Of a DNA stretch of 64,000 bases, positions 1 through 64,000 are shown one piece after another (the stretch's first letter is position 1; each line of letters starts with the position of its first letter). The DNA lies in sequence record MF327007; one strand, given 5' to 3'. The notes under the pieces were generated by a model that worked only from the letters and a program-made list of their open reading frames with translations, searched no databases and was not told the origin of the DNA. This DNA is from Shigella phage Sf21. Both the position numbers and the translations under genes were made by a program.

Positions 1-818
1 TCAATTTTTGATTTAATTAAAACTGCTTCTTGACCGATTTTATTAAATGCATCAGTCGGGTCTTCGTCTAAAACAATATTAACTAATCTTTCATTAGCTT
101 CTTCTATTTCCGATTTTAGCGTTCTAGCTTCTTTTGCCAAATCATCATACATATTTTGAAGACGTGTAAGATTGTCACCTGTTAATTTTTTCTGGCGTTC
201 AACGTTATCATTATATATTTTAATTTGTTGGATAATACTATCTTTTTTAACGTCAAGCACTTGGTTTTGTGAATTTAATTCACGTATTAGTGCTTTATTA
301 AGCTTATCCATTTCAGCTAATGTTCCTACCTCAAGCAGGTCTTCCACAAGCTTTCTTCGCGCAGGGGTCGACAAACCCATGAAAGGGGTATACCCTGCTG
401 TACCAAGGACAACAATCTGCTTGAAACTGGCATATGACATTCCGATAAGCTGTTCAAATTCTGCTTGGAAATCTTTACTGCTGGCAGATTCATTAAGACG
501 TGTACCGTTAACGGTAATTTCGAAAACGTTTGGTTTTTGTCCTCTTTTGATATAGTACTTTTTCTCATCATATTCCATCCACAGTTCAACTAAAAGTTCT
601 TTCTTATTTGTGCTGTTTATTAATTGACCTTTCTTTACATCACGAAATGGCTTGCCAAAAAGCCCAAATGTGATGGCTTCTAGCATAGTAGACTTACCAC
701 CGCCATTTCGTCCAGTAATAAGAGTTTTTTGAACCTTATCTAATTGAATGTCAATAGGATTTCCACCTACTGACATTATATTTTGATACCTAACTCGGTT
801 TAGTTTAAAATTCTTCAC
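1..818 (-). CDS. 46: Recombination endonuclease subunit gp46 (Rad50-like ATPase), N-terminal part; gene continues beyond window start
   Basis: Minus-strand translation from 818: (V)KNFKLNRVRYQNIMSVGGNPIDIQLDKVQKTLITGRNGGGKSTMLEAITFGLFGKP with Walker A; AAGGA Shine-Dalgarno 7 nt upstream of GTG 818-816; no stop before position 1; lies downstream of 47 as in T4. Confidence 0.85.
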   Translation of the reverse strand, partial: MKNFKLNRVRYQNIMSVGGNPIDIQLDKVQKTLITGRNGGGKSTMLEAITFGLFGKPFRDVKKGQLINSTNKKELLVELWMEYDEKKYYIKRGQKPNVFEITVNGTRLNESASSKDFQAEFEQLIGMSYASFKQIVVLGTAGYTPFMGLSTPARRKLVEDLLEVGTLAEMDKLNKALIRELNSQNQVLDVKKDSIIQQIKIYNDNVERQKKLTGDNLTRLQNMYDDLAKEARTLKSEIEEANERLVNIVLDEDPTDAFNKIGQEAVLIKSKI

Positions 819-1078
819 AAAAGATTCCTTTTAATGTATCTTTTAGACCATTCTATCATATCATCATAATCTAAAAAGTATTCATCAAATTCAGCCATGC
901 AAACAACACCTTGTGCTGCTTTTGATGTGATATAAATTATTCCAACATATCTAGAATCTTCTTCGGTATAATCAATATTTGCTATGAATTCATCATTAAT
1001 GTCAAATGTCGAAAACTTCACAGTATGCATCCTTAATACAAGATACAGCCATATCTCGTAATGATTTAGGTGTGTCAT
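815..1078 (-). CDS. Hypothetical small protein (87 aa), 46.1-like position
   Basis: ORF on the gene strand; its TGA stop overlaps the GTG start of gene 46 (GTGA). Confidence 0.5.
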   Translation of the reverse strand: MTHLNHYEIWLYLVLRMHTVKFSTFDINDEFIANIDYTEEDSRYVGIIYITSKAAQGVVCMAEFDEYFLDYDDMIEWSKRYIKRNLL

Positions 1079-1265
1079 TATCTAAAATGTTGAAGTTAAA
1101 AGATACAGCCCAGTCAGTGCAGACTGTAACCTTTTTAATACAATTATCTTCAACCTCTAACGGTTCAAACCAATATTCAATAATTTCTTTATGCCCAATA
1201 TCATCTTTTACTTCACATTCAAAATGCTGACTCATCATAACATTTTTAAATTCATCAAAAGTCAT
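1002..1265 (-). CDS. Hypothetical small protein (87 aa), 46.2-like position
   Basis: ORF between 47 and 46 on the gene strand; start abuts the stop of 47. Confidence 0.5.
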   Translation of the reverse strand: MTFDEFKNVMMSQHFECEVKDDIGHKEIIEYWFEPLEVEDNCIKKVTVCTDWAVSFNFNILDNDTPKSLRDMAVSCIKDAYCEVFDI

Positions 1266-2281
1266 TGTGTTGCCTCTACATATAGCTGATTTGCATATTG
1301 AATAAGTGCTTCGCGATCAGAATCAGTGATGTCTGGAATTGCATTAATGTATTCTTCCATCAACGTCTGAAGAGATTGAACTTCAACTTCTTCACTGTCA
1401 TCTGACTCGACAGAGTTATCAATCTTTGACACAACTCGTAATGAATGCACAACTTTCTCTAGTTCAGATTCGAACTTCGTCAGATTTTTGTCTACTTCAG
1501 TTACTATAACACGTACTGATAGATTTGTAAAATCTTTATAGTCAATTTTTCCTTTAAATGGATAATGAATTCTACGATGCCAGGTAGTGTTGTTTGGAAT
1601 AAATTCCATTCGTTCTGTTTCTGTATCAAACATCCAGAACCCACGAGGGTCATTCTCGTCACCGGCAGTTAGTGTCCATGGTGTCCCAATATATCTGACG
1701 TTAGCAGCCTCAGAGATAGTATGGAAGTGACCAGACCACACCTCTTTATAAGTCTTAAGGAAATCAGGTTCAAGACCGTGAGATTTCATTCCTTTATAAA
1801 AATAAAATCCATTCAGTTCCCAGTGACCAACACAAAAAGAAGCAGATGAAGTTTTGATGTGCTCAAGAATTTCACCAGTATTTTCTTCACACATCCAAGG
1901 AATTAAATCAATTAAACATCCGTCAAAATCTACTGTAGTAGGCTTATCATATACTTTAACATTAGGATATTTAGCCAAAAGCTCAGTAGAGGCATTTGGA
2001 GTTAAAGTATTTTTAAAGTGCATATCATGGTTTCCTACAACAGTATGTAGGGTAATACCAGCATCATCAAGCATTTGAACTATTTCACGAGCGAACTCCA
2101 TAGTTTTATGCGTGATTGCTTTTCGCACATCAAAAATATCGCCGTATTGAATCCATGTAGTAATTCCATTTTTCTTAGAATATTCTATTGCTTGTTTAAT
2201 TCCATCCAACTGAATGGATTGAACCCACTCATCATCGGCTTTAACGCCTAAATGCCAATCACCTAAATTTAAAATTTTCAT
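1262..2281 (-). CDS. 47: Recombination endonuclease subunit gp47 (Mre11-like phosphoesterase)
   Basis: 339 aa; calcineurin-like phosphoesterase motifs GDWHLG, GDIFD, GNHD, GHFH. Confidence 0.93.
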   Translation of the reverse strand: MKILNLGDWHLGVKADDEWVQSIQLDGIKQAIEYSKKNGITTWIQYGDIFDVRKAITHKTMEFAREIVQMLDDAGITLHTVVGNHDMHFKNTLTPNASTELLAKYPNVKVYDKPTTVDFDGCLIDLIPWMCEENTGEILEHIKTSSASFCVGHWELNGFYFYKGMKSHGLEPDFLKTYKEVWSGHFHTISEAANVRYIGTPWTLTAGDENDPRGFWMFDTETERMEFIPNNTTWHRRIHYPFKGKIDYKDFTNLSVRVIVTEVDKNLTKFESELEKVVHSLRVVSKIDNSVESDDSEEVEVQSLQTLMEEYINAIPDITDSDREALIQYANQLYVEATQ

Positions 2282-2441
2282 ATATCAAGAACCGTCATTG
2301 AAATGCAAAATAAAATTATTGAAATAAACCCATCTGGCATGCTAAAGAACCCAATCCAACATGCTCTAGTGAATAGATAAAATGCAAGAAAAAGTATCAC
2401 ATATCCAAGAAATATCATTATATCAAACTCCGTATAAAGCT

Positions 2442-2459
2442 AAAGGGCCGAAGCCCTTT
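2442..2459 (-). terminator. UUCG-tetraloop hairpin at the 3' end of a-gt (minus strand)
   Basis: Minus strand AAAGGGC-UUCG-GCCCUUU overlapping the a-gt stop codon. Confidence 0.45.
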
Positions 2460-3660
2460 ATTTTGTAATAATGTCAAACTGTTCTTTAAAGCAGAAGCTT
2501 GAATCTTGATGCTGATACAAAAATTCATAAGCTTTTTCGCGTTCGCGGTCATAAAGAGTTCGATCAGATGACAGTTCTTTAATACGTTCAAATGTTGATT
2601 CCATGTCATTTTCATCAAACCAAATGATACCGCTATCATGCGAGGTCAAAGGAGTATTATCAACACGGAATTTTAAATTTTCGCCAGTAGATTTCCAAAA
2701 TACCGGAATTGTTCCACATGCACCAAGCTCGAGATGAGTATATTCTAAAGAACGTTGTAGATATTTTTTATCCAACTTACTCAACTGATAACCAAAACCG
2801 GATTTACTCATACGTTCAAGCATTTCGCTATTTACATAACGGTCAAGAATTTGCGTTGGCAAATTAGGAGCAATTTTAATTTGGTCTACTTGATGAAGAC
2901 GATAATACTCGTATGGAATTCCTTTTTCTTTAATAGGAATGAACGCTGGAGAACGTTCCAGACCTTCCATAATAGTACTTAGTCCTGCAGGTTTAAGATG
3001 TTTTTCATGAAAATCAAACATCTGATAAAAACCTTTCCATGTGGTCGTACGACCAATCCAACGGTTGATATTCATGTTAATTTCAGAAACATCTTTCCAG
3101 TAGGTTGACCGAACCTTCGCAATATCCATAGGAGGCTGAAAGTTATATACTGTCGGTGCTTCTTCAATATCATCAAACAGAGAAACTGTTTCAGGATACC
3201 ATTCTTTCATCAGAACTTTATTAAAATCACCATTATCAGAATGGCTAAAAATAACATCAGCTCGACGAACAGTTTCTTCTAATCCCAAATTTCGGCGCAA
3301 AGAAAGAGAAGAATGGTCATGTTGATAAACTACAACACGAACAGAAGGTTTAATGTTATCAATAATTTTTTTATAGTTATTAATAGTGTCTTCTTCAACC
3401 GAAGTAGCAGGAACTGAATTGATAATTAGAATATCACAATCATTTACCAGCTTAAGTGTTTTATCATATTCTTTTGCCAATAAAACCGGAATTGAAAATG
3501 ATTTATAATAATGCGCGCAATTACGAGTAAATGATTTATCTTTAGCATAAACCAAAGTTACTTCATGACCATTCTTAATAAACCAATCACGTTGCTCAAG
3601 AGAAAATTTAGTTACACCACAACCTTCAAGACCTCGAGCCATAAAAATACATACTTTCAT
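2458..3660 (-). CDS. a-gt: DNA alpha-glucosyltransferase
   Basis: 400 aa ORF at the T4 a-gt position between 47 and 55; glycosyltransferase-like N-terminus MKVCIFMARGLEGCGVTKF. Confidence 0.8.
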   Translation of the reverse strand: MKVCIFMARGLEGCGVTKFSLEQRDWFIKNGHEVTLVYAKDKSFTRNCAHYYKSFSIPVLLAKEYDKTLKLVNDCDILIINSVPATSVEEDTINNYKKIIDNIKPSVRVVVYQHDHSSLSLRRNLGLEETVRRADVIFSHSDNGDFNKVLMKEWYPETVSLFDDIEEAPTVYNFQPPMDIAKVRSTYWKDVSEINMNINRWIGRTTTWKGFYQMFDFHEKHLKPAGLSTIMEGLERSPAFIPIKEKGIPYEYYRLHQVDQIKIAPNLPTQILDRYVNSEMLERMSKSGFGYQLSKLDKKYLQRSLEYTHLELGACGTIPVFWKSTGENLKFRVDNTPLTSHDSGIIWFDENDMESTFERIKELSSDRTLYDREREKAYEFLYQHQDSSFCFKEQFDIITK

Positions 3661-3726
3661 TTAATATCCTCTTTGTTTTGGTTTATTTTACCAAAAATTT
3701 ATAAAGCAATATAGGAGCCGAAGCTC

Positions 3727-3900
3727 CTATCCACATAATACGCCATACAGAGGCTCGTTAGAACTTTTAAATTTTATGCGCTTATATTTTATAGTTCCTT
3801 CTGCTTTAGCTTTATCATGAGACTCTTTAAAGCGTCTCATCATTTCCTCTTTAGAGGAACGAATTTTATTATAATCTATTTCAGAAGTCTGGGTGTTCAT
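3727..3900 (-). CDS. Small hypothetical protein (57 aa)
   Basis: ORF found by manual translation (below the 60-aa track cutoff); tightly packed between the 3904-4110 ORF and a UUCG hairpin. Confidence 0.35.
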   Translation of the reverse strand: MNTQTSEIDYNKIRSSKEEMMRRFKESHDKAKAEGTIKYKRIKFKSSNEPLYGVLCG

Positions 3901-3903
3901 CTT

Positions 3904-4110
3904 TCACAGTTGCCACCATTTTTTGACTTGATAGGAATCAACCCACACTTTCATATTAGGGTCTGCTCTTACAATAGGAGGATTAACTTCTTTAATTGAA
4001 CTATCATGGTATTCTTTTTCAGAAATTTTCACGCAAAGATGACCATTCAAAGATTCAGTAAATCCTGCATTAATTTTAAGACGCTTGAATTTTACGTGTG
4101 TAAGCATCAA
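3904..4110 (-). CDS. Hypothetical protein (68 aa)
   Basis: ORF on gene strand. Confidence 0.45.
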   Translation of the reverse strand: MMLTHVKFKRLKINAGFTESLNGHLCVKISEKEYHDSSIKEVNPPIVRADPNMKVWVDSYQVKKWWQL

Positions 4111-4393
4111 TCATATCCTCAATCTGCGATCTAGTAGTCTTCCAAAGAATACTAATGAGTTCATCGTTATATGGCTGTTTTAGAATATCCCGACTTTTCT
4201 TGATAGCATATTCGTATTGAGCGAAATTATTGTTTTCAGCTGCAATCTGAGCGTGCTTATAAAGACGGTTCAGTTCGCGTTTGTTTTTAGACAATAACTT
4301 ATTTGCTTTTCTTTCTGCTTCAAGACGGTTCTTTTCTTCAATAGAAGAAATAAGCTTTTCCACTTCATCATTAATTTCGGGTTTATCAGTCAT
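4076..4393 (-). CDS. Hypothetical protein (105 aa), charged/coiled-coil
   Basis: ORF on gene strand. Confidence 0.5.
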   Translation of the reverse strand: MTDKPEINDEVEKLISSIEEKNRLEAERKANKLLSKNKRELNRLYKHAQIAAENNNFAQYEYAIKKSRDILKQPYNDELISILWKTTRSQIEDMIDAYTRKIQAS

Positions 4394-4394
4394 A

Positions 4395-4613
4395 TTATTT
4401 CTCTAATATAAAATAAAAATCATCATCTGTTAAATGATACCGATAGTTTAATTCTACACCATTAGATTTAAAAGCGGTATCATACGGATTTTCTGGATCA
4501 ATATCAATGTCAAGAGCTAAAACTTCCCTGAGATACATTTTAAGTAAATAGGGAATAGCTTCAACTTCAGGTATTTCTTCCAAGAATCCGGAGAGGTTAA
4601 TCGTTAGCCTCAT
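4395..4613 (-). CDS. Hypothetical protein (72 aa)
   Basis: ORF on gene strand, 1-nt gap to the upstream ORF. Confidence 0.5.
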
Positions 4614-5154
4614 ATAAAAAATCCAAACTAGGAGAATCGTCTACAACACTTTTCTTTTCAGCCCCCGGTGTTCTATAGGTTGATTCTTCGTAATGCGTCA
4701 TTTTATCGTAGATGTCTTGAATAAAAGTTTCATCTACTAACGCAACCATATCGTCGTCACGACTGTCATAGACATTGTGAACGAAGTAACTGTATTTCTT
4801 TGCAACTTCCTTACGTTCTTTTTTAATACGTTGGACGAATGCATTAAAACAAGCTTGAGTTATATATGCATGCGGGTTTTTATATTTCGTTTCATCAAAA
4901 TTGTGAAGCCCCTTAATAGAAGCTTCTATACCATCTGCAATCATTTCTTGTTTCCAAGACTGGGTGTATCCTGAAAAGTTGAAACGCTTAGATAAGCCTT
5001 CTGCAATAAGCATAATGGCTAATCCGATAGTATCATTCTGACGAACTACTTTATTTGGGTCTTTATTATTTGCTAATTCTGTTTTCCAATCAATAATAGC
5101 TTGTAAAAGCTCTTTATTGTTTACGTAATTATATTTAGGCTTAGTTTCTGACAT
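4597..5154 (-). CDS. 55: Late-transcription sigma factor gp55
   Basis: 185 aa from [24 protein letters not shown]...; start taken at the third Met of the 187-aa ORF. Confidence 0.9.
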
Positions 5155-5232
5155 TTTCACCTCTTAGCTCAATTCATAGATCTATTATATCATAATATTT
5201 GAAGATCTATCTTAAAGCATAGAGGATATCAG

Positions 5233-5502
5233 TTATCTAAGTAAACAGTATGCTTGGAATACTTTCTCCATCATCTTTTTAAATTCATGAATATCTATAT
5301 AATGACTAGTTAGATCAGCATGATATAAAAAGTCTAAAAACTTTTCATGTGTACTAACATATTCACTTTCATTTAATTCAGAAACATGGCTTTCCCAATA
5401 TCCAACACCAGTCTTATTTGGGAAAAATGAAATTTTCATGTATTGGTCAACATAGAAAATGCCATAATTTTCAATAGTAATAGAAATATTAATAAATTTC
5501 AT
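5233..5502 (-). CDS. Hypothetical protein (89 aa)
   Basis: ORF on gene strand. Confidence 0.5.
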   Translation of the reverse strand: MKFINISITIENYGIFYVDQYMKISFFPNKTGVGYWESHVSELNESEYVSTHEKFLDFLYHADLTSHYIDIHEFKKMMEKVFQAYCLLR

Positions 5503-5714
5503 ACATTCATCAACTTAGCCGCTCCAAGAGCTGCATCTAGTGAATCAAATTGGTCAACATATTCAATCAATTCGCCGTAATTGGCATATAACCACCATTG
5601 GCTAAATTCATACTCAAGGATGAATCCATTTCCTTCAATTTGAGTTAAACCATTGCCGTTTGTATTTACTTCATATCCGGCAAGACGCAAATCGTTAATA
5701 AGAGCTTCGTTCAT
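5499..5714 (-). CDS. Hypothetical protein (71 aa)
   Basis: ORF on gene strand with overlapping stop/start. Confidence 0.5.
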   Translation of the reverse strand: MNEALINDLRLAGYEVNTNGNGLTQIEGNGFILEYEFSQWWLYANYGELIEYVDQFDSLDAALGAAKLMNV

Positions 5715-5716
5715 AA

Positions 5717-6043
5717 TTATACCTTAGTAATTTTCAGGTCTGCAAATTTTTTCTTGCGTTGATTTTTCATGCGACGAATAGTTTTATCGGAAATTTCATG
5801 CTTTTGATAAGCTTTAGATTCTACACCAAAAGCTTTAACATCAAATTCTGACAAGATATATTGAACCAACAATTCACGGACAGTATTGCGTCCAATCTTC
5901 TGATCATTCTGTTTCATCATTTGATGAAGCTCTTTTTCCCATTTATCCAAAATTTGAGGAGTTACAATATCGCCTTTTTCTAGCAAAGAAACTACTTTAT
6001 CATATGCGTAAGAATTGATGGCGTTTTTAATTTGAATAGTCAT
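5717..6043 (-). CDS. Hypothetical protein (108 aa)
   Basis: ORF on gene strand. Confidence 0.55.
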   Translation of the reverse strand: MTIQIKNAINSYAYDKVVSLLEKGDIVTPQILDKWEKELHQMMKQNDQKIGRNTVRELLVQYILSEFDVKAFGVESKAYQKHEISDKTIRRMKNQRKKKFADLKITKV

Positions 6044-6077
6044 ACATTATCCTCAATTGCGTTAAAATTTTATTATC

Positions 6078-6097
6078 CAAAAAGGGCCGAAGCCCTT
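6078..6097 (-). terminator. UUCG-tetraloop terminator (minus strand)
   Basis: Minus strand AAGGGC-UUCG-GCCCUU followed by U-run. Confidence 0.6.
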
Positions 6098-6296
6098 AGC
6101 TAAACTTTTTGGCACCCTTCCAGCCTTCGTACATCATTGCGACTGACAATGACAAAGCTCCTTCGCATGCTGTGTACTTATTATTCCAGAACCAATTTAG
6201 AAAAACTTCGTCCTCAATACCATTGTGTTTCATGTTCTGGAAAAATTTGGCGCGTTCTTCACGAAGCTTTTGCGATAACATAGATTCAGGATTCAT
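6096..6296 (-). CDS. Hypothetical protein (66 aa)
   Basis: ORF followed by a UUCG hairpin terminator. Confidence 0.5.
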   Translation of the reverse strand: MNPESMLSQKLREERAKFFQNMKHNGIEDEVFLNWFWNNKYTACEGALSLSVAMMYEGWKGAKKFS

Positions 6297-6512
6297 TTAA
6301 ATTTTCCAATTACCGTTTTCATCAATGAATTTAATCCAGTCATTTACTGACCACTTAGTTGTATCACCTTTTGGAGTAACATTTAAAGTGTATAGCCCTT
6401 GCTTAAAAAGCATTCGTTTGATATTCATAATTTCCTCAGCTATAACGATAACACTCGTTTGATTTACGTTTAGCAACTCGTTGAGAAGTATTATAATCAA
6501 AATCATTGTCAA
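6297..6512 (-). CDS. Hypothetical protein (71 aa)
   Basis: ORF on gene strand. Confidence 0.45.
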   Translation of the reverse strand: MTMILIIILLNELLNVNQTSVIVIAEEIMNIKRMLFKQGLYTLNVTPKGDTTKWSVNDWIKFIDENGNWKI

Positions 6513-6768
6513 TGTAAACTGATTTTTTCAACTTTCTTACTTCACCACGTAATTGGCGATTTAGCTCATCTTTAACTTCTGAATCAATACCTTTCATTCT
6601 ACGCCATTTATCTGAGCGAAAAATGTTTTCAACCATATCTTTATGACTTACACCGTCTGGAGCTTTACGCTTTCCAAAATAGTCATAATCACGCACTTTT
6701 AAGTCTTTACGACGATACGTTTTACCCATGGAGTTTAATTTCCTTCGCAACTGAACTAAATACAGCAC
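6436..6768 (-). CDS. Hypothetical basic protein (110 aa); start uncertain
   Basis: ORF on gene strand; overlaps neighbours, true start may be the internal Met at 6729. Confidence 0.4.
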   Translation of the reverse strand: MLYLVQLRRKLNSMGKTYRRKDLKVRDYDYFGKRKAPDGVSHKDMVENIFRSDKWRRMKGIDSEVKDELNRQLRGEVRKLKKSVYIDNDFDYNTSQRVAKRKSNECYRYS

Positions 6769-6904
6769 GATCGCAAATCATGCGTTTATGTAACTTGAGT
6801 ATAATATAGCAAACTTCAAAACTATTTACATGAGTAACACGAACAGCATTACCATTAATGAGATAATACTGTCCCTTTTTAATTTCTTTATCAACCATAA
6901 CCAT
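6722..6904 (-). CDS. Hypothetical protein (60 aa)
   Basis: ORF on gene strand. Confidence 0.4.
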   Translation of the reverse strand: MVMVDKEIKKGQYYLINGNAVRVTHVNSFEVCYIILKLHKRMICDRAVFSSVAKEIKLHG

Positions 6905-7040
6905 ATCAATTCCTCAAAGGTAATTCATATGTTAATAATACCACGGTTTGAACTTGTTGTAAACAACTTTGTGAAAATTATTTTAGGGAATGATAAGAAG
7001 GGAACGATAGCTTAGAATGGTAAATATACAGAATGTAAGA

Positions 7041-7059
7041 AAGAAAGGCCCAGAGGGCC
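7041..7059 (-). terminator. Hairpin terminator after the nrdH-like gene (minus strand)
   Basis: GGCCC-AGA-GGGCC hairpin with flanking U-rich tract on the minus strand. Confidence 0.5.
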
Positions 7060-7063
7060 CGCC

Positions 7064-7435
7064 TTAGTCTTCTATGATATCTCTATCATATCCAAGTGAA
7101 ATGAGAGTTTCTTTGAAGTGTTTAATGTTCTTTTGTCTAGAATCATTGATGAAAATGACTGGATAACGAATGTTAAGAGATGTGAATCCAGCGCGTTTAG
7201 CAAGAGATACAATCAGTGGACGATCATACTCAATCTTACCATTATTTGTAAGAACTTTATAGAAAGTAAAAGGAGCATTAAGCTCCTTTAGAAGTTTTGT
7301 AACTGATTGACATCCAGGACAACGACCTACTTCATCTGGAATTCCATAGACTTCAATCTTATTCTTTAAGTTCGAGTTTTGTTCCACGAGAAATAATTCC
7401 TTGATAAGCCCAGTATGGCGGGTTAACAGAATCAT
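7064..7435 (-). CDS. nrdH: Glutaredoxin-like protein (NrdH-type redoxin), start uncertain
   Basis: CPGC redox motif in KIEVYGIPDEVGRCPGCQSV; adjacent to nrdG/nrdD; no ATG directly before the conserved KIEVYG block. Confidence 0.6.
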   Translation of the reverse strand: MILLTRHTGLIKELFLVEQNSNLKNKIEVYGIPDEVGRCPGCQSVTKLLKELNAPFTFYKVLTNNGKIEYDRPLIVSLAKRAGFTSLNIRYPVIFINDSRQKNIKHFKETLISLGYDRDIIED

Positions 7436-7670
7436 CGCCAGAATTTTCTTCAGGAAAATAAACCTGGATAACAAATCCAGATGCATCAAAGGTAAAATAA
7501 ACCGTAGGTAATTCACCTAACAATTCAGCGCGGTTATTAATTTCTTCAAGTTCTCGTTCTCGTCCAGCCCAAAAACTAGGATTTAGACTACATTCATAGA
7601 AATAATAGTCATTACCGAACATATCAAAACCCTTCCAACTCTCTACCACATATCGCTCAAAACTAATCAT
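7359..7670 (-). CDS. Hypothetical protein (103 aa)
   Basis: ORF on gene strand. Confidence 0.5.
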   Translation of the reverse strand: MISFERYVVESWKGFDMFGNDYYFYECSLNPSFWAGRERELEEINNRAELLGELPTVYFTFDASGFVIQVYFPEENSGDDSVNPPYWAYQGIISRGTKLELKE

Positions 7671-7672
7671 AA

Positions 7673-7888
7673 TTAGGCCTTTTTATCAAGAACAGCATTC
7701 AGTTTGTTAGTAATTTTATCCAGACGCTCATTGAACTCGCTAGAAGATAAGCCTTTTTCTGGAGAAATTAAGCTAATCACGAAAAATATAGCAATAAAAG
7801 GAATAAGAAAAATAGCACCAACTGCCATAAACAAAAAGAACGTTACAGTTGTAAGAAAATCAGCTAAACCTTTACGAAATTTATACAT
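7673..7888 (-). CDS. Small membrane protein (71 aa)
   Basis: One hydrophobic helix FLTTVTFFLFMAVGAIFLIPFIAIFFVISLI. Confidence 0.5.
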   Translation of the reverse strand: MYKFRKGLADFLTTVTFFLFMAVGAIFLIPFIAIFFVISLISPEKGLSSSEFNERLDKITNKLNAVLDKKA

Positions 7889-8003
7889 ATTTTACCCTTA
7901 ATTGATTAACCAAGCATTGATAAGCACTAAACTATATTGCGAATAAAATTCTGGACCAAAATGAAAAATCATATCATTTATAGTATCCATAATGTAATTC
8001 AAT

Positions 8004-8474
8004 TTAATCATGTGTCCACACCCCATCGGTATTTGACCAAAGTCGCTGATTATCTGATCCTCGCCACAGCTTTTTGGTCGGAAGATTTTTCTCATACTTC
8101 CCATCAATAATAACATCAACATATTTAAGCATTTCTAGTTGTTTAATATCTTCAAACTTATATCCTGTCCACAACCAAATGCTTTTATTGGGATAAAGAT
8201 TTTTAATAGTTTGAACCACAGAGTGAATCACGTCTCTGTTATCAGGATAGAGAGGGTCACCTCCGGTTATAGTCAATCCTTCTATATAATCATTATTCAA
8301 ACATTCAATTAATTGTTCTAGTGTTTCACCAGTGAATGGAACACCATTTCTAGCATTCCATGTTGATTTATTATAACACCCTTCACATTTATGCAAACAA
8401 CCTGTAACGAAAAGAACGGTCCTGCAGCCAGGACCATTAACAAAATCGCAAGGATAAAATCTATCATAATTCAT
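8004..8474 (-). CDS. nrdG: Anaerobic ribonucleotide reductase activating enzyme
   Basis: 156 aa; radical-SAM cysteine cluster CLHKCEGC; stop overlaps nrdD. Confidence 0.9.
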   Translation of the reverse strand: MNYDRFYPCDFVNGPGCRTVLFVTGCLHKCEGCYNKSTWNARNGVPFTGETLEQLIECLNNDYIEGLTITGGDPLYPDNRDVIHSVVQTIKNLYPNKSIWLWTGYKFEDIKQLEMLKYVDVIIDGKYEKNLPTKKLWRGSDNQRLWSNTDGVWTHD

Positions 8475-10288
8475 TGGTGCTTAACCCTATGCATGATTTC
8501 TTTATTTTTGCCGAGATTAAATCCGCGTTCGTTCGGATTTCCCAAATAACCACATGTTCTTCTTATTGTGTTCATCTTTTTAGGATCAGTTTCTCCACAA
8601 ATAGAACAAACAAATCCGTTTTCAGTAGGAGTCATTTCATGGGTACTTCCACATGTAAAACATTTATCTACTGGCATATTAACACCAAAATAATCTAAAT
8701 GTTGTGCAGCATAATCCCAGACAGCCTCAAGACCTTTTAGGTTATTTTTCATATCAGGAAGTTCAACATAAGAAATGTGACCACCTGTCGCAATGAAATG
8801 ATATGGGGCTTCGCGAGAAATCTTTTCAAACGGAGTAATATTTTCTTCTACTGAAACATGGAAACTGTTAGTGTACCATCCTTTATCGGTAACATCTTTT
8901 ACACTTCCATATTTTTCTGTATCAAGTTTACAGAAGCGATAACAAAGGTTTTCAGCAGGAGTCGAATACAAACTAAAAGCAAACCCAGTTCTTTCAGCCC
9001 ACTGTTTAAGACGAGCATTCATTTTAGTTAAAATTTCTTGTCCAATATCACGACCGACAAGAATATTCAATTCATGAATACCAATGTATCCTAAAGACAC
9101 TGAACTTCTACCGTTTTTAAATAACTCAATTATGTCGTCATCAGGTTTAAGACGAACCCCGAATGCACCTTCTTGATAAAGAATAGGAGCAACAGTAGCT
9201 TTAACTCCTTTTAAGGAACTAATTCTACACATCAAAGCTTCAAAACATAAATCCATTCGCTCATTGAACAATTCGATAAATTTCTGTTCATTGAACTGTG
9301 TTCCAATATAAGAATCCAACGCAATACGAGGAAGATTCAGTGTTACAACACCAAGATTATTACGTCCATCAAGAATTTCATTACCGGTTGAATCTTTCCA
9401 CGCACTCAAGAAACTGCGGCAACCCATTGGAGAAACAGGAATAGATGAGCCGGTGATAGCTTTATTGTTCTTAGCTGAAATAATATCAGGATACATCCTT
9501 TTGCTTGCACACTCTAGAGCAAGCTGCTTAATATCATAGTTCGGATCGTCTTTATAAAGATTAACACCTTCTTCAACGAACATAACAAGCTTAGGGAAAA
9601 TAGGAGTTATCCCATCACGACCGAGGCCTTTAATACGATTTTTCAGAATTGCTTTCTGAATCATTCGTTCAGTCCAGTCAGTTCCCGTACCAAATGTAAT
9701 TGTTACAAAAGGAGTCTGTCCGTTTGAACTAAAGAGAGTATTTACTTCATATTCATAAGCTTGGAATGCATCGTATACATCTTTTTCTGTTTTAGATTGA
9801 GCATAATTTAACGCATCAGCGATTTGCCATTTTTCTGCATCCTCAATATGTTTTGCATAGGTGCGTTTAACATAAGGAGAAAGTACTTTATCTACATTAG
9901 CAAAAGTCGTTCCGCCATATTGGTGAGAAGCAACTTGCGCAGTAATTTGTGCCATAATTGCAGTAGCAACTCCAATTGATTTAGGAGTTTCAATCTGTGC
10001 ATTACCTAGCTTAAATCCGTTTTCAAGCATTCCTTTTAAATCTACTAAACAACAATTAGTAAATGGAAGAGCAGGGGAATAATCAATATCATGGAAATGA
10101 ATAATTCCGCTTTCATGCGCTTTCATAATAAAAGACGGGACCATATTTTTGGCAATGTGTTTAGACACAATACCAGCCATAAGGTCCCGTTGAGTTGGAA
10201 AAACACGAGAATCTTTATTAGCATTCTCGTTTAAAAGGTCTTTATTAGTTTTATGAATCAATCCTTCAATTTCTTTTTCAATTGTCAT
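8471..10288 (-). CDS. nrdD: Anaerobic ribonucleoside-triphosphate reductase (class III), uninterrupted
   Basis: 605 aa; C-terminal glycyl-radical motif RTCGYLG and Zn-ribbon CFTCGSTHEM...CSICG; single continuous ORF. Confidence 0.95.
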   Translation of the reverse strand: MTIEKEIEGLIHKTNKDLLNENANKDSRVFPTQRDLMAGIVSKHIAKNMVPSFIMKAHESGIIHFHDIDYSPALPFTNCCLVDLKGMLENGFKLGNAQIETPKSIGVATAIMAQITAQVASHQYGGTTFANVDKVLSPYVKRTYAKHIEDAEKWQIADALNYAQSKTEKDVYDAFQAYEYEVNTLFSSNGQTPFVTITFGTGTDWTERMIQKAILKNRIKGLGRDGITPIFPKLVMFVEEGVNLYKDDPNYDIKQLALECASKRMYPDIISAKNNKAITGSSIPVSPMGCRSFLSAWKDSTGNEILDGRNNLGVVTLNLPRIALDSYIGTQFNEQKFIELFNERMDLCFEALMCRISSLKGVKATVAPILYQEGAFGVRLKPDDDIIELFKNGRSSVSLGYIGIHELNILVGRDIGQEILTKMNARLKQWAERTGFAFSLYSTPAENLCYRFCKLDTEKYGSVKDVTDKGWYTNSFHVSVEENITPFEKISREAPYHFIATGGHISYVELPDMKNNLKGLEAVWDYAAQHLDYFGVNMPVDKCFTCGSTHEMTPTENGFVCSICGETDPKKMNTIRRTCGYLGNPNERGFNLGKNKEIMHRVKHQ

Positions 10289-10758
10289 TTTAAACTCTTT
10301 CTAAGCTGCTTCTTAAATGAAGCTATTAATTGTGTTTTAGTGTCAGATTCATTATATTCAAATCCTCTTTGAAGCATCTCAGCCATCATTTCCTCTTTTC
10401 CTAAACGAGAAAATTCCTTTGATTTATCTCCAACAAAGTTAGGGTGAATATTATTTTGGGTGTAATCGGATTTTAAATAAGTAAGTAAATTTTCTAACCA
10501 TTCAAGATAATCAACACCTTGCCCCTTTAAGCCAGAACGATTAAATTTATGTTTCATTTGACCTTCTGCGGCATTGCAGAGATTACAAAGCAATCCACGT
10601 ACCTTTCCTGCTTTTGGTCCATTTAATTCATGGTCATGATCAAGATGATTAGCTTGAACATCAGGATTTAGTTCTCGTTGGCAAATTAAGCATTTACCGT
10701 TTTGTGCATCATAAAATTTCTGTTTTTCTTCTTTGTATAATTTGCCAGTCAATAACAT
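10285..10758 (-). CDS. 49: Endonuclease VII (Holliday junction resolvase)
   Basis: 157 aa; Zn-binding cysteines CLICQ...CNLCN, HNH-like core; position after nrdD. Confidence 0.9.
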   Translation of the reverse strand: MLLTGKLYKEEKQKFYDAQNGKCLICQRELNPDVQANHLDHDHELNGPKAGKVRGLLCNLCNAAEGQMKHKFNRSGLKGQGVDYLEWLENLLTYLKSDYTQNNIHPNFVGDKSKEFSRLGKEEMMAEMLQRGFEYNESDTKTQLIASFKKQLRKSLK

Positions 10759-10799
10759 AATAAACCCTTACCTTAAATAGATAAGGGTATTTATTATTT

Positions 10800-11303
10800 T
10801 CAAGTATTGTAAAACATTTGATGCAATCGCTTATATTGCCGAATCTTTTGGTCAGAAAAAGAAATTTGAGTTTCAAGCCATTCAATGTACTCTGTGGCAG
10901 CTTGCATCAGGTTACCTTCATAGCCATCGTTATTTTCTTGTGCAGCTAATTTAGCTAATGCATATGAAATACGTTCACCTTGAAAATCGGCTTTAGGCTT
11001 CTGAACAACTTGATTAGTTCGCTCTACAACTTCTTCAATTTCGCCATTTTCAACGGATTCAGTATTCCACAAACACCAGTATGTAATTGGCTTATCATAG
11101 ATGTTAATAATCTTTCCGTCGGAAAGTTCAATTTCAATAATTCCAGTATCAGGCTCTATATCATCTTCACATTCTTTTGCAAGTTCACGAACTTTAAAGA
11201 CAGTACCTGCACTAAGTTCCGGCCAGTAATTACACAGCCCTGTATCAGCACGATTAATTCTAAACCACTTATCTACTGTAATCATGTCCCATCTCCATAT
11301 CAA
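10800..11303 (-). CDS. Hypothetical protein (167 aa); occupies the T4 pin (protease inhibitor) position
   Basis: ORF between 49 and nrdC; assignment by synteny only. Confidence 0.5.
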   Translation of the reverse strand: MIWRWDMITVDKWFRINRADTGLCNYWPELSAGTVFKVRELAKECEDDIEPDTGIIEIELSDGKIINIYDKPITYWCLWNTESVENGEIEEVVERTNQVVQKPKADFQGERISYALAKLAAQENNDGYEGNLMQAATEYIEWLETQISFSDQKIRQYKRLHQMFYNT

Positions 11304-11408
11304 TTAAGTCATTTATCGTTGGTTCATTATATATTGTTTCTTCATCAGTGTAAACCGGTTCTTCCGGCTCTGGCTCTACAGTTTCCCATCTAGCCGCCCA
11401 CCAAGGTT

Positions 11409-11729
11409 TTATAGCGTAATCCATTCTCGTACTGTCTGAGTTACTACACGTTCATGGGGCTCGACTAGTTCAACAGTCGGAACTGCATAATACCAGTCAG
11501 AATGATAAGAACCTGACCGAGATTCATTTACAGCCACATGTACATTATGTTTTGGACTAAAGTAAACACACTGACGATATTGACATTTACCATCTTGCAC
11601 CCAGTCTTCTATTTCGACAGGTTTAAGATAATCGGAAAAATCGAAATCATAGTTTTCCGAAAATGCATCATGGTCTTCAATGATTTCGCTCAGAACTGCA
11701 TCAACATCTAATTTATTTTCAATAGTCAT
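11409..11729 (-). CDS. Hypothetical acidic protein (106 aa)
   Basis: ORF on gene strand. Confidence 0.5.
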   Translation of the reverse strand: MTIENKLDVDAVLSEIIEDHDAFSENYDFDFSDYLKPVEIEDWVQDGKCQYRQCVYFSPKHNVHVAVNESRSGSYHSDWYYAVPTVELVEPHERVVTQTVREWITL

Positions 11730-11739
11730 TTTTCACCAA

Positions 11740-11949
11740 TTAATTTCGCAATTTATTAAGTTCTTCATCATCAATCCAGGATTCTAGTCCTGATGGCAGG
11801 TCACATTCAATTTCCCAAAGAAGTTCTTCAATTTTCTGAAGACGATCTAGTTCTTCGGCTGGAATAGTAACCATTGACGGAGCTCGTGATACATTAATAT
11901 CGTAAATCATATTTACCCCAGTTTGACCATGCAATCGCCGTATTTCCAC
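11740..11949 (-). CDS. Hypothetical protein (69 aa)
   Basis: ORF on gene strand. Confidence 0.5.
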   Translation of the reverse strand: MEIRRLHGQTGVNMIYDINVSRAPSMVTIPAEELDRLQKIEELLWEIECDLPSGLESWIDDEELNKLRN

Positions 11950-12128
11950 TTAGAAATAGACTTTTCGCCATTAGAATAATAAACTTCGAGTTTAGCACGA
12001 TTATTTTTAATTTGAATAACCTTGGCTGTCATCAAAGTTCCATACCCATAATAAACTGCAACTTCATCACCTACATATACCGCGCTTCCGCGGTAATCAT
12101 GAATATAGTCAGTTCCTTCGAGCATCAT
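11913..12128 (-). CDS. Hypothetical protein (71 aa)
   Basis: ORF on gene strand. Confidence 0.5.
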   Translation of the reverse strand: MMLEGTDYIHDYRGSAVYVGDEVAVYYGYGTLMTAKVIQIKNNRAKLEVYYSNGEKSISKWKYGDCMVKLG

Positions 12129-12388
12129 TTAAAATATTCTCGCAGTTGGTCAAATCCACCAATATGACTTCCATCAGGAGCAAATACCTGAGGCATTGTC
12201 AAGCCGATTTGAGTATCACGACCTAGTTTAGTCAGAAGCTCAGCGATTTTCTCATCATCAAAAACACCTTTTTCCGGCATAATGTTGATAAATTCAAACG
12301 GCTGTTTCTTCACAGTCAAAAGACGTTTTGCATTATCGCAATACACGCATTTATGAATGTTGCTATCATAACCATATACTTTAAACAT
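12125..12388 (-). CDS. nrdC: Glutaredoxin/thioredoxin
   Basis: 87 aa; MFKVYGYDSNIHKCVYCDNAKRLL with CVYC active site. Confidence 0.9.
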   Translation of the reverse strand: MFKVYGYDSNIHKCVYCDNAKRLLTVKKQPFEFINIMPEKGVFDDEKIAELLTKLGRDTQIGLTMPQVFAPDGSHIGGFDQLREYFK

Positions 12389-12389
12389 A

Positions 12390-12632
12390 TTATTCCTTAA
12401 TTCCTAGTACTTGTTTAAAAGTCTCGTCGTAATCAAGACTTTGGCCCGTTTGTTCTTTATGTTTGTATATAATATCACTTACTTCTGATAGCATATTTTT
12501 ATATGAACGAGTTAAAGCAGATTTAAGCACGCTGTATCTATCAGGAAATTTACCATGTTCATTATAATAAGCTATTGCTAATTCACGGACTGCCTTTTCA
12601 GCAGCCTCCATATATTCTTTACGCTTGGTCAT
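12390..12632 (-). CDS. Hypothetical protein (80 aa)
   Basis: ORF on gene strand. Confidence 0.5.
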
Positions 12633-12634
12633 TT

Positions 12635-13024
12635 TTAATCCAAAATATTATTAGGCATTGGTTGAACACTCACAAGTTCTTTAAAGAACTCAGTAGAGTC
12701 AGGCAATTTAACCATTTCCGGAGCATGCTTACTGAATTTATGTTTACATTGACGGCATTTATATTCAAGCTCTGGTTTACGCCAGTTAATCAACTGAACT
12801 TGTTCAGTACCGCATTCAGGGCAATTAGGAACGTTTTTAGAAGCTCTTTCACGTCGTTCAACCATAGCCATAATAGCATCCCATGCTGGAGGTTTAAAAT
12901 CTAAATCGTCGCAGCCGTGAATCTTTCCACGCATTTCCATATCATCTTCCTCACCAGCCATAATAATTTTAATTAAACTGGAATTACTTGAAGCTGCAAT
13001 GTCTTCTAATAAACGCTTTTTCAT
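12635..13024 (-). CDS. Hypothetical Zn-ribbon protein (129 aa)
   Basis: CPECGT...CRQCKHKF cysteine pairs. Confidence 0.55.
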
Positions 13025-13950
13025 TTCAATACCTCAATAGCATTACGTAAACCATTTGCTTTTGCATTAAGAGCTTTTAACAATTTGGTGTGTTCTGCAA
13101 TTTGGGCTTCAACTTCAATCAAACGGGCATTGAGATATTCACGTTCTTCACTCAGATTATCAACCTTTTCTACTTTAGGCTCTTTTACAACTGTCTTATA
13201 TGTATTAGGGTTCTTCAGTTTAATTAGAATGCGTGAACTGTATAACATTGAACCATTATCTTCGGTTTCGTCATACATTTCCACTACGTCCATAATTTTT
13301 AACATCATGCGGAGTTTATAAGACAACGAACGAATAGTTTTGTTGTGCTTATTAATTTCTTTAGCTGTCATGGTGCCAAGATTACGTGAGTAATAATAAG
13401 GAACCTGGATATTAATTAATACTGATGAACCACCTGGCTTGTGTGCTACTTCATCAGCAATAACCCAGTCCTTAACATGAACTGTATTTGTACGGTCATC
13501 GCCCGCGGTAAATAGTTTGCGAGCATGCTTAAAAAGCATATTCACTTGGTCATTGAATTGACAAGCAAATTTATCAGCAAATTTAGTTTCAGGAATGGTA
13601 GAAAACCAATCAGCCAAATGAGTCTTTTTAACATCATTAACAATAGTAAATTCAACCAAATCGGTTATAGATGTCTCAGATTTAATGAAGCTCGGCTTCA
13701 TAAAGTTTTTAATGTTCTCATGAGCTACAGTAGAAGATAACATACGAGAACGTTTAAACCATTCAAGCAAATTGCCTAACGAATGAGAATAAGCGTTTTG
13801 AGTATCTTTACAGATATGATTTTCCTGACCAACATATTGAAGGAAATCACGAAGAATATTATTGATTACTGCTCTGTGCCCGATCTGATAATTACGGTGT
13901 TTAGTAATAAGACTGTCAAAATAATCAATATAATGTTTACGAGTTTTCAT
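13021..13950 (-). CDS. Hypothetical protein (309 aa) with C-terminal coiled coil
   Basis: Long ORF; heptad-like C-terminus EEREYLNARLIEVEAQIAEHTKLLKALNAKANGL. Confidence 0.6.
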   Translation of the reverse strand: MKTRKHYIDYFDSLITKHRNYQIGHRAVINNILRDFLQYVGQENHICKDTQNAYSHSLGNLLEWFKRSRMLSSTVAHENIKNFMKPSFIKSETSITDLVEFTIVNDVKKTHLADWFSTIPETKFADKFACQFNDQVNMLFKHARKLFTAGDDRTNTVHVKDWVIADEVAHKPGGSSVLINIQVPYYYSRNLGTMTAKEINKHNKTIRSLSYKLRMMLKIMDVVEMYDETEDNGSMLYSSRILIKLKNPNTYKTVVKEPKVEKVDNLSEEREYLNARLIEVEAQIAEHTKLLKALNAKANGLRNAIEVLK

Positions 13951-14002
13951 ATTCTTCTCACTTGGTTAATGGTTTATACTCCGAGCCATCCTTGGCTTTA
14001 AA

Positions 14003-15004
14003 TTACTTAATTAACTGTAAAGCTTGTTCAAGACGATCAAGACGATTAACGGATTCTTCCCAAATCTTTTTAGCCTGCTCATATTCTTTCTGCGCTTTAT
14101 TAGAAATTTCTAGAACTTCTTTATAAGCTTTTTCTAGTGCAATAACTTCTGGACGAATTTCTACTGGTTCAGGCGAATCGTCAAGACATTCCATTAGTTC
14201 CTCAAGGGTAGTTTCTTCTTTAGGAGTATTCACAATTTCATCACATTTTTGTTGGTAAATTTCTTTATCAGTCGGTGAGTACGCACACTTTACTTCACGG
14301 AGACTAACTACAATTTTATATCCTTCCCAACCGCATATATTCTTAAAAGGATAAGTATGAATATTTTCTACTGTTTCCATACAAAGTAATGCGGTCTCTA
14401 ACTGACGAGTTATATCGCTAGCAATTGAGAAAAATTTATTAATGTTCTTTTGATTAGCTTCTGGTGTAAAAAATTCATAATTCACAAAAATAGCTGCTTT
14501 ATTTTTATCAAGCTCATATTCTTTTATGATAATCATATCAGAAGCCCAAGGATGGATTTGACGATAATCACCATAGCATAATTTAGAAGCTGATTTTAGA
14601 ATTTGCTTCTTGAAAAGTCTAAAATTACTAATCCAACGACGAGTAAAAATATTCTCAGGGTCTTCTTTATTATTAAGATGATAAGAATTAACATCACCGA
14701 ACCAACTGTATCCTACTACATCTTTAGTTCGTTTAATTTCTTTCCCAAATTTACCAAGAATATCTTGATTAACTAAATATGAAAGAAGACGAGAACCTTT
14801 AAAAGTTTCCTTAATATCATCTTTATATTCGCGACTAGAAATTTTATGAACTTCATGAATAAATTTGCTTGAAGAAACAATACTTGCATCAATATTATTG
14901 AGCCATTGATTGATAATGGAAATAACACTATTCTGACTAAACACAGGTTTAACTTTATCATCAATAACGCTATTGAATGATTTGATATATTCGTTACGAG
15001 TCAT
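14003..15004 (-). CDS. Hypothetical protein (333 aa) with C-terminal coiled coil
   Basis: Start set at the Met preceded by a GAGGAG Shine-Dalgarno (ORF track extends to 15055); coiled-coil C-terminus. Confidence 0.6.
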   Translation of the reverse strand: MTRNEYIKSFNSVIDDKVKPVFSQNSVISIINQWLNNIDASIVSSSKFIHEVHKISSREYKDDIKETFKGSRLLSYLVNQDILGKFGKEIKRTKDVVGYSWFGDVNSYHLNNKEDPENIFTRRWISNFRLFKKQILKSASKLCYGDYRQIHPWASDMIIIKEYELDKNKAAIFVNYEFFTPEANQKNINKFFSIASDITRQLETALLCMETVENIHTYPFKNICGWEGYKIVVSLREVKCAYSPTDKEIYQQKCDEIVNTPKEETTLEELMECLDDSPEPVEIRPEVIALEKAYKEVLEISNKAQKEYEQAKKIWEESVNRLDRLEQALQLIK

Positions 15005-15061
15005 ATTAATCTCCTCAGTAGAAAGTAAGAACATTATACCACATCCTTGTGGCAAAGTAAA

Positions 15062-16075
15062 CTAGTTTAGTGCATTGTTCAGTTTAGAACGTTGCTTCGT
15101 AAGATTTTTGACTTTTTCTTGAGCTTTTTCTAGCATCTTTTCAGCTTCTAACACTTCATTAGTTGCTTTAACGAGTTCATCATCTACTGCCTTGATAGAC
15201 TTCTCAATCGCATCCGCGTGCCATTTTTCAACAGGTTTAAAACTCGGATTTTCAACAGGAAGAAAATTCACTTTATTGAATTTCCATGTATCTTTATTAC
15301 CTGAACTATACATCCAAAATTTAGGATCGTTTGATGAGTAATTGGATAAATTTAAGATATCTTGCACTTCCTGCTTTTTCTCTTGCGGGACTTCGTCCTT
15401 TCTCAAAAAATCGTATTTAAATGAAACGATCATATCAAGTTCATACGTTGTTGTATGTTCCCAATTTCGCTCAAAATGAGGTAAAATCTTAGACTGAACC
15501 GCGGCAACTACATCCATATACTTAAATGCTTCTGTCAACTGTGATTTAAGGCATTCACAAATTGAAAGAGAATTTTTTGTATTAGGTTTAAAGCTAATTC
15601 GTGCAGTTCTGTTATTTTCTTTTAATGGTCTTACTTCCATCTGAAGAGTATAACCATCAAATTTCAGATTCTTTAAGTTAATATCAGAACCTTTTAATCG
15701 ACTAGCCGTCGACAAAATTTGCTTTAATTGTTTACGGAATAGAGCAATAAATCTCCACTCAATACGATAATGATTTGGATTAAAAAATCCAGATGATAAA
15801 TCAACCTTACTCTGACCAACGCCTTGAACAAATAGAGGATTTTTATAATCAATAGTTTTACAGAAATCGGTGAGCTGTTCACGAGCAGTCATTTGAGTAA
15901 TATACCCAGCTTCATTAAAATTACGCACCCATTCACTGCTGTTCAAATGTTTAAAGGCATGAATTGAACAATTAACTTTACCAAGGTCTAAATTATTTTC
16001 ACACAAAAATGTCATAGCATCACGAGTATAGCTGGCATTACGAACCATATCTTCAATTTGAGAACGAGTTTTCAT
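15062..16075 (-). CDS. Hypothetical protein (337 aa) with C-terminal coiled coil
   Basis: Long ORF; coiled-coil C-terminus. Confidence 0.6.
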   Translation of the reverse strand: MKTRSQIEDMVRNASYTRDAMTFLCENNLDLGKVNCSIHAFKHLNSSEWVRNFNEAGYITQMTAREQLTDFCKTIDYKNPLFVQGVGQSKVDLSSGFFNPNHYRIEWRFIALFRKQLKQILSTASRLKGSDINLKNLKFDGYTLQMEVRPLKENNRTARISFKPNTKNSLSICECLKSQLTEAFKYMDVVAAVQSKILPHFERNWEHTTTYELDMIVSFKYDFLRKDEVPQEKKQEVQDILNLSNYSSNDPKFWMYSSGNKDTWKFNKVNFLPVENPSFKPVEKWHADAIEKSIKAVDDELVKATNEVLEAEKMLEKAQEKVKNLTKQRSKLNNALN

Positions 16076-16083
16076 AGTGTTCC

Positions 16084-16986
16084 TTAAGATTTAAGTAAAT
16101 CAACAATTTTAATTAATTTTTCACGCTCAGATTTAGCTTTACTACTCAATCCAGATAGTCTGAAAATTTCATCGTCATATTGTTGAATAGAAATATTCAG
16201 CTCTTCAATTTGCTTATTAAAATAATCAATTTGTTCAGAATGTTTTTCGTTACTACGAACTGGTACAGGTTTTGTAGGCAATTTAGTTGAACTGGATTCA
16301 TCCGGGCGATAAATTAAAATACAACTTGAACCAATCGGACATTTAGCACCAGATGAATATTCTAATGTTCCGGCTTCTTTTAAAACTTCAAAAGCTAAAC
16401 AGAGATGATGCCCCATATTAACATAATCTGTAGAGTGAGCTCTGATATAATAATCATCGCCACGAATACTAAATTTAAAGCATTTAAGGTCTTCTGTATT
16501 ATTAGTTTTAAAAATCATCTGTTTATCTAAACCTTTAGCTAATCGAGCGCCTAATGCTAATAATCGTCGTTGATTTTCCCACAAATCTGCGATCATTTGG
16601 TCAAATGATAATTTCGGCATTAGTCGACCATAAAGGTCATATCCTTTATTATAATTGCGAAGGATTTCACTCGCATTAATACGAGACAACGCTCCAATTT
16701 TATTAAGGGCTTTCATGATGCGATTAGATAAACCCATTCCAGACCCATTTGTTCGTTGTAAATGTTTTTCTAATCCAAATCCAATATCAACTTTAAATTT
16801 ATCTAAAATTTCAGCATGAACATCTCTGTTAATAACATTCAAATCCAAAGTTGGGTTAAATCTATGAAAAAATTTATCTGGCTCTCCACGACGAAGTACA
16901 GTCCATTCATTTAATTTTTTATTAACTAAAGATTTAATTACTGCATTGACATTATTAATTACTACTGACATATTTTTCTCACTCAA
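16084..16986 (-). CDS. Hypothetical protein (300 aa) with C-terminal coiled coil
   Basis: Long ORF; coiled-coil C-terminus. Confidence 0.6.
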   Translation of the reverse strand: MSEKNMSVVINNVNAVIKSLVNKKLNEWTVLRRGEPDKFFHRFNPTLDLNVINRDVHAEILDKFKVDIGFGLEKHLQRTNGSGMGLSNRIMKALNKIGALSRINASEILRNYNKGYDLYGRLMPKLSFDQMIADLWENQRRLLALGARLAKGLDKQMIFKTNNTEDLKCFKFSIRGDDYYIRAHSTDYVNMGHHLCLAFEVLKEAGTLEYSSGAKCPIGSSCILIYRPDESSSTKLPTKPVPVRSNEKHSEQIDYFNKQIEELNISIQQYDDEIFRLSGLSSKAKSEREKLIKIVDLLKS

Positions 16987-17387
16987 TTTTCAATTTTACT
17001 AAATACACAGAATATGATGGAAAAGACTATATAAGCACCGCATACAGATTGAACTAATACCATTCCAAAGAACCAAACAATATTATCAAACAATGTCTGT
17101 TTTACGTCGAAAGGACGTAAACTTACAGTAATATTATCGCCTTTTTCTATTGATGAATACATCTCTGGTGAAATATATTCACTAAATCTATAACCGTCTT
17201 TGAGTTCATATACGGCAATAAACGATAAACTAGACCCCTTTCCTTGAGTTCCTGTAAGGGTATTAACTACAGTAACATCATAATCTTTATAATGCATATA
17301 ATCATTAATTGCATAATAACCATATGCAACTACTACACATAAACAACATATCAATAAATTCAATCTTTTAATTATCAACTGTTTCAT
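16983..17387 (-). CDS. Membrane protein (134 aa)
   Basis: N- and C-terminal hydrophobic helices. Confidence 0.55.
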   Translation of the reverse strand: MKQLIIKRLNLLICCLCVVVAYGYYAINDYMHYKDYDVTVVNTLTGTQGKGSSLSFIAVYELKDGYRFSEYISPEMYSSIEKGDNITVSLRPFDVKQTLFDNIVWFFGMVLVQSVCGAYIVFSIIFCVFSKIEN

Positions 17388-17442
17388 AATAATCTCAATT
17401 AAAAGGGCTTAGAACCATTATACCATCCTTGGTATAAAGCGG

Positions 17443-17970
17443 TTATGCGAGTACCGTCTTTAACCGTTCTTCAAATTTCCGAAGAGTGTTCTGGCGTTCA
17501 GCTCTTTGCTTTTTATAAGTTTCAATACGCTCTGAAATGAGAGTGTATCGTTCATTTACTGATTCTTTCATAAAATCAGGAATTTCACGAGAAGCTTTAA
17601 TCTCGTCAAATTTATCAATAACTGCTTGCTCTTCAGCAATTAAGTTATCATACATCAAAATATCTTTCTTGATGAACTCAATATCTTCTTGAGTTACACG
17701 AGATAATTTAGATGCTTTATCCTTTTTGTACTGTTCGTTAGTATCACGAGACCAGTGTAATGTACGATTTTTATTCGTATTCTTGTAAATTTCTACAATA
17801 CCAATCTCATCGATAATAACGATCCAATTCCAACGAGATTTGTAAATTTGTCCTCCGTCAACCGTGATTTCACCTCCGATTGAGATGTCATTAAAGAACT
17901 TGCTTTGTGCTTCAGATTTAAATTTACCATCGTTGTAATTTACCAGGTTGAAAATATCTTTAGCGTTCAT
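17443..17970 (-). CDS. Hypothetical protein (175 aa)
   Basis: ORF 29 nt downstream of an early-type promoter. Confidence 0.6.
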   Translation of the reverse strand: MNAKDIFNLVNYNDGKFKSEAQSKFFNDISIGGEITVDGGQIYKSRWNWIVIIDEIGIVEIYKNTNKNRTLHWSRDTNEQYKKDKASKLSRVTQEDIEFIKKDILMYDNLIAEEQAVIDKFDEIKASREIPDFMKESVNERYTLISERIETYKKQRAERQNTLRKFEERLKTVLA

Positions 17971-17998
17971 TTTGTGTTCCTCCGTAGTTGATAGTTGT

Positions 17999-18028
17999 AT
18001 AGTACCACAGAGGAACAGTCTTGTAAAC
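17999..18028 (-). promoter_or_regulatory. Early promoter (GTTTAC -35, 18-bp spacer, TACTAT -10)
   Basis: Minus-strand GTTTAC and TACTAT with A-rich upstream element; drives 17443-17970. Confidence 0.65.
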
Positions 18029-18030
18029 CA

Positions 18031-18345
18031 CTAAAAGAAACTTCTTTCACAATTTTTTCCACTGAACCACGCGCTCACTGCTTTCTTAGTCTCAGGAGCA
18101 GTGTTATCCATAAACCATTCAAAGGCAGCCTTTTTATGATTCTGGAGGGCTTCTCGGGCTTTAATCTGCTCACGGTCTATTAACACTAACATATGAGCCT
18201 TTCTTGTCACCATGGGCTTCTTATGATTTTTTGAATATTCCCAATCATTTGTCCATCGCATCGTTGTTGCGAATTGAAGTACAGCTTCTTTAATTTTAGT
18301 TTCGTAAATTTCACGAGCCTTTGAGTATAACATCATTACCTCCAT
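18031..18345 (-). CDS. Hypothetical protein (104 aa)
   Basis: ORF on gene strand. Confidence 0.5.
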   Translation of the reverse strand: MEVMMLYSKAREIYETKIKEAVLQFATTMRWTNDWEYSKNHKKPMVTRKAHMLVLIDREQIKAREALQNHKKAAFEWFMDNTAPETKKAVSAWFSGKNCERSFF

Positions 18346-18434
18346 TTACCAGTTTAATTCTAGTCATCTTTTTGATGGCAGTCCATATAATCTATTTCTG
18401 AACTGCCTTTTTGTCATAGAAGTCCTCTTATGAA

Positions 18435-19403
18435 TTATTTCAGAAGAGTAACCTCAGCGATTTCTTCCCAACCGTTTTTGTCGGTCATAATAAAGTCAGC
18501 AAGATAAAGAGCAGTACGCAGTGAAACATTGCGTAAACGATTAACATTGACTTTCATCCATGATAATGCTTTATAAGTTTCTTCATCAGAAAGACCGCGT
18601 TTTTGCATCATGTCAGTTGAAAGAATAACATCTTCAACCCTGACCATAATTTCTTCATTAGTGTGAACACCCAAATCTAAATAAACTGAGCGGGACACTA
18701 ATGCTTGTAAATGTGGAGCAAGTTTAGTACCACGGTCTAATTCGCGGTCAATATCAACGTTTGTGATAAAAACAATCGTTCCTTTAAATTCAAACTCACG
18801 CTCAATGCCTTTTTCTTCTAAGTAAGAAGATGCGGTGCTCCAGCAGACTTTACGGGTCTCTCCAGTGTCCAGAGCAGCTTTCAGAAGATTAAGAATGTCC
18901 ATATCAGAGAAAACATCCACATCATCAATCAAAAGGACAGAATTCTCTTCACGATTATTCCAAAGCTGTTCATAAAGACCGATACCAGAGATTTTACCAT
19001 TAATGCTTTTATACTCAATGTATCCAATGTCATTTGCTTTATTTAAAGCTTTATCTAAAGAATACGTTTTACCAATACCCGCCGCACCAGAGATAATTAA
19101 TGAACGAATGTTTCCGTTAATAATACCATTCGTCATCATTCCCATAACATTAAATCTTTTATTAATGCGGGTTTTCATATCTTCATATGATTCTTTAACT
19201 TCTTCAACTTTTACACCATCATATGAAATGTCTGATTTGTAAACCCAAACACCGCGACGCTTACCGTCAATTTCAACAAAAACTTTACCATCTCCTTGTG
19301 CATCTACCGGAGCATTATCTGGGAACCATTCACCTAAGAGCTCAAAAGTTCCAGAGATTTCTTTACCGAAGTAGATACCCTTATTGATAGTTACAGTTTT
19401 CAT
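18435..19403 (-). CDS. P-loop NTPase (AAA-like ATPase), unknown function
   Basis: Walker A GAAGIGKTYS and Walker B VLLIDDVD; start set at MKTVTINKG, preceded by SD and an early promoter. Confidence 0.7.
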   Translation of the reverse strand: MKTVTINKGIYFGKEISGTFELLGEWFPDNAPVDAQGDGKVFVEIDGKRRGVWVYKSDISYDGVKVEEVKESYEDMKTRINKRFNVMGMMTNGIINGNIRSLIISGAAGIGKTYSLDKALNKANDIGYIEYKSINGKISGIGLYEQLWNNREENSVLLIDDVDVFSDMDILNLLKAALDTGETRKVCWSTASSYLEEKGIEREFEFKGTIVFITNVDIDRELDRGTKLAPHLQALVSRSVYLDLGVHTNEEIMVRVEDVILSTDMMQKRGLSDEETYKALSWMKVNVNRLRNVSLRTALYLADFIMTDKNGWEEIAEVTLLK

Positions 19404-19438
19404 TTTATTCTCCAAATCCGTATCAGTTGATAGTTGTA

Positions 19439-19468
19439 TAGTACCATAAAGCTTTATGCTTGTAAACC
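19439..19468 (-). promoter_or_regulatory. Early promoter (GTTTAC -35, 18-bp spacer, TACTAT -10)
   Basis: Same architecture; drives the ATPase gene 18435-19403. Confidence 0.65.
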
Positions 19469-19491
19469 GTTTTGTGAAAAAATTTTGAAAT

Positions 19492-19517
19492 AAAAAAAGG
19501 GAGCCCGAAGGCTCCCT
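19492..19517 (-). terminator. UUCG-tetraloop terminator (minus strand)
   Basis: Minus strand GGGAGCC-UUCG-GGCUCCC followed by seven U. Confidence 0.75.
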
Positions 19518-19518
19518 A

Positions 19519-20532
19519 TCATTTATAATAACTTCGGTGGTTTTCAAGATAAACCCTCTCAAGGAAGTCATCCCAGAAACCCATGTCTACTTTTTGCTGC
19601 ATACCGTTCTTAGAAGCTTCAATGGATGCTGCTTCTACTTGATCGACCACATCTTCCAAAAACTCTTGAACCGTTTTAAATGGATGTTTACCCAACTTCA
19701 CGTCGAGAATAAATGGAGCGTCTTGAAGTGGATAGACTAAGTCACCAGTTTTGTAAATTTCCAATAGTTGGAGTCCACCACGACAAGCATGACTCAGAGC
19801 TTTCCAGTCAATGCCTTCATTGGCTTCAGCCTTACGAGCGCGTTCACCATATTCAGCATCTAATTTGTTCAGTGACTGCTTAAGCTCAATAAGAGAAAGA
19901 GTTGTCTGATATTTACGACCCAACACAGTGTAGAACGTTTGTGGGCCTGTTTTCTCATGATTATGGAACACCCATTCACAGAATTCGTTTTCTGGAAGAC
20001 GATGCTTAATATCTTCAACTTTAGTACGACGCTGCTTAATGGAACCGTCTTCTTGGTAATCAACCCATTGCTCAGGGATTTGATTAACTACTTTCAATAC
20101 ATCACGTAATGCAGCCAAACGAGAACCCTTGACGCCGTATTTAGAAGCTTGCTTGCGGACATATCCTAAATATGATTTCATGTTAGTCGTATAAAAACGA
20201 GAACGGTTGTCTTGAATAAACTTCCACACATCAGGCAAATCAGATTTAACCACTAGTTCAGGTGGAGTGTGAAGCATATCTAATGCTACAGTTTCACCAT
20301 CTGCTGCTAATTTAAAGAAATATTTAAGACTGTATAGTTCATGGTCAATATCATCTTTAGTGTTTTTAGATGATGTGTTGTTAGTGTTTTTACTCATGTG
20401 CTCTTTAACATTTCCAATAAGAATATCACGAGCAGGAGGAACAAAGATTTCTTTAAAATCTACATCAGATTCTGGGGTAGAAGTTCCATAAAGATGACTA
20501 CCAAAATAGCTTTTCATTACTGTTTTCATCAT
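19519..20532 (-). CDS. Predicted nucleotidyltransferase-fold protein (337 aa)
   Basis: GS-x9-SDVD motif (GSHLYGTSTPESDVDF) typical of Pol-beta superfamily nucleotidyltransferases; followed by a UUCG hairpin with U-run. Confidence 0.6.
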   Translation of the reverse strand: MMKTVMKSYFGSHLYGTSTPESDVDFKEIFVPPARDILIGNVKEHMSKNTNNTSSKNTKDDIDHELYSLKYFFKLAADGETVALDMLHTPPELVVKSDLPDVWKFIQDNRSRFYTTNMKSYLGYVRKQASKYGVKGSRLAALRDVLKVVNQIPEQWVDYQEDGSIKQRRTKVEDIKHRLPENEFCEWVFHNHEKTGPQTFYTVLGRKYQTTLSLIELKQSLNKLDAEYGERARKAEANEGIDWKALSHACRGGLQLLEIYKTGDLVYPLQDAPFILDVKLGKHPFKTVQEFLEDVVDQVEAASIEASKNGMQQKVDMGFWDDFLERVYLENHRSYYK

Positions 20533-20990
20533 TCAGCCTTATATTCAATAACAGGACATACTTTAGCTTTACGCGCTTTTAAAAATTCGACGATAATAGA
20601 TTTCTTGGGTTGAATAGGAGGTAAACCTTTATACGCCCTATCAATATTTTCTACATGTAAAGCATAATCCTTTTTCCATTTATAATCTTTATATTTTTCA
20701 TGCAGTTGTGCAGGAATAACAAATGAACCAATAATAAGTAAAATAAGCAAAATGGCAAGTATAAATGCTGATGGAATAAGAGTCCATAAACTACCAAAAA
20801 TAAACCATTTCTGTATGATTTCTGCACAGATAATAGTTAGACCTGCGAGTATAGTACATCCGAAAAAAGAAACGAAAAATGTAGGGATAACAATAGACCA
20901 AAAGTATGCACACAGTGTCTTAGGTCGTTTCCATTCGTCGTTAAACAGTTTGAATAATTTATAGTGCCAAGAGTTTTCATTAATAATCAT
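20529..20990 (-). CDS. Membrane protein (153 aa)
   Basis: Three predicted transmembrane helices. Confidence 0.6.
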   Translation of the reverse strand: MIINENSWHYKLFKLFNDEWKRPKTLCAYFWSIVIPTFFVSFFGCTILAGLTIICAEIIQKWFIFGSLWTLIPSAFILAILLILLIIGSFVIPAQLHEKYKDYKWKKDYALHVENIDRAYKGLPPIQPKKSIIVEFLKARKAKVCPVIEYKAE

Positions 20991-20992
20991 AA

Positions 20993-21514
20993 TTATCCTT
21001 TCATTGAAGGTGTAACAGTTGTTAAATACTTAATCATAGCTTCAGCTTCTGATTTTGATAATGAAATTTCTTCATTGTTTTGACGAATAGAAATAAAATC
21101 CGGATGACGGTCACCACCAGCTTTTAAAACACACATATAAGTATCAGTTTCATCTTCAATATCTGAAATGATTGAAGCAGTTCCACATGAATGTGGTTTT
21201 TGATAAATCAATACAGCTTTTCTTCCACCGTTTGACTGTTCATAAACTTTTAACACATCAAACAAATCGCTTCTTTTATCAATAGCTAAGATGTTGTTTT
21301 CATCTTCAATATTAAATCCTTCGGATACTTCATAAAGTGTCACCCATAAATCACCAATATCAATAACAGCGTTCACTTTTCCATGACTTTCAAGAGCATT
21401 ACAAATTTTCTTAATTTCATCATAACTCATTTTAATAATATCATCTCCTTGAATAAGGAAGATGTCATTTTTAAATTCAACACGAATTAAACCACTTCCA
21501 CTTGAAATAAACAT
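20993..21514 (-). CDS. Hypothetical protein (173 aa), paralog of the adjacent ORF
   Basis: Shares C-terminal block (AEAMIKYLTTVTPSM vs AIALKTYLDSVIPTM) with 21521-22078. Confidence 0.6.
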   Translation of the reverse strand: MFISSGSGLIRVEFKNDIFLIQGDDIIKMSYDEIKKICNALESHGKVNAVIDIGDLWVTLYEVSEGFNIEDENNILAIDKRSDLFDVLKVYEQSNGGRKAVLIYQKPHSCGTASIISDIEDETDTYMCVLKAGGDRHPDFISIRQNNEEISLSKSEAEAMIKYLTTVTPSMKG

Positions 21515-21520
21515 ATTTCC

Positions 21521-22078
21521 TCACTTTGAAATCATAGTTGGAATGACAGAATCGAGATAAGTCTTTAGCGCAATAGCTTCGTCTTTGGTAAATGTGACAA
21601 TATACGATCGAAAATCATCAATTTGACGAATAGTTAAGACATCACCATCTTCATAGCATTTTGATACGTTTAAAACAGTTTCATCATTCTGATTGCAAGC
21701 GTTAGTAATAATAGCATTGCAATTTTTGAGCCATTTTAAACTATGTTTTCTTTCATTAGAATAATAAAAATATTTAATCTTATCTATAAAACTATCCCAA
21801 TGGATAACTGATAAACACATTGACTCACTTTTAATATTAAATCCTGGGCATGAAGAATAAAAATGAATTTTGTGCTCATCATTGATGCTTACTATTTTAT
21901 CAGTATAAGGATATTCAATTTGGGTTAAATGAATGATTTCACTAGGCGTAAAATATAGCATATCGTCTTCTTGTGTCAAACGATACATATTATTTACTTT
22001 TTCTATAGCTAATTCACCAAAAAGCGGACTAACTTCTAATACTAATCGTTTCATATTGATTCTCTTCGACTCACCCAC
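21521..22078 (-). CDS. Hypothetical protein (185 aa), paralog of the adjacent ORF
   Basis: Shares C-terminal block with 20993-21514; upstream early promoter overlapped by a palindrome. Confidence 0.6.
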   Translation of the reverse strand: MGESKRINMKRLVLEVSPLFGELAIEKVNNMYRLTQEDDMLYFTPSEIIHLTQIEYPYTDKIVSINDEHKIHFYSSCPGFNIKSESMCLSVIHWDSFIDKIKYFYYSNERKHSLKWLKNCNAIITNACNQNDETVLNVSKCYEDGDVLTIRQIDDFRSYIVTFTKDEAIALKTYLDSVIPTMISK

Positions 22079-22200
22079 AATTACATACTCCTTTGAATAA
22101 TATCAATAATGTTGTTCACCAGATTATAAGTAAACATTGGATAATTATATTGAATCATCACATACACAACAAACAAAACTTTCATTCTCTTCTCCTTGGC

Positions 22201-22245
22201 AGTTGACAAGATTACTATATCATAATCTTGTCAACTTGTAAACCA
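22201..22245 (-). promoter_or_regulatory. Early-type promoter overlapped by a 13-bp perfect inverted repeat
   Basis: Minus strand GTTTAC, 18 nt, TATAGT; AGTTGACAAGATT-N10-AATCTTGTCAACT (22201-22236) covers spacer and -10. Confidence 0.55.
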
Positions 22246-22419
22246 TTAAATGACGTTTTCAATAAAATTCTGAAGCTTTGTGTGAGCATCAACCATGATT
22301 TTCATTTCTTCCTTTGCGAAAGCTGTACCTCTTTCTCGAGCAGAATACTCATAGTCAGAAACTGCATTAGCATATTCTTCAATTAGCTTCATTAAAAACA
22401 TCTGCTTTTCAGTTTTCAT
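22246..22419 (-). CDS. Small hypothetical protein (57 aa)
   Basis: ORF found by manual translation (MKTEKQMFLMKLIEEYANAVSDYEYSARERG...). Confidence 0.3.
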   Translation of the reverse strand: MKTEKQMFLMKLIEEYANAVSDYEYSARERGTAFAKEEMKIMVDAHTKLQNFIENVI

Positions 22420-22603
22420 TATTCCACCTAATCATTTCAAGATATTGAACTAACTTAGTTTTGGATTTATCCAAATCCTTTTTAGCTGCTTCTATACCAT
22501 CGTATGAGTATCCTTCACAATGCTCAACTGCTAATTGGTATGAATCTATTTCAATATCACGTGCTAATTTAATGATTTTTTCAAACTGTTCACTTGTCAG
22601 CAT
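22409..22603 (-). CDS. Hypothetical protein (64 aa)
   Basis: ORF on gene strand. Confidence 0.5.
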   Translation of the reverse strand: MLTSEQFEKIIKLARDIEIDSYQLAVEHCEGYSYDGIEAAKKDLDKSKTKLVQYLEMIRWNNEN

Positions 22604-22605
22604 AC

Positions 22606-22845
22606 TTAAACTCTCGTATTATGATCGATAATTTCATCAAGAAACATATCTAAAGCTTCTAAAGCATTATCAACTTTAGCTTCAAGTTCTTCAGCGCCTT
22701 TATTTGCAATGCCTGCCGAAAACCAAGCAAAGTCACTAAGTTCCTCATCTGCTTTACGAATTAAAGCTACCAATTCCTTAATTTTATCAGCTTGTTCGAT
22801 ACTAATCATTATTCCACCACATATGAAAGAGAGAATATTGCACAC
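22606..22845 (-). CDS. Hypothetical protein (79 aa)
   Basis: ORF on gene strand. Confidence 0.5.
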
Positions 22846-22997
22846 GCCATGTGAGTTGCAACTTCATCACACATATTATAACGTTTCTTAAGAAGTTCTA
22901 CAAGTTCTTCACTAGTAACTTCATCCATGTCGACGAAAAAATCACCATTAATGATGACGTAGATATTTCCTTCTTGATTGAGTGCTTCAATTTTCAT
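22809..22997 (-). CDS. Hypothetical protein (62 aa)
   Basis: Start set at MKIEALNQ, preceded by SD and an early promoter (ORF track extends to 23144). Confidence 0.5.
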
Positions 22998-23025
22998 GAT
23001 GTTCTCCTCTTTATCCGATAGTTGT

Positions 23026-23055
23026 ATAGTATCACAGCTCAAACGGAAAGTAAAC
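23026..23055 (-). promoter_or_regulatory. Early promoter (GTTTAC -35, 18-bp spacer, TACTAT -10)
   Basis: Same architecture; drives 22809-22997. Confidence 0.6.
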
Positions 23056-23064
23056 CGGTAAAAT

Positions 23065-23087
23065 GAAAAAGTCTCCCGAAGGAGACT
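23065..23087 (-). terminator. UUCG-tetraloop terminator (minus strand)
   Basis: Minus strand AGUCUCC-UUCG-GGAGACU followed by UUUUU. Confidence 0.65.
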
Positions 23088-23091
23088 AATG

Positions 23092-23478
23092 TTATTCGAG
23101 GGAAAGAAGATATTTACTCTGGTAAAACATCCCAGTAATATCATCTATCGTGCTTTGAATGGCTGGAGGCATTTCTTTATAAATGCTGTTAGATTGGTCT
23201 AGTATGCGATCAATCATTTTAATTGTGTCGGTAGGAAGTTTACTGGCATCTGGAATAGAAGGCGTGTATTTTCTACCAGAATACCCCAAATATTGCTCAC
23301 CAAATTTATCAATCAAATCTGGCAACTCAGAGAAAATAAAATCGTATGCTTTGTGTCTAGCATAACTTTTAGTTTCAAAATGCGCAGAATGAAAATAAGC
23401 TTGTGCAGCCATTAATAAACCTAAGTATTCATCTGCCTTTGAAGGTTTTCCACTTTGTGAAAAGTCGCTGAATTTCAT
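23092..23478 (-). CDS. Hypothetical protein (128 aa)
   Basis: ORF followed by a UUCG hairpin terminator. Confidence 0.55.
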
Positions 23479-23768
23479 TCAGTCTCCAATTTAATGTTCA
23501 TAATTCTAGCGTATGATTGCGCCATCTCCGCGCCTCGCTCTATACATTCAAAATCGGAAGAGCACGGGTCATTTTTATAAGTCGTTCGCATAAAACTATA
23601 GAACTGTTCAGATGATTCTACGCTTTTATTTTCAAAAAGCATATAAACGTGTCTAATACCAGATTCCATAAATTTATCAAAATGAGGATCGACATTCGCT
23701 TCAATTGGTGGAGATAAAGCAAACGCTAATCCTAGCATGGCAAATAGTGCCGTTGCTTTTAAGGCCAT
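23475..23768 (-). CDS. rI: Lysis inhibition regulator RI (secreted antiholin)
   Basis: 97 aa; signal peptide MALKATALFAMLGLAFALSPPIEA; recognised as T4 RI; upstream of tk. Confidence 0.88.
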   Translation of the reverse strand: MALKATALFAMLGLAFALSPPIEANVDPHFDKFMESGIRHVYMLFENKSVESSEQFYSFMRTTYKNDPCSSDFECIERGAEMAQSYARIMNIKLETE

Positions 23769-23780
23769 AAAGGCCTCCTA

Positions 23781-23993
23781 TCATTTTTGTCCTGTATTTA
23801 CTTTATGCCGATGCACGGCCTTAACTTTATCAAGGTATTTTTCAAAATTTCGCAATCTAGTATAGTCTGCCGGAGATTGGTTGAGTGATACTTCTCGACG
23901 CAAAGCTGAAATGATATTTCCAACTTCCCTACGAATTTCATCTAATTGAAGAACAGTAAGATTGCGAAGTTGCTTTTCAGTTAATTGTAGCAT
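23781..23993 (-). CDS. Hypothetical protein (70 aa)
   Basis: ORF on gene strand. Confidence 0.5.
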
Positions 23994-24035
23994 ATATACC
24001 CCTTTAGTTAGATAAACCTATTTATAACTTTTGCA

Positions 24036-24617
24036 CTAACCGAGCTTTTTAGTTAATTCATTCCAATGTTTTCTACACAAAGAAACATAAATTTCATCAC
24101 CAATACAGATTTGATTACCTTCTTTAACTGGTGTTCCATCTTCCATTAATCGAGCTGTCATAATAGCTTTTTTACCACAATGACAAACTGCCTTTAGTTC
24201 AATAAGTTTATCTGCAATCGCCAAAAGTTCTTTAGAACCTTCAAATAATTTTCCAGCGAAATCAGTCCTTAGCCCATAAGCCATAACAGGAACATTATAT
24301 GTATCAACAATTCGACTTAATTGATGCACCTGTTCAGTTTTTAAAAACTGAGCTTCATCTACAAATACACAATGAATATCTTTTTGTGCTTCAGCCCATT
24401 TATAGAACTCAAAAATATCCATATCATCCGTAATAATATTCGCTTCCTGCTTAATTCCAATGCGAGAAACGACTTCACAGACAGAATCGCGAGTATCAAT
24501 AGCAGGCTTAAGAACTAATACACCCATTCCGCGTTCTTTATAATTATGTGCAGCAGTCAAAAGAGAAGCAGATTTTCCAGCATTCATTGCTGCGTAAGTA
24601 AAAATTAAACTCGCCAT
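24036..24617 (-). CDS. tk: Thymidine kinase
   Basis: 193 aa; P-loop AAMNAGKS and C-terminal zinc cysteines CHCGKKA...CRKHW. Confidence 0.93.
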   Translation of the reverse strand: MASLIFTYAAMNAGKSASLLTAAHNYKERGMGVLVLKPAIDTRDSVCEVVSRIGIKQEANIITDDMDIFEFYKWAEAQKDIHCVFVDEAQFLKTEQVHQLSRIVDTYNVPVMAYGLRTDFAGKLFEGSKELLAIADKLIELKAVCHCGKKAIMTARLMEDGTPVKEGNQICIGDEIYVSLCRKHWNELTKKLG

Positions 24618-24626
24618 ATCACCTTC

Positions 24627-24812
24627 TTAAAGCATATTCACATAAGCTATTAATTCGTTTTCTTTCTTATCAAACCGATCAGCAAATTCTTCTTGCTGAT
24701 CGGGAGATAGCGGGCCGTATTCATCATAAAAGGTGTTTGCTTCTGTATGCTCATCTAGAAGTTCATGGATAAGCTCAAACAATTTATCTTTTTGTTCTTT
24801 ACTCAGACTCAT
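24627..24812 (-). CDS. Hypothetical acidic protein (61 aa)
   Basis: ORF on gene strand. Confidence 0.5.
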   Translation of the reverse strand: MSLSKEQKDKLFELIHELLDEHTEANTFYDEYGPLSPDQQEEFADRFDKKENELIAYVNML

Positions 24813-24978
24813 ATATTAATTTCCAGGAGTTTTAAAATAATTCGCTTTTGCTTAAATATTTCCATAGTTAAATGACCAGTATCTTTTTGACCGATTCCAA
24901 TGGCAAAACCTTTATTGACAGCGAGTTCAATTAAATTATCAAGCTCACGTAACACTTCATATTGTAACTCAAAACTAT

Positions 24979-25206
24979 TCATTTCGGTTTACCTTCTTTA
25001 ACGAAATCAGGATAAGGATAAAATCCTGAATAAAATCCTTCACCTTTATGATTGATGCATCCTTTATTAGAACAATAGCACCAATAATCGAAATCACAAG
25101 CCATTTCATCATTACATAAAGCAAAAACAACTGGCCATTCACACTTTTCGCAGTGGGCATTTTTAAGAATACTAGTTTGGCTCATAACCATGTAACCTTT
25201 AAACAA
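24979..25206 (-). CDS. Cysteine-rich small protein (75 aa), possible zinc binding
   Basis: CEKCEW...CNDEMACDFDYWCYCSNKGC. Confidence 0.5.
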   Translation of the reverse strand: MFKGYMVMSQTSILKNAHCEKCEWPVVFALCNDEMACDFDYWCYCSNKGCINHKGEGFYSGFYPYPDFVKEGKPK

Positions 25207-25394
25207 TATTCTTCTACATGTTGTTTACGACCTTTCCTATCAATAAAGGTATATTCAACGAATGTTCCAATATAGTCTTTATCTACATCATGTGGACTAT
25301 TAATTGGGCATTTAGTACGGCAAATGCGTTCCCATTGACGAATAATTTCCACTTTGTTTTTAGGATCAAACGGATGCGGGTAATGTACTTTCAT
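25182..25394 (-). CDS. Hypothetical protein (70 aa)
   Basis: ORF on gene strand. Confidence 0.5.
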   Translation of the reverse strand: MKVHYPHPFDPKNKVEIIRQWERICRTKCPINSPHDVDKDYIGTFVEYTFIDRKGRKQHVEEYCLKVTWL

Positions 25395-25845
25395 AATCCA
25401 CCACTATTAAATCAATATCAGGAGTAAACATGTCGATTAATTTAGAAACCTTATCCCAATCGCCGCCAGCAATACCGCAACCTATGCGTGGAATGTAAAT
25501 TACTGGTTTAAACAAAAGGGTTTCTGCCTGTAGATTTAATTCTATCATGCAGTTTACTAAAGCACCATAATCAAGATTAGGACCCGGTTCGTATTGTGTA
25601 TACAGGTTATAGCATATACCAAATCCCGTAGGACTATGTTTAAAAACAATAGACATATCGCCTAATTTATCACGAGAACCGTACTCGGTAGTGGTTTTAT
25701 CTATTTCTAAAATTTTGGGATAGGCTCTTGCTAATTGACCCGCTACGCCAGAGCCCATTGTGTGGAAGCAATTGCACCCGTGCGCAATAATATTACCTTG
25801 AAGAAATAGGGCGACAATATCGCCCTTGATATATTTTACAATCAT
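25366..25845 (-). CDS. Macro-domain-like protein (possible ADP-ribose binding/processing)
   Basis: Gly-rich blocks QGNIIAHGCNC, MGSGVAGQLARAYP, IPRIGCGIAGGDW resemble macro-domain motifs. Confidence 0.55.
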   Translation of the reverse strand: MIVKYIKGDIVALFLQGNIIAHGCNCFHTMGSGVAGQLARAYPKILEIDKTTTEYGSRDKLGDMSIVFKHSPTGFGICYNLYTQYEPGPNLDYGALVNCMIELNLQAETLLFKPVIYIPRIGCGIAGGDWDKVSKLIDMFTPDIDLIVVDYESTLPASV

Positions 25846-26183
25846 CTAGTACTCAATCCTCGATTATAAGAATCTACTAAACGGTCAACCATTGAATGAC
25901 AAGCGGCTTTATCTTTCTCCTCCGCAACTGAACATTCTAAAGTATTCCACTTTTTAGCATATCGTTTTAACAATGTATCATTTTTATATCTGCTTGATTT
26001 ATCTCTTTCTCCGTCTTTATATGCATATATTAATTTCTGCGCAAATTCAGCTTGGCATGCTTTATTTTTCCCACAATAATCCGCGGCAGTACGGTTTACA
26101 TACTCTCTAATTTCAGTATATGATGTATCTGCTAACACAGAAAATGAAATTAATCCTATACATAAAACCAAAATTTTAGTCAT
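25842..26183 (-). CDS. Secreted small protein (113 aa)
   Basis: N-terminal signal peptide MTKILVLCIGLISFSVLA. Confidence 0.55.
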   Translation of the reverse strand: MTKILVLCIGLISFSVLADTSYTEIREYVNRTAADYCGKNKACQAEFAQKLIYAYKDGERDKSSRYKNDTLLKRYAKKWNTLECSVAEEKDKAACHSMVDRLVDSYNRGLSTR

Positions 26184-26721
26184 TTACTATTTCCAAAAGT
26201 TTATTATTTTTAAGGTAATTAGCCTTTTCTAGGACTTCAGAAGCATATTTAGAACCTGCTTTAACATTCCATCCCGAATTATAAGAGGATATCGCCTTTC
26301 TTATATCGCCCTTATGTATATTTAACCAATAAGAAAGTTCAATGTACGCCCAGGAAGCTGAATTGGACCGTTTATTCAACATTCTTTTTATTTCAGCATC
26401 GGTCATATTATAACCAAGTTCCTTAACTCTTGCTCGCATAGTAGGCAAATAATTTTGGAACATTCCATAGGCATGATGCTTTGGTTTAGATTTTAAATTA
26501 ACTCCGGCAGAGCTTTCTTGCCATAAAATAGCAGCCATTATATGACCTAATCCGCTCTTGTGGATATTTTTGTGTGTTTTATATTTTCCATCCTTAGAAA
26601 ATTGTTCCCCGAATTGATACGCGTAACGCATGTTATCGAGTTGGACATTACTGAAAGTATGCTCGGAGCTATGTGCCATCATTGAAATGGCCAATAGACC
26701 AGCGAGTAGTGCTTTTCTCAT
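26176..26721 (-). CDS. Secreted protein, possibly lytic-transglycosylase-like (181 aa)
   Basis: Signal peptide MRKALLAGLLAISMMAHS; ILWQESSAG block resembles a transglycosylase catalytic-Glu motif. Confidence 0.5.
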   Translation of the reverse strand: MRKALLAGLLAISMMAHSSEHTFSNVQLDNMRYAYQFGEQFSKDGKYKTHKNIHKSGLGHIMAAILWQESSAGVNLKSKPKHHAYGMFQNYLPTMRARVKELGYNMTDAEIKRMLNKRSNSASWAYIELSYWLNIHKGDIRKAISSYNSGWNVKAGSKYASEVLEKANYLKNNKLLEIVND

Positions 26722-26728
26722 GCTTACC

Positions 26729-27190
26729 TCATTGAGTTTTAATTACTGCTTTAGAAGCCTTTCCTGGTAAACGACGACTATTGATAATTGCCATCCTGCA
26801 CTGAAGCGACGGGTCTTTGAACTTCGCATTAGGTTTACAAACTGTAAATCCAAGCCAAAGATTTCCATCTGTGATTTCTAAACGTCCAGGACGGTATTCA
26901 ACCCCATCAATAAAATCCTCATCAATGTCAGGACGCGGAGGCATACTCAGGAATTCATTAACTTCTAAAACATGGTCTTTTATTTTGTGGAATAATTCAA
27001 AAACATATGTCTCATCAATCTCCCGTTGAATTGCACGATCAAGAAGATGCTGAGAATATTTTAGATGAAACGATGAGACCCCTGCTGCTTTTGATGCCTC
27101 ACGAATCTCATTGTTAATTTGACGAAACTCCGACTCAAAGTGACGACGAAGCTTATTTCGACGGATAAAAACTTCTGTGTTGATAGTCAT
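26729..27190 (-). CDS. regB: Site-specific endoribonuclease RegB
   Basis: 153 aa, MTINTEVFIRRNKLRRHFESEFRQ...; recognised as T4 RegB. Confidence 0.8.
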   Translation of the reverse strand: MTINTEVFIRRNKLRRHFESEFRQINNEIREASKAAGVSSFHLKYSQHLLDRAIQREIDETYVFELFHKIKDHVLEVNEFLSMPPRPDIDEDFIDGVEYRPGRLEITDGNLWLGFTVCKPNAKFKDPSLQCRMAIINSRRLPGKASKAVIKTQ

Positions 27191-27249
27191 GTTATTCTCC
27201 TCTTAACTGATAGAAAAATTATACCACAGTCAAGAGGAAAAGTAAACAG

Positions 27250-27570
27250 TTATTCTTTAAATCTAATCAATTTATTCATAGACTTTGAAACTTCTGCACG
27301 AACCTCGTGCAGATTTTTAAGCTGTTCAAGACGTTGCTCATAGTAAGCAATTTCATCTTCTTCGAGGCAGTCATGTGAATCTTCTTTAAGATAACGTGCA
27401 TAGTCCTGGAAAGCTTTACGGACTACTTCCTGGAAATCATCAAGACTTTGAATTTTCTTAGAAGCAATAGATACACGACGAGGGGCAGTATAATACTCAT
27501 AACCAAACCCTGCGCTTAATTGAGCCATTAATATTTTTCCTCTGGTTGGAACACAGCACGACAAGCCCAC
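27250..27570 (-). CDS. Hypothetical protein (106 aa)
   Basis: ORF preceded by an early-type promoter. Confidence 0.5.
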
Positions 27571-27794
27571 ATACTAGCTTCTTTGAGTTTCGTTTTAGCA
27601 ATAGTTAACTGATCTAGGCTTTCAGCATAATTCTTTGCGAATTCGTAGTCTTCACAATTATCAAATGCTTCCCAGAATTCATCATATAAAGCGTCAAAGA
27701 TAAGTCCTAAACGAACTTCAGCATCTTTGATAGCATTCACTTTACTGATTTTATCGTCAGTATGTGGTTTATAACCTTTAATGTCTTCAATCAT
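27528..27794 (-). CDS. Hypothetical protein (88 aa)
   Basis: ORF on gene strand. Confidence 0.5.
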
Positions 27795-28008
27795 ATTTTA
27801 CTTCCTCACCTGTTCCCAAATCATATTCAACTAAACGAATAGGTTCATGAATGCCATATCCTTGAACAGAAATTTCTGTCGTAGGATAAATTCCATTAAT
27901 ATCACCCATGTTCCATGCTTCGTTAAATTGCTGTTCGCCTGAATTACTAAACCACTCGGCGAAAGCATTTAGCACATCTTCAGAACCTTCAATAATTATC
28001 TTTGCCAT
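27787..28008 (-). CDS. Hypothetical protein (73 aa)
   Basis: ORF on gene strand. Confidence 0.5.
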   Translation of the reverse strand: MAKIIIEGSEDVLNAFAEWFSNSGEQQFNEAWNMGDINGIYPTTEISVQGYGIHEPIRLVEYDLGTGEEVKYD

Positions 28009-28370
28009 TACAAACTCTCGGTGAAGGTACGAGCGATAACGTCGCGCTGCTGTTCCGGAGTCAGAGAGTTAAAGCGAACTGCATAACCGGATACACGGAT
28101 GGTCAGCTGCGGATATTTTTCCGGATGCTTAACTGCATCTTCCAGAGTTTCACGACGCAGAACGTTAACGTTCAGGTGTTGACCACCTTCAATTTTAACT
28201 GTAGGCTGTTGCTCAATTTCAATTTCACGGGCATGCAAACCATAGAAAATTTCTGGGTCTACAAAAGAGTCCTCTTTAAAGGTTTTAGAGACAATAATTC
28301 GTGCTTGAATACCATCTTCAAAATAAATAGTACCTTTATGTGTGCCTTCAAGAATTTGATATGCTTTCAT
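28008..28370 (-). CDS. Autonomous glycyl-radical cofactor (GrcA/YfiD-like)
   Basis: C-terminus ...[60 protein letters not shown] is a glycyl-radical domain (RVSGY); 3' half of the gene is GC-rich relative to the phage. Confidence 0.85.
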
Positions 28371-28376
28371 ATAACC

Positions 28377-28757
28377 TCAATTAGAAAATAAATTTATCCA
28401 AGATTGTTCTTTAATTAAAAATGGCTCAGAATCATATGCCATTAAACTCTGTGTGATTAGTCCTTTAAAAGGCCCATCAATAAATTCCATGGTAAAATAT
28501 GGAATTTTATTCATTAGCCGTGCATTAGGAGCCGTGCACAAAGCTCTGCATCCTTTGAATACGCCTTTTTGTAATTTGTATTGCTTGGGATAAAATTCGC
28601 TCAAAATGTTATTTTTTGCCAAAATTTCAAAATGATTCACCAATTTATTTTTAATAGTTTTTGGCGAAAAATAAAGATATTCGAAAAGCTGAGTGTCTGT
28701 CATCATTGCATTCCGATTACGAAAAACTGTGGACGAGTAATACCACCAATGCAACAT
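28377..28757 (-). CDS. Hypothetical protein (126 aa)
   Basis: ORF on gene strand. Confidence 0.5.
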   Translation of the reverse strand: MLHWWYYSSTVFRNRNAMMTDTQLFEYLYFSPKTIKNKLVNHFEILAKNNILSEFYPKQYKLQKGVFKGCRALCTAPNARLMNKIPYFTMEFIDGPFKGLITQSLMAYDSEPFLIKEQSWINLFSN

Positions 28758-29290
28758 TTACTATTACAGCAGTGTTGCACAGTTTCAATATGAATATCGT
28801 AAATTTTATCCATATCAGGAGATTTAACAGGCTCATCGATTATATACAAAATTCGCGAAAGAGATAAACCTCTGAACTTGCTTCCTTTATTACCGATAAA
28901 ACTACGGACAGAATCAGTAAATAAGCGGAATCGAATATCATCACTAGAATAACGAGAAAATTCTTTTTTAATGTGGCCTGCAGAAATTTTAGCGTAAGCT
29001 GAAGTATTAGAAAGAACAATAACTGTTCCACCGTCATACAGCCAATTAGCAGCAAAGTTAGTCACAGCAGTTGATTTACCAGATTGGCGTCCACCATCTA
29101 GTCGAAGTGTACAATATTGTTTAAGCAAGTCTTCAAATGGTGGGATATAATCGTTTTTACAAATTTCTTCTACTCTAGCATCAGAATGGTGTGTAAAAGC
29201 ATTCATCAGGGATAGATAAGGACCAGTTAAAAATGTTCTCATTTTATTCTCTCTAAATTTGGGCCATTCCATGGCGCATGAATTGTCCAT
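28703..29290 (-). CDS. Hypothetical P-loop protein (195 aa)
   Basis: GGRQSGKST Walker-A-like motif. Confidence 0.5.
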   Translation of the reverse strand: MDNSCAMEWPKFRENKMRTFLTGPYLSLMNAFTHHSDARVEEICKNDYIPPFEDLLKQYCTLRLDGGRQSGKSTAVTNFAANWLYDGGTVIVLSNTSAYAKISAGHIKKEFSRYSSDDIRFRLFTDSVRSFIGNKGSKFRGLSLSRILYIIDEPVKSPDMDKIYDIHIETVQHCCNSKCCIGGITRPQFFVIGMQ

Positions 29291-29395
29291 TTCTGTATTT
29301 ACCCATTACCGCACTTGGGCTCGACCTTATTACAGGTTGGCGGGAATCCCTCATAGAATCATGAGGTCCAGCTTGTTCCCATATTTCTTATTTGC

Positions 29396-29869
29396 TTATT
29401 TGAATGATTTGACGTACTGAATAGAGCCTTTGCTATTCACGAAAGCGATTTTACCATTTTTATTATACATGGTAGCAGTACGCTGATAACCATAAGTTTG
29501 TTTACCAGATTGATAACCAACTAATGCAAAATTATCTTCGCCCATTTTATTCTGTTTGGCGCGGATACGTTCATGACCGTGTGCCATAAGAACCTTAGCG
29601 TCGCCAGTTGCAATGGATCTACGAGTTTTTTCATCTTCAACTGTATTAACAAAATCGTCAAATGAATCAAATTTAGCATGAGATTTATTATACAGTTTTC
29701 CATCTACTGCATAATTATATCCCTGTACATCCATCTCAACTTCTGTACCATCATCTAATACAGCAGTGATTTTTTGACCTTTTTTAAATTTCAAAAGATC
29801 AGTAAAAGATTCAGCAATAATTTGAGAATTAATAGCTGCTTCAGTGATAAATTCTTGATATGTTTTCAT
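29396..29869 (-). CDS. Internal protein (capsid-targeted, injected)
   Basis: N-terminal capsid-targeting sequence MKTYQEFITE; basic 157-aa body; adjacent to denV. Confidence 0.7.
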   Translation of the reverse strand: MKTYQEFITEAAINSQIIAESFTDLLKFKKGQKITAVLDDGTEVEMDVQGYNYAVDGKLYNKSHAKFDSFDDFVNTVEDEKTRRSIATGDAKVLMAHGHERIRAKQNKMGEDNFALVGYQSGKQTYGYQRTATMYNKNGKIAFVNSKGSIQYVKSFK

Positions 29870-29878
29870 GTGTTTCCT

Positions 29879-30295
29879 TTAAATGTAAATATTTTTGCCG
29901 TAGTATTTATACCAGTGTGGCTTCATTAAAATTTTTTCATCGAGTCGTTGTTGACTCAATTTAATAGCCGATTTGCATGGGTTATAATCATTTTTCCATT
30001 CTGCTGGAATATCGCTGATGTCAGGAACTTCAGTATCTTTTATACTAAACCCACGTTTTAAGCATTCCGTTATAATGTCTGATTGACGCTTTCGCAAAAA
30101 TTCTAACTTATCGTAAAAGAAAGTAACATGACCAGAACCTAAAATAAACTCGGAAGATATTTTAAAATCTTTAACCCGCTTACCATTTGCAACATGTTTA
30201 CGAACTATACCAAAAACACGCGGCAATTCACGGTATTCTGCGATTAAATGTTGATCAGCAAGTTCAGATACTAAAGTCAAATTAATACGAGTCAT
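29879..30295 (-). CDS. denV: Endonuclease V (pyrimidine dimer DNA glycosylase)
   Basis: 138 aa, [29 protein letters not shown]... Confidence 0.93.
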
Positions 30296-30354
30296 TTTAT
30301 CCCTCCAAGTAACTGTGAATATACTATCACAATTCTAGGAGAAAGTAAACAACT

Positions 30355-30885
<531 letters not shown>

Positions 30886-31341
30886 TTAAAAGAGGTTGTT
30901 CATTATTCGGTAAAGTGAAGGACCCATCACATATTGCCACTGAGTACGAGGAATAAGAGCAAAAGCATCCATCTCTGGAATCATAACGCCATCTTTATTT
31001 TCAAAATAAGACTCGCAGCGGCAATTTCTAAACATCTCATGCTCTACTGGAATCGTATAATAAAATAATTGTAGGTCTTTATTACTAGAATATTTAAATA
31101 CACCTAGGTCTTCTAAAAGGTCTGGATTATAATTGCTAAAACCGGTCTCTTCTAAGCATTCTCTTTTTGCAGCTTCCAGTGCATTCAAATCAGAATTTTC
31201 TACGCGGCCCTTTGGAATATCCCAACGATGTGCCATCATTCCAGGCTTACGAGAACCAGTAACCCGACCCATAAATAAATCTTTATCTTCTGCCATAAAG
31301 ATAATACCAGCTGATAATGTTTTCATTTTAATTTCCTGCAT
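30886..31341 (-). CDS. nudE: Nudix hydrolase
   Basis: Nudix box GRVENSDLNALEAAKRECLEETG; 151 aa directly downstream of e. Confidence 0.85.
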   Translation of the reverse strand: MQEIKMKTLSAGIIFMAEDKDLFMGRVTGSRKPGMMAHRWDIPKGRVENSDLNALEAAKRECLEETGFSNYNPDLLEDLGVFKYSSNKDLQLFYYTIPVEHEMFRNCRCESYFENKDGVMIPEMDAFALIPRTQWQYVMGPSLYRIMNNLF

Positions 31342-31826
31342 TCAGTGATAAAGTTATTTAAATTTTGAGCATATTTCTTTTCATCAAAAATCTTTTGTTG
31401 TCTGCGTAACCGCCATGGCATTTCAATGAACACACACCATATTCCGGATAATATTGCTGCAGTAAAAATATTAACAAATATAGTACAAAGAGCCCAATCT
31501 CCTATTCTGTCCATTGGATTTTTTCCAAAGAAGTAAAATACGAATGATGACGCAGGAAGACTAATGATATACCACAGAAGCATATTCTTATCCGTAAACC
31601 ATTCAGCGTTCGTTAACTTAGCACGACCGTTTTGAATACAAACGAATTTATCGTCTGTTACAGTAGATGGCTTAACTGCTTGATATCCCATTCTAAACTC
31701 CCTAATCAACAAATTTTTCATATCTTCGGAACAGCCATTCCAATCAACTCTATCAACTGGAATGCCATCATCCCCATCATCTAAATCATACCAGCGAGTT
31801 TTTAAAATCATCTGATTTTCCTGCAA
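31323..31826 (-). CDS. Membrane protein (167 aa)
   Basis: Two or more hydrophobic helices. Confidence 0.55.
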   Translation of the reverse strand: MQENQMILKTRWYDLDDGDDGIPVDRVDWNGCSEDMKNLLIREFRMGYQAVKPSTVTDDKFVCIQNGRAKLTNAEWFTDKNMLLWYIISLPASSFVFYFFGKNPMDRIGDWALCTIFVNIFTAAILSGIWCVFIEMPWRLRRQQKIFDEKKYAQNLNNFITECRKLK

Positions 31827-32170
31827 TCACTCACAAACTCTTTCATTGCTTCATTTTCAATATAAGAAATGTAGCTATTATATTCCTTTAATTGTATTTT
31901 GTAATCCTTTTTTCTTTGCCAATTTATTTTAAAATTATCATAATGAAAATATAAAATGATACCAAAGAATGAAAACAATGAAATAATTTTAGTATAACAA
32001 AGCTCACTCCAAACTTCTGTTATATTTACTGTGCCGTCGATGTTTAAAATAAAACAGTCAATCATTAATCCAATAAGACTACCTGTAAGAGCTGCAAATG
32101 CTGATATGGCAAGAATTAATAGTGCCTCTGGAAACGAATATTTGACTTTATTTAGTTTTGGCTTTTGCAT
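31808..32170 (-). CDS. Membrane protein (120 aa)
   Basis: Hydrophobic helices. Confidence 0.5.
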   Translation of the reverse strand: MQKPKLNKVKYSFPEALLILAISAFAALTGSLIGLMIDCFILNIDGTVNITEVWSELCYTKIISLFSFFGIILYFHYDNFKINWQRKKDYKIQLKEYNSYISYIENEAMKEFVSDCRKIR

Positions 32171-32565
32171 CGTGATTCCTTAACAAATTTCATAATTTCA
32201 TTAAATTCATACGCAGCAAGTTTAAGCTGATGTTCCTTTTTAATCTTTTTACACTGAGCTTTCCATTCGCGTACGCGTTTACGATAGTGTCTTCCTTGAT
32301 ACCAGTATCCTACCCAATTTACAGGTACTAATAAAAATGGAACTACTAATGGAAGAATTAATACTAACAGAAATACTGTGTCTGATTCAATATCAGTAGT
32401 AACATCTATAACTATTCCAATAATCATTAGGATTATAAATGATACAGCTGTCACAGGACCTACTAATACATCAGTAGGAATTAGCTGGCGCTTTAATTCA
32501 TACTTCAACGGTTTACTTGGAAGGTATAGTGATGGTTTTGACATATTCTCTACATTCCTTAACAA
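32152..32565 (-). CDS. Membrane protein (137 aa)
   Basis: Hydrophobic helices. Confidence 0.5.
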   Translation of the reverse strand: MLRNVENMSKPSLYLPSKPLKYELKRQLIPTDVLVGPVTAVSFIILMIIGIVIDVTTDIESDTVFLLVLILPLVVPFLLVPVNWVGYWYQGRHYRKRVREWKAQCKKIKKEHQLKLAAYEFNEIMKFVKESRCKSQN

Positions 32566-33127
32566 ATTTTTCTAGTAATAAATCGCTTTCAAAATTGGGA
32601 TTTTCTACGAATTTATCAAAAAGATCATCAACAATAGTTAAGATATTCTTTTTACTAAGAATACGTTTATTTTCATGCTTCGTTTCAGAATCAACTATAA
32701 GAGTAAAGAAATATTTCTTGCCCTGAAATTTTACCGTAGTATCAATATAGAATAAATTTGACTTTTGTAAATTACGTTTAAACCATGCATCACTTAAACT
32801 ATAAACGCCAAGATAATCATAATCGTCGTTTAAATAACAAACCGTCCATTCAGGAGAAATGAAATCAGTAAATTCAACATCAAAATCACACGTCAATGAA
32901 TGAATTGATTCAATACTGTTAATGAGTATTCCAGGACGTATTAAAGACTTTTTACCTTTAGAAAATCTTCCGGAAAGGCTTTCATCAGTTTCATATGAAG
33001 ACCCCCAATAGTAATTACGTCCTTCTGCCATGCGTTTAAGAGCATTTAGTAATTGGTCTGGAACATCAACCTGTCTTTGGAACTCTTCAAACATTGAATT
33101 GAAATCACTTTGCATTTTCATTTTCAT
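32513..33127 (-). CDS. Hypothetical protein (204 aa)
   Basis: ORF on gene strand. Confidence 0.55.
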   Translation of the reverse strand: MKMKMQSDFNSMFEEFQRQVDVPDQLLNALKRMAEGRNYYWGSSYETDESLSGRFSKGKKSLIRPGILINSIESIHSLTCDFDVEFTDFISPEWTVCYLNDDYDYLGVYSLSDAWFKRNLQKSNLFYIDTTVKFQGKKYFFTLIVDSETKHENKRILSKKNILTIVDDLFDKFVENPNFESDLLLEKFVKECREYVKTITIPSK

Positions 33128-33144
33128 TCCTATTTACTCCAAGT

Positions 33145-33166
33145 ATAAGGGGCCGAAGCCCCTTAT
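33145..33166 (-). terminator. UUCG-tetraloop hairpin (minus strand), stabiliser or terminator
   Basis: Minus strand AUAAGGGGC-UUCG-GCCCCUUAU; no clear U-run. Confidence 0.45.
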
Positions 33167-33168
33167 CA

Positions 33169-33762
33169 TTATTTCAGAGAATTAATGTATTCCTGAACAT
33201 CGGCAGAGGTAGTTTCAACCCCAGAAATATTACCGTTAAAGGTTTCAACTCGAGCAAGGGTATCTTCAATATCAACCTTAGTCAGTGCTGCAATTTCAAC
33301 TACATCATCAGCAGTACTAATTCCAAGGGCATTCGCAGCACGAGTTTCACGGATATATTCCAATTTAACTGCAAGTTCTTGGCGAGCATCATCTAACTCA
33401 ACTACTTTCTTGGCGATTTCAATTCGCATTTCAGCATAACCATCAGCTTTAGTAGTCAACTGCTCAGCTGTTCGACGATATAGTAAACCAAGTTTAGCAT
33501 GCATTGTTACATCTTGACCTTCCGAAAGAAGCTTGCGAATTTCACGCTCTTTTGATTCGGCCTGCTTATTCTTTTCGACAATAAGTTCACGAATACGCTT
33601 TTCTTCATTAATAGATTTAACAGAAGCAGTTTTTAGATCTTTAATCTTATCAAGTAGTTTTGCTGCTGCAGCAGTATACTGTTCTTCAACAGATAGATTT
33701 TTAGCCATAGCAGAACCAAGTTTAGTGCGAATAAACTCAACAATTTTCTTCAGTGTGTTCAT
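33169..33762 (-). CDS. Coiled-coil protein (197 aa), possibly PspA/IM30-like
   Basis: Extended coiled-coil sequence; followed by UUCG hairpin; family assignment tentative. Confidence 0.55.
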
Positions 33763-33805
33763 AGTATTTCCTTAGGTTAATTAAGATTTAAAATCCATGA
33801 GAGTA

Positions 33806-33982
33806 TTATACTCCGGATAGTTTGTAAACTATTTCAACATCGCCTTTTGCTGCTTTATAACCTTCAGCCCAAGATACAACCGAGTTTTTATCTGAAGATT
33901 CAAATTCTGGCATTGGGCTTTCGCCAATGTTCACGCAGTATGTTTCTTCATTTTCGTCGAACCAAATAATTAAAGTAGTCAT
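33806..33982 (-). CDS. Small hypothetical protein (58 aa)
   Basis: ORF found by manual translation (MTTLIIWFDENEETYCVNIGESPMPEF...). Confidence 0.3.
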   Translation of the reverse strand: MTTLIIWFDENEETYCVNIGESPMPEFESSDKNSVVSWAEGYKAAKGDVEIVYKLSGV

Positions 33983-34051
33983 TTATTTCTCCGTTTCTGT
34001 ATTTGTTTTTGATAAGTCTATAATAACACCGTCCTTGGTGTTTGTACACAA

Positions 34052-34327
34052 TTATTTCATATTATTGAAATATTCTTCTGCGATTTCGTCGTTATCATGG
34101 TAAACTTTAGAAGACAGTTTAACATAACCTTCTGCCGTGAACATGTTAATCACAACCTTTACAGTATACCACTGACCGTCTTCATTACCCATTACTGCGT
34201 AAGTTTCAAACATCGGATGATCAGGACCGATAACTTTAATATCATTCACTGTACGACCGAAATCTTCTGAAACACATTTCATAAAGAAGTTGAACAGTTC
34301 GCCGTAATTATCCATTTCATTCTCCAA
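34052..34327 (-). CDS. Hypothetical protein (91 aa)
   Basis: ORF about 30 nt downstream of an early promoter. Confidence 0.55.
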   Translation of the reverse strand: MENEMDNYGELFNFFMKCVSEDFGRTVNDIKVIGPDHPMFETYAVMGNEDGQWYTVKVVINMFTAEGYVKLSSKVYHDNDEIAEEYFNNMK

Positions 34328-34358
34328 ATTGTTTTCTGTATCAGTAGTTGATAGTTGT

Positions 34359-34388
34359 ATAGTACCATGGAAGAACAGGGATGTAAAC
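34359..34388 (-). promoter_or_regulatory. Early promoter (GTTTAC -35, 18-bp spacer, TACTAT -10)
   Basis: Same architecture with A/T-rich UP element; drives 34052-34327. Confidence 0.65.
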
Positions 34389-34521
34389 AGTTTTGTGAAA
34401 AAATTTTTTAAAAAGTTTTAGGGAATTCTAGGGTCAGGAGGGACAATTAAAAGGTAGGATAATATATTATAAAGGGTATAAACTAAATGATGCCCAGAGA
34501 GGCCCGGAAAGGCCTAGATAC

Positions 34522-34549
34522 CAAAAAGCCCCAACCTTTCGGCTGGGGC
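34522..34549 (-). terminator. Rho-independent terminator (minus strand) after the internal-protein-like gene
   Basis: Minus strand GCCCCAGCC-GAAA-GGTTGGGGC followed by UUUUU; near-identical to the hairpin at 35077-35104. Confidence 0.7.
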
Positions 34550-34557
34550 TAAGAATG

Positions 34558-35031
34558 TTATTTGATTTGTTTAGCAGACCAAATGCGGTCTTTAATAATT
34601 TTTTGGATGTCTTCAACATATTCAAGAGAGTGAACATGTGGGTTATCTTTGAAACTATAAGCACGAGCTAGCTTTTGGCCTTCAGTTTTGATTATCAAAA
34701 GTTCTTTAAGAATTGCTTCATACCTAGAGATAATTCCTTTAGCAATATTTTTTTCTTGTGCTGCTTTAGGATCAGCCTTAGGAGCAGGTTTACCTGAAGC
34801 CTTTGCAAAAGCAGCTCCAGTAGCAACTAAACTTTTCCAAGCCATACTAACTGCATTCCCTGTAAATCCTTCGGCTTTCATATCACGAGCAAATTGGAAT
34901 CGTGATTCATCGGAAGCATCTTTATAGGAATATTTACCCGCGGCAATGGCAGCTTTTGCAACAGCTTGAATTTCAGTGCTAGATGCTTCATTTAACACCG
35001 CTTCATTTAAAAATTGAGCATATGATTTCAT
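34558..35031 (-). CDS. Internal-protein-like protein (capsid-targeted)
   Basis: N-terminus MKSYAQFLNE resembles the IP capsid-targeting sequence; TATAAATA late promoter upstream; terminator hairpins on both sides. Confidence 0.6.
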   Translation of the reverse strand: MKSYAQFLNEAVLNEASSTEIQAVAKAAIAAGKYSYKDASDESRFQFARDMKAEGFTGNAVSMAWKSLVATGAAFAKASGKPAPKADPKAAQEKNIAKGIISRYEAILKELLIIKTEGQKLARAYSFKDNPHVHSLEYVEDIQKIIKDRIWSAKQIK

Positions 35032-35067
35032 CTTATTTCCTGTTTTAATTCGTGGTTTTAATATACT

Positions 35068-35075
35068 TATTTATA
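35068..35075 (-). promoter_or_regulatory. Late promoter (TATAAATA) for the internal-protein-like gene 34558-35031
   Basis: Exact TATAAATA on the minus strand about 37 nt upstream of the ATG. Confidence 0.55.
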
Positions 35076-35076
35076 C

Positions 35077-35104
35077 TAAAAAGCCCCAACCTTTCGGTCG
35101 GGGC
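35077..35104 (-). terminator. Rho-independent terminator (minus strand) upstream of the internal-protein-like gene
   Basis: Minus strand GCCCCGACC-GAAA-GGTTGGGGC followed by UUUUU. Confidence 0.7.
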
Positions 35105-35105
35105 T

Positions 35106-35414
35106 AAGCCTTGCGGCAACCTTGTCGGGGTTCCACCTGCTAAGGCAAGTGTTTGTACGAAACGCCGGGATTCGAACCCGGTTATTAAGCAGTTGACGCT
35201 ACTCAATATTTTTAAAAGGCCATATCTCGACCATATCCGAACGTTCCGTCAAAAACGCTACTCGGCTTACGGCAAAGATATTTCCTCGAATCGATAATTC
35301 GGTGCGCCGTTTCTGCTGTGATGTAAGAGGGCATCAATAAACGCAAAGATTATTAACGCAATTCCTTACTCAGGGAACATCAGTCCGACGACTTACCGGT
35401 AGCGACCCGGTTTC
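35106..35414 (-). ncRNA. Candidate small stable RNA region with tRNA-like T-arm
   Basis: About 300 nt without a credible ORF; minus strand CCGGG-TTCGAAT-CCCGG T-arm-like element with acceptor-like pairing (CGGAACG/CGTTTCG) but no CCA; bounded by a terminator at 35077-35104. Confidence 0.3.
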
Positions 35415-35765
35415 TTAATATTCTTTTAAAGCATCAATATGTTCACGGCGTTTACGCCATAAATCAATTGCTTCATACGCGGATTCAGCATTTCGAATTG
35501 GACGGCATTTATATAAAGATTTGTGATTTTGATATTGCGTAGATAACGGAATTTTATCTAAAAGGTCTTTACGTTCAAAGTATTCGTAACCATCTAAGCC
35601 AAATGAACGATTTTTGAGAAATTGCCAATGACCAAATTCGTTTTGAATATAAATATAATCCGCGTGTTGATAAAGTAAATTAATTTCACGAAATGAGATA
35701 TGTTTTTCATATTCATTGAAGTAAAATGTTAAATCATGAACTACTAAATAAACATTACTTTTCAT
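35415..35765 (-). CDS. Hypothetical protein (116 aa)
   Basis: ORF immediately downstream of the tRNA array. Confidence 0.55.
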   Translation of the reverse strand: MKSNVYLVVHDLTFYFNEYEKHISFREINLLYQHADYIYIQNEFGHWQFLKNRSFGLDGYEYFERKDLLDKIPLSTQYQNHKSLYKCRPIRNAESAYEAIDLWRKRREHIDALKEY

Positions 35766-35783
35766 ATTTTCCTCACTTATAAT

Positions 35784-35859
35784 TGGTCGAGGCAGTAGGG
35801 ATCGAACCTACGACCCAGGACTTAGAAGGTCCTTGCTCTTCCTTCTGAGCTATGCCCCG
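35784..35859 (-). tRNA. tRNA-Arg (anticodon UCU)
   Basis: Cloverleaf folded by hand from the reverse complement: acceptor CGGGGCA/TGCCTCG, anticodon loop CTTCTAA, T-arm GTAGG-TTCGATC-CCTAC, encoded CCA. Confidence 0.85.
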
Positions 35860-35863
35860 TAAT

Positions 35864-35939
35864 TGGGGTGACCGATGGGAGTCGAACCCATGACTACGAG
35901 AATCACAATCTCGAGTTCTACCAACTGAACTACGGCCAC
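35864..35939 (-). tRNA. tRNA-His (anticodon GUG)
   Basis: Acceptor GTGGCCG/CGGTCAC, anticodon loop TTGTGAT, T-arm ATGGG-TTCGACT-CCCAT, encoded CCA. Confidence 0.75.
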
Positions 35940-36033
35940 ATTAATACCTACTCCAACAATCAAGATGTCTTCACACGAAATTAAGAGAAGAGTGATCAGT
36001 TCAACCCCTATAATCGCGTCAAGTAGATATTAA

Positions 36034-36049
36034 TGTGACAGTTGTCACA
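36034..36049. promoter_or_regulatory. CRP-site-like palindrome TGTGA-N6-TCACA inside the tRNA array
   Basis: TGTGACAGTTGTCACA read directly; perfect half-sites with 6-bp spacer in the 114-nt gap between tRNA-Asn and tRNA-His. Confidence 0.3.
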
Positions 36050-36053
36050 AATT

Positions 36054-36129
36054 TGGCGGACGTGATAGGATTCGAACCTATAACCAATCGCTTAACAGGC
36101 GATCGCTCTGCCATTGAGCTACACATCCA
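36054..36129 (-). tRNA. tRNA-Asn (anticodon GUU)
   Basis: Acceptor GGATGTG/CACGTCC, anticodon loop CTGTTAA, T-arm ATAGG-TTCGAAT-CCTAT, encoded CCA. Confidence 0.75.
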
Positions 36130-36132
36130 AAT

Positions 36133-36219
36133 TGGTGGGGAGTGGTGGAGTCGAACCACCCGAGTCGCAATGACAATGAATTTACAGTCCACACCGCTAC
36201 CTCTACGGGATAACTCCCC
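36133..36219 (-). tRNA. tRNA-Tyr (anticodon GUA), long variable arm
   Basis: Acceptor GGGGAGT/ACTCCCC, anticodon loop CTGTAAA, T-arm GGTGG-TTCGACT-CCACC, 87 nt, encoded CCA. Confidence 0.7.
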
Positions 36220-36232
36220 CTAATTCTTAATT

Positions 36233-36307
36233 TGGTGGCCCTGGGTGGAATTGAACCACCATCTGGCGATTATGAGTCGCTTGCTTGAACCTTCCAGCTA
36301 CAGGGCC
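36233..36307 (-). tRNA. tRNA-Ile/Met type (anticodon CAU)
   Basis: Acceptor GGCCCTG/CAGGGCC, anticodon loop CTCATAA, T-arm GGTGG-TTCAATT-CCACC, encoded CCA. Confidence 0.75.
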
Positions 36308-36308
36308 T

Positions 36309-36384
36309 TGGTGCTGATTGACGGAATCGAACCGCCGACCTTCTCATTACAAGTGAGTTGCTCTACCTACTGAGCTAAATCAGC
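36309..36384 (-). tRNA. tRNA-Thr (anticodon UGU)
   Basis: GCTGATTTAGCTCAGTAGG...CTTGTAA...GGTTCGATTCC...AATCAGCACCA. Confidence 0.88.
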
Positions 36385-36389
36385 AAAAC

Positions 36390-36479
36390 TGGCGGAGGCG
36401 ATAGGATTTGAACCTATGAGTCGCCGGAGCGACTGCCGGTTTTCAAGACCGGTGCATTAAACCACTCTGCCACGCCTCC
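36390..36479 (-). tRNA. tRNA-Ser (anticodon UGA), long variable arm
   Basis: Acceptor GGAGGCG/CGCCTCC, anticodon loop CTTGAAA, 90 nt. Confidence 0.85.
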
Positions 36480-36481
36480 AG

Positions 36482-36555
36482 TCTCCGCGGCAGGATTTGA
36501 ACCTACGACATTCTGCTCCCAAAGCAGACGCTCTACCAAACTGAGCTACACGGAG
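36482..36555 (-). tRNA. tRNA-Pro (anticodon UGG), CCA not encoded
   Basis: Acceptor CTCCGTG/CGCGGAG, anticodon loop TTTGGGA, T-arm GTAGG-TTCAAAT-CCTGC; 3' end followed by CT not CCA. Confidence 0.85.
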
Positions 36556-36565
36556 TAAATTAAAT

Positions 36566-36639
<74 letters not shown>

Positions 36640-36644
36640 AAATT

Positions 36645-36731
36645 TGGTGCGAGAAGTGGGACTCGAACCCACAAGGAAATCATTCCGCAGCATTTTAAGT
36701 GCTGTGCCTTTACCAATTTGACCATTCTCGC
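36645..36731 (-). tRNA. tRNA-Leu (anticodon UAA), long variable arm
   Basis: Acceptor GCGAGAA/TTCTCGC, anticodon loop CTTAAAA, 87 nt, encoded CCA. Confidence 0.88.
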
Positions 36732-36732
36732 G

Positions 36733-36805
36733 CTGGGAATAAAGGACTCGAACCTTTGCATCTAGCAGTCAAAGTGCTATGCCTTACCAACTTGGCTAAT
36801 TCCCA
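36733..36805 (-). tRNA. tRNA-Gln (anticodon UUG), CCA not encoded
   Basis: TGGGAATTAGCCAAGTTGGTAAGGC...CTTTGAC...AAAGGTTCGAGTCCTTTATTCCCAG. Confidence 0.85.
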
Positions 36806-36854
36806 ATTATTAACAAAGGCTCTCAAACAAGAACCCTTGATGATAGAGGGTATT

Positions 36855-36891
36855 AATCAGTGCGGTATGAGTTAATAATAACAAATAATTC
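36855..36891 (-). promoter_or_regulatory. Candidate middle/early promoter for the tRNA array
   Basis: Minus strand TTTGCTTTAA (MotA-box-like), 12 nt, TATTAT, upstream of tRNA-Gln. Confidence 0.4.
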
Positions 36892-37407
36892 TTAAAGCAA
36901 ATTAAACATTTTAACGGTCGGCAAAACAATTTCTTCTTCTATATAAGAGTATTTAACACTCTCAACTACACGCAAAAAATCATAATCATAATACTCAGAA
37001 GCATTACCTAAAATATTAATAAGTCCTTCAAGCACTTTATTACCATTCACAAAGAATAAGTCAAATACGCGTTCTTCGTCTTCTTCGGATTTATTACCAA
37101 GGTCAACTTCTATATCAAAGACCTTTTTAATGAATTCTGGATAAAGTTGTTCTGAGAACAGTCCTTCAACCAAGTATTCATAAATAAAAAGCGATTGCTC
37201 GCTGAACAAGCCATTACCACAATAACGTTCAGCTTTAGTACTAGAATGTCTACTTTTAAACTTCTTTAAAAGATATTGAAATTGTAAGATTTCATGCTCT
37301 TCTACGCCAAACAGTGTTTTAGTTTTATAGTTGTCACCATCATTTTCCCAGGTAGTGACATCAATTACGTAACCCTGTGGAATTGTAGTACCTAAACAAA
37401 TATTCAT
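36892..37407 (-). CDS. Hypothetical protein (171 aa)
   Basis: ORF on gene strand upstream of the tRNA array. Confidence 0.55.
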   Translation of the reverse strand: MNICLGTTIPQGYVIDVTTWENDGDNYKTKTLFGVEEHEILQFQYLLKKFKSRHSSTKAERYCGNGLFSEQSLFIYEYLVEGLFSEQLYPEFIKKVFDIEVDLGNKSEEDEERVFDLFFVNGNKVLEGLINILGNASEYYDYDFLRVVESVKYSYIEEEIVLPTVKMFNLL

Positions 37408-37703
37408 TTGCTCACCATATTAATGTAAGTATATTCAATACATTCAAGACCCAAAGGATTCTTGAAAATATCATATTCAAGAGGACCTTTTTCCGTTTCA
37501 ATAAAGAAATCAAAATTTACTGTATTAAATTTACGGTCTTCCTTCACTAATTTAACTTGTGAAGATGAACGGTCAATGTAAACCTTTTCAACTTCAAAAC
37601 ATGTTAAAATGCCATAATCATCAATCAAGGCTTTAGCTGCTTCTTGATCATATTTATATCCATTTTCAATGGATGATACTTTAGCATAAAGAATCATTAT
37701 CAA
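37404..37703 (-). CDS. Hypothetical protein (99 aa)
   Basis: ORF with overlapping stop/start. Confidence 0.5.
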   Translation of the reverse strand: MIMILYAKVSSIENGYKYDQEAAKALIDDYGILTCFEVEKVYIDRSSSQVKLVKEDRKFNTVNFDFFIETEKGPLEYDIFKNPLGLECIEYTYINMVSK

Positions 37704-38098
37704 CCTTCATCAACAACAGTATGCGTATTGGCATTTACGATTTGCCACCAATCAAAGCGATTAGAATCCATCGGTTTGTTTTCATTTTCTTTGATAATGT
37801 CACGGAGTTCATCTTCAGAGAATGCTTTAGCAATTAAATCGGTATACCCACCACGGGGATAATAATTATCACCTGCAAACAAAAGGAAATTTACCTTCCC
37901 GGAAGGAACATACGCTTCCTTAGGATACTTGTTTCCTGCGTGGTCAACCACTTCAATATAACGGTAAGGAATATCGGTTCTTTCAACCCATTGCCATGCC
38001 GCTGCAGGGGAATCGAAAGCATCTACACCTAAACGATTATCTTCATCTTTAGACGGATTATTTTCGTAATCCGCATATACATAATATTCAACGTTCAT
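37700..38098 (-). CDS. Hypothetical protein (132 aa)
   Basis: ORF with overlapping stop/start. Confidence 0.55.
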   Translation of the reverse strand: MNVEYYVYADYENNPSKDEDNRLGVDAFDSPAAAWQWVERTDIPYRYIEVVDHAGNKYPKEAYVPSGKVNFLLFAGDNYYPRGGYTDLIAKAFSEDELRDIIKENENKPMDSNRFDWWQIVNANTHTVVDEG

Positions 38099-38283
38099 TA
38101 TTCACCTTTAGAAATTTTATCCATAACAATAGCAATTAAACCAATTAAAAATGCTACTACAAGTGAAAAAACATTTTCTGCCGTAGTCAATAATCCGCAT
38201 ATAAATCCAACAAACATTGAAAAACTGAAAGCGGAAGCAGAAATTGCAATAGCAACATTTCGAATTAATTCACAACGTTTCAT
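38098..38283 (-). CDS. Small membrane protein (61 aa)
   Basis: Start set at MKRCELIRNVAI, preceded by SD and an early promoter; hydrophobic core. Confidence 0.45.
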   Translation of the reverse strand: MKRCELIRNVAIAISASAFSFSMFVGFICGLLTTAENVFSLVVAFLIGLIAIVMDKISKGE

Positions 38284-38311
38284 TTTATTCTCCTCAGTAG
38301 TTGATAGGGTA

Positions 38312-38341
38312 ATAGTATCACTACCCCATCTAAAAGTAAAC
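38312..38341 (-). promoter_or_regulatory. Early promoter (GTTTAC -35, 18-bp spacer, TACTAT -10)
   Basis: Same architecture; drives 38098-38283. Confidence 0.6.
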
Positions 38342-38575
38342 TTATTTTTTACGAAAAATTGATTTATTTTCTGCTGCCCATTTTTCAATAACTGCAGCAG
38401 GACCAGTAACAACAATTTTATCACCGTAATCTTCTGCGGCGAGTTGACCGAAATTATCTAATGCATCACGAAGAACTCCATGAGGCATTTCACCCATTTT
38501 ATCTTTCTTGCCAGTGTAAATAAACTCAACTTTTACATCAGCAGTTTCAGCAATAAATTCTTGGTAAGTTTTCAT
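38342..38575 (-). CDS. Internal protein (capsid-targeted)
   Basis: MKTYQEFIAE capsid-targeting N-terminus; own early promoter with 18-bp spacer; position just upstream of 57B as for T4 ipI. Confidence 0.65.
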   Translation of the reverse strand: MKTYQEFIAETADVKVEFIYTGKKDKMGEMPHGVLRDALDNFGQLAAEDYGDKIVVTGPAAVIEKWAAENKSIFRKK

Positions 38576-38609
38576 TTTGATTTCCATTTGGTTTTGTTTT
38601 GATAGGGTA

Positions 38610-38639
38610 ATAGTATCACAACTAAAACCCTATGTAAAC
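38610..38639 (-). promoter_or_regulatory. Early promoter (GTTTAC -35, 18-bp spacer, TACTAT -10)
   Basis: Same architecture; drives internal protein gene 38342-38575. Confidence 0.65.
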
Positions 38640-38651
38640 AACTTTGTGAAA

Positions 38652-38909
38652 TTATTTTAAATCTTCTAATCGTTTTTTCATCTTAGAACCATTTTTAGCA
38701 ATTTCTCCTGCATCGGAGCATAATGCTAAAAGTGCTTTAACTTTCGTTTGGTCTCCTTTAAAAGATGAAGGATCTACTGCAGCAGCAAGTTCTTTAATAC
38801 GAGAGAAAAGACGCTCAGCTTCAGCTAAAGCCATTCCAAGCTTTACTTCCATACCGTGGGAAGATTCAGTGATAGTAGTTTTTGTAGTAAACTCTTTGAA
38901 AGTTTTCAT
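38652..38909 (-). CDS. Internal-protein-like protein (capsid-targeted)
   Basis: MKTFKEFTTK N-terminus resembling the capsid-targeting sequence; own early promoter. Confidence 0.6.
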   Translation of the reverse strand: MKTFKEFTTKTTITESSHGMEVKLGMALAEAERLFSRIKELAAAVDPSSFKGDQTKVKALLALCSDAGEIAKNGSKMKKRLEDLK

Positions 38910-38938
38910 TTTATTTTCCTAATTAATTTTGATGAGAT

Positions 38939-38968
38939 AATAGTATCACTACCTCATCAGCATGTAAA
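38939..38968 (-). promoter_or_regulatory. Early promoter (GTTTAC -35, 18-bp spacer, TACTAT -10)
   Basis: Same architecture; drives internal-protein-like gene 38652-38909. Confidence 0.65.
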
Positions 38969-38981
38969 CAACTTTGTGAAA

Positions 38982-39666
<685 letters not shown>

Positions 39667-39667
<1 letters not shown>

Positions 39668-40392
39668 TATAGTACCTTTAGTGTATTTTTAATTTTAGAA
39701 AAAAGTTCTTCAAGAGAACCATCGTTTGTAATTACTAAATCGCCATCACGAATTGGCAATCCAGCTTCTGTAATATGTGTATCATTGGATTTTTGACCAG
39801 GACGAACTACATGAATTACTGTAGCACCCATCGCCCTAGCCGCATCCATTTCATGATCTTGACGGGTATCAGGAACGATATAATAATCATAACCTGAGTT
39901 AAATTTATCAAGATAATCTAAAGCAAATAATTTTACCCAGTACATGCGGTCGAAGTTATTAACAATCAAATCCGTACCTAGGGCTTGCATCAGACGACGG
40001 ACTGACCATTGATCTTCAATATTATTTATAACGTCAGTAATTTTGTTAAATGCTACGAAATTAACTGATTCTTTTCCTTCGTCATCAAAAACAAACACAC
40101 CCTTAATTGGGCTTTTACCATTAAGATAGCAAAATGCTTGTTCCATAATCGTGATTACTTCTAATTTAGTCAGATTTAAATTAGTCTCACGATCATAGTC
40201 AATTCCTTCAAACTCTTTACGAGTTAAGCAAGGATAGTCGGTGTTTGCTGCAAATACTCCCCATGCATAAGCCAATGCATCCTTAATAGGACCAGCAAGT
40301 TGGTATTTAACTGCAGAATAATTGCTCATGATAAAATCAGCAGTAGTATCTTTTCCACTACGCTTTACACCGCTTAAAAAGATTAGTTTCAT
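39667..40392 (-). CDS. 1: Deoxynucleoside monophosphate kinase gp1
   Basis: 241 aa from MKLIFLSGVKRSGKDTTADF (P-loop); GAGGAG SD; MotA-box middle promoter upstream. Confidence 0.93.
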
Positions 40393-40417
40393 GTGTTTCT
40401 CCTCAAATTTAATTAAG

Positions 40418-40442
40418 ATTATAACACACAAAACTGAAGCAT
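40418..40442 (-). promoter_or_regulatory. Middle (MotA-dependent) promoter for gene 1
   Basis: Minus strand ATGCTTCA MotA-box-like element, 11-nt spacer, extended -10 TGTTATAAT, then GAGGAG SD and ATG. Confidence 0.6.
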
Positions 40443-40972
40443 TAAACTTCTGCTATAATTTTACCATCTTTTTCTACTTGAAAATAGGTGTAAGGAATCG
40501 TTGCTGTACATACTAAAGCCGGGTCTGAATCTTCCGTGTAGCTAAATTCTACTTCAGATAGGTCAGAAACCCAAGGCTTATAAAAATTTATTGACATCAC
40601 GATTTCAGTTTTACTATTATCTAAAATGTAAAGCGTAATGTATTCAGGACCTGTTTTTTGGGCAGTATTTTCGCCTGTAAGATAGTTACTAGTTCCTAGC
40701 ATCCATTCATACATTCCTATCCACGACTTAAGCTCTTCGTCAACTATAAATCTCACGATGAGTGGATCGTACTCAAATGTAACACCTGGACGTTGTGCTC
40801 GACCAAGTCCAAACGGCCCAGTCACGGTATCAGTAACAGGTATTCTAATTCCTGGAATAGGAACTGACTGAGCATTTAAAGTAAAAGCAGATGTAGTATT
40901 ACTATGTGGTATTGATACTACAAAGTTAGTTGTATTTGCTTGGTTAAAAATTTGTTGCAGAGCTTGCGACAT
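40442..40972 (-). CDS. 3: Tail completion / sheath stabiliser gp3
   Basis: 176 aa from MSQALQQIFNQ; position between 1 and 2. Confidence 0.82.
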   Translation of the reverse strand: MSQALQQIFNQANTTNFVVSIPHSNTTSAFTLNAQSVPIPGIRIPVTDTVTGPFGLGRAQRPGVTFEYDPLIVRFIVDEELKSWIGMYEWMLGTSNYLTGENTAQKTGPEYITLYILDNSKTEIVMSINFYKPWVSDLSEVEFSYTEDSDPALVCTATIPYTYFQVEKDGKIIAEV

Positions 40973-41078
40973 ATATTCCTCATAATGCTTTATAACTGTT
41001 GGTGGTATAATGGGTCTAAGTCCCTTCCATTCAATTCCATTTAGAACAAACAACAGAAAAGAATGGAAGATAATAGAA

Positions 41079-41903
41079 TTAAATATTTGACCAGACTTTG
41101 TTTGCAGAGAAACGTTTTCCTTTTGAAACGAACTGCTGAAGTGGCATCAATACAACGTTCGCCCAGTCTTTCGGGGCGATTTCAACAAGGCTACCCATAA
41201 TATTACCAGGTATATATGCCTTAATCATTTGGTCTGCACCCCTAAATCCTTTCACTTGACTCCAATCAATTTTTAATTTCGTTTTATTAGTAATAGTAGG
41301 TGTATTTGAATATTGCTTTAAAAGCTCTTCTAGGAATTGCTGGCGAGCTTTAGGTGGAATATAGTGCAAGTTCAATCCGTACATTAAATTATGCTTACCT
41401 AAACCAAGGTAAATTATCAAAGGAAATTTATCCCAGTAAGGAAGAGTTTCCTTGTGTTTAGCATCATAAGCAAAAGCATATATTCGTCCCGGCTGCGGGC
41501 GAACAACTTTATGTCCTTTTACTTGCTTAATAGTTTCAGCAAACCACTTTCTGGTTTTATTATTAATTGCTGCGCCTTCATTACGAATTTTATCGCGCAA
41601 TGTTTGTCTGAATGAATTTATCATAAGCAGTTGTCTTTCTTGCTTATTGAGTTTATTCATTGGTTTTGATTCAAGCTTTTGAATCTTTTCAGCTGTTTTA
41701 ATTCCTGAAGCATATTTTGACATTGCCGAAGTAAACGTAGAGTATTTGATTCCTCTTTCTTCAGCAAATTGCTTTCCTGTCATTCCTTTTGCTTTGGCCT
41801 TTCTGTATTCAAGACCTATCTGAATCCATTTCTTTTCGTTTAATGATTGCTTAACCTTTGGAACTTGGGGAGTGCTTTCATTAATTATTTGAAAAATAGC
41901 CAT
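41079..41903 (-). CDS. 2: DNA end protector gp2
   Basis: 274 aa; basic N-terminus; stop overlaps gene 4 stop/start. Confidence 0.85.
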
Positions 41904-42355
41904 TATGCCCCCTTAAAGCCAAGAGCTCGTAATCCATCTTCTGTTAGAATTCTAAATTTTATTCCACGCTTTTCAGCTAAAGATTGTGCTGCTTTCCATT
42001 TGTCGGTATTAACAGAATATGTATAAATTTCATTCATAAATCTTTTCTTCGCTGCGGTTGTTAGATGTGCTGGTTTAACTGGTGGTTGTGTTTCTTTTTT
42101 AGGTTTTATTTCAATAAAAAATTCTTGTCCAGAAGAATCTTTCATCCAAATATCCATGAAGTATCTACGTTTTTTCCCTTCTGCATTACAAAAATAAGGA
42201 ATTACTGCTGTTTCACTACCCCATGCAATAATTTCTGGATTTTTATCTAACCATTCAAAAAAGAATTTTTCCCAATTTGATCTATACGTAATTTTTTTAG
42301 GGTCACCTCTATACTTTGATATATTTTTAGGAACCCATTTTCCAGAATATGCCAT
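41903..42355 (-). CDS. 4: Head completion protein gp4
   Basis: 150 aa; TATAAATA late promoter on the minus strand upstream. Confidence 0.85.
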
Positions 42356-42366
42356 TGGATTCTCCT

Positions 42367-42374
42367 TATAAATA
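42367..42374 (+). promoter_or_regulatory. Late promoter (TATAAATA) for gene 53
   Basis: Exact TATAAATA about 29 nt upstream of the gene 53 ATG. Confidence 0.7.
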
Positions 42375-42382
42375 GATAATAT

Positions 42383-42390
42383 ATTTATAA
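42383..42390 (-). promoter_or_regulatory. Late promoter (TATAAATA) for gene 4, divergent from the gene 53 promoter
   Basis: Exact TATAAATA on the minus strand about 28 nt upstream of the gene 4 start. Confidence 0.7.
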
Positions 42391-42402
42391 ACAGGAGGGC
42401 CC

Positions 42403-43279
42403 ATGCTCTTTACATTTTTTGATCCGATTGAATATGCGGCCAAAACGGTGAATAAAAACGCGCCGACTATTCCTATGACAGATATTTTTAGAAACTATAA
42501 AGACTATTTTAAACGCGCTCTTGCGGGATACCGCTTACGTACTTATTATATCAAAGGTTCACCACGCCCGGAAGAATTAGCAAATACTATATATGGAAAT
42601 CCGCAGTTGTATTGGGTTTTATTGATGTGTAATGATAATTATGATCCGTATTATGGATGGATTACTTCGCAAGAAGCTGCTTATCAAGCATCTATACAAA
42701 AATACAAAAACGTAGGTGGAGACCAAATAGTATATCATGTGAATGAGAACGGTGAAAAATTTTATAATTTAATATCATACGATGATAATCCATATGTTTG
42801 GTATGACAAAGGCGATAAAGCTAGAAAATATCTATATCAAAGGTTCACCACGCCCGGAAGAATTAGCAAATACTATATATGGAAATCCGCAGTTGTATTG
42901 GGTTTTATTGATGTGTAATGATAATTATGATCCGTATTATGGATGGATTACTTCGCAAGAAGCTGCTTATCAAGCATCTATACAAAAATACAAAAACGTA
43001 GGTGGAGACCAAATAGTATATCATGTGAATGAGAACGGTGAAAAATTTTATAATTTAATATCATACGATGATAATCCATATGTTTGGTATGACAAAGGCG
43101 ATAAAGCTAGAAAATATCCTCAATATGAAGGAGCACTTGCTGCGGTCGATACGTATGAAGCTGCTGTTCTTGAAAATGAAAAACTTCGTCAAATAAAAAT
43201 AATAGCAAAATCAGACATCAATTCATTTATGAACGACCTTATACGTATAATGGAGAAATCTTATGGAAATGATAAGTAA
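42403..43279 (+). pseudogene. 53: Baseplate wedge gene 53 disrupted by a 286-bp internal tandem duplication (frameshift)
   Basis: ATG at 42403 with AGGAGGG SD and TATAAATA late promoter; frame stops at 42918 inside the second repeat copy; 42782-43279 ORF carries the same peptide block and the C-terminus overlapping gene 5; removing one copy gives a 196-aa ORF. Confidence 0.85.
42547..43118. repeat. Perfect tandem duplication, 2 x 286 bp (42547-42832 and 42833-43118)
   Basis: Base-for-base identity by direct comparison; period 286 is not a multiple of 3. Confidence 0.95.
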
Positions 43280-44990
43280 TAACCTTAATTGGTTTGTTGG
43301 TGTTGTTGAAGATAGAATGGACCCATTAAAATTAGGTCGTGTTCGTGTTCGTGTAGTTGGTCTGCATCCACCTCAAAGAGCACAAGGCGATGTAATGGGT
43401 ATTCCAACTGAAAAATTACCATGGATGTCAGTTATTCAACCTATAACTTCTGCAGCAATGTCTGGAATTGGAGGTTCTGTTACTGGACCGGTAGAAGGAA
43501 CTAGAGTTTATGGTCATTTTTTAGACAAATGGAAAACTAATGGAATTGTCCTTGGCACGTATGGTGGAATAGTTCGCGAAAAACCGAATAGACTTGAAGG
43601 ATTTTCTGACCCAACTGGGCAATATCCTAGACGTTTAGGAAATGATACTAATGTATTAAACCAAGGCGGAGAAGTAGGATATGATTCGTCTTCTAACATT
43701 ATCCAAGATAGTAACTTAGACACTGCAATAAATCCCGATGATAGACCACTATCAGAGATTCCAACCGATGATAATCCAAATATGTCAATGGCTGACATGC
43801 TTCGCCGTGATGAAGGATTAAGACTAAAAGTTTATTGGGATACTGAAGGATATCCGACAATTGGTATTGGTCATCTTATCATGAAGCAGCCAGTTCGTGA
43901 TATGGCTCAAATTAATAAAGTTTTATCAAAACAAGTTGGTCGTGAAATTACTGGAAACCCAGGTTCTATTACGATGGAAGAGGCGACGACTTTATTTGAA
44001 CGTGATTTGGCTGATATGCAACGGGACATTAAATCACATTCTAAAGTAGGACCAGTCTGGCAAGCTGTCAACCGTTCTCGTCAAATGGCGTTAGAAAATA
44101 TGGCATTTCAAATGGGTGTTGGCGGTGTAGCTAAATTTAACACAATGTTAACTGCTATGTTAGCCGGAGATTGGGAAAAAGCATATAAAGCCGGTCGTGA
44201 TTCATTGTGGTATCAACAAACAAAAGGCCGTGCATCCCGTGTTACCATGATTATTCTTACGGGGAATTTGGAATCATATGGTGTTGAAGTGAAAACCCCA
44301 GCTAGGTCTCTATCAGCAATGGCTGCTACTGTAGCTAAATCTTCTGACCCGGCTGACCCTCCTATTCCAAATGACTCGAGAATTTTATTCAAAGAACCAG
44401 TTTCTTCATATAAAGGTGAATATCCTTATGTGCATACAATGGAAACTGAAAGCGGACATATTCAGGAATTTGATGATACTCCTGGGCAAGAACGATACAG
44501 ATTAGTTCATCCGACTGGAACTTATGAAGAAGTATCACCGTCAGGAAGAAGAACAAGAAAAACTGTCGATAATTTGTATGATATAACCAACGCTGATGGT
44601 AATTTTTTGGTAGCCGGTGATAAAAAGACTAACGTCGGTGGATCAGAAATTTATTACAACATGGATAATCGTCTTCACCAAATAGATGGAAGCAATACAA
44701 TATTTGTACGTGGCGATGAAACTAAGACAGTTGAAGGCAATGGAACTATCCTAGTTAAAGGTAATGTTACTATTGTAGTTGAAGGTAATGCTGACATTAC
44801 AGTTAAAGGAGATGCTACCACTTTAGTTGAAGGAAATCAAACTAACACAGTAAATGGAAATCTTTCTTGGAAAGTTGCTGGGACAGTTGATTGGGACGTT
44901 GGTGGTGATTGGACAGAAAAAATGGCATCTATGAGTTCTATTTCATCTGGTCAATACACAATTGATGGATCGAGGATTGACATTGGCTAA
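43263..44990 (+). CDS. 5: Baseplate hub / tail lysozyme gp5 (cell-puncturing device)
   Basis: 575 aa; internal lysozyme domain DMLRRDEGLRLKVYWDTEGYPTIGIGHLI; C-terminal VxGxxxxx beta-helix repeats. Confidence 0.95.
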   Translation: MEMISNNLNWFVGVVEDRMDPLKLGRVRVRVVGLHPPQRAQGDVMGIPTEKLPWMSVIQPITSAAMSGIGGSVTGPVEGTRVYGHFLDKWKTNGIVLGTYGGIVREKPNRLEGFSDPTGQYPRRLGNDTNVLNQGGEVGYDSSSNIIQDSNLDTAINPDDRPLSEIPTDDNPNMSMADMLRRDEGLRLKVYWDTEGYPTIGIGHLIMKQPVRDMAQINKVLSKQVGREITGNPGSITMEEATTLFERDLADMQRDIKSHSKVGPVWQAVNRSRQMALENMAFQMGVGGVAKFNTMLTAMLAGDWEKAYKAGRDSLWYQQTKGRASRVTMIILTGNLESYGVEVKTPARSLSAMAATVAKSSDPADPPIPNDSRILFKEPVSSYKGEYPYVHTMETESGHIQEFDDTPGQERYRLVHPTGTYEEVSPSGRRTRKTVDNLYDITNADGNFLVAGDKKTNVGGSEIYYNMDNRLHQIDGSNTIFVRGDETKTVEGNGTILVKGNVTIVVEGNADITVKGDATTLVEGNQTNTVNGNLSWKVAGTVDWDVGGDWTEKMASMSSISSGQYTIDGSRIDIG

Positions 44991-45000
44991 TATACTTCCA

Positions 45001-45519
45001 ATGAGCGCTGATTTAGGAGAATCCATGGAAGGTTCTTCTATCGACGTCACCTTTACCGCTCAATTAGAAACAGGTGAAACGTTAGTATCTATAAATATAA
45101 CTAGTTACGAAGAAACTCCTGGGGTTTTAGTAGAAGAAAATCGCTTATATGGAACATATGAATCTGTGTTTGGATTTGGAAATGACGCGTTGAAATATCG
45201 TTTAGGCGATGAATTTAAAACTGCTGCTTCATGGGAAGAACTTCCTACTGATTCTGATACTCAGTTGTATTTGTGGAAAGCTCCTCAAAATCTCCAGAAG
45301 ACATTCACTTACGAAGTAACATTAATATATGACTACCAAGAACAAAGTGAATCTGGAGGTTCTGGCAGTAATTCTAGGTCATCTTCTGATACTACTGAAC
45401 CGACTGATCCTCCTGCTCCAGTAAGAAAAACTCTCGTTAAAAATTATACTAAAACTATAGTTGGAAATTGGAGTCGTTGGGCTAATAAATTGAGAAGCTA
45501 TGTGTATGAGAGGTCATAG
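45001..45519 (+). CDS. Hypothetical protein (172 aa), 5.1-like position
   Basis: Start taken at the first ATG after the gene 5 stop. Confidence 0.55.
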
Positions 45520-45813
45520 ATGTCAGGATTAAGTTATGATAAATGTGTTACTGCTGGTCATGAAGCGTGGCCTCCAACAGTTGTGAATGCTACACAAAGT
45601 AAAGTATTCACTGGAGGAATTGCTGTTCTCGTAGCAGGCGATCCAATTACAGAACATACAGAAATTAAAAAGCCATATGAAACACATGGCGGAGTGACAC
45701 AACCTAGAACTTCTAAGGTATATGTCACTGGAAAGAAAGCTGTTCAAATGGCTGATCCAATATCATGCGGTGATACTGTGGCTCAGGCATCATCTAAAGT
45801 ATTCATTAAATAG
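45520..45813 (+). CDS. 5.4: Spike-tip (PAAR-like) protein gp5.4
   Basis: 97 aa between 5 and 6. Confidence 0.8.
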
Positions 45814-45821
45814 GATTTAAA

Positions 45822-47804
45822 ATGGCAAATACCCCTGTAAATTATCAATTAACAAGAACAGCAAATGCTATTCCCGAGATATTCGTCGGGGGTACATTTG
45901 CTGAAATAAAACAAAACCTCATTGAATGGCTTAATGGCCAAAATGAATTTTTGGATTATGATTTTGAAGGCTCAAGATTAAACGTTCTGTGCGACCTTTT
46001 GGCTTATAATACGCTGTACATTCAACAGTTTGGTAATGCTGCTGTGTATGAAAGCTTTATGCGTACTGCTAACTTACGAAGTTCAGTTGTTCAAGCTGCA
46101 CAAGATAACGGATATTTACCTACTTCAAAATCCGCTGCGCAGACCGAAATTATGTTAACATGCACCGACGCATTGAATAGGAATTACATTACTATTCCTC
46201 GCGGAACTCGCTTTTTAGCATATGCAAAAGATACTTCTGTTAATCCATATAACTTCGTTTCTACCGAAGACGTTATTGCTATTCGTGATAAAAATAACCA
46301 ATATTTTCCGCGTTTAAAATTGGCCCAGGGACGTATAGTAAGAACTGAAATCATTTATGATAAATTAACACCTATTATCATTTATGATAAAAATATTGAT
46401 AGAAACCAGGTTAAATTATACGTTGATGGAGCAGAATGGATTAACTGGACAAGAAAGTCAATGGTTCATGCTGGTTCTACATCGACAATTTACTACATGC
46501 GTGAAACTATTGATGGAAATACTGAATTCTATTTTGGTGAAGGTGAAATTTCTGTTAATGCTTCTGAAGGAGCTTTGACCGCTAATTATATCGGAGGTCT
46601 TAAACCTACTCAGAACTCTACGATTGTTATTGAGTACATCAGTACTAATGGTGCTGACGCGAACGGAGCAGTCGGATTTTCATACGCAGATACATTAACA
46701 AATATAACTGTCATCAATATTAATGAAAATCCAAACGATGACCCAGATTTTGTTGGGGCAGATGGCGGCGGTGATCCAGAAGATATTGAGCGTATCCGCG
46801 AATTGGGTACTATTAAACGCGAAACCCAGCAACGCTGCGTAACTGCGACTGACTATGATACATTCGTTTCAGAGAGATTTGGTTCTATTATTCAAGCAGT
46901 TCAGACTTTCACTGATTCTACTAAACCTGGTTATGCATTTATTGCTGCTAAACCTAAATCAGGTCTGTATTTAACTACTGTACAGCGTGAAGATATTAAA
47001 AATTATCTCAAAGACTATAATTTAGCTCCTATTACGCCATCAATTATTTCTCCTAATTATCTTTTTATTAAGACTAATTTAAAAGTCACATATGCTTTAA
47101 ATAAGCTGCAAGAATCCGAACAGTGGCTCGAAGGTCAAATAATTGATAAAATTGATCGTTATTATACCGAAGACGTAGAAATTTTTAATTCATCTTTCGC
47201 TAAATCTAAGATGTTGACATATGTAGATGATGCAGATCATTCTATCATTGGCTCATCAGCGACAATTCAAATTGTTCGTGAAGTACAAAACTTCTATAAA
47301 ACGCCTGAAGCAGGTATTAAATACAATAATCAAATAAAAGATCGTTCTATGGAATCTAATACGTTTTCATTTAATTCTGGACGAAAGGTTGTAAATCCTG
47401 ATACTGGTTTAGAAGAAGATGTATTATATGACGTTCGCATAGTATCAACAGACCGAGATTCTAAAGGAATTGGTAAAGTTATTATTGGTCCATTTGCTTC
47501 TGGCGATGTTACAGAAAATGAAAACATTCAGCCATATACAGGCAACGATTTTAACAAATTAGCAAATTCTGATGGACGCGACAAATACTATGTTATCGGT
47601 GAAATAAATTATCCAGCTGATGTGATTTATTGGAATATCGCTAAAATTAATTTAACATCTGAAAAATTTGAAGTTCAGACCATCGAATTATATTCTGACC
47701 CAACCGATGATGTTATCTTTACTCGCGACGGTTCACTGATTGTATTTGAAAATGACTTACGTCCACAATACTTAACTATCGATTTGGAGCCTATATCACA
47801 ATGA
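45822..47804 (+). CDS. 6: Baseplate wedge protein gp6
   Basis: 660 aa; synteny 5-6-7-8. Confidence 0.9.
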   Translation: MANTPVNYQLTRTANAIPEIFVGGTFAEIKQNLIEWLNGQNEFLDYDFEGSRLNVLCDLLAYNTLYIQQFGNAAVYESFMRTANLRSSVVQAAQDNGYLPTSKSAAQTEIMLTCTDALNRNYITIPRGTRFLAYAKDTSVNPYNFVSTEDVIAIRDKNNQYFPRLKLAQGRIVRTEIIYDKLTPIIIYDKNIDRNQVKLYVDGAEWINWTRKSMVHAGSTSTIYYMRETIDGNTEFYFGEGEISVNASEGALTANYIGGLKPTQNSTIVIEYISTNGADANGAVGFSYADTLTNITVININENPNDDPDFVGADGGGDPEDIERIRELGTIKRETQQRCVTATDYDTFVSERFGSIIQAVQTFTDSTKPGYAFIAAKPKSGLYLTTVQREDIKNYLKDYNLAPITPSIISPNYLFIKTNLKVTYALNKLQESEQWLEGQIIDKIDRYYTEDVEIFNSSFAKSKMLTYVDDADHSIIGSSATIQIVREVQNFYKTPEAGIKYNNQIKDRSMESNTFSFNSGRKVVNPDTGLEEDVLYDVRIVSTDRDSKGIGKVIIGPFASGDVTENENIQPYTGNDFNKLANSDGRDKYYVIGEINYPADVIYWNIAKINLTSEKFEVQTIELYSDPTDDVIFTRDGSLIVFENDLRPQYLTIDLEPISQ

Positions 47805-50800
47805 CAGTAAAAGCACCTTCAGTCACTAGTCTCAGAATTTCCAAGTTATCCGCAAATCAGGTGCAAGTACGCTGGGATGACGTTGGTGCTAATTTCTACT
47901 ATTTTGTAGAAATCGCTGAGACAAAGACAGACTCGGGGGAAAATCTCCCGAGTAATCAATATAGATGGATTAACTTAGGATATACTGCAAATAACAGCTT
48001 CTTTTTTGACGATGCTGACCCATTGACATCATACATTATTAGAGTAGCTACAGCTGCACAAGATTTTGAGCAGTCTGATTGGATTTATACCGAAGAGTTT
48101 GAAACTTTTGCTACAAATGCTTATACATTTCAAAACATGATTGAAATGCAATTAGCCAATAAATTCATTCAGGAAAAATTTACTCTTAATAATTCTGATT
48201 ATGTTAATTTTAACAATGACACTATAATGGCTGCATTGATGAATGAATCATTTCAATTCAGCCCATCGTATGTTGATGTTTCATCAATAAGTAATTTTAT
48301 TATTGGTGAAAATGAGTATCATGAAATACAAGGTTCTATTCAGCAAGTATGTAAGGATATTAACCGAGTTTATTTGATGGAATCAGAAGGAATTCTATAT
48401 CTTTTTGAGCGCTATCAACCTGTAGTTAAAGTATCCAATGATAAAGGACAAACCTGGAAAGCCGTAAAGCTCTTCAATGACCGTGTAGGATATCCTTTAT
48501 CTAAGACAGTATATTACCAATCTGCGAACACAACATACGTTCTAGGATACGACAAGATTTTCTATGGCCGTAAATCGACTGACGTTAGATGGTCAGCAGA
48601 TGATGTCAGATTCAGTTCGCAGGATATAACATTTGCTAAACTTGGCGACCAGTTACATTTAGGATTTGATGTAGAAATCTTTGGTACTTATGCGACTTTA
48701 CCAGCGAATGTATATCGTATAGCTGAAGCCATTACTTGTACGGATGATTATATCTATGTTGTTGCCAGAGATAAAGTTAGATATATAAAAACGAGCAATG
48801 CACCTATAGATTCTGATCCATTATCTCCAACATATTCGGAAAGGCTATTTGAACCTGATACAATGACTATAACTGGAAATCCTAAAGCAGTATGCTATAA
48901 AATGGATTCTATTGGTGATAAAGTTTTTGCTCTTATTATCGGTGAAGTTGAAACATTAAATGCTAATCCTAGAACGTCAAAAATAATTGATTCTACTGAT
49001 AAAGGAATATATGTTTTAAATCATGACACAAAAACGTGGAAAAGAGTTTTTGGCAACACTGAAGAAGAAAGAAGACGTATTCAACCTGGGTATGCGAATA
49101 TGTCAACTGATGGTAAATTAGTTTCTCTATCTTCGAGTAATTTTAAATTTTTAAATGATAACGTTGTTAATGACCCTGAAACTGTAGCAAAATATCAGTT
49201 AATCGGTGCCGTTAAATATGAATTTCCTCGTGAATGGTTAGCTGATAAGCATTATCATATGATGGCATTTATAGCAGATGAAAAGTCTGATTGGGAAACT
49301 TTTACGCCTCAGCCAATGAAATACTATGCAGAACCATTCTTTAACTGGTCTAAAAAGTCTAATACACGGTGCTGGATAAACAACTCTAATAGAGCTGTAG
49401 TAGTTTATGCTGATTTAAAATACACTAAAGTTATAGAAAATATTCCGGAAACATCACCAGATAGATTAGTTCATGAATACTGGGATGATGGTGATTGTAC
49501 GATAGTAATGCCAAATGTTAAATTCACGGGATTTAAAAAATATGCGTCTGGGATGCTTTTTTATAAATCTTCTGGTGAAATAATTTCTTATTATGATTTT
49601 AACTATCGTGTGAGAGATACAGTAGAAATTATTTGGAAGCCGACTGGAGTATTTTTAAAAGCATTTTTACAAAACCAAGAGCATGAGACTCCTTGGTCAC
49701 CAGAAGAAGAGCATGGATTAGCTGACCCTGATTTAAGACCATTAATTGGCACAATGATGCCTGATTCTTATTTGTTGCAGGATTCGAATTTTGAGGCATT
49801 TTGCGAAGCATATATTCAGTATCTTTCTGATGGATATGGAACTCAGTATAACAATTTACGAAATTTAATTCGTAATCAGTATCCACGAGAAGAGCATGCA
49901 TGGGAATATTTGTGGTCAGAGATATATAAAAGAAACATTTATTTGAACGCGGATAAGCGAGATGCTGTTGCAAGATTTTTTGAATCACGTAGCTATGATT
50001 TTTATTCTACTAAAGGAATTGAAGCATCATACAAGTTTCTTTTTAAAGTTCTTTATAATGAAGAAGTTGAAATTGAAATTGAATCTGGGGCTGGTACTGA
50101 ATATGACATAATCGTTCAATCTGATTCTTTGACTGAAGATTTAGTAGGACAAACGATTTATACAGCCACAGGAAGATGTAATGTTACTTATATAGAAAGA
50201 AGTTATTCTAATGGTAAATTGCAATGGACCGTAACTATTCATAATCTTTTGGGAAGATTAATTGCTGGTCAAGAAGTTAAAGCAGAAAGACTCCCTAGTT
50301 TTGAAGGCGAAATTATTCGTGGAGTTAAAGGAAAGGATTTGCTTCAAAACAATATAGACTATATTAATAGAAGTAGATCATACTATGTAATGAAAATTAA
50401 ATCCAATTTACCTTCTTCCCGCTGGAAATCTGACGTTATTCGTTTTGTTCATCCAGTAGGATTTGGATTTATAGCAATTACCCTTTTAACGATGTTTATT
50501 AATGTTGGTTTAACTCTTAAACATACAGAGACTATAATTAATAAATACAAAAACTATAAATGGGATTCTGGATTGCCTACTGAATATGCTGATAGAGTAG
50601 CTAAATTAACTCCAACTGGTGAAATTGAACATGATTCAGTAACAGGAGAAGCAATTTATGAACCTGGCCCAATGGCTGGTGTAAAATATCCTCTTCCTAA
50701 TGACTATAATGCTGAAAATAATAATTCAATATTTCAAGGTCAATTGCCTTCTGAACGACGCAAGTTAATGAGTCCCCTATTTGATGCTTCTGGAACAACA

Positions 50801-50899
50801 TTTGCGCAATTTAGGGATTTAGTTAATAAACGTCTAAAAGATAATATAGGAAATCCAAGAGACCCTGAAAATCCAACACAGGTTAAAATAGATGAATGA
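47801..50899 (+). CDS. 7: Baseplate wedge protein gp7
   Basis: 1032 aa; start overlaps gene 6 stop. Confidence 0.9.
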   Translation: MTVKAPSVTSLRISKLSANQVQVRWDDVGANFYYFVEIAETKTDSGENLPSNQYRWINLGYTANNSFFFDDADPLTSYIIRVATAAQDFEQSDWIYTEEFETFATNAYTFQNMIEMQLANKFIQEKFTLNNSDYVNFNNDTIMAALMNESFQFSPSYVDVSSISNFIIGENEYHEIQGSIQQVCKDINRVYLMESEGILYLFERYQPVVKVSNDKGQTWKAVKLFNDRVGYPLSKTVYYQSANTTYVLGYDKIFYGRKSTDVRWSADDVRFSSQDITFAKLGDQLHLGFDVEIFGTYATLPANVYRIAEAITCTDDYIYVVARDKVRYIKTSNAPIDSDPLSPTYSERLFEPDTMTITGNPKAVCYKMDSIGDKVFALIIGEVETLNANPRTSKIIDSTDKGIYVLNHDTKTWKRVFGNTEEERRRIQPGYANMSTDGKLVSLSSSNFKFLNDNVVNDPETVAKYQLIGAVKYEFPREWLADKHYHMMAFIADEKSDWETFTPQPMKYYAEPFFNWSKKSNTRCWINNSNRAVVVYADLKYTKVIENIPETSPDRLVHEYWDDGDCTIVMPNVKFTGFKKYASGMLFYKSSGEIISYYDFNYRVRDTVEIIWKPTGVFLKAFLQNQEHETPWSPEEEHGLADPDLRPLIGTMMPDSYLLQDSNFEAFCEAYIQYLSDGYGTQYNNLRNLIRNQYPREEHAWEYLWSEIYKRNIYLNADKRDAVARFFESRSYDFYSTKGIEASYKFLFKVLYNEEVEIEIESGAGTEYDIIVQSDSLTEDLVGQTIYTATGRCNVTYIERSYSNGKLQWTVTIHNLLGRLIAGQEVKAERLPSFEGEIIRGVKGKDLLQNNIDYINRSRSYYVMKIKSNLPSSRWKSDVIRFVHPVGFGFIAITLLTMFINVGLTLKHTETIINKYKNYKWDSGLPTEYADRVAKLTPTGEIEHDSVTGEAIYEPGPMAGVKYPLPNDYNAENNNSIFQGQLPSERRKLMSPLFDASGTTFAQFRDLVNKRLKDNIGNPRDPENPTQVKIDE

Positions 50900-51896
50900 T
50901 TCAAGTGTTATCTATCGTGCGATAGTTACTTCAAAATTTAGAACAGAAAAAATGTTGAATTTTTATAATTCAATTGGAAGTGGTCCGGATAAAAACACTA
51001 TCTTTATCACATTTGGAAGATCAGAACCGTGGTCATCAAATGAAAATGAGGTGGGCTTTGCCCCACCTTATCCAACCGATTCTGTATTAGGCGTAACTGA
51101 CATGTGGACGCATATGATGGGAACAGTAAAGGTTCTTCCATCAATGCTTGATGCGGTTATTCCTCGTAGAGATTGGGGAGATACTAGATATCCGGATCCA
51201 TACACATTTAGAATTAACGATATTGTAGTATGTAACTCAGCTCCTTACAATGCTACTGAATCAGGCGCAGGATGGCTAGTATATCGTTGTTTAGATGTTC
51301 CTGATACTGGAATGTGTTCAATCGCATCTTTAACTGATAAGGATGAATGCCTTAAATTAGGTGGAAAATGGACACCTTCTGTTAGGTCAATGACTCCTCC
51401 TGAAGGTCGAGGAGACGCGGAAGGAACAATCGAACCTGGAGACGGATATGTTTGGGAATATCTTTTTGAGATTCCGCCTGATGTATCTATAAATAGATGC
51501 ACAAATGAATATATCGTAGTTCCTTGGCCTGAGGAATTAAAAGAAGACCCAACTAGATGGGGGTATGAAGATAATCTCACTTGGCAACAAGATGATTTTG
51601 GATTAATTTATCGCGTTAAGGCAAACACTATACGTTTTAAAGCATATTTAGATTCAGTTTACTTTCCTGATGCTGCATTACCGGGAAATAAAGGATTTAG
51701 ACAAATATCAATAATCACCAATCCTCTTGAAGCTAAAGTTCATCCAAATGACCCAAACGTTAAAGCTGAAAAGGATTATTATGATCCGGAAGATTTAATG
51801 AGGCATTCGGGCGAAATGATTTATATGGAAAATAGGCCACCTATTATCATGGCAATGGATCAGACAGAAGAAATCAATATTCTGTTTACATTTTAA
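50892..51896 (+). CDS. 8: Baseplate wedge protein gp8
   Basis: 334 aa; followed by a perfect palindromic terminator. Confidence 0.9.
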   Translation: MNDSSVIYRAIVTSKFRTEKMLNFYNSIGSGPDKNTIFITFGRSEPWSSNENEVGFAPPYPTDSVLGVTDMWTHMMGTVKVLPSMLDAVIPRRDWGDTRYPDPYTFRINDIVVCNSAPYNATESGAGWLVYRCLDVPDTGMCSIASLTDKDECLKLGGKWTPSVRSMTPPEGRGDAEGTIEPGDGYVWEYLFEIPPDVSINRCTNEYIVVPWPEELKEDPTRWGYEDNLTWQQDDFGLIYRVKANTIRFKAYLDSVYFPDAALPGNKGFRQISIITNPLEAKVHPNDPNVKAEKDYYDPEDLMRHSGEMIYMENRPPIIMAMDQTEEINILFTF

Positions 51897-51900
51897 ATTA

Positions 51901-51926
51901 AGGGAGCCCATGGGCTCCCTTTTTCT
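51901..51926 (+). terminator. Rho-independent terminator after gene 8
   Basis: Perfect palindrome GGGAGCCCATGGGCTCCC followed by TTTTTC. Confidence 0.75.
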
Positions 51927-51927
51927 T

Positions 51928-51935
51928 TATAAATA
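51928..51935 (+). promoter_or_regulatory. Late promoter (TATAAATA) for gene 9
   Basis: Exact TATAAATA 25 nt upstream of ATG 51960, directly after the gene 8 terminator. Confidence 0.7.
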
Positions 51936-51959
51936 CTATAAACTCATAAGGAAACCGCT

Positions 51960-52826
51960 ATGTTCATTCAAGAACCAAAGAAATTGATTGATACCGGCGA
52001 AATTGGTAACGCTTCTACTGGTGATATCTTATTCGACGGTGGTAATAAAATTAATAGTGATTTTAACGCAATTTATAATGCGTTTGGCGATCAGCGTAAA
52101 ATGGCAGTAGCAAATGGCACTGGAGCAGATGGTCAAATTATCCATGCTACTGGATATTATCAAAAGCACTCTATCGCGGAGTACGCAACTCCAGTGAAAG
52201 TTGGCACTAGACATGATATTGATACCTCTACTGTAGGTGTTAAAGTTATTATTGAAAGAGGAGAACTTGGCGATTGTGTTGAATTCATTAACTCTAATGG
52301 ATCAATATCAGTTACTAATCCTTTAACGATTCAGGCTATTGATTCAATTAAAGGTGTTTCGGGTAATTTGGTAGTAACTAGCCCATATAGTAAAGTTACT
52401 TTACGTTGTATTTCATCTGATAATTCTACGTCAGTTTGGAATTATTCTATTGAAAGTATGTTTGGCCAAAAGGAATCACCGGCCGAAGGTACATGGAATA
52501 TTTCTACATCTGGGTCAGTTGACATTCCATTGTTTCATCGTACTGAATATAACATGGCTAAATTGTTAGTTACATGCCAATCAGTAGATGGAAGAAAAAT
52601 TAAAACGGCAGAAATAAATATTCTTGTAGATACTGTTAATTCAGCGGTCATTTCTTCTGAATATGCTGTCATGCGAGTTGGGAATGAAACTGAAGAAGAC
52701 GAAATCGCTAATATTGCATTTAGTATTAAAACAAATTATGTAACAGCGACTATAAGTTCTTCAACTGTCGGTATGAGAGCAGCAGTTAAAGTTATCGCTA
52801 CGCAGAAAATCGGGGTGGCTCAATAA
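51960..52826 (+). CDS. 9: Baseplate protein gp9 (long tail fibre socket)
   Basis: 288 aa; TATAAATA late promoter upstream. Confidence 0.9.
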   Translation: MFIQEPKKLIDTGEIGNASTGDILFDGGNKINSDFNAIYNAFGDQRKMAVANGTGADGQIIHATGYYQKHSIAEYATPVKVGTRHDIDTSTVGVKVIIERGELGDCVEFINSNGSISVTNPLTIQAIDSIKGVSGNLVVTSPYSKVTLRCISSDNSTSVWNYSIESMFGQKESPAEGTWNISTSGSVDIPLFHRTEYNMAKLLVTCQSVDGRKIKTAEINILVDTVNSAVISSEYAVMRVGNETEEDEIANIAFSIKTNYVTATISSSTVGMRAAVKVIATQKIGVAQ

Positions 52827-54631
52827 TGAAACAAAATATTAATATCGGTAATGTTGTTGATGATGGTACCGGTGACTACCTGCGTAAAGGTGGTATAAAA
52901 ATAAATGAAAACTTTGATGAACTTTATTATGAACTTGGCGATGGAGATGTTCCATATTCAGCCGGTGCCTGGAAAACTTATAATGCTTCATCCGGTCAAA
53001 CATTAAAAGCTAAGTGGGGAAAATCATACGCTATTAATACCTCTTCTGGAAGAGTAACTTTACAACTTCCTAAAGGAACTGTTAATGATTATAATAAAGT
53101 AATTAGAGCTAGGGATGTATTTGCAACATGGAACATTAATCCAGTTACTTTAGTAGCTGCTTCTGGGGATACAATTAAAGGGTCGTCATCGTCAGTTGAA
53201 ATTAATATTCAATTTAGTGATTTAGAGCTCGTTTATTGCGCTCCAGGACGTTGGGAGTATGTCAAAAACAAACAAATTGATAAAATTATTAGTTCAGATA
53301 TTAGTAATGTAGCTCGCAAAGAATTTTTAGTAGAAGTTCAAGGACAAACTGACTTTTTAGATGTTTTCCATGGAACTAGTTATAATGTCAATAACATCAG
53401 AGTAAAACACCGCGGTAACGAATTATATTACGGCGATGTATTTAGTGAAAACAGTGACTTTGGCTCTCCTGGGGAAAATGAAGGAGAATTAATTCCTCTT
53501 GATGGATTTAATATTAGGTTAAGACAGCCTTGTAATATTGGCGACACTGTTCAAATTGAAACGTTTATGGATGGTGTATCACAATGGAGAAGTTCATATA
53601 CAAGACGCCAAATAAAAGTGCTAGATTCAAAACTAACATCAAAGACTTCTTTAGAAGGAAGCATTTATGTTACTGATTTATCGGCGATGAAATCAATTCC
53701 ATTTTCAGCTTTTGGATTAATTCCTGGCGAACCCATTAATCCTAATTCTCTTGAGGTTCGTTTTAATGGAATTTTACAGCAACAGGCTGGAACAGCTGGG
53801 TATCCTCTGTTTTTGTGCGAAGGCGCTAATTCAGATACGCAAGAAGGATGTATATCTCTTGGTGGCGAATGGAAAGAATCAAACACAGATTATTCTATAG
53901 AATATGAAGATGGAAAACCTACCAGTCTTTTATTTGATAGAAAATTTGAATCAGGCGATATAATCGTTATAACGTGGTTCAATAATGATTTAGGAACTCT
54001 TTTAGAAAAAGATGACATCATTGAATTGACTGATGACCGTTATGTTAGCAAAGGATCGTCTACCGAAGTTACTGGCGATGTAGCCTTAACAGATTTTGAT
54101 AAAATTGGCTGGCCAAATGTTGAAAAAGTTGATTCTTATACTAGAACGTATAATTCAATATCATCTATTTTCGATAGCATTTATCCTGTAGGTTCAATTT
54201 ATGAAAATGCTATAAACCCAAATAATCCGGTGACTTATATGGGGTTTGGTTCGTGGAAATTATTTGGTAAAGGACAAGTTTTAGTAGGATGGAATGATGA
54301 TGTTACAGATCCAAACTTTGCATTAAACAATAATGATTTAGATTCTAGCGGAAATCCTTCACACACTGCCGGTGGAACAGTTGGAACAACGTCAGTAACG
54401 CTTGAAAATGCAAATCTTCCTGCGACTAAAACTGACGAAAGAGTTTTAATTGAAGATGAAAATGGATCAGTTATTATTGGAGGTTGTCAATATGACCCAG
54501 ATGAAACTGGTCCTATATATACAAAATATCGTGAAGACTATGCAACAACAAACTCTTCACATACTCCTCCTACTAATATTAGTAATATTCAACCGTCTAT
54601 TACTGTATACCGTTGGATAAGGATTGCATAA
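52826..54631 (+). CDS. 10: Baseplate protein gp10
   Basis: 601 aa; TAATG overlap with gene 11. Confidence 0.9.
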
Positions 54632-55290
54632 TGAGTTTACTTAATAATAAAGCGGGAGTTATTTCCCGCTTAGCGGATTTTCTTGGTTTTAGAACTAAGA
54701 AAAATGATATTTCGATTATGAATAATCAGCCAGTAGGCGCTGTAACAATTTCACAAATATCAAAAGGTTTTTATGATTCAAATGTAGAATCTGCTATCAA
54801 TGACGTTAGAAATATGGCAGAGCAACCGGTTGGAGCTGTATTAGTTAATATAAGCGGCGTATCTCCTACTGGCGTGCAACAAACCGACTATTGGTCATTT
54901 GAAGGAACTGTTACTGATACTTCAGTCAAATCAGGTGACCCAGTTATTGTTAACATGTTTGGTATTCCAGTTAAAGCTACTAATGGAATGACTTCAATTG
55001 AATTTACTAGTGCCGTTAGAATAGCTCTACAGGAAATGGTTGTAAAATTTATTGCAATTGATTCATTTGAAGACCATCCTACCATAGGAAATAAAATACA
55101 AGTTAAGTATTTAGATAACCAAGAACATATCTTAGAACAATACTCTGATAAAGGAATTACTTTCAAACAGGAAATAATTTCTCCTTCTAAACCTGGGTAT
55201 GGAACTTGGCAATTATTAGGTGCGCAAACTGTTACGCTAGATAGTCACACACAACCTACAGTATTTTATTATTTTGAGAGAGTAGCATGA
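54631..55290 (+). CDS. 11: Baseplate protein gp11 (short tail fibre attachment)
   Basis: 219 aa from [20 protein letters not shown]; start set at the ATG overlapping the gene 10 stop. Confidence 0.9.
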
Positions 55291-56837
55291 GTAACAATAC
55301 ATATCAGCACGTATCAAATGAATCAAAATATGTTAAATTCGATCCTACTGGATCGAATTTTCCTGGCACTGTTACGACAGTACAGTCTGCATTATCAAAA
55401 ATAAGTAATATCGGCGTAAATGGTATTCCTGATGCAACTATGGAAGTTAAAGGAATAGCAATGATTGCGTCAGAACAAGAGGTTTTAGATGGAACTAATA
55501 ACTCTAAAATCGTTACACCAGCTACATTAGCAACAAGATTATTGTATCCAAATGCTACTGAAACTAAATATGGTTTAACGCGTTATTCAACAAATGAAGA
55601 AACATTAAAAGGCTCAGATAATAATTCATCAATAACACCACAAAAACTGAAATACCACACTGACGATGTGTTCAAAAATAGATATTCGTCTGAGTCATCA
55701 AACGGGGTTATTAAAATATCATCTACACCTGCAGCTTTGGCTGGAGTTGATGATACTACTGCGATGACTCCGCTAAAAACCCAAAAACTTGCAATAAAAT
55801 TAATTTCGCAAATAGCTCCTTCAGAAGACACTGCAACAGAATCGGTGAGAGGAGTAGTTCAATTATCTACTGTTGCACAAATTCGTCAAGGAACTCTCCG
55901 CGAAGGATATGCAATTTCCCCGTATACCTTTATGAATTCTGTTGCAACACATGAATATAAGGGTGTTATACGCCTAGGAACGCAGACTGAAATTAATAAT
56001 AATTTGGGTGGTGTTGCAGTAACAGGTGAAACACTAAATGGTCGAGGAGCTACCGGTTCTATGCGTGGAGTAGTTAAATTAACGACGCAAGCCGGTATTG
56101 CCCCTGAAGGTGATAGCTCTGGAGCATTAGCATGGAACGCAGATGTAATTAATACTCGTGGTGGACAAACTATTAATGGTTCTTTAAATTTAGACCATCT
56201 TACAGCAAATGGAATTTGGTCACGCGGTGGAATGTGGAAAAATGGCGATCAACCTGTTGCCACTGAAAGATATGCGTCCGAACGAGTTCCGGTTGGAACT
56301 ATTATGATGTTTGCGGGTGATTCAGCACCTCCAGGTTGGATTATGTGTCATGGTGGAACCGTGTCAGGTGACCAATTTCCTGATTATAGAAACGTAGTTG
56401 GAACAAGATTTGGTGGCGATTGGAATAATCCTGGCGTTCCTGATATGCGGGGTCTTTTCGTCAGAGGAGCCGGCACAGGCGGTCATATTTTAAATCAACG
56501 TGGACAAGATGGCTATGGAAAGGATAGACTGGGCGTAGGATGTGACGGAATGCATGTTGGTGGTGTTCAGGCACAACAAATGTCATACCATAAACATGCT
56601 GGTGGTTGGGGTGAATATAACAGAAGTGAAGGCCCATTTGGCGCGTCAGTTTATCAAGGATATCTTGGAACTAGAAAATATTCCGACTGGGATAATGCTT
56701 CATACTTCACTAATGATGGATTTGAATTAGGTGGACCGAGAGATGCTCATGGTACACTTAATCGTGAAGGATTAATTGGTTATGAAACTAGACCATGGAA
56801 TATATCATTAAACTATATTATTAAAGTTCATTACTAA
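55287..56837 (+). CDS. 12: Short tail fibre gp12
   Basis: 516 aa; synteny 11-12-wac. Confidence 0.9.
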
Positions 56838-56846
56838 GGATTACAA

Positions 56847-58304
56847 ATGATTGAATTAAAAGAGTTACCTTTTGTTGATAGCGTTCCTGACGAAGGTCAG
56901 GAACGTATTTCATGGATTAAAAATGGTGAAGAAATATTAGGAGCTAGTACTAAGTATGGAAATGATGGATCAATGAATAGACCAATTGTTTCCGTGTTTA
57001 AAAACGTCGAAGTTCTTGATGAAAATGTGGGAATTCTTAAAACTGCCATTGAAACATCACAGAAAGATATTAAAACAATTCAAGGAGTTTTAGATGTATC
57101 AGGAGATATAGAAGCACTATCGCAGATCAGTGTTAATAAAAATGACATATCGAATTTAAAGACACTTACCAGTGAACACACTGATATATTAACTGGAACC
57201 AATAATACAGTTGACAAAATTATTGCTGATATAGGTCCATTTAATGATGAAGAAAACTCTGTTTATAGAACAATTAGAAATGATTTATTGTGGATTAAAC
57301 AGGAATTAGGACAATATTCTGGCCAAGACATTAACGGTCTTCCTGTTGTTGGTAATGCTAGCACAGGAATGAAACACAGAATAATAACAAATAGTACATT
57401 ATTATCTTCACAGGGCATTCGTTTAAGCGAATTAGAAAATAAATTTACTGAATCTGACGTAGGATCATTAACTGTTGAAGTTGGTAAATTACGTGATGAA
57501 CTTGGTAATAAACCGGTAGATTTTGGACCAAATATTTATAATAGATTAAACACTATAGATGATAAACAAACTTTAATAAATTCTGATATAGCAGAAATTA
57601 AATCTTCTATTGGATACCCAGAAAATGTTTCTATAATAACAGAAATTAATAATAACAAAAGTAGCATTGAAGCTATTAATAATGAATTAAATCAGAGTGA
57701 AGGTGTTAAACAACGCTTAACGGCTATTGAAACTTCTATAGGTTCAGATGATATTCCTTCTAGCATTAAAGGAAAAATTAAAAATCACACAACTTCTATT
57801 GAGTCTTTAAACGGAATTGTTGGTGAAAACACTTCGTCTGGTTTAAGAGCGAATGTTTCGTGGTTAAATCAAATTGTTGGAACTGACTCCAGCGGAGGAC
57901 AACCGTCTCCTTCTGGATCTCTATTAAATAAAGTTTCAGTGCTTGAAGGAGAAGTTTCAGTTTTAAACAATAATGTTCAAAATATACAAGTTGAAATAGG
58001 AAATAATAGAACAGGAATTAAAGGTCAAGTTATTGAACTTACTTCACTTATAAATGGAAATAATCCTGACGGATCAACTGTTGAAGAACGAGGATTAACT
58101 AATTCTGTAAAAACGAATGAAACCAACATTGCGGCAGTCACACATGAAGTAAATACAGCTAAAGACAATATATCCTCTTTACAGAGCAGCGTTCAAGCTC
58201 TACAAGAAGCAGGTTATATTCCTGAAGCTCCAAAAGATGGCCAAGCTTACGTTCGTAAAGACGGCGAATGGGTACTACTTTCTACCTTTTTATCACCAGC
58301 ATAA
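56847..58304 (+). CDS. wac: Fibritin (whiskers, neck)
   Basis: 485 aa; coiled-coil repeats; C-terminal foldon-like [27 protein letters not shown]. Confidence 0.92.
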
Positions 58305-58308
58305 CATG

Positions 58309-58324
58309 GGGGCCGCAAGGCCCC
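58309..58324 (+). terminator. Stable GNRA-type hairpin after wac
   Basis: GGGGCC-GCAA-GGCCCC; no clear U-run, may be a stabiliser rather than a terminator. Confidence 0.45.
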
Positions 58325-58336
58325 AAAGGATTTTAA

Positions 58337-60038
<1,702 letters not shown>

Positions 60039-60079
60039 TAAATATTATAAACTAATTAAAGCCCAGATTAGGAGAAATC

Positions 60080-63220
<3,141 letters not shown>

Positions 63221-63248
63221 TATTAAAGCATATTAAAGAGGATTAAAA

Positions 63249-64000
63249 ATGACTTTATTATCTCCGGGCATTGAGCTCAAAGAAACTACGGTTCAAAGCA
63301 CCGTGGTTAATAACTCTACTGGTACAGCAGCTTTGGCCGGTAAATTCCAGTGGGGTCCTGCTTTTCAGATTAAACAGGTTACAAACGAAGTAGATTTAGT
63401 TAATACTTTTGGTCAACCTACAGCTGAAACTGCTGACTATTTTATGTCTGCAATGAATTTCTTACAATATGGAAATGATTTGCGAGTTGTGCGCGCTGTC
63501 GATAGAGATACCGCTAAAAACTCATCTCCGATTGCTGGTAATATTGAATACACAATTTCTACCCCAGGTAGTAACTACGCGGTTGGAGATAAAATCACGG
63601 TCAAATATGTTTCAGAAGATGTTGAAACAGAAGGTAAAATTACCGAAGTAGATGCTGATGGAAAAATTAAGAAAATTAATATTCCTACTGCAAAAATTAT
63701 TGCTAAAGCTAAAGAAGTTGGCGAATACCCAACATTAGGTTCTAACTGGACTGCAGAAATTTCTTCATCTTCTTCCGGTTTAGCTGCAGTAATAACTCTT
63801 GGAAAAATTATTACTGATTCCGGTATTTTATTAGCTGAAATCGAGAGCGCTGAAACTGCTATGACAGCAGTTGATTTTCAGGCAAATCTTGAAAAATATG
63901 GAATTCCAGGAGTAGTAGCTCTCTATCCAGGCGAATTAGGCGATAAAATTGAAATTGAAATCGTATCTAAAGCTGACTATGCGAAAGGCGCTTCTGCATT
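63249..64000 (+). CDS. 18: Tail sheath protein gp18, N-terminal part; continues beyond window end
   Basis: MTLLSPGIELKETTVQSTVVNNSTG...; TATAAATA late promoter at 63213-63220; no stop before window end. Confidence 0.9.
   Translation, partial: MTLLSPGIELKETTVQSTVVNNSTGTAALAGKFQWGPAFQIKQVTNEVDLVNTFGQPTAETADYFMSAMNFLQYGNDLRVVRAVDRDTAKNSSPIAGNIEYTISTPGSNYAVGDKITVKYVSEDVETEGKITEVDADGKIKKINIPTAKIIAKAKEVGEYPTLGSNWTAEISSSSSGLAAVITLGKIITDSGILLAEIESAETAMTAVDFQANLEKYGIPGVVALYPGELGDKIEIEIVSKADYAKGASA

Follow-up and report, generated by a model that had tools for sequence, protein, structure and literature searches.

Four consecutive genes of Shigella phage Sf21 raise the question of whether they form a single family and, if so, what such a family does for the phage. 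The window analyzed here is a stretch of 64,000 nucleotides from this phage (sequence record MF327007). A sequence-only reading had described a run of proteins with a globular domain followed by a heptad-like tail of about 40 aa. It proposed that they are paralogues that oligomerize through the tail, possibly host-takeover or anti-defence effectors, and that they be compared with the T4 nrdC.x ORFs. The window belongs to a T4-like phage of the genus Tequatrovirus and has 99.4% identity to genomes of that genus. All four ORFs were found at the positions given, on the minus strand, and gene-by-gene comparison with T4 identified them as orthologues of nrdC.3, nrdC.4, nrdC.5, and nrdC.6 (Table 1). 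The coordinates and sizes of the first three were correct. The fourth ORF reaches a TTG at 16986 (300 aa), which is about 15 nt too long. The T4-type ATG at 16971 is more likely to be the start, because that methionine is where the alignments to the PHROG and to T4 start.

Table 1. Genes, C-terminal tails, and early-type promoters of the nrdC.3 to nrdC.6 array in the window.
Feature	Position	Strand	Details and basis
nrdC.3 orthologue (family A)	13021..13950	-	309 aa; phrog_1435 E 1e-115; hhalign to nrdC.4 family 98%
nrdC.3 tail, residues 264-309, ends LRNAIEVLK	13024..13161	-	heptad score 10.1, >99th percentile of shuffles
nrdC.4 orthologue (family B)	14003..15004	-	333 aa; ATG start with GAGGAG Shine-Dalgarno; phrog_1435 E 2e-166
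nrdC.4 tail, residues 287-333, ends LEQALQLIK	14006..14146	-	single-sequence heptad score 8.6, under threshold
T4 early-type promoter, GTTTAC-N14-GTGGTATAAT, upstream of nrdC.4	15033..15061	-	same site annotated in phage ASO78A
nrdC.5 orthologue (family C)	15062..16075	-	337 aa; Pfam DUF7235; orthologue of T4 anti-Dsr1 protein
nrdC.5 tail, residues 281-337, ends QRSKLNNALN	15065..15235	-	heptad score 10.5; predicted helix 281-336
nrdC.6 orthologue (family D)	16084..16971	-	295 aa from ATG; phrog_2257 E 5e-153
nrdC.6 tail, residues 242-295, helix-SGLSS kink-helix, ends EREKLIKIVDLLKS	16087..16248	-	AF2 model, heptad score, periodicity
T4 early-type promoter, GTTTAC-N14-GTGGTACTAT, upstream of nrdC.8	17999..18028	-	equivalent site annotated in phage ASO78A

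The genes themselves are already known, and the superfamily link between them is a modest new insight. Three Pfam families hold them, PF23882 (DUF7235) for nrdC.5, PF26897 for nrdC.3 and nrdC.4, and PF26899 for nrdC.6, and PHROGs 1435, 2351, and 2257 cover the same genes. These are separate curated families, with function unassigned there, that are joined here into one superfamily through bridging sequences. The PF23882 match for nrdC.5 is full length (411 bits against a cut-off of 30, E 4e-123); in the Pfam scan this model did not match nrdC.3, nrdC.4, or nrdC.6. PF26897 is precomputed on all nrdC.4 homologues, so that this family assignment comes from homologue annotations rather than from a direct scan, and PF26899 is precomputed on all 105 nrdC.6 homologues.

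All four proteins are built alike, with an alpha+beta head of ~225 aa, then a linker of low conservation that is probably flexible, and finally a C-terminal tail that, at 46-57 aa, is longer than had been proposed. The head has a helical N-terminal part followed by a beta-beta-alpha-beta-beta unit. In AlphaFold2 models of nrdC.5 and nrdC.6 the linker is disordered or of low confidence. The nrdC.5 model is of moderate confidence (pLDDT 69.5) and has the tail as one helix; it was built from a merged alignment of the four families, so its resemblance to other members is partly circular. The nrdC.6 model (pLDDT 78) has tail helices at residues 242-271 and 277-294, with a kink. Helices and strands follow in the same order in these models, which cover two of the four proteins; this likeness of order may point to a shared fold. 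In searches of BFVD, both models match the same uncharacterized 326-aa protein of Klebsiella phage Mineola. No recognizable nrdC.3, nrdC.4, or nrdC.5 entry was listed in these searches, and the family of nrdC.5 itself was absent from the matches listed for its model.

The tails were scored with a crude custom heptad scorer (a 28-residue window, not COILS or MARCOIL), in which the threshold of 9.3 lies near the 99th percentile of shuffled sequences. The positive control, the established coiled-coil protein fibritin (wac, 56847-58304), scored 11.7. Of the 65 ORFs in the window that encode 100 aa or more, only 4 have a C-terminal segment above 9.3, namely nrdC.3, nrdC.5, nrdC.6, and the neighboring nrdC.8. 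The family-averaged hydrophobicity of the tail peaks at exactly 3.5 residues in all four families (shuffle p of 0.0055 for nrdC.3, <0.0005 for nrdC.4, 0.0005 for nrdC.5, and 0.006 for nrdC.6). This periodicity is joined by predicted helices of 50-56 residues in the two models, as is expected of a coiled coil, and oligomerization through the tail is plausible from these predictions. The heads evolve faster than the tails, and the tail is better conserved than the head in every family. The window's nrdC.3 has 78% identity to T4 in the tail and 61% in the head. Among relatives of nrdC.4 whose heads share 23-25% identity, the tails share 62-74%, and for nrdC.6 the tails share 56-70% where the heads share 27-56%. 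The T4 reference has lost the tail of nrdC.6 by a frameshift, so that this tail is dispensable, at least in the laboratory.

The family is very small, numbering 26 representatives in 1.84 billion proteins, and has been seen in T4-like phages alone. The array order nrdC.6-nrdC.5-nrdC.4(-nrdC.3) is kept in 13 viral contigs, and the array holds from one to four copies. One Mosigvirus has two members. Marfa and IME523 have one, which adjoins a homologue of nrdC.2. The presence of the genes across the collection is uneven (552 to 740 records per gene), and natural deletions and chimeras are common. Genes that flank the array in the window are 96-100% identical to T4, as against 61% for nrdC.3, 91.6% for nrdC.4, and 91% for nrdC.5. 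Three allele classes of nrdC.3 occur.

How far a relationship among the four is visible depends on the method of comparison. Pairwise BLAST, run on the four together with their neighbors, linked nrdC.3 and nrdC.4 alone. First-round hhalign comparisons of shallow family alignments gave marginal links, and bridging sequences were therefore needed, which came from a profile search of the 1.84 billion proteins. They are single-copy homologues from Klebsiella and Enterobacter T4-like phages, called group X here. The pairwise profile alignments that had been proposed succeeded for nrdC.3 with nrdC.4 (98%) and for nrdC.4 with nrdC.5 (89-90%, E 1.4e-6 over 149 columns), in both cases with the heads alone. 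They failed for nrdC.6, where direct matches to nrdC.3, nrdC.4, and nrdC.5 reached at most 3% and were not significant, so nrdC.6 is joined solely through group X. At full length, group X matches all four families at 94-97% (97% for nrdC.6). With heads alone it matches nrdC.3 at 52%, nrdC.4 at 93%, nrdC.5 at 83%, and nrdC.6 at 87%. Because of the low figure for its head, nrdC.3 is joined mainly through nrdC.4. An HMM made from group X alone selects exactly these four ORFs among the 163 of the window (E 1.8e-12 for nrdC.6, 1.4e-8 for nrdC.5, 1.8e-4 for nrdC.4, and 3e-3 for nrdC.3). The proteins also share co-linear motifs, M(K)TR at the N-terminus, FxxSRxLSxxxAxxxLxxF, A(S/R)(K/R)LxxGD, LxxALxxMxxV, and a terminal LxxA(I/L)xxLK. 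The neighboring nrdC.8 was considered as a fifth member on account of its tail and was rejected (hhalign at most 3%). To look for traces of recent duplication or gene conversion, the DNA of the four genes was compared for repeats; only short, chance-like matches turned up, along with the start ATGAAAACTCGT that nrdC.3 and nrdC.5 have in common.

It could be argued that the four proteins are not homologous and have come to the same arrangement of globular domain and coiled coil by convergence. The near silence of BLAST, the direct nrdC.6 figures, and the three separate families kept by Pfam and PHROGs would all fit this. The explanation is nonetheless very improbable, as group X ties all four together and the links between heads are independent of tail composition. 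The specificity of the group X HMM, the motifs that run from the N-terminal MKTR to the C-terminal LK end, the identical order of secondary structure in the nrdC.5 and nrdC.6 models, and the gene order kept across genera also oppose it. The comparisons thus support the four proteins as anciently diverged paralogues of one superfamily found only in phages, and the family that had been proposed is borne out by profile methods.

What these proteins do is best approached through NrdC.5. T4 NrdC.5 overcomes Dsr1, a SIR2-type NADase, and a deletion mutant regains infection of cells that carry dsr1 when nrdC.5 is provided in trans (Srikant et al., 2022; PMC9391042). A preprint describes a TPR sensor through which a phage major capsid protein triggers EcDsr1 (PMC12803255). 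In the literature, no phage protein other than NrdC.5 was found with a reported direct action against Dsr1; pathways that reconstitute NAD evade it by an indirect route. The window's orthologue is 91% identical to T4 NrdC.5 over its full length, with the same DUF7235, the same neighbors, and an early-type promoter upstream. Its allele ends three residues before that of T4, and the activity against Dsr1 is known from the T4 allele. The suggestion of anti-defence effectors therefore holds for NrdC.5 and stays conditional for the others, for which the literature gave no functional work. Since NrdC.5 defeats Dsr1, nrdC.3, nrdC.4, and nrdC.6, which are distant paralogues of it (about 15-25% identity), are plausible counter-defence paralogues.

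Structure and family searches gave no pointer to a mechanism. Searches of the PDB by sequence, with family profiles and with the single sequences of nrdC.3, nrdC.4, and nrdC.5, found nothing significant. A fold search of the PDB with the nrdC.6 model likewise found nothing significant (best E 0.017), and no inhibitor or enzyme that would indicate a mechanism was matched by fold or sequence. Repeated weak matches of the nrdC.6 model to the H-NOX fold (TM 0.2-0.35) were rejected as insignificant. The libraries of Pfam and NCBIfam gave nothing informative beyond DUFs and nothing enzyme-like. Matches below threshold to a PHL domain, an integrase N-terminal SAM-like domain or XerD N-terminus, BrxC, and PgrA were treated as noise.

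The reading preferred here, at a confidence slightly above even, is that of an early-transcribed, dispensable tandem array of paralogous proteins found only in T4-like phages, with variable heads that bind immune proteins, oligomeric tails, and nrdC.3, nrdC.4, and nrdC.6 as sister counter-defence proteins. The head would be a specificity module that binds a host immune protein. In NrdC.5 its target would most likely be the sensor region of Dsr1, which could be occupied early, ahead of the late capsid-protein trigger. The sisters would be aimed at other host systems, and the tail would make the proteins oligomeric and raise their avidity for multimeric targets. The array could instead serve host takeover or metabolism, by acting on nucleotide or NAD metabolism or by tuning host transcription, with the rescue from Dsr1 being indirect. 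These are early genes amid the nucleotide-metabolism genes nrdC, nrdD, nrdG, and nrdH, the published evidence for NrdC.5 and Dsr1 is genetic rescue only and not binding, and rebuilding NAD is how other phages overcome defences that deplete it. Such a role is unlikely, given the lack of any enzyme-like match in Pfam, NCBIfam, or the PDB and of catalytic-looking residues conserved across the families. Fast-diverging heads and frequent gene loss also suit host-specific accessory genes better than core takeover.

The tail allows a different doubt. Rather than being mainly a homo-oligomerizing coiled coil, it may be a helix that docks onto a single partner common to the paralogues, or may pair them with each other, so that variable heads sit on a common adaptor. 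The tails are better conserved than the heads at every level of divergence (nrdC.4 and the homologue P0121 share 25% identity in the head and 74% in the tail), and the terminal motif (Q/E)RxKLxxA(I/L)xxLK is common to all families and group X. A protein of 173 aa, P0244, carries an unrelated head on the exact nrdC.5 tail. This explanation is possible but rather doubtful, as no candidate partner is known, the heptad periodicity suits an ordinary coiled coil equally well, and simple deletions that join adjacent paralogues can account for tail-only remnants. A bolder form of it, which appears quite improbable, is a modular adaptor in which the C-terminal helix would dock all paralogues on one hub and the heads would capture different immune sensors, possibly by mimicking phage structural proteins. 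The hub could be a protein of the host or of the phage, or the paralogues themselves in a mixed bundle. If this were true, one mechanism common to the paralogues would let a single phage locus neutralize several pattern-recognition defences.

Under the preferred reading, an array of counter-defence sisters, there are comparable systems. DSAD1, a phage inhibitor of DSR2, also counters a defence protein with a SIR2-domain NADase and is a possible functional analogue, likened to NrdC.5 by function alone. The trigger of DSR2 is the tail tube, a structural protein of the phage, and the DSAD1-DSR2 pair offers a model of how NrdC.5 could act on Dsr1. In design, the array resembles IPI, IPII, and IPIII of T4, paralogues in which one module stays constant and the bodies vary and counter different host defences; IPI acts against GmrSD and IPIII is needed on ECOR17. 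The constant module of the IP proteins is an N-terminal capsid-targeting sequence and the proteins are injected, whereas the nrdC array has its constant module at the C-terminus, as a heptad helix, and its genes are switched on early in infection. The two sets have no sequence relationship. The division of labor, with specificity in the variable head and a common function in the conserved tail, is testable, and in the best-studied phage the three neighbors of NrdC.5 offer themselves as new counter-defence candidates. The series of copy numbers, one in Klebsiella and Enterobacter phages and then two, three, or four in coliphages, could guide experiments on the expansion of phage anti-immune repertoires.

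The array appears to be served by two early-type promoters. The sites equivalent to both are annotated in phage ASO78A, that upstream of nrdC.4 as a T4-like early promoter. The promoter upstream of nrdC.8 probably drives nrdC.8-nrdC.7-nrdC.6-nrdC.5 as one transcript. Many GenBank records label these genes as thioredoxin, which is an annotation error.

The four genes are orthologues of T4 nrdC.3, nrdC.4, nrdC.5, and nrdC.6, as assigned from the T4 reference annotation and protein alignments. The sequence-only reading had placed a run of four genes here. These open reading frames are present, apart from the upper limit of 16986, which is a TTG overlapping the stop codon of nrdC.7; the T4-type start of nrdC.6 is an ATG (table). 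Positions 12900-17100 share 99.4% identity with Escherichia phages ES21 and ES19, and 655 T4-like phage records match this segment. The annotation of phage ASO78A carries both early promoter sites. Many phage GenBank records call every nrdC.x gene, including nrdC.3 to nrdC.6, "thioredoxin". This label looks like propagation from gene names. The sole thioredoxin or glutaredoxin among the genes so labelled is nrdC (12125-12388).

Genes and promoter sites of the nrdC.3-nrdC.6 array
Feature	Position	Strand	Details
nrdC.3 orthologue	13021-13950	minus	309 aa; 61% amino acid identity to T4
nrdC.4 orthologue	14003-15004	minus	333 aa; 91.6% amino acid identity to T4
nrdC.5 orthologue	15062-16075	minus	337 aa; 91% amino acid identity to T4
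nrdC.6 orthologue	16084-16971	minus	295 aa; 97% amino acid identity to T4
T4 early-type promoter, GTTTAC-N14-GTGGTAnnAT	15061-15033	minus	upstream of nrdC.4
T4 early-type promoter, GTTTAC-N14-GTGGTAnnAT	18028-17999	minus	upstream of nrdC.8

It is concluded that the four proteins are distant paralogues, as had been proposed. By BLAST, the sole link among them is between nrdC.3 and nrdC.4 (25% identity over 229 aa). These two share one PHROGs family, and nrdC.5 and nrdC.6 are kept as separate families in Pfam and PHROGs. Co-linear motifs fall into register when all families are aligned with MAFFT. These are an N-terminal M(K)TR, FxxSRxLSxxxAxxxLxxF, A(S/R)(K/R)LxxGD, LxxALxxMxxV, and, at the C-terminal end, (Q/E)RxKLxxA(I/L)xxLK. 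This alignment was used as a profile query against 1.84 billion representative proteins (E <= 0.001) and yielded only 26, among which the new divergent members have about 285-345 aa. Three of the 26 are bridging homologues of all four families (group X): P0232 comes from Klebsiella Marfavirus phages, and P0239 and P0242 are metagenomic. At full length, hhalign connected group X to nrdC.3 (94%), nrdC.4 (95%), nrdC.5 (97%), and nrdC.6 (97%). With heads only, the values were 93% for nrdC.4, 87% for nrdC.6, 83% for nrdC.5, and 52% for nrdC.3. With tails removed, nrdC.3 was also linked to nrdC.4 (98%) and nrdC.4 to nrdC.5 (90%). A profile HMM built from group X alone matched exactly nrdC.3 to nrdC.6 among the 163 open reading frames of the window. 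The weakest paralogy link is that of nrdC.6, which is connected through group X only.

Residues 30-86 of nrdC.3 (13693-13863, minus) gave a sub-threshold match to the N-terminal SAM-like (core-binding) domain of tyrosine recombinases. The E-values were 0.12 in Pfam and 0.003-0.03 for the NCBIfam tyrosine-recombinase models, with NF001399 best, followed by XerD and XerC.

The proteins had also been described as ending in coiled coils of about 40 aa. Heptad periodicity is found in all four tails, which are longer than this (46-57 aa). A crude 28-residue heptad scorer of our own, with a threshold from shuffles, was run on the 65 open reading frames of at least 100 aa. Fibritin, a known coiled coil, served as positive control and had the top score. 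Only four of the 65 had a C-terminal segment above threshold, nrdC.3, nrdC.5, nrdC.6, and the nearby nrdC.8, and nrdC.4 scored slightly under it. Family-averaged hydrophobicity profiles, which draw on evolutionary conservation instead of a single sequence, peaked at exactly 3.5 residues in every tail (shuffle p <0.0005 to 0.006). In AlphaFold2 models, nrdC.5 is disordered at 223-279 and then forms a single helix (281-336); nrdC.6 is disordered at 227-241 and then forms helices at 242-271 and 277-294. For nrdC.8 (17443-17970, minus, 175 aa), no homology to the superfamily was detected (hhalign <=3%).

Secondary-structure elements follow one order in both AlphaFold2 models: helices at the N-terminus, a GD-motif helix pair, beta-beta-alpha-beta-beta, linker, and tail. 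The nrdC.6 model was built from its own family only. The nrdC.5 model is partly circular evidence because it was built from the merged alignment. In BFVD, the nrdC.6 model matched uncharacterised proteins of 304-335 aa from the T4-like phages IME523, PM2, Acj61, Acj9, and Mineola, and the best match of nrdC.5 was Mineola (E 7e-8). Both fold searches also gave a weak match to a protein of 175 aa from Klebsiella phage KPV15, which may be a homologue of nrdC.8. Residues about 140-220 of the nrdC.5 model (about 15416-15658) gave many weak BFVD matches to tail-terminator, tail-completion, and head-tail connector proteins (E 0.004-0.04, target-normalised TM 0.3-0.5), ranking below four significant ones. 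The nrdC.6 model had no such matches in BFVD. The resemblance, seen in a predicted structure, may be coincidental, in a small alpha/beta unit, and it gives a lead towards the idea of a structural-protein mimic.

A role of the family as anti-defence effectors had been suggested. For nrdC.5 this agrees with published work on the T4 allele. Neither ECOR17 nor dsr1-carrying MG1655 supports plating of a T4 deletion mutant, and T4 nrdC.5 is sufficient to restore it when expressed by itself (Srikant et al. 2022, PMC9391042). Dsr1 of E. coli (WP_029488749.1) is reported to have a TPR sensor that is triggered by a phage major capsid protein (2026 preprint, PMC12803255). NrdC.5, made early, could bind Dsr1 through its head ahead of the late capsid trigger. 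By paralogy, nrdC.3, nrdC.4, and nrdC.6 would act likewise on other host systems. A literature search found no functional work on these three. Searches of Pfam, NCBIfam, and PADLOC gave no relative that informs function for the four proteins, and the PDB gave none by sequence (family profiles and the single sequences of nrdC.3, nrdC.4, and nrdC.5) or by fold (nrdC.6 model). An indirect or metabolic role of the family is the alternative. The tail would be the oligomerising part of the proteins, or alternatively a docking element for a shared partner instead of a means of self-association.

Tails are more conserved than heads in every family; nrdC.4 and its homologue P0121 share 74% identity in the tail and 25% in the head. 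The behaviour of the heads is that of rapidly evolving specificity modules. Identity to T4 is 96-100% for flanking proteins, compared with 61% for nrdC.3 and about 91% for nrdC.4 and nrdC.5. There are three allele classes of nrdC.3 (at least 90%, about 75%, and about 60% identity). The genes occur in 652 (nrdC.3), 552 (nrdC.4), 583 (nrdC.5), and 740 (nrdC.6) phage records.

The array reads nrdC.6-nrdC.5-nrdC.4-nrdC.3 in Tequatrovirus, where roughly 650 genomes have the locus. Nine viral contigs of other T4-like phages (155-172 kb) share this order for nrdC.6-, nrdC.5-, and nrdC.4-like genes and lack nrdC.3, and Mosigvirus ESCO47 has two members, nrdC.6-like and nrdC.3-like. A single gene of the group X type lies immediately upstream of the nrdC.2 homologue in Klebsiella phage Marfa and in Enterobacter phage IME523. 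The four genes are already known as T4 ORFs, one with a published counter-defence role. What is added is modest: their union in a single superfamily marked by a conserved tail motif, the expansion of the array from one ancestral copy, and the specificity-module behaviour of the heads.

Deletions and chimeras are common in the array. Phage ACG-C40 has a deletion from inside nrdC.5 to inside nrdC.3 (L003:4805-5216). P0057 is nrdC.5 fused to the C-terminal half of nrdC.3, with the junction at an FN..VN microhomology. Phages Manna and Pinarejo retain tails alone. P0244 (173 aa) has the exact nrdC.5 tail under an unrelated head. An internal duplication extends nrdC.6 of Shigella phage Sf25 (P0122) to 378 aa, and one viral contig has nrdC.4 broken into two ORFs (L010:7929-8982). 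In the T4 reference, nrdC.6 (L002:12067-12894; equivalent to 16084-16260) has a 1-nt deletion, GAGCTG-ATATT versus GAGCTGAATATT. The resulting frameshift just ahead of the tail gives a tail-less protein of 275 aa, and the tail-coding DNA past it shows no other damage. The deletion is either a mutation that arose recently in the laboratory or a sequencing error of long standing. NCBI also lists nearly identical proteins of T4-like phages (P0067, P0054, and P0092) under Bacillus cereus, on a 171-kb contig, and under Enterococcus faecalis, probably through phage contamination of assemblies.

In each of the genera examined, the family has the nrdC.2 homologue (12635-13024, minus) as its conserved neighbour on the downstream side. 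This protein has 129 aa versus 104 aa in T4, with only 78% identity, and bears a zinc-ribbon signature, CxxC...CxxC (NCBIfam FmdB-type, E 2e-5, below cut-off). A further mosaic segment in the region is nrdG (8007-8474, minus), at 79% identity to T4 NrdG versus 97-100% for adjacent proteins. The mechanical ORF of nrdC.10 (18435-19571, minus) has 378 aa, and the match to T4 NrdC.10 begins at 19403. A strong terminator-like hairpin (19517-19498) lies within the extension, and the true start is probably downstream of it.

What the first reader, a model, noticed from the sequence alone, without database searches (positions are those of the whole stretch)
25366..25845. Macro-domain-like protein in the tk-regB accessory region
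The 159-aa product has glycine-rich blocks (QGNIIAHGCNC, MGSGVAGQLARAYP, IPRIGCGIAGGDW) arranged like the ADP-ribose-binding loops of macro domains. T-even phages encode ADP-ribosyltransferases, and hosts use ADP-ribosylation in some defences, so a macro domain here could reverse or sense ADP-ribosylation.
Basis: inference. Interest (0 to 1): 0.4.

Follow-up and report, generated by a model that had tools for sequence, protein, structure and literature searches.

The report
T-even phage Tk.4 (AdfM) macrodomain gene

Summary
The 159-aa ORF at 25366-25845 (minus strand) is real and is a genuine macro domain. It passes Pfam Macro above the gathering score. The AlphaFold2 model has pLDDT 94, and Foldseek matches TARG1, Poa1p, BT1257 and DarG macrodomains.

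The window is a Tequatrovirus, 100% identical over 3.3 kb to Escherichia phage BW-1. The gene is the positional orthologue of T4 tk.4, lying between tk.3 and vs.

A 2025 bioRxiv preprint renamed it adfM: it was the only T4 gene that became necessary on a DarTG2-expressing host, and a clean knockout sensitised T4 to DarTG2.

- Tk.4 lacks the catalytic lysine of DarG, TARG1 and PhiKZ AdfM. It has Gln84 there (254 of 255 homologues), as in Streptomyces SCO6735, a proven thymidine-ADP-ribose DNA hydrolase.
- This window carries a divergent allele. It is 58% identical to T4 Tk.4 but 93% identical to Dhakavirus JS98 Tk.4, inside flanks that are 91-100% T4-like. That pattern indicates a cassette swapped between genera.

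Verdict: observation confirmed, interpretation supported, already known, low interest.

The parts
25366..25845 (-). tk.4 / adfM coding sequence: a 159-aa single-domain macrodomain protein
   Evidence: ORF. Pfam Macro. AlphaFold2 pLDDT 94.2. Foldseek PDB matches. 58% identity, E=1e-70, to T4 Tk.4. Same position between tk.3 and vs as in T4.
25741..25782 (-). Catalytic loop, residues H22-A35 (HGCNCFHTMGSGVA); holds H22 and N25
   Evidence: H22, G23, N25, C26, G33 and A35 are invariant in 105 homologues. H22 aligns with SCO6735 H24 and N25 with N27. N27S nearly abolishes SCO6735 activity (PMC9411070).
25582..25608 (-). Motif N80-L-Y-T-Q84-Y-E-P-G88; Gln84 (codon 25594-25596) sits where TARG1 K84, DarG K80 and the PhiKZ AdfM lysine sit
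   Evidence: Alignment A2. Q84 is found in 254 of 255 homologues. SCO6735 Q85A and Q85E are inactive.
25456..25491 (-). Diphosphate-binding loop P119-W130 (PRIGCGIAGGDW)
   Evidence: Aligned to PRIGCGLAGGTW of SCO6735 and PRIGCGLAGGKW of BT1257. P119 and W130 are invariant; G122 and G124 are nearly so.
25842..25845 (-). ATGA overlap: the vs stop codon (TGA) overlaps the tk.4 start codon (ATG), suggesting translational coupling within one transcript
   Evidence: Read directly from the sequence. The junction is identical in T4.
25372..25833 (.). Divergent allelic cassette: DNA identity to T4 falls to about 47-80% here, against >=95% in the flanks
   Evidence: Sliding identity. Per-gene identities against T4 and against JS98.
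25808..25826 (-). Perfect hairpin AGGGCGAtatTGTCGCCCT inside codons 7-13; identical in T4. Divergence from T4 starts immediately 3' of it on the coding strand. Role unknown.
   Evidence: Terminator-like scan. Sequence comparison with T4.

Best explanation
The gene is the tk.4 (adfM) orthologue of a T4-like phage. It encodes an orphan, single-domain macrodomain ADP-ribosylglycohydrolase made from the regB-vs.1-vs-tk.4 gene string. When a host carries the DarTG2 toxin-antitoxin defence, infection releases DarT2, which ADP-ribosylates thymidines in single-stranded phage DNA and blocks replication. Tk.4 most likely binds the ADP-ribose through its two glycine-rich loops, hydrolyses the thymidine-ribose bond and restores unmodified DNA. 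It may additionally hinder DarT2 by direct contact. Its active site is of the SCO6735/BT1257 type. Gln84, held by Asn25, positions the distal ribose for attack by water. The lysine that DarG, TARG1 and PhiKZ AdfM carry at this position is absent.

Shown here: the ORF, the macro fold, orthology to T4 tk.4, and the Gln-type active-site residues. Shown by others: T4 tk.4 is needed against DarTG2, and SCO6735 hydrolyses dT-ADPr DNA using Q85 and N27. Inferred: that Tk.4 itself is a dT-ADPr DNA hydrolase, and that this 58%-identical allele has the same target.
For: - Macro domain: Pfam above the gathering score, AlphaFold2 pLDDT 94.2, and Foldseek hits to TARG1, Poa1p, BT1257, Taq and Mtb DarG macrodomains and Thermosipho DarTG.
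- Orthology: 58% identity over the full length to T4 Tk.4, E=1e-70, in the same slot between tk.3 and vs with the same ATGA junction.
- Genetics in T4: tk.4 was the single significant hit on a DarTG2 host, and a clean knockout sensitised T4 to DarTG2 (bioRxiv 10.1101/2025.11.20.689424).
- Active site: Gln84, His22, Asn25, G122 and G124 align with SCO6735 Q85, H24, N27, G126 and G128. They are invariant or nearly so in 105-255 homologues.
- SCO6735 precedent: Q85A is inactive and N27S nearly inactive on dT-ADPr DNA, and SCO6735 protects against DarT (PMC9411070).
- Phage precedent: a phage macrodomain from PhiKZ removes DarT2-made ADP-ribose from DNA in vitro (PMC13309987).
- Exchange pattern: the allele has been swapped between phage genera, as expected for an accessory counter-defence gene.
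Against: - No biochemical assay of any Tk.4 protein was found; the preprint itself only says enzymatic removal 'seems likely'.
- The genetic evidence is for the T4 allele, which is only 58% identical to this one.
- The two lysines that position DNA in SCO6735 (K34, K89) are not conserved. They align with S32 and with the G88/P89 region.
- Overall identity to SCO6735 and BT1257 is only 26-27%.
- The N-terminal half also resembles yeast Poa1p, an ADP-ribose-1''-phosphate phosphatase.
Confidence: 0.72

Rival explanations
1. Tk.4 protects mainly by binding and blocking DarT2 (stoichiometric inhibition), not by hydrolysing modified DNA.
For: Catalytically dead SCO6735 (Q85A), DarG (K80A) and TARG1 (K84A) all reduce DarT activity in vitro, with SCO6735 the strongest (PMC9411070). 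No enzymatic assay exists for Tk.4.
Against: Tk.4 lacks the C-terminal DarT-binding domain of DarG; it is 159 aa and a single domain. The near-total invariance of Q84, N25 and H22 and of the diphosphate loop across 255 homologues is what an enzyme active site shows. The two modes are not mutually exclusive.
Confidence: 0.1
2. Tk.4 is a small-molecule enzyme, as its old 'phosphatase' label implies: an ADP-ribose-1''-phosphate phosphatase or O-acetyl-ADP-ribose deacetylase that clears NAD-derived metabolites, with DarTG2 protection a side effect.
For: GenBank and PHROG annotation reads 'phosphatase', 'A1pp phosphatase motif' or 'Poa1p-like'. The N-terminal half aligns with yeast Poa1p at E=1.6e-9 and includes the H-x-C-N-C motif. 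Foldseek hits Poa1p at TM 0.68-0.75.
Against: In the T4 screen tk.4 was dispensable on plain E. coli K-12 and became important specifically with DarTG2. Poa1p F152, studied as the F152A mutant in entry 6lfu, aligns with Ala126 in Tk.4. T4 has no known pathway that produces Appr-1''-p (own knowledge).
Confidence: 0.08
3. Tk.4 reverses ADP-ribosylation made by the phage's own transferases (Alt, ModA, ModB) and so tunes modification of host RNA polymerase and other proteins.
For: T-even phages encode three ADP-ribosyltransferases (established knowledge; Alt and ModA are mentioned). The macrodomain is co-expressed in the same infection.
Against: Alt and Mod modify arginine, and macrodomains of this class are known to act on acidic-residue esters and on thymidine, not on arginine N-glycosides (established knowledge of the family). 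The T4 screen gave a DarTG2-specific phenotype and no phenotype on the plain host. The family also occurs in about 2790 phage records, including FelixO1-like and Pseudomonas phages; whether these encode Alt/Mod homologues was not checked.
Confidence: 0.04
4. This divergent allele targets a different ADP-ribosylated substrate than the T4 allele does, such as RNA or another nucleobase modified by a different defence transferase.
For: Identity to T4 Tk.4 is only 58%, inside otherwise 91-100% identical flanks. The cassette was exchanged with Dhakavirus. TARG1-class macrodomains also act on nucleic-acid-linked ADP-ribose (PMC9411070; paper titles).
Against: All putative active-site residues (H22, N25, Q84, G122, G124, W130) are identical between the two alleles. 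Most differences lie outside the loops.
Confidence: 0.06

Closest known systems
T4 Tk.4 = AdfM (anti-DarT factor Macrodomain), bioRxiv 10.1101/2025.11.20.689424
   Same: Positional orthologue between tk.3 and vs, with the same ATGA junction to vs. Single macro domain of 155-159 aa. Identical H22, N25, Q84 and loop glycines. Identity is 58% over the full length.
   Different: It is a distinct allele class: 58% identical to T4 but 93% to Dhakavirus JS98. It is four residues longer and overlaps tk.3 by 29 nt rather than 4. Its diphosphate loop is the family-consensus GCGIAGGDW, whereas T4 has GAGIGKGNW.
Streptomyces coelicolor SCO6735 (PDB 5E3B) and Bacteroides BT1257 (2AFC/2FG1), orphan Gln-type macrodomains
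   Same: Gln at the position of the DarG/TARG1 catalytic lysine. Conserved His and Asn in the catalytic loop. Nearly identical PRIGCGxAGGxW loop. Stand-alone gene without an adjacent darT. SCO6735 hydrolyses dT-ADPr DNA and neutralises DarT.
   Different: Only 26-27% identity. SCO6735 K34 and K89, which position DNA, are not conserved. The motif around Gln is N-L-Y-T-Q-Y rather than N-M-I-G-Q-H. Tk.4 is encoded by a phage, not a bacterium.
DarG antitoxin macrodomain (Mtb 5M3I, T. aquaticus 5M31/5M3E) and PhiKZ gp104 AdfM (PMC13309987)
   Same: Macro fold, TM about 0.73. Presumed same substrate, DarT2-modified thymidine in ssDNA, and the same biological outcome of neutralising DarT2. The catalytic-loop Asn is conserved.
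   Different: DarG and PhiKZ AdfM have the F-P-T-K motif with a catalytic lysine; Tk.4 has Gln. PhiKZ AdfM matches Mtb DarG at E=9e-25, whereas Tk.4 matches it at 5e-5. Tk.4 has no C-terminal DarT-binding domain. The NCBIfam DarG model scores 27.7 bits against a cut-off of 250. BLASTP of Tk.4 against PhiKZ AdfM aligns only 23 residues.
Human TARG1/OARD1 (4J5R/4J5S)
   Same: Best Foldseek match, E=4.7e-10 and TMt 0.81. Shares the PRIGCG loop and the His equivalent to H22. TARG1 can also remove thymidine-linked ADP-ribose from DNA (cited in PMC9411070).
   Different: The TARG1 catalytic dyad K84/D125 aligns with Q84/A126 in Tk.4.
Yeast Poa1p ADP-ribose-1''-phosphate phosphatase (6LFQ-6LFU)
   Same: The N-terminal 80 residues align well, including I-x-Y-V/I-K-G and H-x-C-N-C. 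This is the source of the 'phosphatase' and 'Poa1p-like' labels in GenBank.
   Different: Poa1p is 180 aa with insertions. F152 corresponds to Ala126 in Tk.4. The genetic phenotype of T4 tk.4 is defence-specific.

Membership tests
Macro domain (Pfam PF01661) | Profile match above the curated gathering score | tested here: met
   32 bits against a cut-off of 22, E=1.3e-7, profile positions 2-117 of 118. T4 Tk.4 scores 27.7 bits.
Macro domain (Pfam PF01661) | Three-layer alpha/beta/alpha macro fold | tested here: met
   AlphaFold2 pLDDT 94.2 and pTM 0.89. Foldseek probability 1.00 to more than 50 solved macrodomains, TM 0.65-0.75.
Macro domain (Pfam PF01661) | Binds ADP-ribose | not testable with these tools
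   Both binding loops are present and conserved. Binding itself needs ITC or a co-crystal.
T4 Tk.4 / AdfM (T-even type) | Homology to T4 Tk.4 and the same genomic slot (tk.3 - tk.4 - vs) | tested here: met
   58% identity, E=1e-70, no gaps over 155 aa. Flanking tk.3, vs, vs.1 and regB are 91-99% identical to T4.
T4 Tk.4 / AdfM (T-even type) | Needed for phage growth on DarTG2-expressing hosts | not testable with these tools
   Shown only for the T4 allele (bioRxiv 10.1101/2025.11.20.689424).
DarG antitoxin (DarTG2) | Catalytic lysine (Taq/Mtb K80) in the F-P-T-K motif | tested here: not met
   Gln84 aligns with that lysine. Gln is present in 254 of 255 family members.
DarG antitoxin (DarTG2) | C-terminal DarT-binding domain and an adjacent darT gene | tested here: not met
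   The protein is a single 159-aa domain. Its neighbours are vs and tk.3. The NCBIfam DarG equivalog scores 27.7 bits against a cut-off of 250.
SCO6735/BT1257-type (Gln-type) macrodomain hydrolases | Gln at the TARG1 K84 / DarG K80 position, held by the catalytic-loop Asn; His24 equivalent present | tested here: met
   Q84, N25 and H22 align with Q85, N27 and H24 and are essentially invariant.
SCO6735/BT1257-type (Gln-type) macrodomain hydrolases | DNA-positioning lysines K34 and K89 | tested here: not met
   They align with S32 and with the G88/P89 region in Tk.4. Other basic residues, such as the nearly invariant K60, may substitute; this was not tested.
SCO6735/BT1257-type (Gln-type) macrodomain hydrolases | Hydrolysis of thymidine-linked ADP-ribose on ssDNA | not testable with these tools
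   Needs a gel-shift de-ADP-ribosylation assay as in PMC9411070 and PMC13309987.
TARG1/OARD1 | Lys84/Asp125 catalytic dyad | tested here: not met
   Q84 and A126 occupy the aligned positions.
Poa1p-like Appr-1''-p phosphatase | Residues probed in the Poa1p mutant structures: H23, S30, F152 | tested here: inconclusive
   H23 aligns with H22 (same residue), S30 with T29 (conservative change) and F152 with A126 (not conserved). The middle of Poa1p was not aligned.

The most novel reading that the evidence does not exclude
The T-even tk.4 locus holds at least two old allele classes that are about 57% identical and are swapped between phage genera. This window's allele is 93% identical to Dhakavirus JS98 but sits in a T4-like backbone. 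The classes could differ in which DarT2 variants, or which other nucleic-acid ADP-ribosyltransferases, they neutralise. All of them would use a lysine-free, Gln-based mechanism, which would mean phages recruited an SCO6735-like orphan hydrolase rather than a DarG antitoxin.
Probability: 0.15. Interest if true: 0.45.

Novelty: already known. Interest (0 to 1): 0.18.

Why it matters
The finding adds little that is new. It confirms that this phage carries the known anti-DarTG2 macrodomain gene. Two points could be useful to people working on DarTG counter-defence. First, T-even AdfM has the SCO6735-type glutamine active site, not the DarG lysine, so Q84 and N25 (rather than a lysine) are the residues to mutate for a catalytic-dead control. 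Second, the gene exists as sharply divergent, horizontally exchanged alleles, so conclusions from the T4 allele should be checked on the other class. By the counts here the other class is at least as common: 311 phage records at >=90% identity against 224 for the T4 type.

Tried and rejected
- DarG membership was rejected. The NCBIfam DarG equivalog (27.7 bits against 250) and the PADLOC DarG model (E=5e-7) give only macro-domain-level similarity, and the catalytic lysine and C-terminal domain are absent.
- Kinship with PhiKZ-type AdfM was rejected. BLASTP aligns only 23 residues, and PhiKZ AdfM belongs to the DarG clade.
- I looked for an embedded or antisense RNA element. Rfam gives no hit at E<=0.1 in 23000-28500.
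- Promoter and terminator scans were uninformative: 11 promoter-like sites against 14.7 expected by chance. The one good site, TTTACT-17-TATAAT with a TG at 27246..27218 on the minus strand upstream of regB, is only a candidate.
- The genomic context of a bacterial homologue (Pelagimonas, P0094, 40% identity) has no darT or defence genes nearby. It is an orphan gene, which says nothing about origin.
- The opposite-strand ORF at 25218..25427 (+) and the internal ORF at 25557..25649 (-) were treated as by-products of the real genes.
- I could not retrieve the middle part of the Poa1p sequence, so its residue equivalent to Q84 was not determined.

Full report
**Observation**

The ORF is real: ATG to stop, 159 aa, window 25366..25845 on the minus strand.

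These are regB (26729..27190), vs.1 (26176..26721), vs (25842..26183), the ORF itself, tk.3 (25182..25394), three small ORFs and tk (24036..24617). Its ATG overlaps the TGA of vs (ATGA at 25842-25845), and its 3' end overlaps the tk.3 start by 29 nt.

**Is it a macro domain?**

Yes.
- Pfam PF01661 matches at E=1.3e-7 and 32 bits, above the gathering score of 22, over almost the whole profile.
- PHROG 335 matches at 1.2e-71.
- Sequence search of the PDB finds BT1257 (2AFC/2FG1), yeast Poa1p, Streptomyces SCO6735 (5E3B), Mtb DarG and human TARG1. A profile of 105 homologues raises these to E=1e-18 to 1e-11.
- An AlphaFold2 model built on that alignment has mean pLDDT 94.2 and pTM 0.89.
- Foldseek places the model with TARG1, Poa1p, BT1257 and the DarG macrodomains at probability 1.00 and TM 0.72-0.75. 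In the viral library it matches other phage macro proteins, including Acinetobacter phage 133 'tk.4'.

**What gene is it?**

The 3.3 kb around it is 100% identical to Escherichia phage BW-1 and 99% or more to many Tequatrovirus genomes. In the T4 reference record the same slot holds tk.4, annotated 'phosphatase; contains A1pp phosphatase motif'. Other records call the gene 'macro domain protein' or 'Poa1p-like'. The macro-domain nature of this gene was therefore already in public annotation.

The family is large. tblastn finds it in 2788 of 50,697 phage records. It matches 6116 50%-identity clusters at E<=1e-3 and 1570 at E<=1e-10 in a 1.84-billion-protein library.

**Function known from the literature**

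- A bioRxiv preprint (10.1101/2025.11.20.689424, November 2025) ran a transposon-insertion screen of T4 on E. coli expressing DarTG2. It found tk.4 as the single significant hit, and a clean knockout sensitised T4 to DarTG2. The authors renamed the gene adfM and state that enzymatic removal of ADP-ribose from DNA 'seems likely'. No enzymology is reported.
- An independent Cell Reports paper (PMC13309987) used the same name for PhiKZ gp104. It showed in vitro that gp104 removes DarT2-made ADP-ribose from a DNA oligonucleotide.
- A search for 'tk.4' together with 'macrodomain' found no other paper.

**Refinement 1: the active site is not DarG-like**

I recovered reference sequences from PDB search print-outs and from the PhiKZ construct, then aligned them.
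- Where TARG1 has K84, DarG has K80 and PhiKZ AdfM has the lysine of its F-P-T-K motif, both this protein and T4 Tk.4 have Gln84, in the motif N-L-Y-T-Q. SCO6735 (Q85) and BT1257 also have Gln there.
- TARG1 D125 aligns with Ala126.
- Gln84 occurs in 254 of 255 homologues, His22 in 247 and Asn25 in 253. The loop P119-x-I-G-x-G-I-A-G-G-x-W is nearly invariant.
- The SCO6735 paper (PMC9411070) shows that this orphan macrodomain hydrolyses thymidine-linked ADP-ribose on DNA and protects against DarT. Q85A and Q85E are dead and N27S is nearly dead. The authors propose a water-mediated mechanism in which Gln85, locked by Asn27, positions the distal ribose.

Tk.4 shares these residues but not the DNA-positioning lysines K34 and K89. 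PhiKZ AdfM, in contrast, is a true DarG-clade protein: it matches Mtb DarG at E=9e-25, against 5e-5 for Tk.4. BLASTP aligns it with Tk.4 over only 23 residues. The two proteins called AdfM therefore belong to different macro subfamilies. Tk.4 works like DarG but fails DarG membership on three counts: no catalytic lysine, no C-terminal DarT-binding domain and no adjacent darT. The NCBIfam DarG model scores 27.7 bits against a cut-off of 250.

**Refinement 2: this is a divergent, exchanged allele**

- The protein is only 58% identical to T4 Tk.4, although tk, tk.3, vs, vs.1 and regB are 91-99% identical to T4, and rI.-1 and rI.1 are 100%.
- DNA identity to T4 is 95% or more on both sides and drops to roughly 47-80% between about 25372 and 25833.
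- The same allele is 93% identical in protein and 87% in DNA to tk.4 of Dhakavirus JS98, whose flanking genes are only 46-73% identical to the window's. The cassette has therefore moved between genera.
- Both classes are common. 311 phage records carry the window type at >=90% identity. 224 carry the T4 type at >=90%, and a further 159 at 80-90%.
- All putative active-site residues are the same in both alleles, so the same activity is the default expectation. This remains an inference.

**Mechanism and rivals**

The best-supported account (confidence about 0.7) is as follows. Tk.4 is expressed as part of the regB-vs-tk.4 string. It binds ADP-ribose attached by host DarT2 to thymidines of single-stranded phage DNA and hydrolyses it through a Gln84/Asn25-assisted, lysine-independent mechanism, which rescues phage replication.

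The rivals are:
- Mainly stoichiometric inhibition of DarT2. This is possible as an added effect, since dead SCO6735 inhibits DarT.
- A small-molecule Appr-1''-p phosphatase or OAADPr deacetylase role, which is the old annotation. It is disfavoured by the DarTG2-specific phenotype.
- Reversal of the phage's own Alt/ModA/ModB arginine modifications. The chemistry is wrong for this macro class and no phenotype supports it.
- A different substrate for this allele.

**Other checks**

- No Rfam family matches in 23000-28500.
- Promoter-like sites are no more frequent than chance.
- A bacterial homologue (Pelagimonas, 40% identity) is an orphan gene with no darT nearby.

**Verdict**

The gene was already annotated as a macro domain, and the function of its T4 orthologue has already been reported. 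Residual value lies in the Gln-type active site, the allele dimorphism and the missing enzymology. Interest is low, about 0.18.

Noticed in passing
window 24600-25190: The interval between tk and tk.3 is essentially non-homologous to T4. It holds three small minus-strand ORFs. One is a 75-aa Cys-rich ORF at 24979..25206 that matches Pfam PF23895 'Phage zinc binding domain' at E=4e-29 and has no counterpart in the T4 tk-tk.3 interval. This is a second hypervariable cassette next to tk.4.
   Followed up: partly
window 25808-25826 (minus strand, codons 7-13 of tk.4): A perfect 8-bp-stem hairpin, AGGGCGAtatTGTCGCCCT, followed by a T-rich tail, scored as terminator-like. It is nucleotide-identical in T4, and the window-versus-T4 divergence begins right after it. 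It could be a recombination boundary, an RNA structure or chance.
   Followed up: partly
window 25366-25845 versus L005 (JS98) 2001-2480: The tk.4 allele is 93% identical in protein to Dhakavirus JS98, while flanking genes are 46-73% identical to JS98 and 91-99% to T4. This is clear phylogenetic incongruence, meaning an inter-genus cassette exchange.
   Followed up: yes
window 26176-26721 (minus strand), vs.1: The 181-aa Vs.1 protein has an N-terminal signal-like segment and matches Pfam SLT (lytic transglycosylase) just above threshold, at 23.4 bits against 21.3. It is 'hypothetical protein' in the T4 record.
   Followed up: no
L001 (Shigella phage CM8) and other hits: Several public annotations in this region look like propagated errors. 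Examples are notes reading 'Endoribonuclease RegB' on vs.1, vs.7 and vs.8, 'molybdopterin-guanine dinucleotide biosynthesis protein MobD' for mobD.4, and 'ABC transporter ATP-binding protein' in BW-1. The 'phosphatase' label on tk.4 is likewise outdated.
   Followed up: no
window 25366-25394: tk.4 overlaps the start of tk.3 by 29 nt in this phage and in JS98, but only by 4 nt (ATGA) in T4. The longer C-terminal tail (residues 156-159) has pLDDT below 50.
   Followed up: partly
window 27218-27246 (minus strand): A sigma-70-like promoter, TTTACT-17 nt-TATAAT with an upstream TG (10 of 12 matches), lies just upstream of regB. It is a plausible early promoter for the regB-vs.1-vs-tk.4 string. It was not verified.
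   Followed up: no

Follow-up and report, generated by a model that had tools for sequence, protein, structure and literature searches.

The question raised by this locus is how one short gene of a strictly lytic T-even phage came to combine an AT-rich half of phage type with a GC-rich half resembling the chromosome of its host. The window, by which we mean the whole stretch of 64,000 nucleotides of Shigella phage Sf21 analysed here (sequence record MF327007), carries on its minus strand an ORF of 120 amino acids at 28008..28370, in which a preliminary description had noticed a C-terminal glycyl-radical domain and had suspected the capture of a host gene fragment. This ORF is present in the ORF list at that place, with the C-terminal sequence that had been quoted for it. 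Taken together, our results make it very probable that the gene is vs.6, a known spare-part gene for pyruvate formate-lyase (PFL), and that the 3' part of a full-length phage homologue was overwritten by host grcA in a host-specific and recurrent manner.

The window derives from a Tequatrovirus, the 3 kb around the gene sharing 99.1% identity with Escherichia phage 107 and 96-98% with many T4-like phages. The gene shares 98.3% nucleotide identity with ORF 63.1 of X04567, the T4 sequence of 1986, an ORF known as vs.6 with Y06I as its product, and 98-100% with the vs.6 genes of T4, T2 and hundreds of further Tequatroviruses. Its protein matches phrog_1209 over the entire length and is assigned, from Pfam, PDB, its identity with T4 and this last family, to the autonomous glycyl-radical cofactors of the GrcA/YfiD type. 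The earlier expectation that a T4 homologue of YfiD had already been described was right, and both the gene vs.6 and its function are already known. A GAGG Shine-Dalgarno sequence, read from the letters (28375..28378, minus strand), precedes vs.6 and overlaps the TGA stop of the upstream gene vs.7. At the other end, the stop of vs.6 and the ATG of vs.5 (27787..28008, minus strand; 73 amino acids in the ORF list; phrog_1986) overlap in the sequence TAATG, so that the translation signals of vs.5 lie inside the tail of vs.6. By this spacing vs.7, vs.6 and vs.5 form a tightly packed polycistronic block, with RegB, vs.1 and DenV close to vs.6 in the window. A scan for promoters and terminators over 27000-30500 returned 14 promoter-like sites for 13.8 expected in shuffled sequences and, as this is no enrichment, we make no claim of a promoter dedicated to vs.6.

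At the protein level, the resemblance of the C-terminus to E. coli GrcA/YfiD extends to complete identity over the last 58 residues. Pfam Gly_radical matches residues 60-101 of vs.6 (E 2.5e-18), in agreement with the domain first noticed, and the NMR structure of E. coli GrcA (PDB 6owr) is matched over residues 22-120 (E 9e-42), the BLASTP alignment to GrcA likewise beginning at residue 22. Matches were also obtained to the PFL structure 1h16 (E 5e-26) and to the C-terminus of E. coli PflB, with 57% identity over 106 amino acids (E 3e-36). The predicted glycyl-radical site is Gly95, in the motif RVSGYAV (codon at 28086..28088, minus strand), which aligns to Gly102 of E. coli GrcA and to PflB; the radical site of PFL is Gly734 (PMC8683613). 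The best-scoring family for vs.6 is NCBIfam TIGR04365, even if its 154.9 bits stay below the 170-bit equivalog cut-off (233.9 bits for E. coli GrcA), a shortfall due to the divergence of the N-terminus. In architecture and motif, as far as these alignments tell, vs.6 is a protein of the GrcA/YfiD spare-part type.

Along the gene, the composition is far from uniform. The phage-type 5' part (gene nt 1-178, codons 1-59; 28193..28370, minus strand) has a GC content of 34% and a GC3 of 0.20, against 50% and 0.44 in the adjacent tract (gene nt 179-347; 28024..28192, minus strand) and 35.1% GC in the whole window. Windows of 170 nt reaching 50% GC represent 0.66% of the 64 kb, and those other than the tract are located in or beside the tRNA cluster, save one stretch at 56309-56616. 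The opposition between a GC-rich 3' half and an AT-rich N-terminal half had therefore been correctly perceived, and the region proposed for the former, about 28008-28200, is the right one, its left edge lying at 28192, 8 nt nearer. All 169 nucleotides of the tract are identical to E. coli grcA; they encode the segment running from a ten-residue motif to ARTF and including the radical glycine. The BLASTN comparison that had been advised gives an unambiguous outcome, since gene nt 179-363 aligns to grcA in 5,426 of 5,426 complete E. coli genomes with 95-99% identity (97.3% for the best among the matches listed), whereas upstream of nt 179 blastn detects no nucleotide similarity to the same genomes. 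In megablast searches the tract is the sole part of the 64 kb that matches E. coli chromosomes in general, the rest of the window yielding one 54-nt match in a single E. coli genome and plasmid tRNA matches of about 83%. The second megablast match in each genome is most likely pflB, as judged from a 37-nt exact run that it shares with the tract.

Such an identity could in principle reflect the protein instead of its descent, and the grcA genes of 80 bacterial species were compared in this respect. The same C-terminal 61 residues are encoded by many of them (Citrobacter, Trabulsiella, Edwardsiella, Salmonella and others) with DNA only 84-90% identical, and the longest exact runs found in other genera with the same peptide measure 14-47 nt versus 169 nt for E. 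coli; in another Escherichia species the longest exact run shared with the tract is just 77 nt. Within the tract, 21 sites separate grcA of E. coli from that of K. pneumoniae, and Sf21 has the E. coli state at every one of them. Convergent selection on protein and codon usage without any transfer, for which one could invoke the extreme purifying selection that keeps these 61 residues identical across many Enterobacteriaceae, is refuted by the 10-16% of nucleotides that separate E. coli from species with this same peptide, by the AT-rich codons with which Karamvirus and T5-like phages encode closely similar peptides, and by a run of 169 consecutive identical bases with all 21 E. coli-specific synonymous states, impossible by convergence, and keeps virtually no probability. 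Given how far the DNA of the same-peptide Enterobacteriaceae has diverged, the match goes far past what chance or protein constraint would produce, and the tract represents a real transfer of DNA between Escherichia and phage.

Identity alone gives no direction to this transfer, and nothing specific speaks for a gift of the segment from phage to E. coli and Klebsiella, which we consider extremely improbable. The tract is a compositional island in the phage; it is host-like in GC and GC3 and sits within a host gene of uniform composition. It is moreover found in all 5,426 E. coli genomes, and among the Enterobacteriaceae sampled the grcA cores change gradually from taxon to taxon. Judged by this host-like composition, by its presence throughout E. 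coli and by the taxonomic gradation, the direction of the transfer is from host to phage.

A counterpart was found in phages of another host. Klebsiella phage vB_KpnM_Lion_ER11, a relative of Jiaodavirus, possesses a colinear gene with 74% identity to that of Sf21 in the 5' half; its 3' half shows 96.0% identity to K. pneumoniae grcA versus 85.7% to E. coli grcA. It carries the K. pneumoniae state at 19 of the 21 diagnostic sites, the E. coli state being present at all 21 in T4, phiE142 and two Mosigviruses as in Sf21, and at 20 in a third Mosigvirus; phages with an unconverted gene have mixed states. Three further Jiaodaviruses agree with K. pneumoniae grcA at 159-165 of 170 nt; the agreement of the Jiaodavirus core with E. 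coli grcA is 146 of 170. The phage collection contains 77 records 95-99% identical to the K. pneumoniae core and, among the matches listed, all those above 93% belong to Klebsiella or Raoultella phages. In Raoultella phage Ra_O-1, 8 core sites depart from K. pneumoniae grcA, and at 6 of these the nucleotide is that of a Raoultella grcA. On the E. coli side, an identity of 95% or more to E. coli grcA is found in 637 phage records, none with a match covering 80% of the gene, and among the matches listed all begin at grcA nt 200. The left edge is common to the E. coli and Klebsiella systems, at most 3 nt from the first codon of the ten-residue motif, and corresponds to the point from which the similarity of phage-type and host genes begins to suffice for pairing. 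The matching is not universal, since no phage record reaches 95% identity with the Salmonella grcA core. Nor does the tract always match the isolation host, as Tequatroviruses isolated on Yersinia, Serratia, Citrobacter and Hafnia keep an E. coli-type tract, and the cores of Krischvirus-like and T5-like phages of E. coli are unconverted. With these exceptions, the nucleotide states indicate that the tract follows the host species, E. coli on one side and Klebsiella on the other.

The origin of the 5' half decides what kind of chimera vs.6 represents. A profile of the phage N-termini and one covering the N-terminal 66 residues of bacterial GrcA can be aligned from end to end (60 columns, hhalign probability of 97.1%, E 6e-11), which identifies codons 1-59 as an anciently diverged GrcA N-terminus. 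Conservation of this N-terminal half extends over T4-like, T5-like and jumbo phages and, between Tequatrovirus and Carettavirus, the 5' part shows a dN of 0.044 for a dS of 0.43, thus evolving under purifying selection. In Karamvirus, which includes Cronobacter and Enterobacter phages, the colinear 3' half is AT-rich, with a GC3 of 0.19 in phage EnC15, and its identity is 76-77% to E. coli grcA and at most about 80% to any grcA sampled. The grcA-like copies of T5-like phages, Aeromonas phages and jumbo phages have diverged to a similar degree. The cores of Slopekvirus and Pseudotevenvirus are intermediate (80-84% identity, GC3 0.42-0.47) and could be old conversions or come from unsampled donors. 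In the IMG/VR contigs L121-L126 and L133, the identity of the core to Haemophilus parainfluenzae grcA reaches 86%.

The sharp jump in nucleotide identity and GC in the middle of the gene is what a simple domain capture would leave, in which a 3' fragment of host grcA was fused once to an unrelated phage ORF. We hold this to be very unlikely, because the phage N-terminal half is homologous to that of GrcA over its whole length, because related phages have a colinear gene with a phage-like 3' half only about 76% identical to host genes, and because two phage lineages match two host species at the same boundary. A fusion to an unrelated ORF is accordingly contradicted by the N-terminal homology together with the Karamvirus 3' half, and of the captured fragment first proposed it is the host origin of the DNA that stands, over 169 of 169 nt, and not its attachment to a foreign N-terminus. 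The same two observations suggest an old homologue overwritten by homologous recombination or gene conversion: on the alignments, a full-length phage grcA homologue pre-existed and its 3' part is host sequence written over it.

Concerning the role of the protein, E. coli YfiD and T4 Y06I are presented as the sole two biochemically validated PFL spare parts in PMC8683613, which cites Wagner et al. 2001; according to the same paper, the PFL-activating enzyme puts a glycyl radical on YfiD or Y06I, which form a complex with oxygen-cleaved PFL and restore its activity. Y06I, for which this activity is reported, differs from the Sf21 protein by 2 residues. By analogy, host PflA would install a radical on Gly95 of vs.6, and the activated protein would dock onto PFL cleaved by oxygen at its own radical glycine and restore activity; the domain being identical to that of the host, it should be activated by host PflA and fit host PflB. 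The protein supplied by the phage could in this way keep the fermentative production of acetyl-CoA, ATP and formate going during microaerobic infection. T4 shuts off host gene expression, so that spent GrcA could not be replaced by the host, which is likely the reason for a phage copy.

The preliminary description had considered a spare glycyl-radical module plausible for anaerobic infection in view of NrdD and its activase NrdG, which are indeed encoded in the window (8471..10288 and 8004..8474 respectively, both on the minus strand), 18-20 kb from vs.6. These are likewise users of glycyl radicals, and a role of vs.6 in nucleotide metabolism was speculated by Nolan et al. 2006 (PMC1524935). 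That vs.6 serves the anaerobic ribonucleotide reductase NrdD of the phage as a spare part, and not host PFL, nevertheless appears highly doubtful: BLASTP of vs.6 against the NrdD of the window finds no similarity (E 5.6), the context of the NrdD radical motif (RRTCGYLG) differs from that of vs.6, the domain is the same as that of E. coli GrcA and shares 57% identity with the C-terminus of PflB, and the biochemistry reported in PMC8683613 is the rescue of PFL. The link to NrdD is thus not upheld, and host PFL is the target that we retain.

Whether the 3' part was overwritten once or repeatedly was approached through the divergence of the two halves of the gene. Between Sf21 and the Carettavirus phiE142 the synonymous difference is 0.33 in the 5' half versus 0.02 in the tract (Fisher p 0.0004). 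In unconverted Karamvirus pairs the 5' and 3' halves evolve at equal rates (0.20 vs 0.25 and 0.35 vs 0.29), and the tract is consequently not slow-evolving by nature. Identities calculated without gaps over 300 nt of flanking sequence were discarded, indels making these figures meaningless. Changes from GC to AT after conversion are in modest excess (20 versus 10 distinct sites), and a substitution bias towards AT was set aside as an argument, being too weak.

The right end of the tract is variable. The phage-type 3' tail of Sf21 (gene nt 348-363; 28008..28023, minus strand), encoding F-T-E-S-L-stop, has 5 synonymous differences from E. coli grcA and contains a Shine-Dalgarno-like GAGAG besides the TAATG overlap. 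Among Tequatroviruses this tail is a mosaic with at least 7 haplotypes, from 0 of 5 host states in Sf21 to 4 of 5 in OES_C-2, T4 having 3 of 5; on sequence grounds, these haplotypes point to different conversion endpoints or to repair patches. A ribosome-binding site is annotated at the position of the tail in T4 and in phage Mineola (GAGG there), and the overlap of the tail with this site and with the start of vs.5 may limit the rightward survival of conversions. The idea that the tail is kept for the Shine-Dalgarno sequence of vs.5 is only partly supported: the G of GAG is all that OES_C-2 keeps of the tail, but the host-like GAA of T4 weakens the idea. The Klebsiella tract, the variable right endpoint and the disparity of 0.33 versus 0.02 between halves together lead us to conclude that conversion, as read from these genomes, has occurred more than once and follows the host.

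The alternative that best withstands the data is a single host-to-phage conversion for each host type followed by spread from phage to phage without continuing exchange with the host, the converted half having moved among Tequatrovirus, Mosigvirus and Carettavirus in co-infections. T-even phages recombine freely, and the same four core substitutions are common to three Mosigviruses, as would follow from vertical inheritance after a single event. The core is moreover near-identical across genera whose 5' halves differ by 10-12%, a pattern that either route could yield. Three observations are less easily accommodated. Most of the tail-site combinations need a host source repeatedly, or else patchy heteroduplex repair. 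Phage phiE142 shares its 5' half with the Mosigvirus mar005P1, with 0 synonymous differences, yet at the 4 core sites that distinguish them phiE142 has the E. coli nucleotide and its core is without difference from E. coli, the Mosigvirus core variants being carried by no E. coli genome searched. Finally, Ra_O-1 agrees with Raoultella at 6 of the 8 sites mentioned above. We therefore judge spread after a single conversion to be unlikely, though of all the alternatives it deserves by far the most consideration.

The history of vs.6 reads as follows. T4-like phages have for a long time possessed a full-length, AT-rich homologue of grcA and, in the lineages infecting E. coli, its 3' part was replaced by chromosomal grcA, beginning at the ten-residue motif and ending shortly before the stop codon or at it, at a place that varies. 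The overwriting would have taken place during infection by homologous recombination or gene conversion. A first conversion, being homeologous, was probably rare, and the near-identity that it created would have made repeat events easy. A left edge at the limit of homology, variable right endpoints and the match to the host species all argue for recombination with host DNA, and marker rescue by T4 from cloned DNA containing cytosine is established in T4 genetics. The reading towards which we incline, by a small measure, is that homologous recombination in the course of lytic infection brings the 3' part of vs.6 repeatedly back into line with the chromosomal grcA of whatever enterobacterial species a Tevenvirinae lineage grows in. 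If it is true, strictly virulent phages in nature recombine with host chromosomes often enough to generate species-specific tracts of zero divergence, and the tract of about 170 nt is a built-in recorder of recent host history. Since the radical domain must fit both PflA and PflB of the host, selection may then favour an exact host copy.

Nothing new on the function of vs.6 follows from this analysis. Nolan et al. 2006 record only the Gly_radical match for vs.6 (PMC1524935), and our literature search found no description of the nucleotide identity between vs.6 and grcA, of the Klebsiella counterpart or of repeated host-matched conversion, although it may have been noticed earlier. The added value lies in the clear evidence that a lytic phage gene has been converted by the host chromosome repeatedly and in a host-matched manner. 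It provides a clean natural case of DNA exchange between a strictly lytic T-even phage and the chromosome of its host, with tract edges that are sharp to the base pair and specific to the host species, and with endpoints that vary within one phage genus. Gene conversion from host to virulent phage thereby becomes directly measurable in the best-developed phage genetic system, and the tract is a possible marker of recent hosts for Tevenvirinae genomes. On the practical side, hundreds of T4-like genomes contain a stretch of 169-185 nt identical to E. coli, which can cause errors in read mapping, in contamination filtering and in the search for sequences of host origin.

Compared with its closest relative, vs.6 of T4, the Sf21 gene has the same length of 120 amino acids, the same neighbours vs.7 and vs.5 and the same E. 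coli-identical tract (T4 with 1 core difference), and is distinguished by two amino acids (Q54 where T4 has P, R73 where T4 has H) and by its tail, with 0 of 5 host states as opposed to 3 of 5. With E. coli GrcA it shares the C-terminal 58 residues, the 169 identical nucleotides, the RVSGYAV motif and homology over the full length; the phage protein is however shorter by 7 residues, profile-level identity amounts to only about 28% over its N-terminal 59 residues, and its gene belongs to a phage polycistronic unit. PflB is a 760-amino-acid enzyme, whereas vs.6 consists of the radical domain alone, the module that the spare part replaces; with about 79% nucleotide identity to the tract and the 37-nt exact run, as against 100% for grcA, it is grcA and not pflB that was the DNA donor. 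The homologues of Karamviruses CC31, Pet-CM3-4 and EnC15, gene T5.056 of T5 and the copies of Aeromonas and jumbo phages have the same architecture and motif, but have AT-rich 3' halves whose identity to any bacterial grcA sampled is 71-86%, and by these features they represent the gene without recent conversion. The nearest parallel is offered by psbA and psbD of cyanophages (Sullivan et al. 2006, PMC1484495), which are also host-derived metabolic genes of T4-like lytic phages with mosaic host segments. As in the psbA case, identity and composition change abruptly within vs.6, and phage lineages match their own host species, with exceptions. The case of vs.6 differs in its enterobacterial host and its place in Tevenvirinae, in the shortness of the tract (about 170 nt) and its perfect identity, in a left edge fixed at the limit of homology, and in a match to the host species in two phage genera.

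The vs.6 gene of Escherichia phage OES_C-2 (compared record L183, positions 79-435), another Tequatrovirus, displays a 6-nt in-frame deletion in its 5' half, reducing the product to 118 aa, and its E. coli-identical tract extends through the stop codon with one difference (GAG vs GAA). The core of the allele found in Raoultella phage Ra_O-1 (L099, 121-483) differs from K. pneumoniae grcA at eight sites, six of which agree with the grcA of a Raoultella sp. (L040). Judging from these sites, this pattern hints at a third host-specific donor, Raoultella grcA, for the Ra_O-1 core.

The vs.6 copy in the record of Klebsiella phage KPV15 (L100, KY000080.1, 124-486) has lost the reading frame over its 5' half and is annotated there as a pair of short ORFs, whereas its 3' tract is intact and K. 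pneumoniae-like. This frame disruption could be a sequencing error, or could correspond to a truncated allele expressing the radical domain only. Longer GrcA-like genes, encoding 131-179 aa, are also present on uncultivated viral contigs from IMG/VR (L121-L126 and L133, ~30-150 kb), and the grcA nearest to their cores is that of Haemophilus parainfluenzae or Pantoea (80-86%). These contigs may represent phages that infect Pasteurellaceae and whose GrcA cores are in part host-like.

Other parts of the window were also compared with E. coli DNA. A stretch of the late-gene region (56309-56616, plus strand) is locally GC-rich, with at least 49% GC in 170-nt windows; megablast retrieved no match to it in any of the E. 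coli genomes, and it is thus not host-identical DNA, in contrast to vs.6. Separately, 54 nt at 19449-19502 match the chromosome of one E. coli genome, that of strain BE104, at 94.5% and in two places, with no annotated feature there.

The tRNA cluster (35784-36805, minus strand) comprises 11 genes (Arg, His, Asn, Tyr, Met/CAU, Thr, Ser, Pro, Gly, Leu and Gln); T4 has eight tRNA genes. A segment inside its Asn-Tyr part (36068-36223) shows ~83% identity to a plasmid stretch found in 212 E. coli genomes, annotated as tRNA-Tyr and tRNA-Thr and carried by plasmids of ~90-110 kb; among the E. coli genomes the matches were restricted to plasmids, none being chromosomal.

Downstream of vs.6, vs.5 (27787-28008, minus strand) encodes 73 aa in the window and 74 aa in the Mosigvirus and Carettavirus relatives, whereas the T4 record X04567 annotates it as 58 aa (ORF 62.7), so that the downstream neighbour of vs.6 is of variable length among close relatives.

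Follow-up and report, generated by a model that had tools for sequence, protein, structure and literature searches.

Four genes with capsid-targeting-like leaders in Shigella phage Sf21, including a candidate for an overlooked internal protein family

Does the T2/T6-like Tequatrovirus Shigella phage Sf21 carry four internal protein (Ip) genes of the T-even class, and could their products act against host defences? The question was raised by four open reading frames (ORFs) with a common leader-like N-terminus, and we addressed it in a window of 64,000 nucleotides, which is the whole stretch of DNA that was analysed (sequence record MF327007). ORF calling in this window placed all four genes exactly where the original prediction had located them, on the minus strand (Table 1), while plus-strand translations of the same loci are filled with stops. 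Our overall reading is that the four genes very likely encode T-even Ips. Below, three are referred to by their established names, Ip4, Ip5 and Ip6, and the fourth, at 34558-35031, as the 34558 gene.

Table 1. Positions of the four genes and their neighbouring control elements in the window.
Feature	Position	Strand	Description
Ip4 gene	29396..29869	-	157 aa, leader MKTYQEFITE, cut before A11 predicted
TATAAATA late-promoter motif	29904..29911	-	35 nt upstream of Ip4 start, inside denV 3' end
Downstream copy of terminator hairpin	34527..34550	-	
Candidate internal protein gene (34558 gene)	34558..35031	-	157 aa, leader MKSYAQFLNE, then A; second LNE at 13-15
TATAAATA late-promoter motif	35068..35075	-	37 nt upstream of 34558 gene, directly after terminator T-run
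Upstream copy of terminator hairpin	35082..35105	-	10-bp stem; hairpin ends rnaC-like region in T4
Ip6 gene	38342..38575	-	77 aa, leader MKTYQEFIAE, cut before T11 predicted
Ip6 early sigma-70-type promoter	38610..38638	-	TTTACA-17-TACTAT with TG, within repeated 71-nt cassette
Ip5 gene	38652..38909	-	85 aa, N-terminus MKTFKEFTTK, IPI-type long leader MKTFKEFTTKTTITE, cut before S16 predicted
Ip5 early sigma-70-type promoter	38940..38968	-	TTTACA-17-TACTAT, near-identical to T4 ipI upstream region

A chance origin of the shared leader is ruled out by two comparisons across the window. Among its 601 ORFs that start with ATG and span at least 40 aa, only these four have at least five of ten identities to the T4 capsid-targeting sequence (CTS) MKTYQEFIAE, and 20 shuffled windows gave a total of one such ORF. 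The leaders of eight named IPs also served as references for scoring the N-terminus of each ORF; this set included the leaders of Ip4, Ip5 and Ip6 and excluded that of the 34558 gene. The four genes occupied ranks 1-4 of the 601 (z = 6.3, 6.1, 5.7 and 4.3), the runner-up reached z = 3.1, and the value of 4.3 belongs to the 34558 leader even though it was absent from the reference set.

All four products start with Met-Lys, with position 4 taken by an aromatic residue and position 7 by Phe, following the pattern MK(T/S)(Y/F)xxF, and the aromatic residue and Phe 7 are targeting determinants according to mutagenesis of IPIII (PMC9026906 section 2.6). Further, every leader is closed by a site fitting L/I-x-E, the cleavage motif of the prohead protease gp21 that ends leaders of 10-19 residues, with predicted sites at ITE10 in Ip4, IAE10 in Ip6, ITE15 in Ip5 and LNE10 as well as LNE15 in the 34558 protein. 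It had been proposed that the shared decapeptide ends in Glu; this is the case for Ip4, Ip6 and the 34558 protein, while that of Ip5 ends in Lys. The leaders of Ip4 and Ip6, MKTYQEFI(A/T)E, are identical or near-identical to those of T4 IPII and IPIII, and Ip5 shares with T4 IPI a long type of leader (MKTFKEFTSTTTPVSTITE), which runs MKTFKEFT...ITE, with its ITE at residues 13-15. For Ip6, the start at 38575 was preferred to an ATG further upstream at 38587 (MEIKMKTYQ...), since it agrees with public annotation and puts the leader at the N-terminus. In the predicted structures, low-confidence leaders are followed by confidently folded bodies. The predicted mature proteins are of 7.4-16.5 kDa, and three of the four are basic (pI 9.1-9.5): Ip4 (147 aa, 16.5 kDa, pI 9.1), the 34558 protein (around 147 aa, 16.0 kDa, pI 9.5) and Ip5 (70 aa, 7.5 kDa, pI 9.2), the latter resembling the small and basic IPI* (76 aa, pI 9.0). 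Mature Ip6 is predicted to have 67 aa, 7.4 kDa and a pI of 6.5.

Three of the four proteins are members of known internal protein families, which bears out their assignment to the T-even class; the 34558 protein is not. Ip4 belongs to Pfam DUF7412 (PF24183, E = 6e-96) and to phrog_3155, annotated 'internal virion protein', and is 100% identical to a protein of phage T2 and 99% identical to UniProt Q38388, 'Ip4 [Enterobacteria phage K3]'; the name Ip4 or ipIV is used for this gene in the records of ime09, Kha5h and RB32. Ip5 falls into phrog_3499 ('internal head protein'), is 98.8% identical to bas37_0261 of phage Bas37 (KarlGJung), and over its aligned part, residues 16-85, is 100% identical in T6, RB7 and RB68. 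Ip6 is in phrog_8111 ('internal virion protein'), carries the name ip6 or ipVI in fFiEco06, GiZh and VR7, and shows no protein-level difference from Bas37_0260, which is 100% identical and encoded at the same locus (HIDEN-SEQ preprint, 2025). Ip4 and Ip5 are named proteins of the RB32, K3, T2, T6 and RB70 set, with 98-100% identity and the same flanking direct repeats, and where RB32 has Ip5, Ip9 and Ip7, the window pairs Ip5 with Ip6. The concept of diverse CTS-tagged anti-restriction internal proteins is established since 1994, so that the original prediction correctly rediscovers a known class. Repoila et al. 1994 is reportedly the work linked with Ip4, Ip5, Ip7 and Ip9 of T-even phages.

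Beyond the leaders, the four bodies are related neither to one another nor to T4 IPI, IPII or IPIII, as originally suggested, with a single weak exception. All-against-all BLASTP in a ten-sequence database aligned Ip4 with T4 IPII at 28% identity over around 98 residues (E ~6e-6), and tblastn of the whole window gave 33% over 79 residues (E ~2e-4); we do not count this weak alignment as homology. All other BLASTP and tblastn matches were confined to the leaders, so that Ip5 has no sequence similarity to IPI past the leader and the bodies of Ip4 and Ip6 otherwise differ from IPII and IPIII. Close homology of the bodies to characterised T4 IPs, which had been named as evidence against the prediction, was looked for in these searches and was not found. 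One T4 IPIII tblastn match at 1643-1759, inside the gene 47 homologue, was dismissed as noise. Searches of PDB sequences with Ip4 and the 34558 protein returned nothing meaningful, a BFVD search with the Ip4 model matched only Ip4 itself, and neither predicted body resembled a structure of known function in PDB or BFVD. PADLOC and NCBIfam scans gave sub-threshold noise only.

The genomic setting is that of exchangeable cassettes: which Ip gene fills a slot differs between T-even phages, and the slots are flanked by repeats of promoter, leader or terminator sequence. Leader DNA is repeated among Ip4, Ip5 and Ip6, and a 71-nt promoter cassette is present in three copies around Ip5 and Ip6. Ip4 lies between vs.8 and denV, and the leader and ribosome-binding DNA downstream of its late-promoter motif, aaaatatttacatttaaaggaaaca, also precedes T4 ipII in identical form. 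In T4, ipII and ipIII reside between denV and e, whereas in the window this interval is empty. Like T4 ipI, Ip5 is located between 57B and trna.4 with an almost identical promoter and ribosome-binding site; its upstream DNA being so close to that of ipI, Ip5 takes the place of ipI in this slot, in agreement with the RB32 record ('Ip5 ... replaces ipI').

Three of the genes had been credited with their own promoter, and we found a promoter-like element upstream of all four, a late motif for Ip4 and the 34558 gene and an early sigma-70-type element for Ip5 and Ip6. In the window, neither motif is enriched over shuffles (TATAAATA, 15 against 10.9 expected; sigma-70-like, 50 against 44.8), and the promoter argument rests on position and conservation, not on motif counts. 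The early-type promoters of Ip5 and Ip6, a type also found at T4 ipI, ipII and ipIII, count against the reading of injected proteins. They invite the view that Ip5 and Ip6 act chiefly once synthesised early in infection and not as cargo brought in with the DNA, with the leader being secondary, as TATAAATA is absent immediately upstream of both and IPIII lacking its CTS still rescues infection when expressed in the host. We consider this quite improbable. T4 ipI, with the same promoter as Ip5, nonetheless gives IPI*, a classic packaged and injected protein. Additionally, an enzyme that cuts entering DNA must be blocked before transcription starts, and the conservation of the leaders argues for selection on the packaging of Ip5 and Ip6.

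The favoured reading remains that of packaged and injected proteins, and the steps are modelled on T4 Ip1, Ip2 and Ip3. Through the N-terminal CTS, each protein would bind to the prohead's scaffolding core, and gp21 would then cut off the leader after the L/I-x-E motif, in the 34558 protein after LNE10 and/or LNE15. The small mature proteins would stay behind with the packaged DNA, be delivered together with it, and would therefore be in the cell before any phage gene is expressed. Each protein would be expected to block one host defence that attacks modified (hydroxymethylcytosine-containing or glucosylated) entering DNA, that is, a type IV restriction enzyme. For T4, injection of the IPs into the host with the DNA is established, and Ip1, Ip2 and Ip3 each specifically inhibit a distinct GmrSD type IV enzyme (PMC12373910), IPI/IPI* (Ip1) that of E. 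coli CT596 and IPII and IPIII (Ip2 and Ip3) those of ECOR21 and ECOR17.

How far does the evidence extend to the proteins of the window themselves? The proposal of an anti-defence role is borne out for Ip6, as the identical Bas37_0260 is needed specifically against the McrBC type IV restriction of E. coli K-12 and its knockout makes the phage McrBC-sensitive (bioRxiv 10.1101/2025.11.20.689424). The description of the proteins as uncharacterised is thus outdated for Ip6. It still applies to Ip4 and Ip5 as regards their targets, and to the 34558 gene; anti-defence roles of these three may be proposed by analogy with the T4 proteins. Against such roles, Ip4-10 showed no reproducible inhibition of a panel of GmrSD variants (PMC12373910 Supplementary Fig. 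9), which removes these enzymes from the possible targets of Ip4 and Ip5. The GmrSD enzymes of ECOR21, ECOR17 and UTI89 also restrict T2 and T6 (PMC12373910, PMC4437046), two carriers of Ip4 and/or Ip5, and here Ip5 differs from T4 IPI. In a transposon screen of Bas37, hits in bas37_0261, the Ip5 orthologue, were depleted on E. coli CFT073 (log2FC -2.09, adjusted p given as 0.00000), an unvalidated screen value accompanied by mild depletion of the upstream neighbour gene 57B, and were not depleted on CFE299 or CFE303. CFT073 encodes the GmrSD homologue c5421 (PMC4437046). This pointer from a supplementary table indicates that Ip5 may matter on this uropathogenic strain.

Ip4 is the one of the four for which a link to the virion was found, an indirect one through its homologue gp127 of Klebsiella phage ValerieMcCarty03 (70% identity), which is abundant in CsCl-purified virions, with 66 peptide-spectrum matches in both phages tested (PMC13119998 Table 3). 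Between phages of Klebsiella, Salmonella and Serratia, Ip4 keeps 61-71% identity and 64 invariant columns, which is unusually strong conservation for an arms-race effector and counts against an anti-defence reading. Such conservation between genera favours a mainly structural role for some of the proteins, especially the larger basic Ip4 and 34558 protein, either as an aid to assembly of the scaffolding core or in neutralising charge on packaged DNA, as proposed for T4 IPIII. The basic character of three of the four mature proteins points the same way, as do the polyheads that accumulate in T4 IPIII-minus and triple-IP mutants, the co-purification of IPs with gp22 (PMC9026906) and the contacts of internal-protein lysines with DNA phosphates (PMC3012670). 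In Bas37, which lacks Ip4, ipII and ipIII, the CTS-bearing paralogue of the 34558 protein, bas37_0243, is classed as essential, with hits in 1 of 48 TA sites. We nevertheless hold a primarily structural role to be unlikely. IPIII, the model for it, is itself a specific GmrSD inhibitor and, made by the host, stays active with the CTS removed, and the orthologues of Ip5, Ip6 and the 34558 protein (bas37_0261, bas37_0260 and bas37_0244) are classed as non-essential in Bas37. Ip genes also come and go freely among close relatives, Bas37 being without Ip4 and T4 without all four, and structural and anti-defence roles can coexist.

The 34558 gene is a probable unrecognised member of the Ip class, judged from its sequence, and the sole new item here. 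Its product is an orthologue of RB32ORF133c (97% identical) and bas37_0244, matches only phrog_2280 ('unknown function') among protein families, and is called 'hypothetical protein' in all of the matches listed, from 510 matching phage records. None of the record annotations listed, the curated RB32 record included, gives it an Ip label, and its reading as a CTS protein is first proposed here. An exhaustive search of representative proteins returned ten, eight of them family members or fragments; the other two, long proteins with weak matches in several stretches, were judged compositional.

One may object that the 34558 protein is not packaged at all, its leader-like N-terminus being a relic or convergent, such as a region favoured for translation initiation or a leftover of past cassette recombination, and its role cytoplasmic or unrelated. 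The curated RB32 record names Ip4, Ip5, Ip7 and Ip9 and yet not the 34558 orthologue, only five of ten leader residues are identical to the T4 CTS, the leader DNA stands outside the repeat family common to Ip4, Ip5 and Ip6, and bas37_0244 had no fitness effect on the four hosts examined in the Bas37 screen. We find this objection somewhat unlikely to hold. The leader retains all four functionally mapped CTS positions (Y4, F7, L8 and E10), and it stood out by its z score from outside the reference leaders. Within the family, F7 and L8 are invariant and L-x-E is found in every full-length member down to 37% identity, so the core of the leader stays constant while the bodies diverge, and even the distant paralogue bas37_0243 (29% identity) starts with the CTS-like MKTYAEFLTE. 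The predicted pI is also like that of the T4 Ips. The virion proteome of ValerieMcCarty03 is neutral on packaging of the 34558 protein, as no homologue is present in the 24 kb of that phage examined.

The surroundings of the gene likewise speak for a packaged protein. The 34558 cassette is bracketed by a 36-nt direct repeat (34518-34553 and 35073-35108; 92% identical), shared with its RB32 and Bas37 counterparts and described in the RB32 record on RB32ORF133c as 'flanked by 34 bp imperfect direct repeat', and the equivalent site in T4 has one hairpin copy and no gene. The order of hairpin, T-run, TATAAATA and CTS gene recurs in Klebsiella phage KP1 and Yersinia phage fHe-Yen9-01, and the architecture of terminator and late promoter is kept in the three genera Tequatrovirus, Jiaodavirus and Tegunavirus. 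On balance, we lean towards the 34558 gene and phrog_2280 representing an overlooked family of capsid-targeted, gp21-processed and injected Ips, present in more than 500 T4-like phages of at least three genera and composed of two paralogous branches, with a cassette of terminator and late promoter by the tRNA/rnaC region. The family would be aimed at a host defence with which no Ip has so far been associated, and the bas37_0243 branch would be Ip-like and have become essential where IPII, IPIII and Ip4 are missing.

The leader anatomy, family assignments, genomic slots and promoters of the four genes are shown by this analysis. The window adds little to the internal-protein concept itself. It does provide three leads, the widespread candidate Ip family of RB32ORF133c-like proteins that has been overlooked, the pointer to Ip5 on CFT073, and Ip4, which is conserved beyond the expectation for an arms race and has a predicted fold without a known relative in PDB or BFVD. 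Host immunity encounters internal proteins before any other phage molecule, and all those characterised to date inactivate one type IV restriction enzyme each. The Ip repertoire of a T-even phage helps to predict its host range, which is relevant for the composition of phage therapy cocktails.

The original prediction placed four open reading frames (ORFs) with a shared leader resembling the capsid-targeting sequence (CTS) of T-even internal proteins (Ips) at exactly the right coordinates but gave no strand; all four are on the minus strand, and translation of the plus strand is interrupted by many stops. Among the 601 ATG-started window ORFs of at least 40 aa, these alone have at least five of ten identities to the T4 leader MKTYQEFIAE, while 20 shuffled windows yielded one such ORF in total. 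When every ORF N-terminus was scored against a reference set of eight leaders from named Ips, including the Ip4, Ip5 and Ip6 leaders of the window and excluding that of the gene at 34558-35031 (the 34558 gene), the four genes ranked first to fourth (z = 6.3, 6.1, 5.7 and 4.3; next ORF 3.1). The shared leader of the four genes is thus real and goes far beyond what chance would give. Three of the decapeptides end in Glu, as described, but that of Ip5 ends in Lys; here the protease motif, ITE, comes later, at residues 13-15, which is the long-leader type known from T4 IPI. The bodies are divergent as proposed, since BLASTP similarity among the four (all against all) and to T4 IPI, IPII and IPIII was limited to the first 10-20 residues, except for a weak alignment of Ip4 with IPII (28% identity over 98 residues, E ~6e-6 with ten sequences in the database). 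This alignment recurred in a tblastn search of the whole window (33% over 79 residues, E ~2e-4), which otherwise found no T4 ip body.

Table. Coordinates of the genes, repeats and other features in the window and in Bas37.
Feature	Coordinates	Strand	Remark
vs.8 homologue	28703-29290	minus	phrog_1488
Ip4	29396-29869	minus	
Ip4 codon 20	29810-29812	minus	E20
denV-e gap	30296-30354		59 bp
36-nt core	30321-30356		upstream of denV; related to 71-nt cassette
Terminator hairpin, direct repeat	34518-34553; 35073-35108		36 nt, 92% identical; flanks 34558 gene
34558 gene	34558-35031	minus	
34558 gene codons 11-15	34987-35001	minus	
Region aligning with 3' end of T4 rnaC	35100-35400		
tRNA cluster	35784-36805		11 genes
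71-nt early-promoter cassette	38299-38369; 38597-38667; 38927-38997		62-83% identity; before trna.4 homologue, Ip6, Ip5
Ip6	38342-38575	minus	
Ip5	38652-38909	minus	
bas37_0243	6529-7092 (MZ501089)	minus	187 aa; CTS-like leader MKTYAEFLTEA

The interpretation as internal proteins is right but already established knowledge, with three of the four genes already named as Ips. Ip4 matches Pfam DUF7412 end to end (E = 6e-96), falls in phrog_3155 ('internal virion protein'), is 100% identical to a phage T2 protein and 99% identical to UniProt Q38388 ('Ip4 [Enterobacteria phage K3]'), and is called Ip4 or ipIV in ime09, Kha5h and RB32. Its homologue gp127 of Klebsiella phage ValerieMcCarty03 (70% identity) was detected in purified virions of two phages by 66 peptide-spectrum matches (PMC13119998). 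Among Ip4 homologues a second Glu, E20, is also invariant; it lies in a hydrophobic-x-E context followed by S or A and could be an alternative or second cleavage site of the prohead protease gp21, giving a longer propeptide.

Ip5 belongs to phrog_3499, is 100% identical over aligned residues 16-85 in T6, RB7 and RB68, and is annotated in the RB32 record as 'Ip5 ... replaces ipI', while Ip6 belongs to phrog_8111 and is named ip6 or ipVI in fFiEco06, GiZh and VR7. Their counterparts in phage Bas37 (KarlGJung, MZ501089) are bas37_0261 (98.8% identity to Ip5) and bas37_0260 (100% identity to Ip6). According to the HIDEN-SEQ preprint screening this phage (10.1101/2025.11.20.689424), the Bas37 ipI locus holds two genes, both of these counterparts are non-essential (Extended Data Table 7), and deletion of bas37_0260 renders Bas37 susceptible specifically to McrBC of E. 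coli K-12. The anti-defence role originally suggested for the four genes thus holds for one named Ip, Ip6, through the identical bas37_0260. T2- and T6-type DNA is only partially glucosylated, which would explain why phages of these types need an McrBC inhibitor and T4 does not. T4 Ip1, Ip2 and Ip3 are inhibitors of three different GmrSD type IV enzymes, one each, Ip2 is not encoded by T2 or T6, these two phages plated on the ECOR17 enzyme only with Ip3 supplied, and Ip4-10 gave no reproducible inhibition of a wider GmrSD panel (Silas et al. 2025, PMC12373910). On uropathogenic E. coli CFT073, insertions in bas37_0261 were depleted (log2FC -2.09; adjusted p listed as 0.00000), with no such depletion on either CFE299 or CFE303 (10.1101/2025.11.20.689424, Extended Data Table 7), and the preprint text does not discuss the CFT073 value. 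Because CFT073 has a GmrSD homologue, c5421 (PMC4437046), a type IV restriction target is plausible for Ip5.

The main remaining novelty is the 34558 gene, which probably represents an unrecognised Ip family. It is the orthologue of RB32ORF133c (97% identity), on which the RB32 record remarks only 'flanked by 34 bp imperfect direct repeat'; its sole PHROG match is phrog_2280 ('unknown function'), and with 510 phage records matched, every listed row reads 'hypothetical protein'. In IPIII, mutagenesis assigned capsid targeting mainly to residues 4 and 7 and processing to residues 8 and 10, with gp21 cleaving after L/I-x-E (PMC9026906), and the leader of the 34558 protein has Y4, F7, L8 and E10. 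F7 and L8 are invariant in the family alignment, and every full-length member, down to 37% overall identity, has an F-L-x-E leader (MKTYNEFLNE, MKSYAEFLTE, MLKFNEFLAE, MLEYSEFLKE, MKFKEFLAE). The predicted mature protein (16 kDa, pI 9.5) is within the range calculated for mature T4 Ips, and the structure model (pLDDT 77.7, pTM 0.56; leader low-confidence) shows a three-helix domain at the N-terminus, a linker rich in Pro and Lys, and a long helical hairpin; no informative structural relative of the model was found. We consider it likely that the 34558 protein is a genuine packaged Ip. LNE occurs in tandem at residues 8-10 and 13-15, and could offer gp21 an alternative or second site with a longer propeptide. 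The Bas37 orthologue, bas37_0244 (96.8% identity), is non-essential and had no fitness effect on the hosts examined (10.1101/2025.11.20.689424, Extended Data Table 7).

Window order around this gene is a strong terminator hairpin, a T-run, TATAAATA, the gene and a second hairpin copy, the repeated hairpin being that of the terminator closing the rnaC-like region. In T4, rnaC ends in just one hairpin and the gene is absent, whereas the window has two hairpins around the gene, and from this arrangement the 34558 gene looks like a late-promoter/gene/terminator cassette inserted at the hairpin. The order hairpin, TATAAATA, CTS gene recurs in Klebsiella phage KP1 (Jiaodavirus), where the hairpin sequence differs, and in Yersinia phage fHe-Yen9-01 (Tegunavirus), which has both paralogues in tandem. 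The distant paralogue (~29% identity; start MKTYAEFLTE), represented by bas37_0243 and a counterpart in phage VIPECOOM01, has no copy in the window. The HIDEN-SEQ preprint classes bas37_0243 as Essential (1/48 TA sites hit; 10.1101/2025.11.20.689424, Extended Data Table 7) without comment, and essentiality would be unusual for an Ip-like protein. No Rfam family matched the stretch that aligns with the 3' end of T4 rnaC.

Own promoters had been assigned to three genes, but promoter-like elements were found at all four: on the minus strand, Ip4 and the 34558 gene have the TATAAATA motif 35-37 nt upstream, and Ip5 and Ip6 are each preceded by an early-type TTTACA-17-TACTAT element. Counts of these motifs across the region showed no excess over shuffles, so the promoter argument is based on position and conservation. 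The region upstream of Ip5 is nearly base-for-base that of T4 ipI, and T4 ipII and ipIII also have early-type promoters. An early-promoter cassette occurs three times near Ip5 and Ip6, and the DNA coding for the leader is a repeat common to Ip4, Ip5 and Ip6.

The 12 kb around the four loci match more than 1,200 T4-like phage records, best Escherichia phage 107 (Tequatrovirus; 97.4% identity, 98% of query), and gene order is T4-like, all on the minus strand: vs.8, denV, e, nudE, e.2-e.8, rnaC-like region, tRNA cluster, trna.2-4, ipI slot, 57B, 57A and gene 1. The tRNA cluster (Arg, His, Asn, Tyr, Met, Thr, Ser, Pro, Gly, Leu, Gln) compares with 8 genes in T4 and lacks the homing endonuclease segB. 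The vs.8 homologue weakly matches P-loop and large-terminase N-domain families (phrog_2 at E = 5e-6), its AAA and Terminase_6N matches falling below Pfam cut-offs.

Slot contents differ among relatives. In T4, ipII and ipIII lie between denV and e, and the ipI slot contains only ipI; RB32 carries Ip4, RB32ORF133c and Ip5/Ip9/Ip7; Bas37 lacks Ip4, ipII and ipIII and has both phrog_2280 paralogues, Ip5 and Ip6; and in the window the set is Ip4, a single phrog_2280 gene, Ip5 and Ip6. The denV-e gap, where T4 has ipII and ipIII, is so short in this phage that the slot holds no Ip gene. Such differences fit the cassette-shuffling picture of Ip genes reportedly drawn by Repoila, Krisch and colleagues (1994), and the remaining leads are the 34558 family, Ip5 on CFT073 and the essential paralogue in Bas37.
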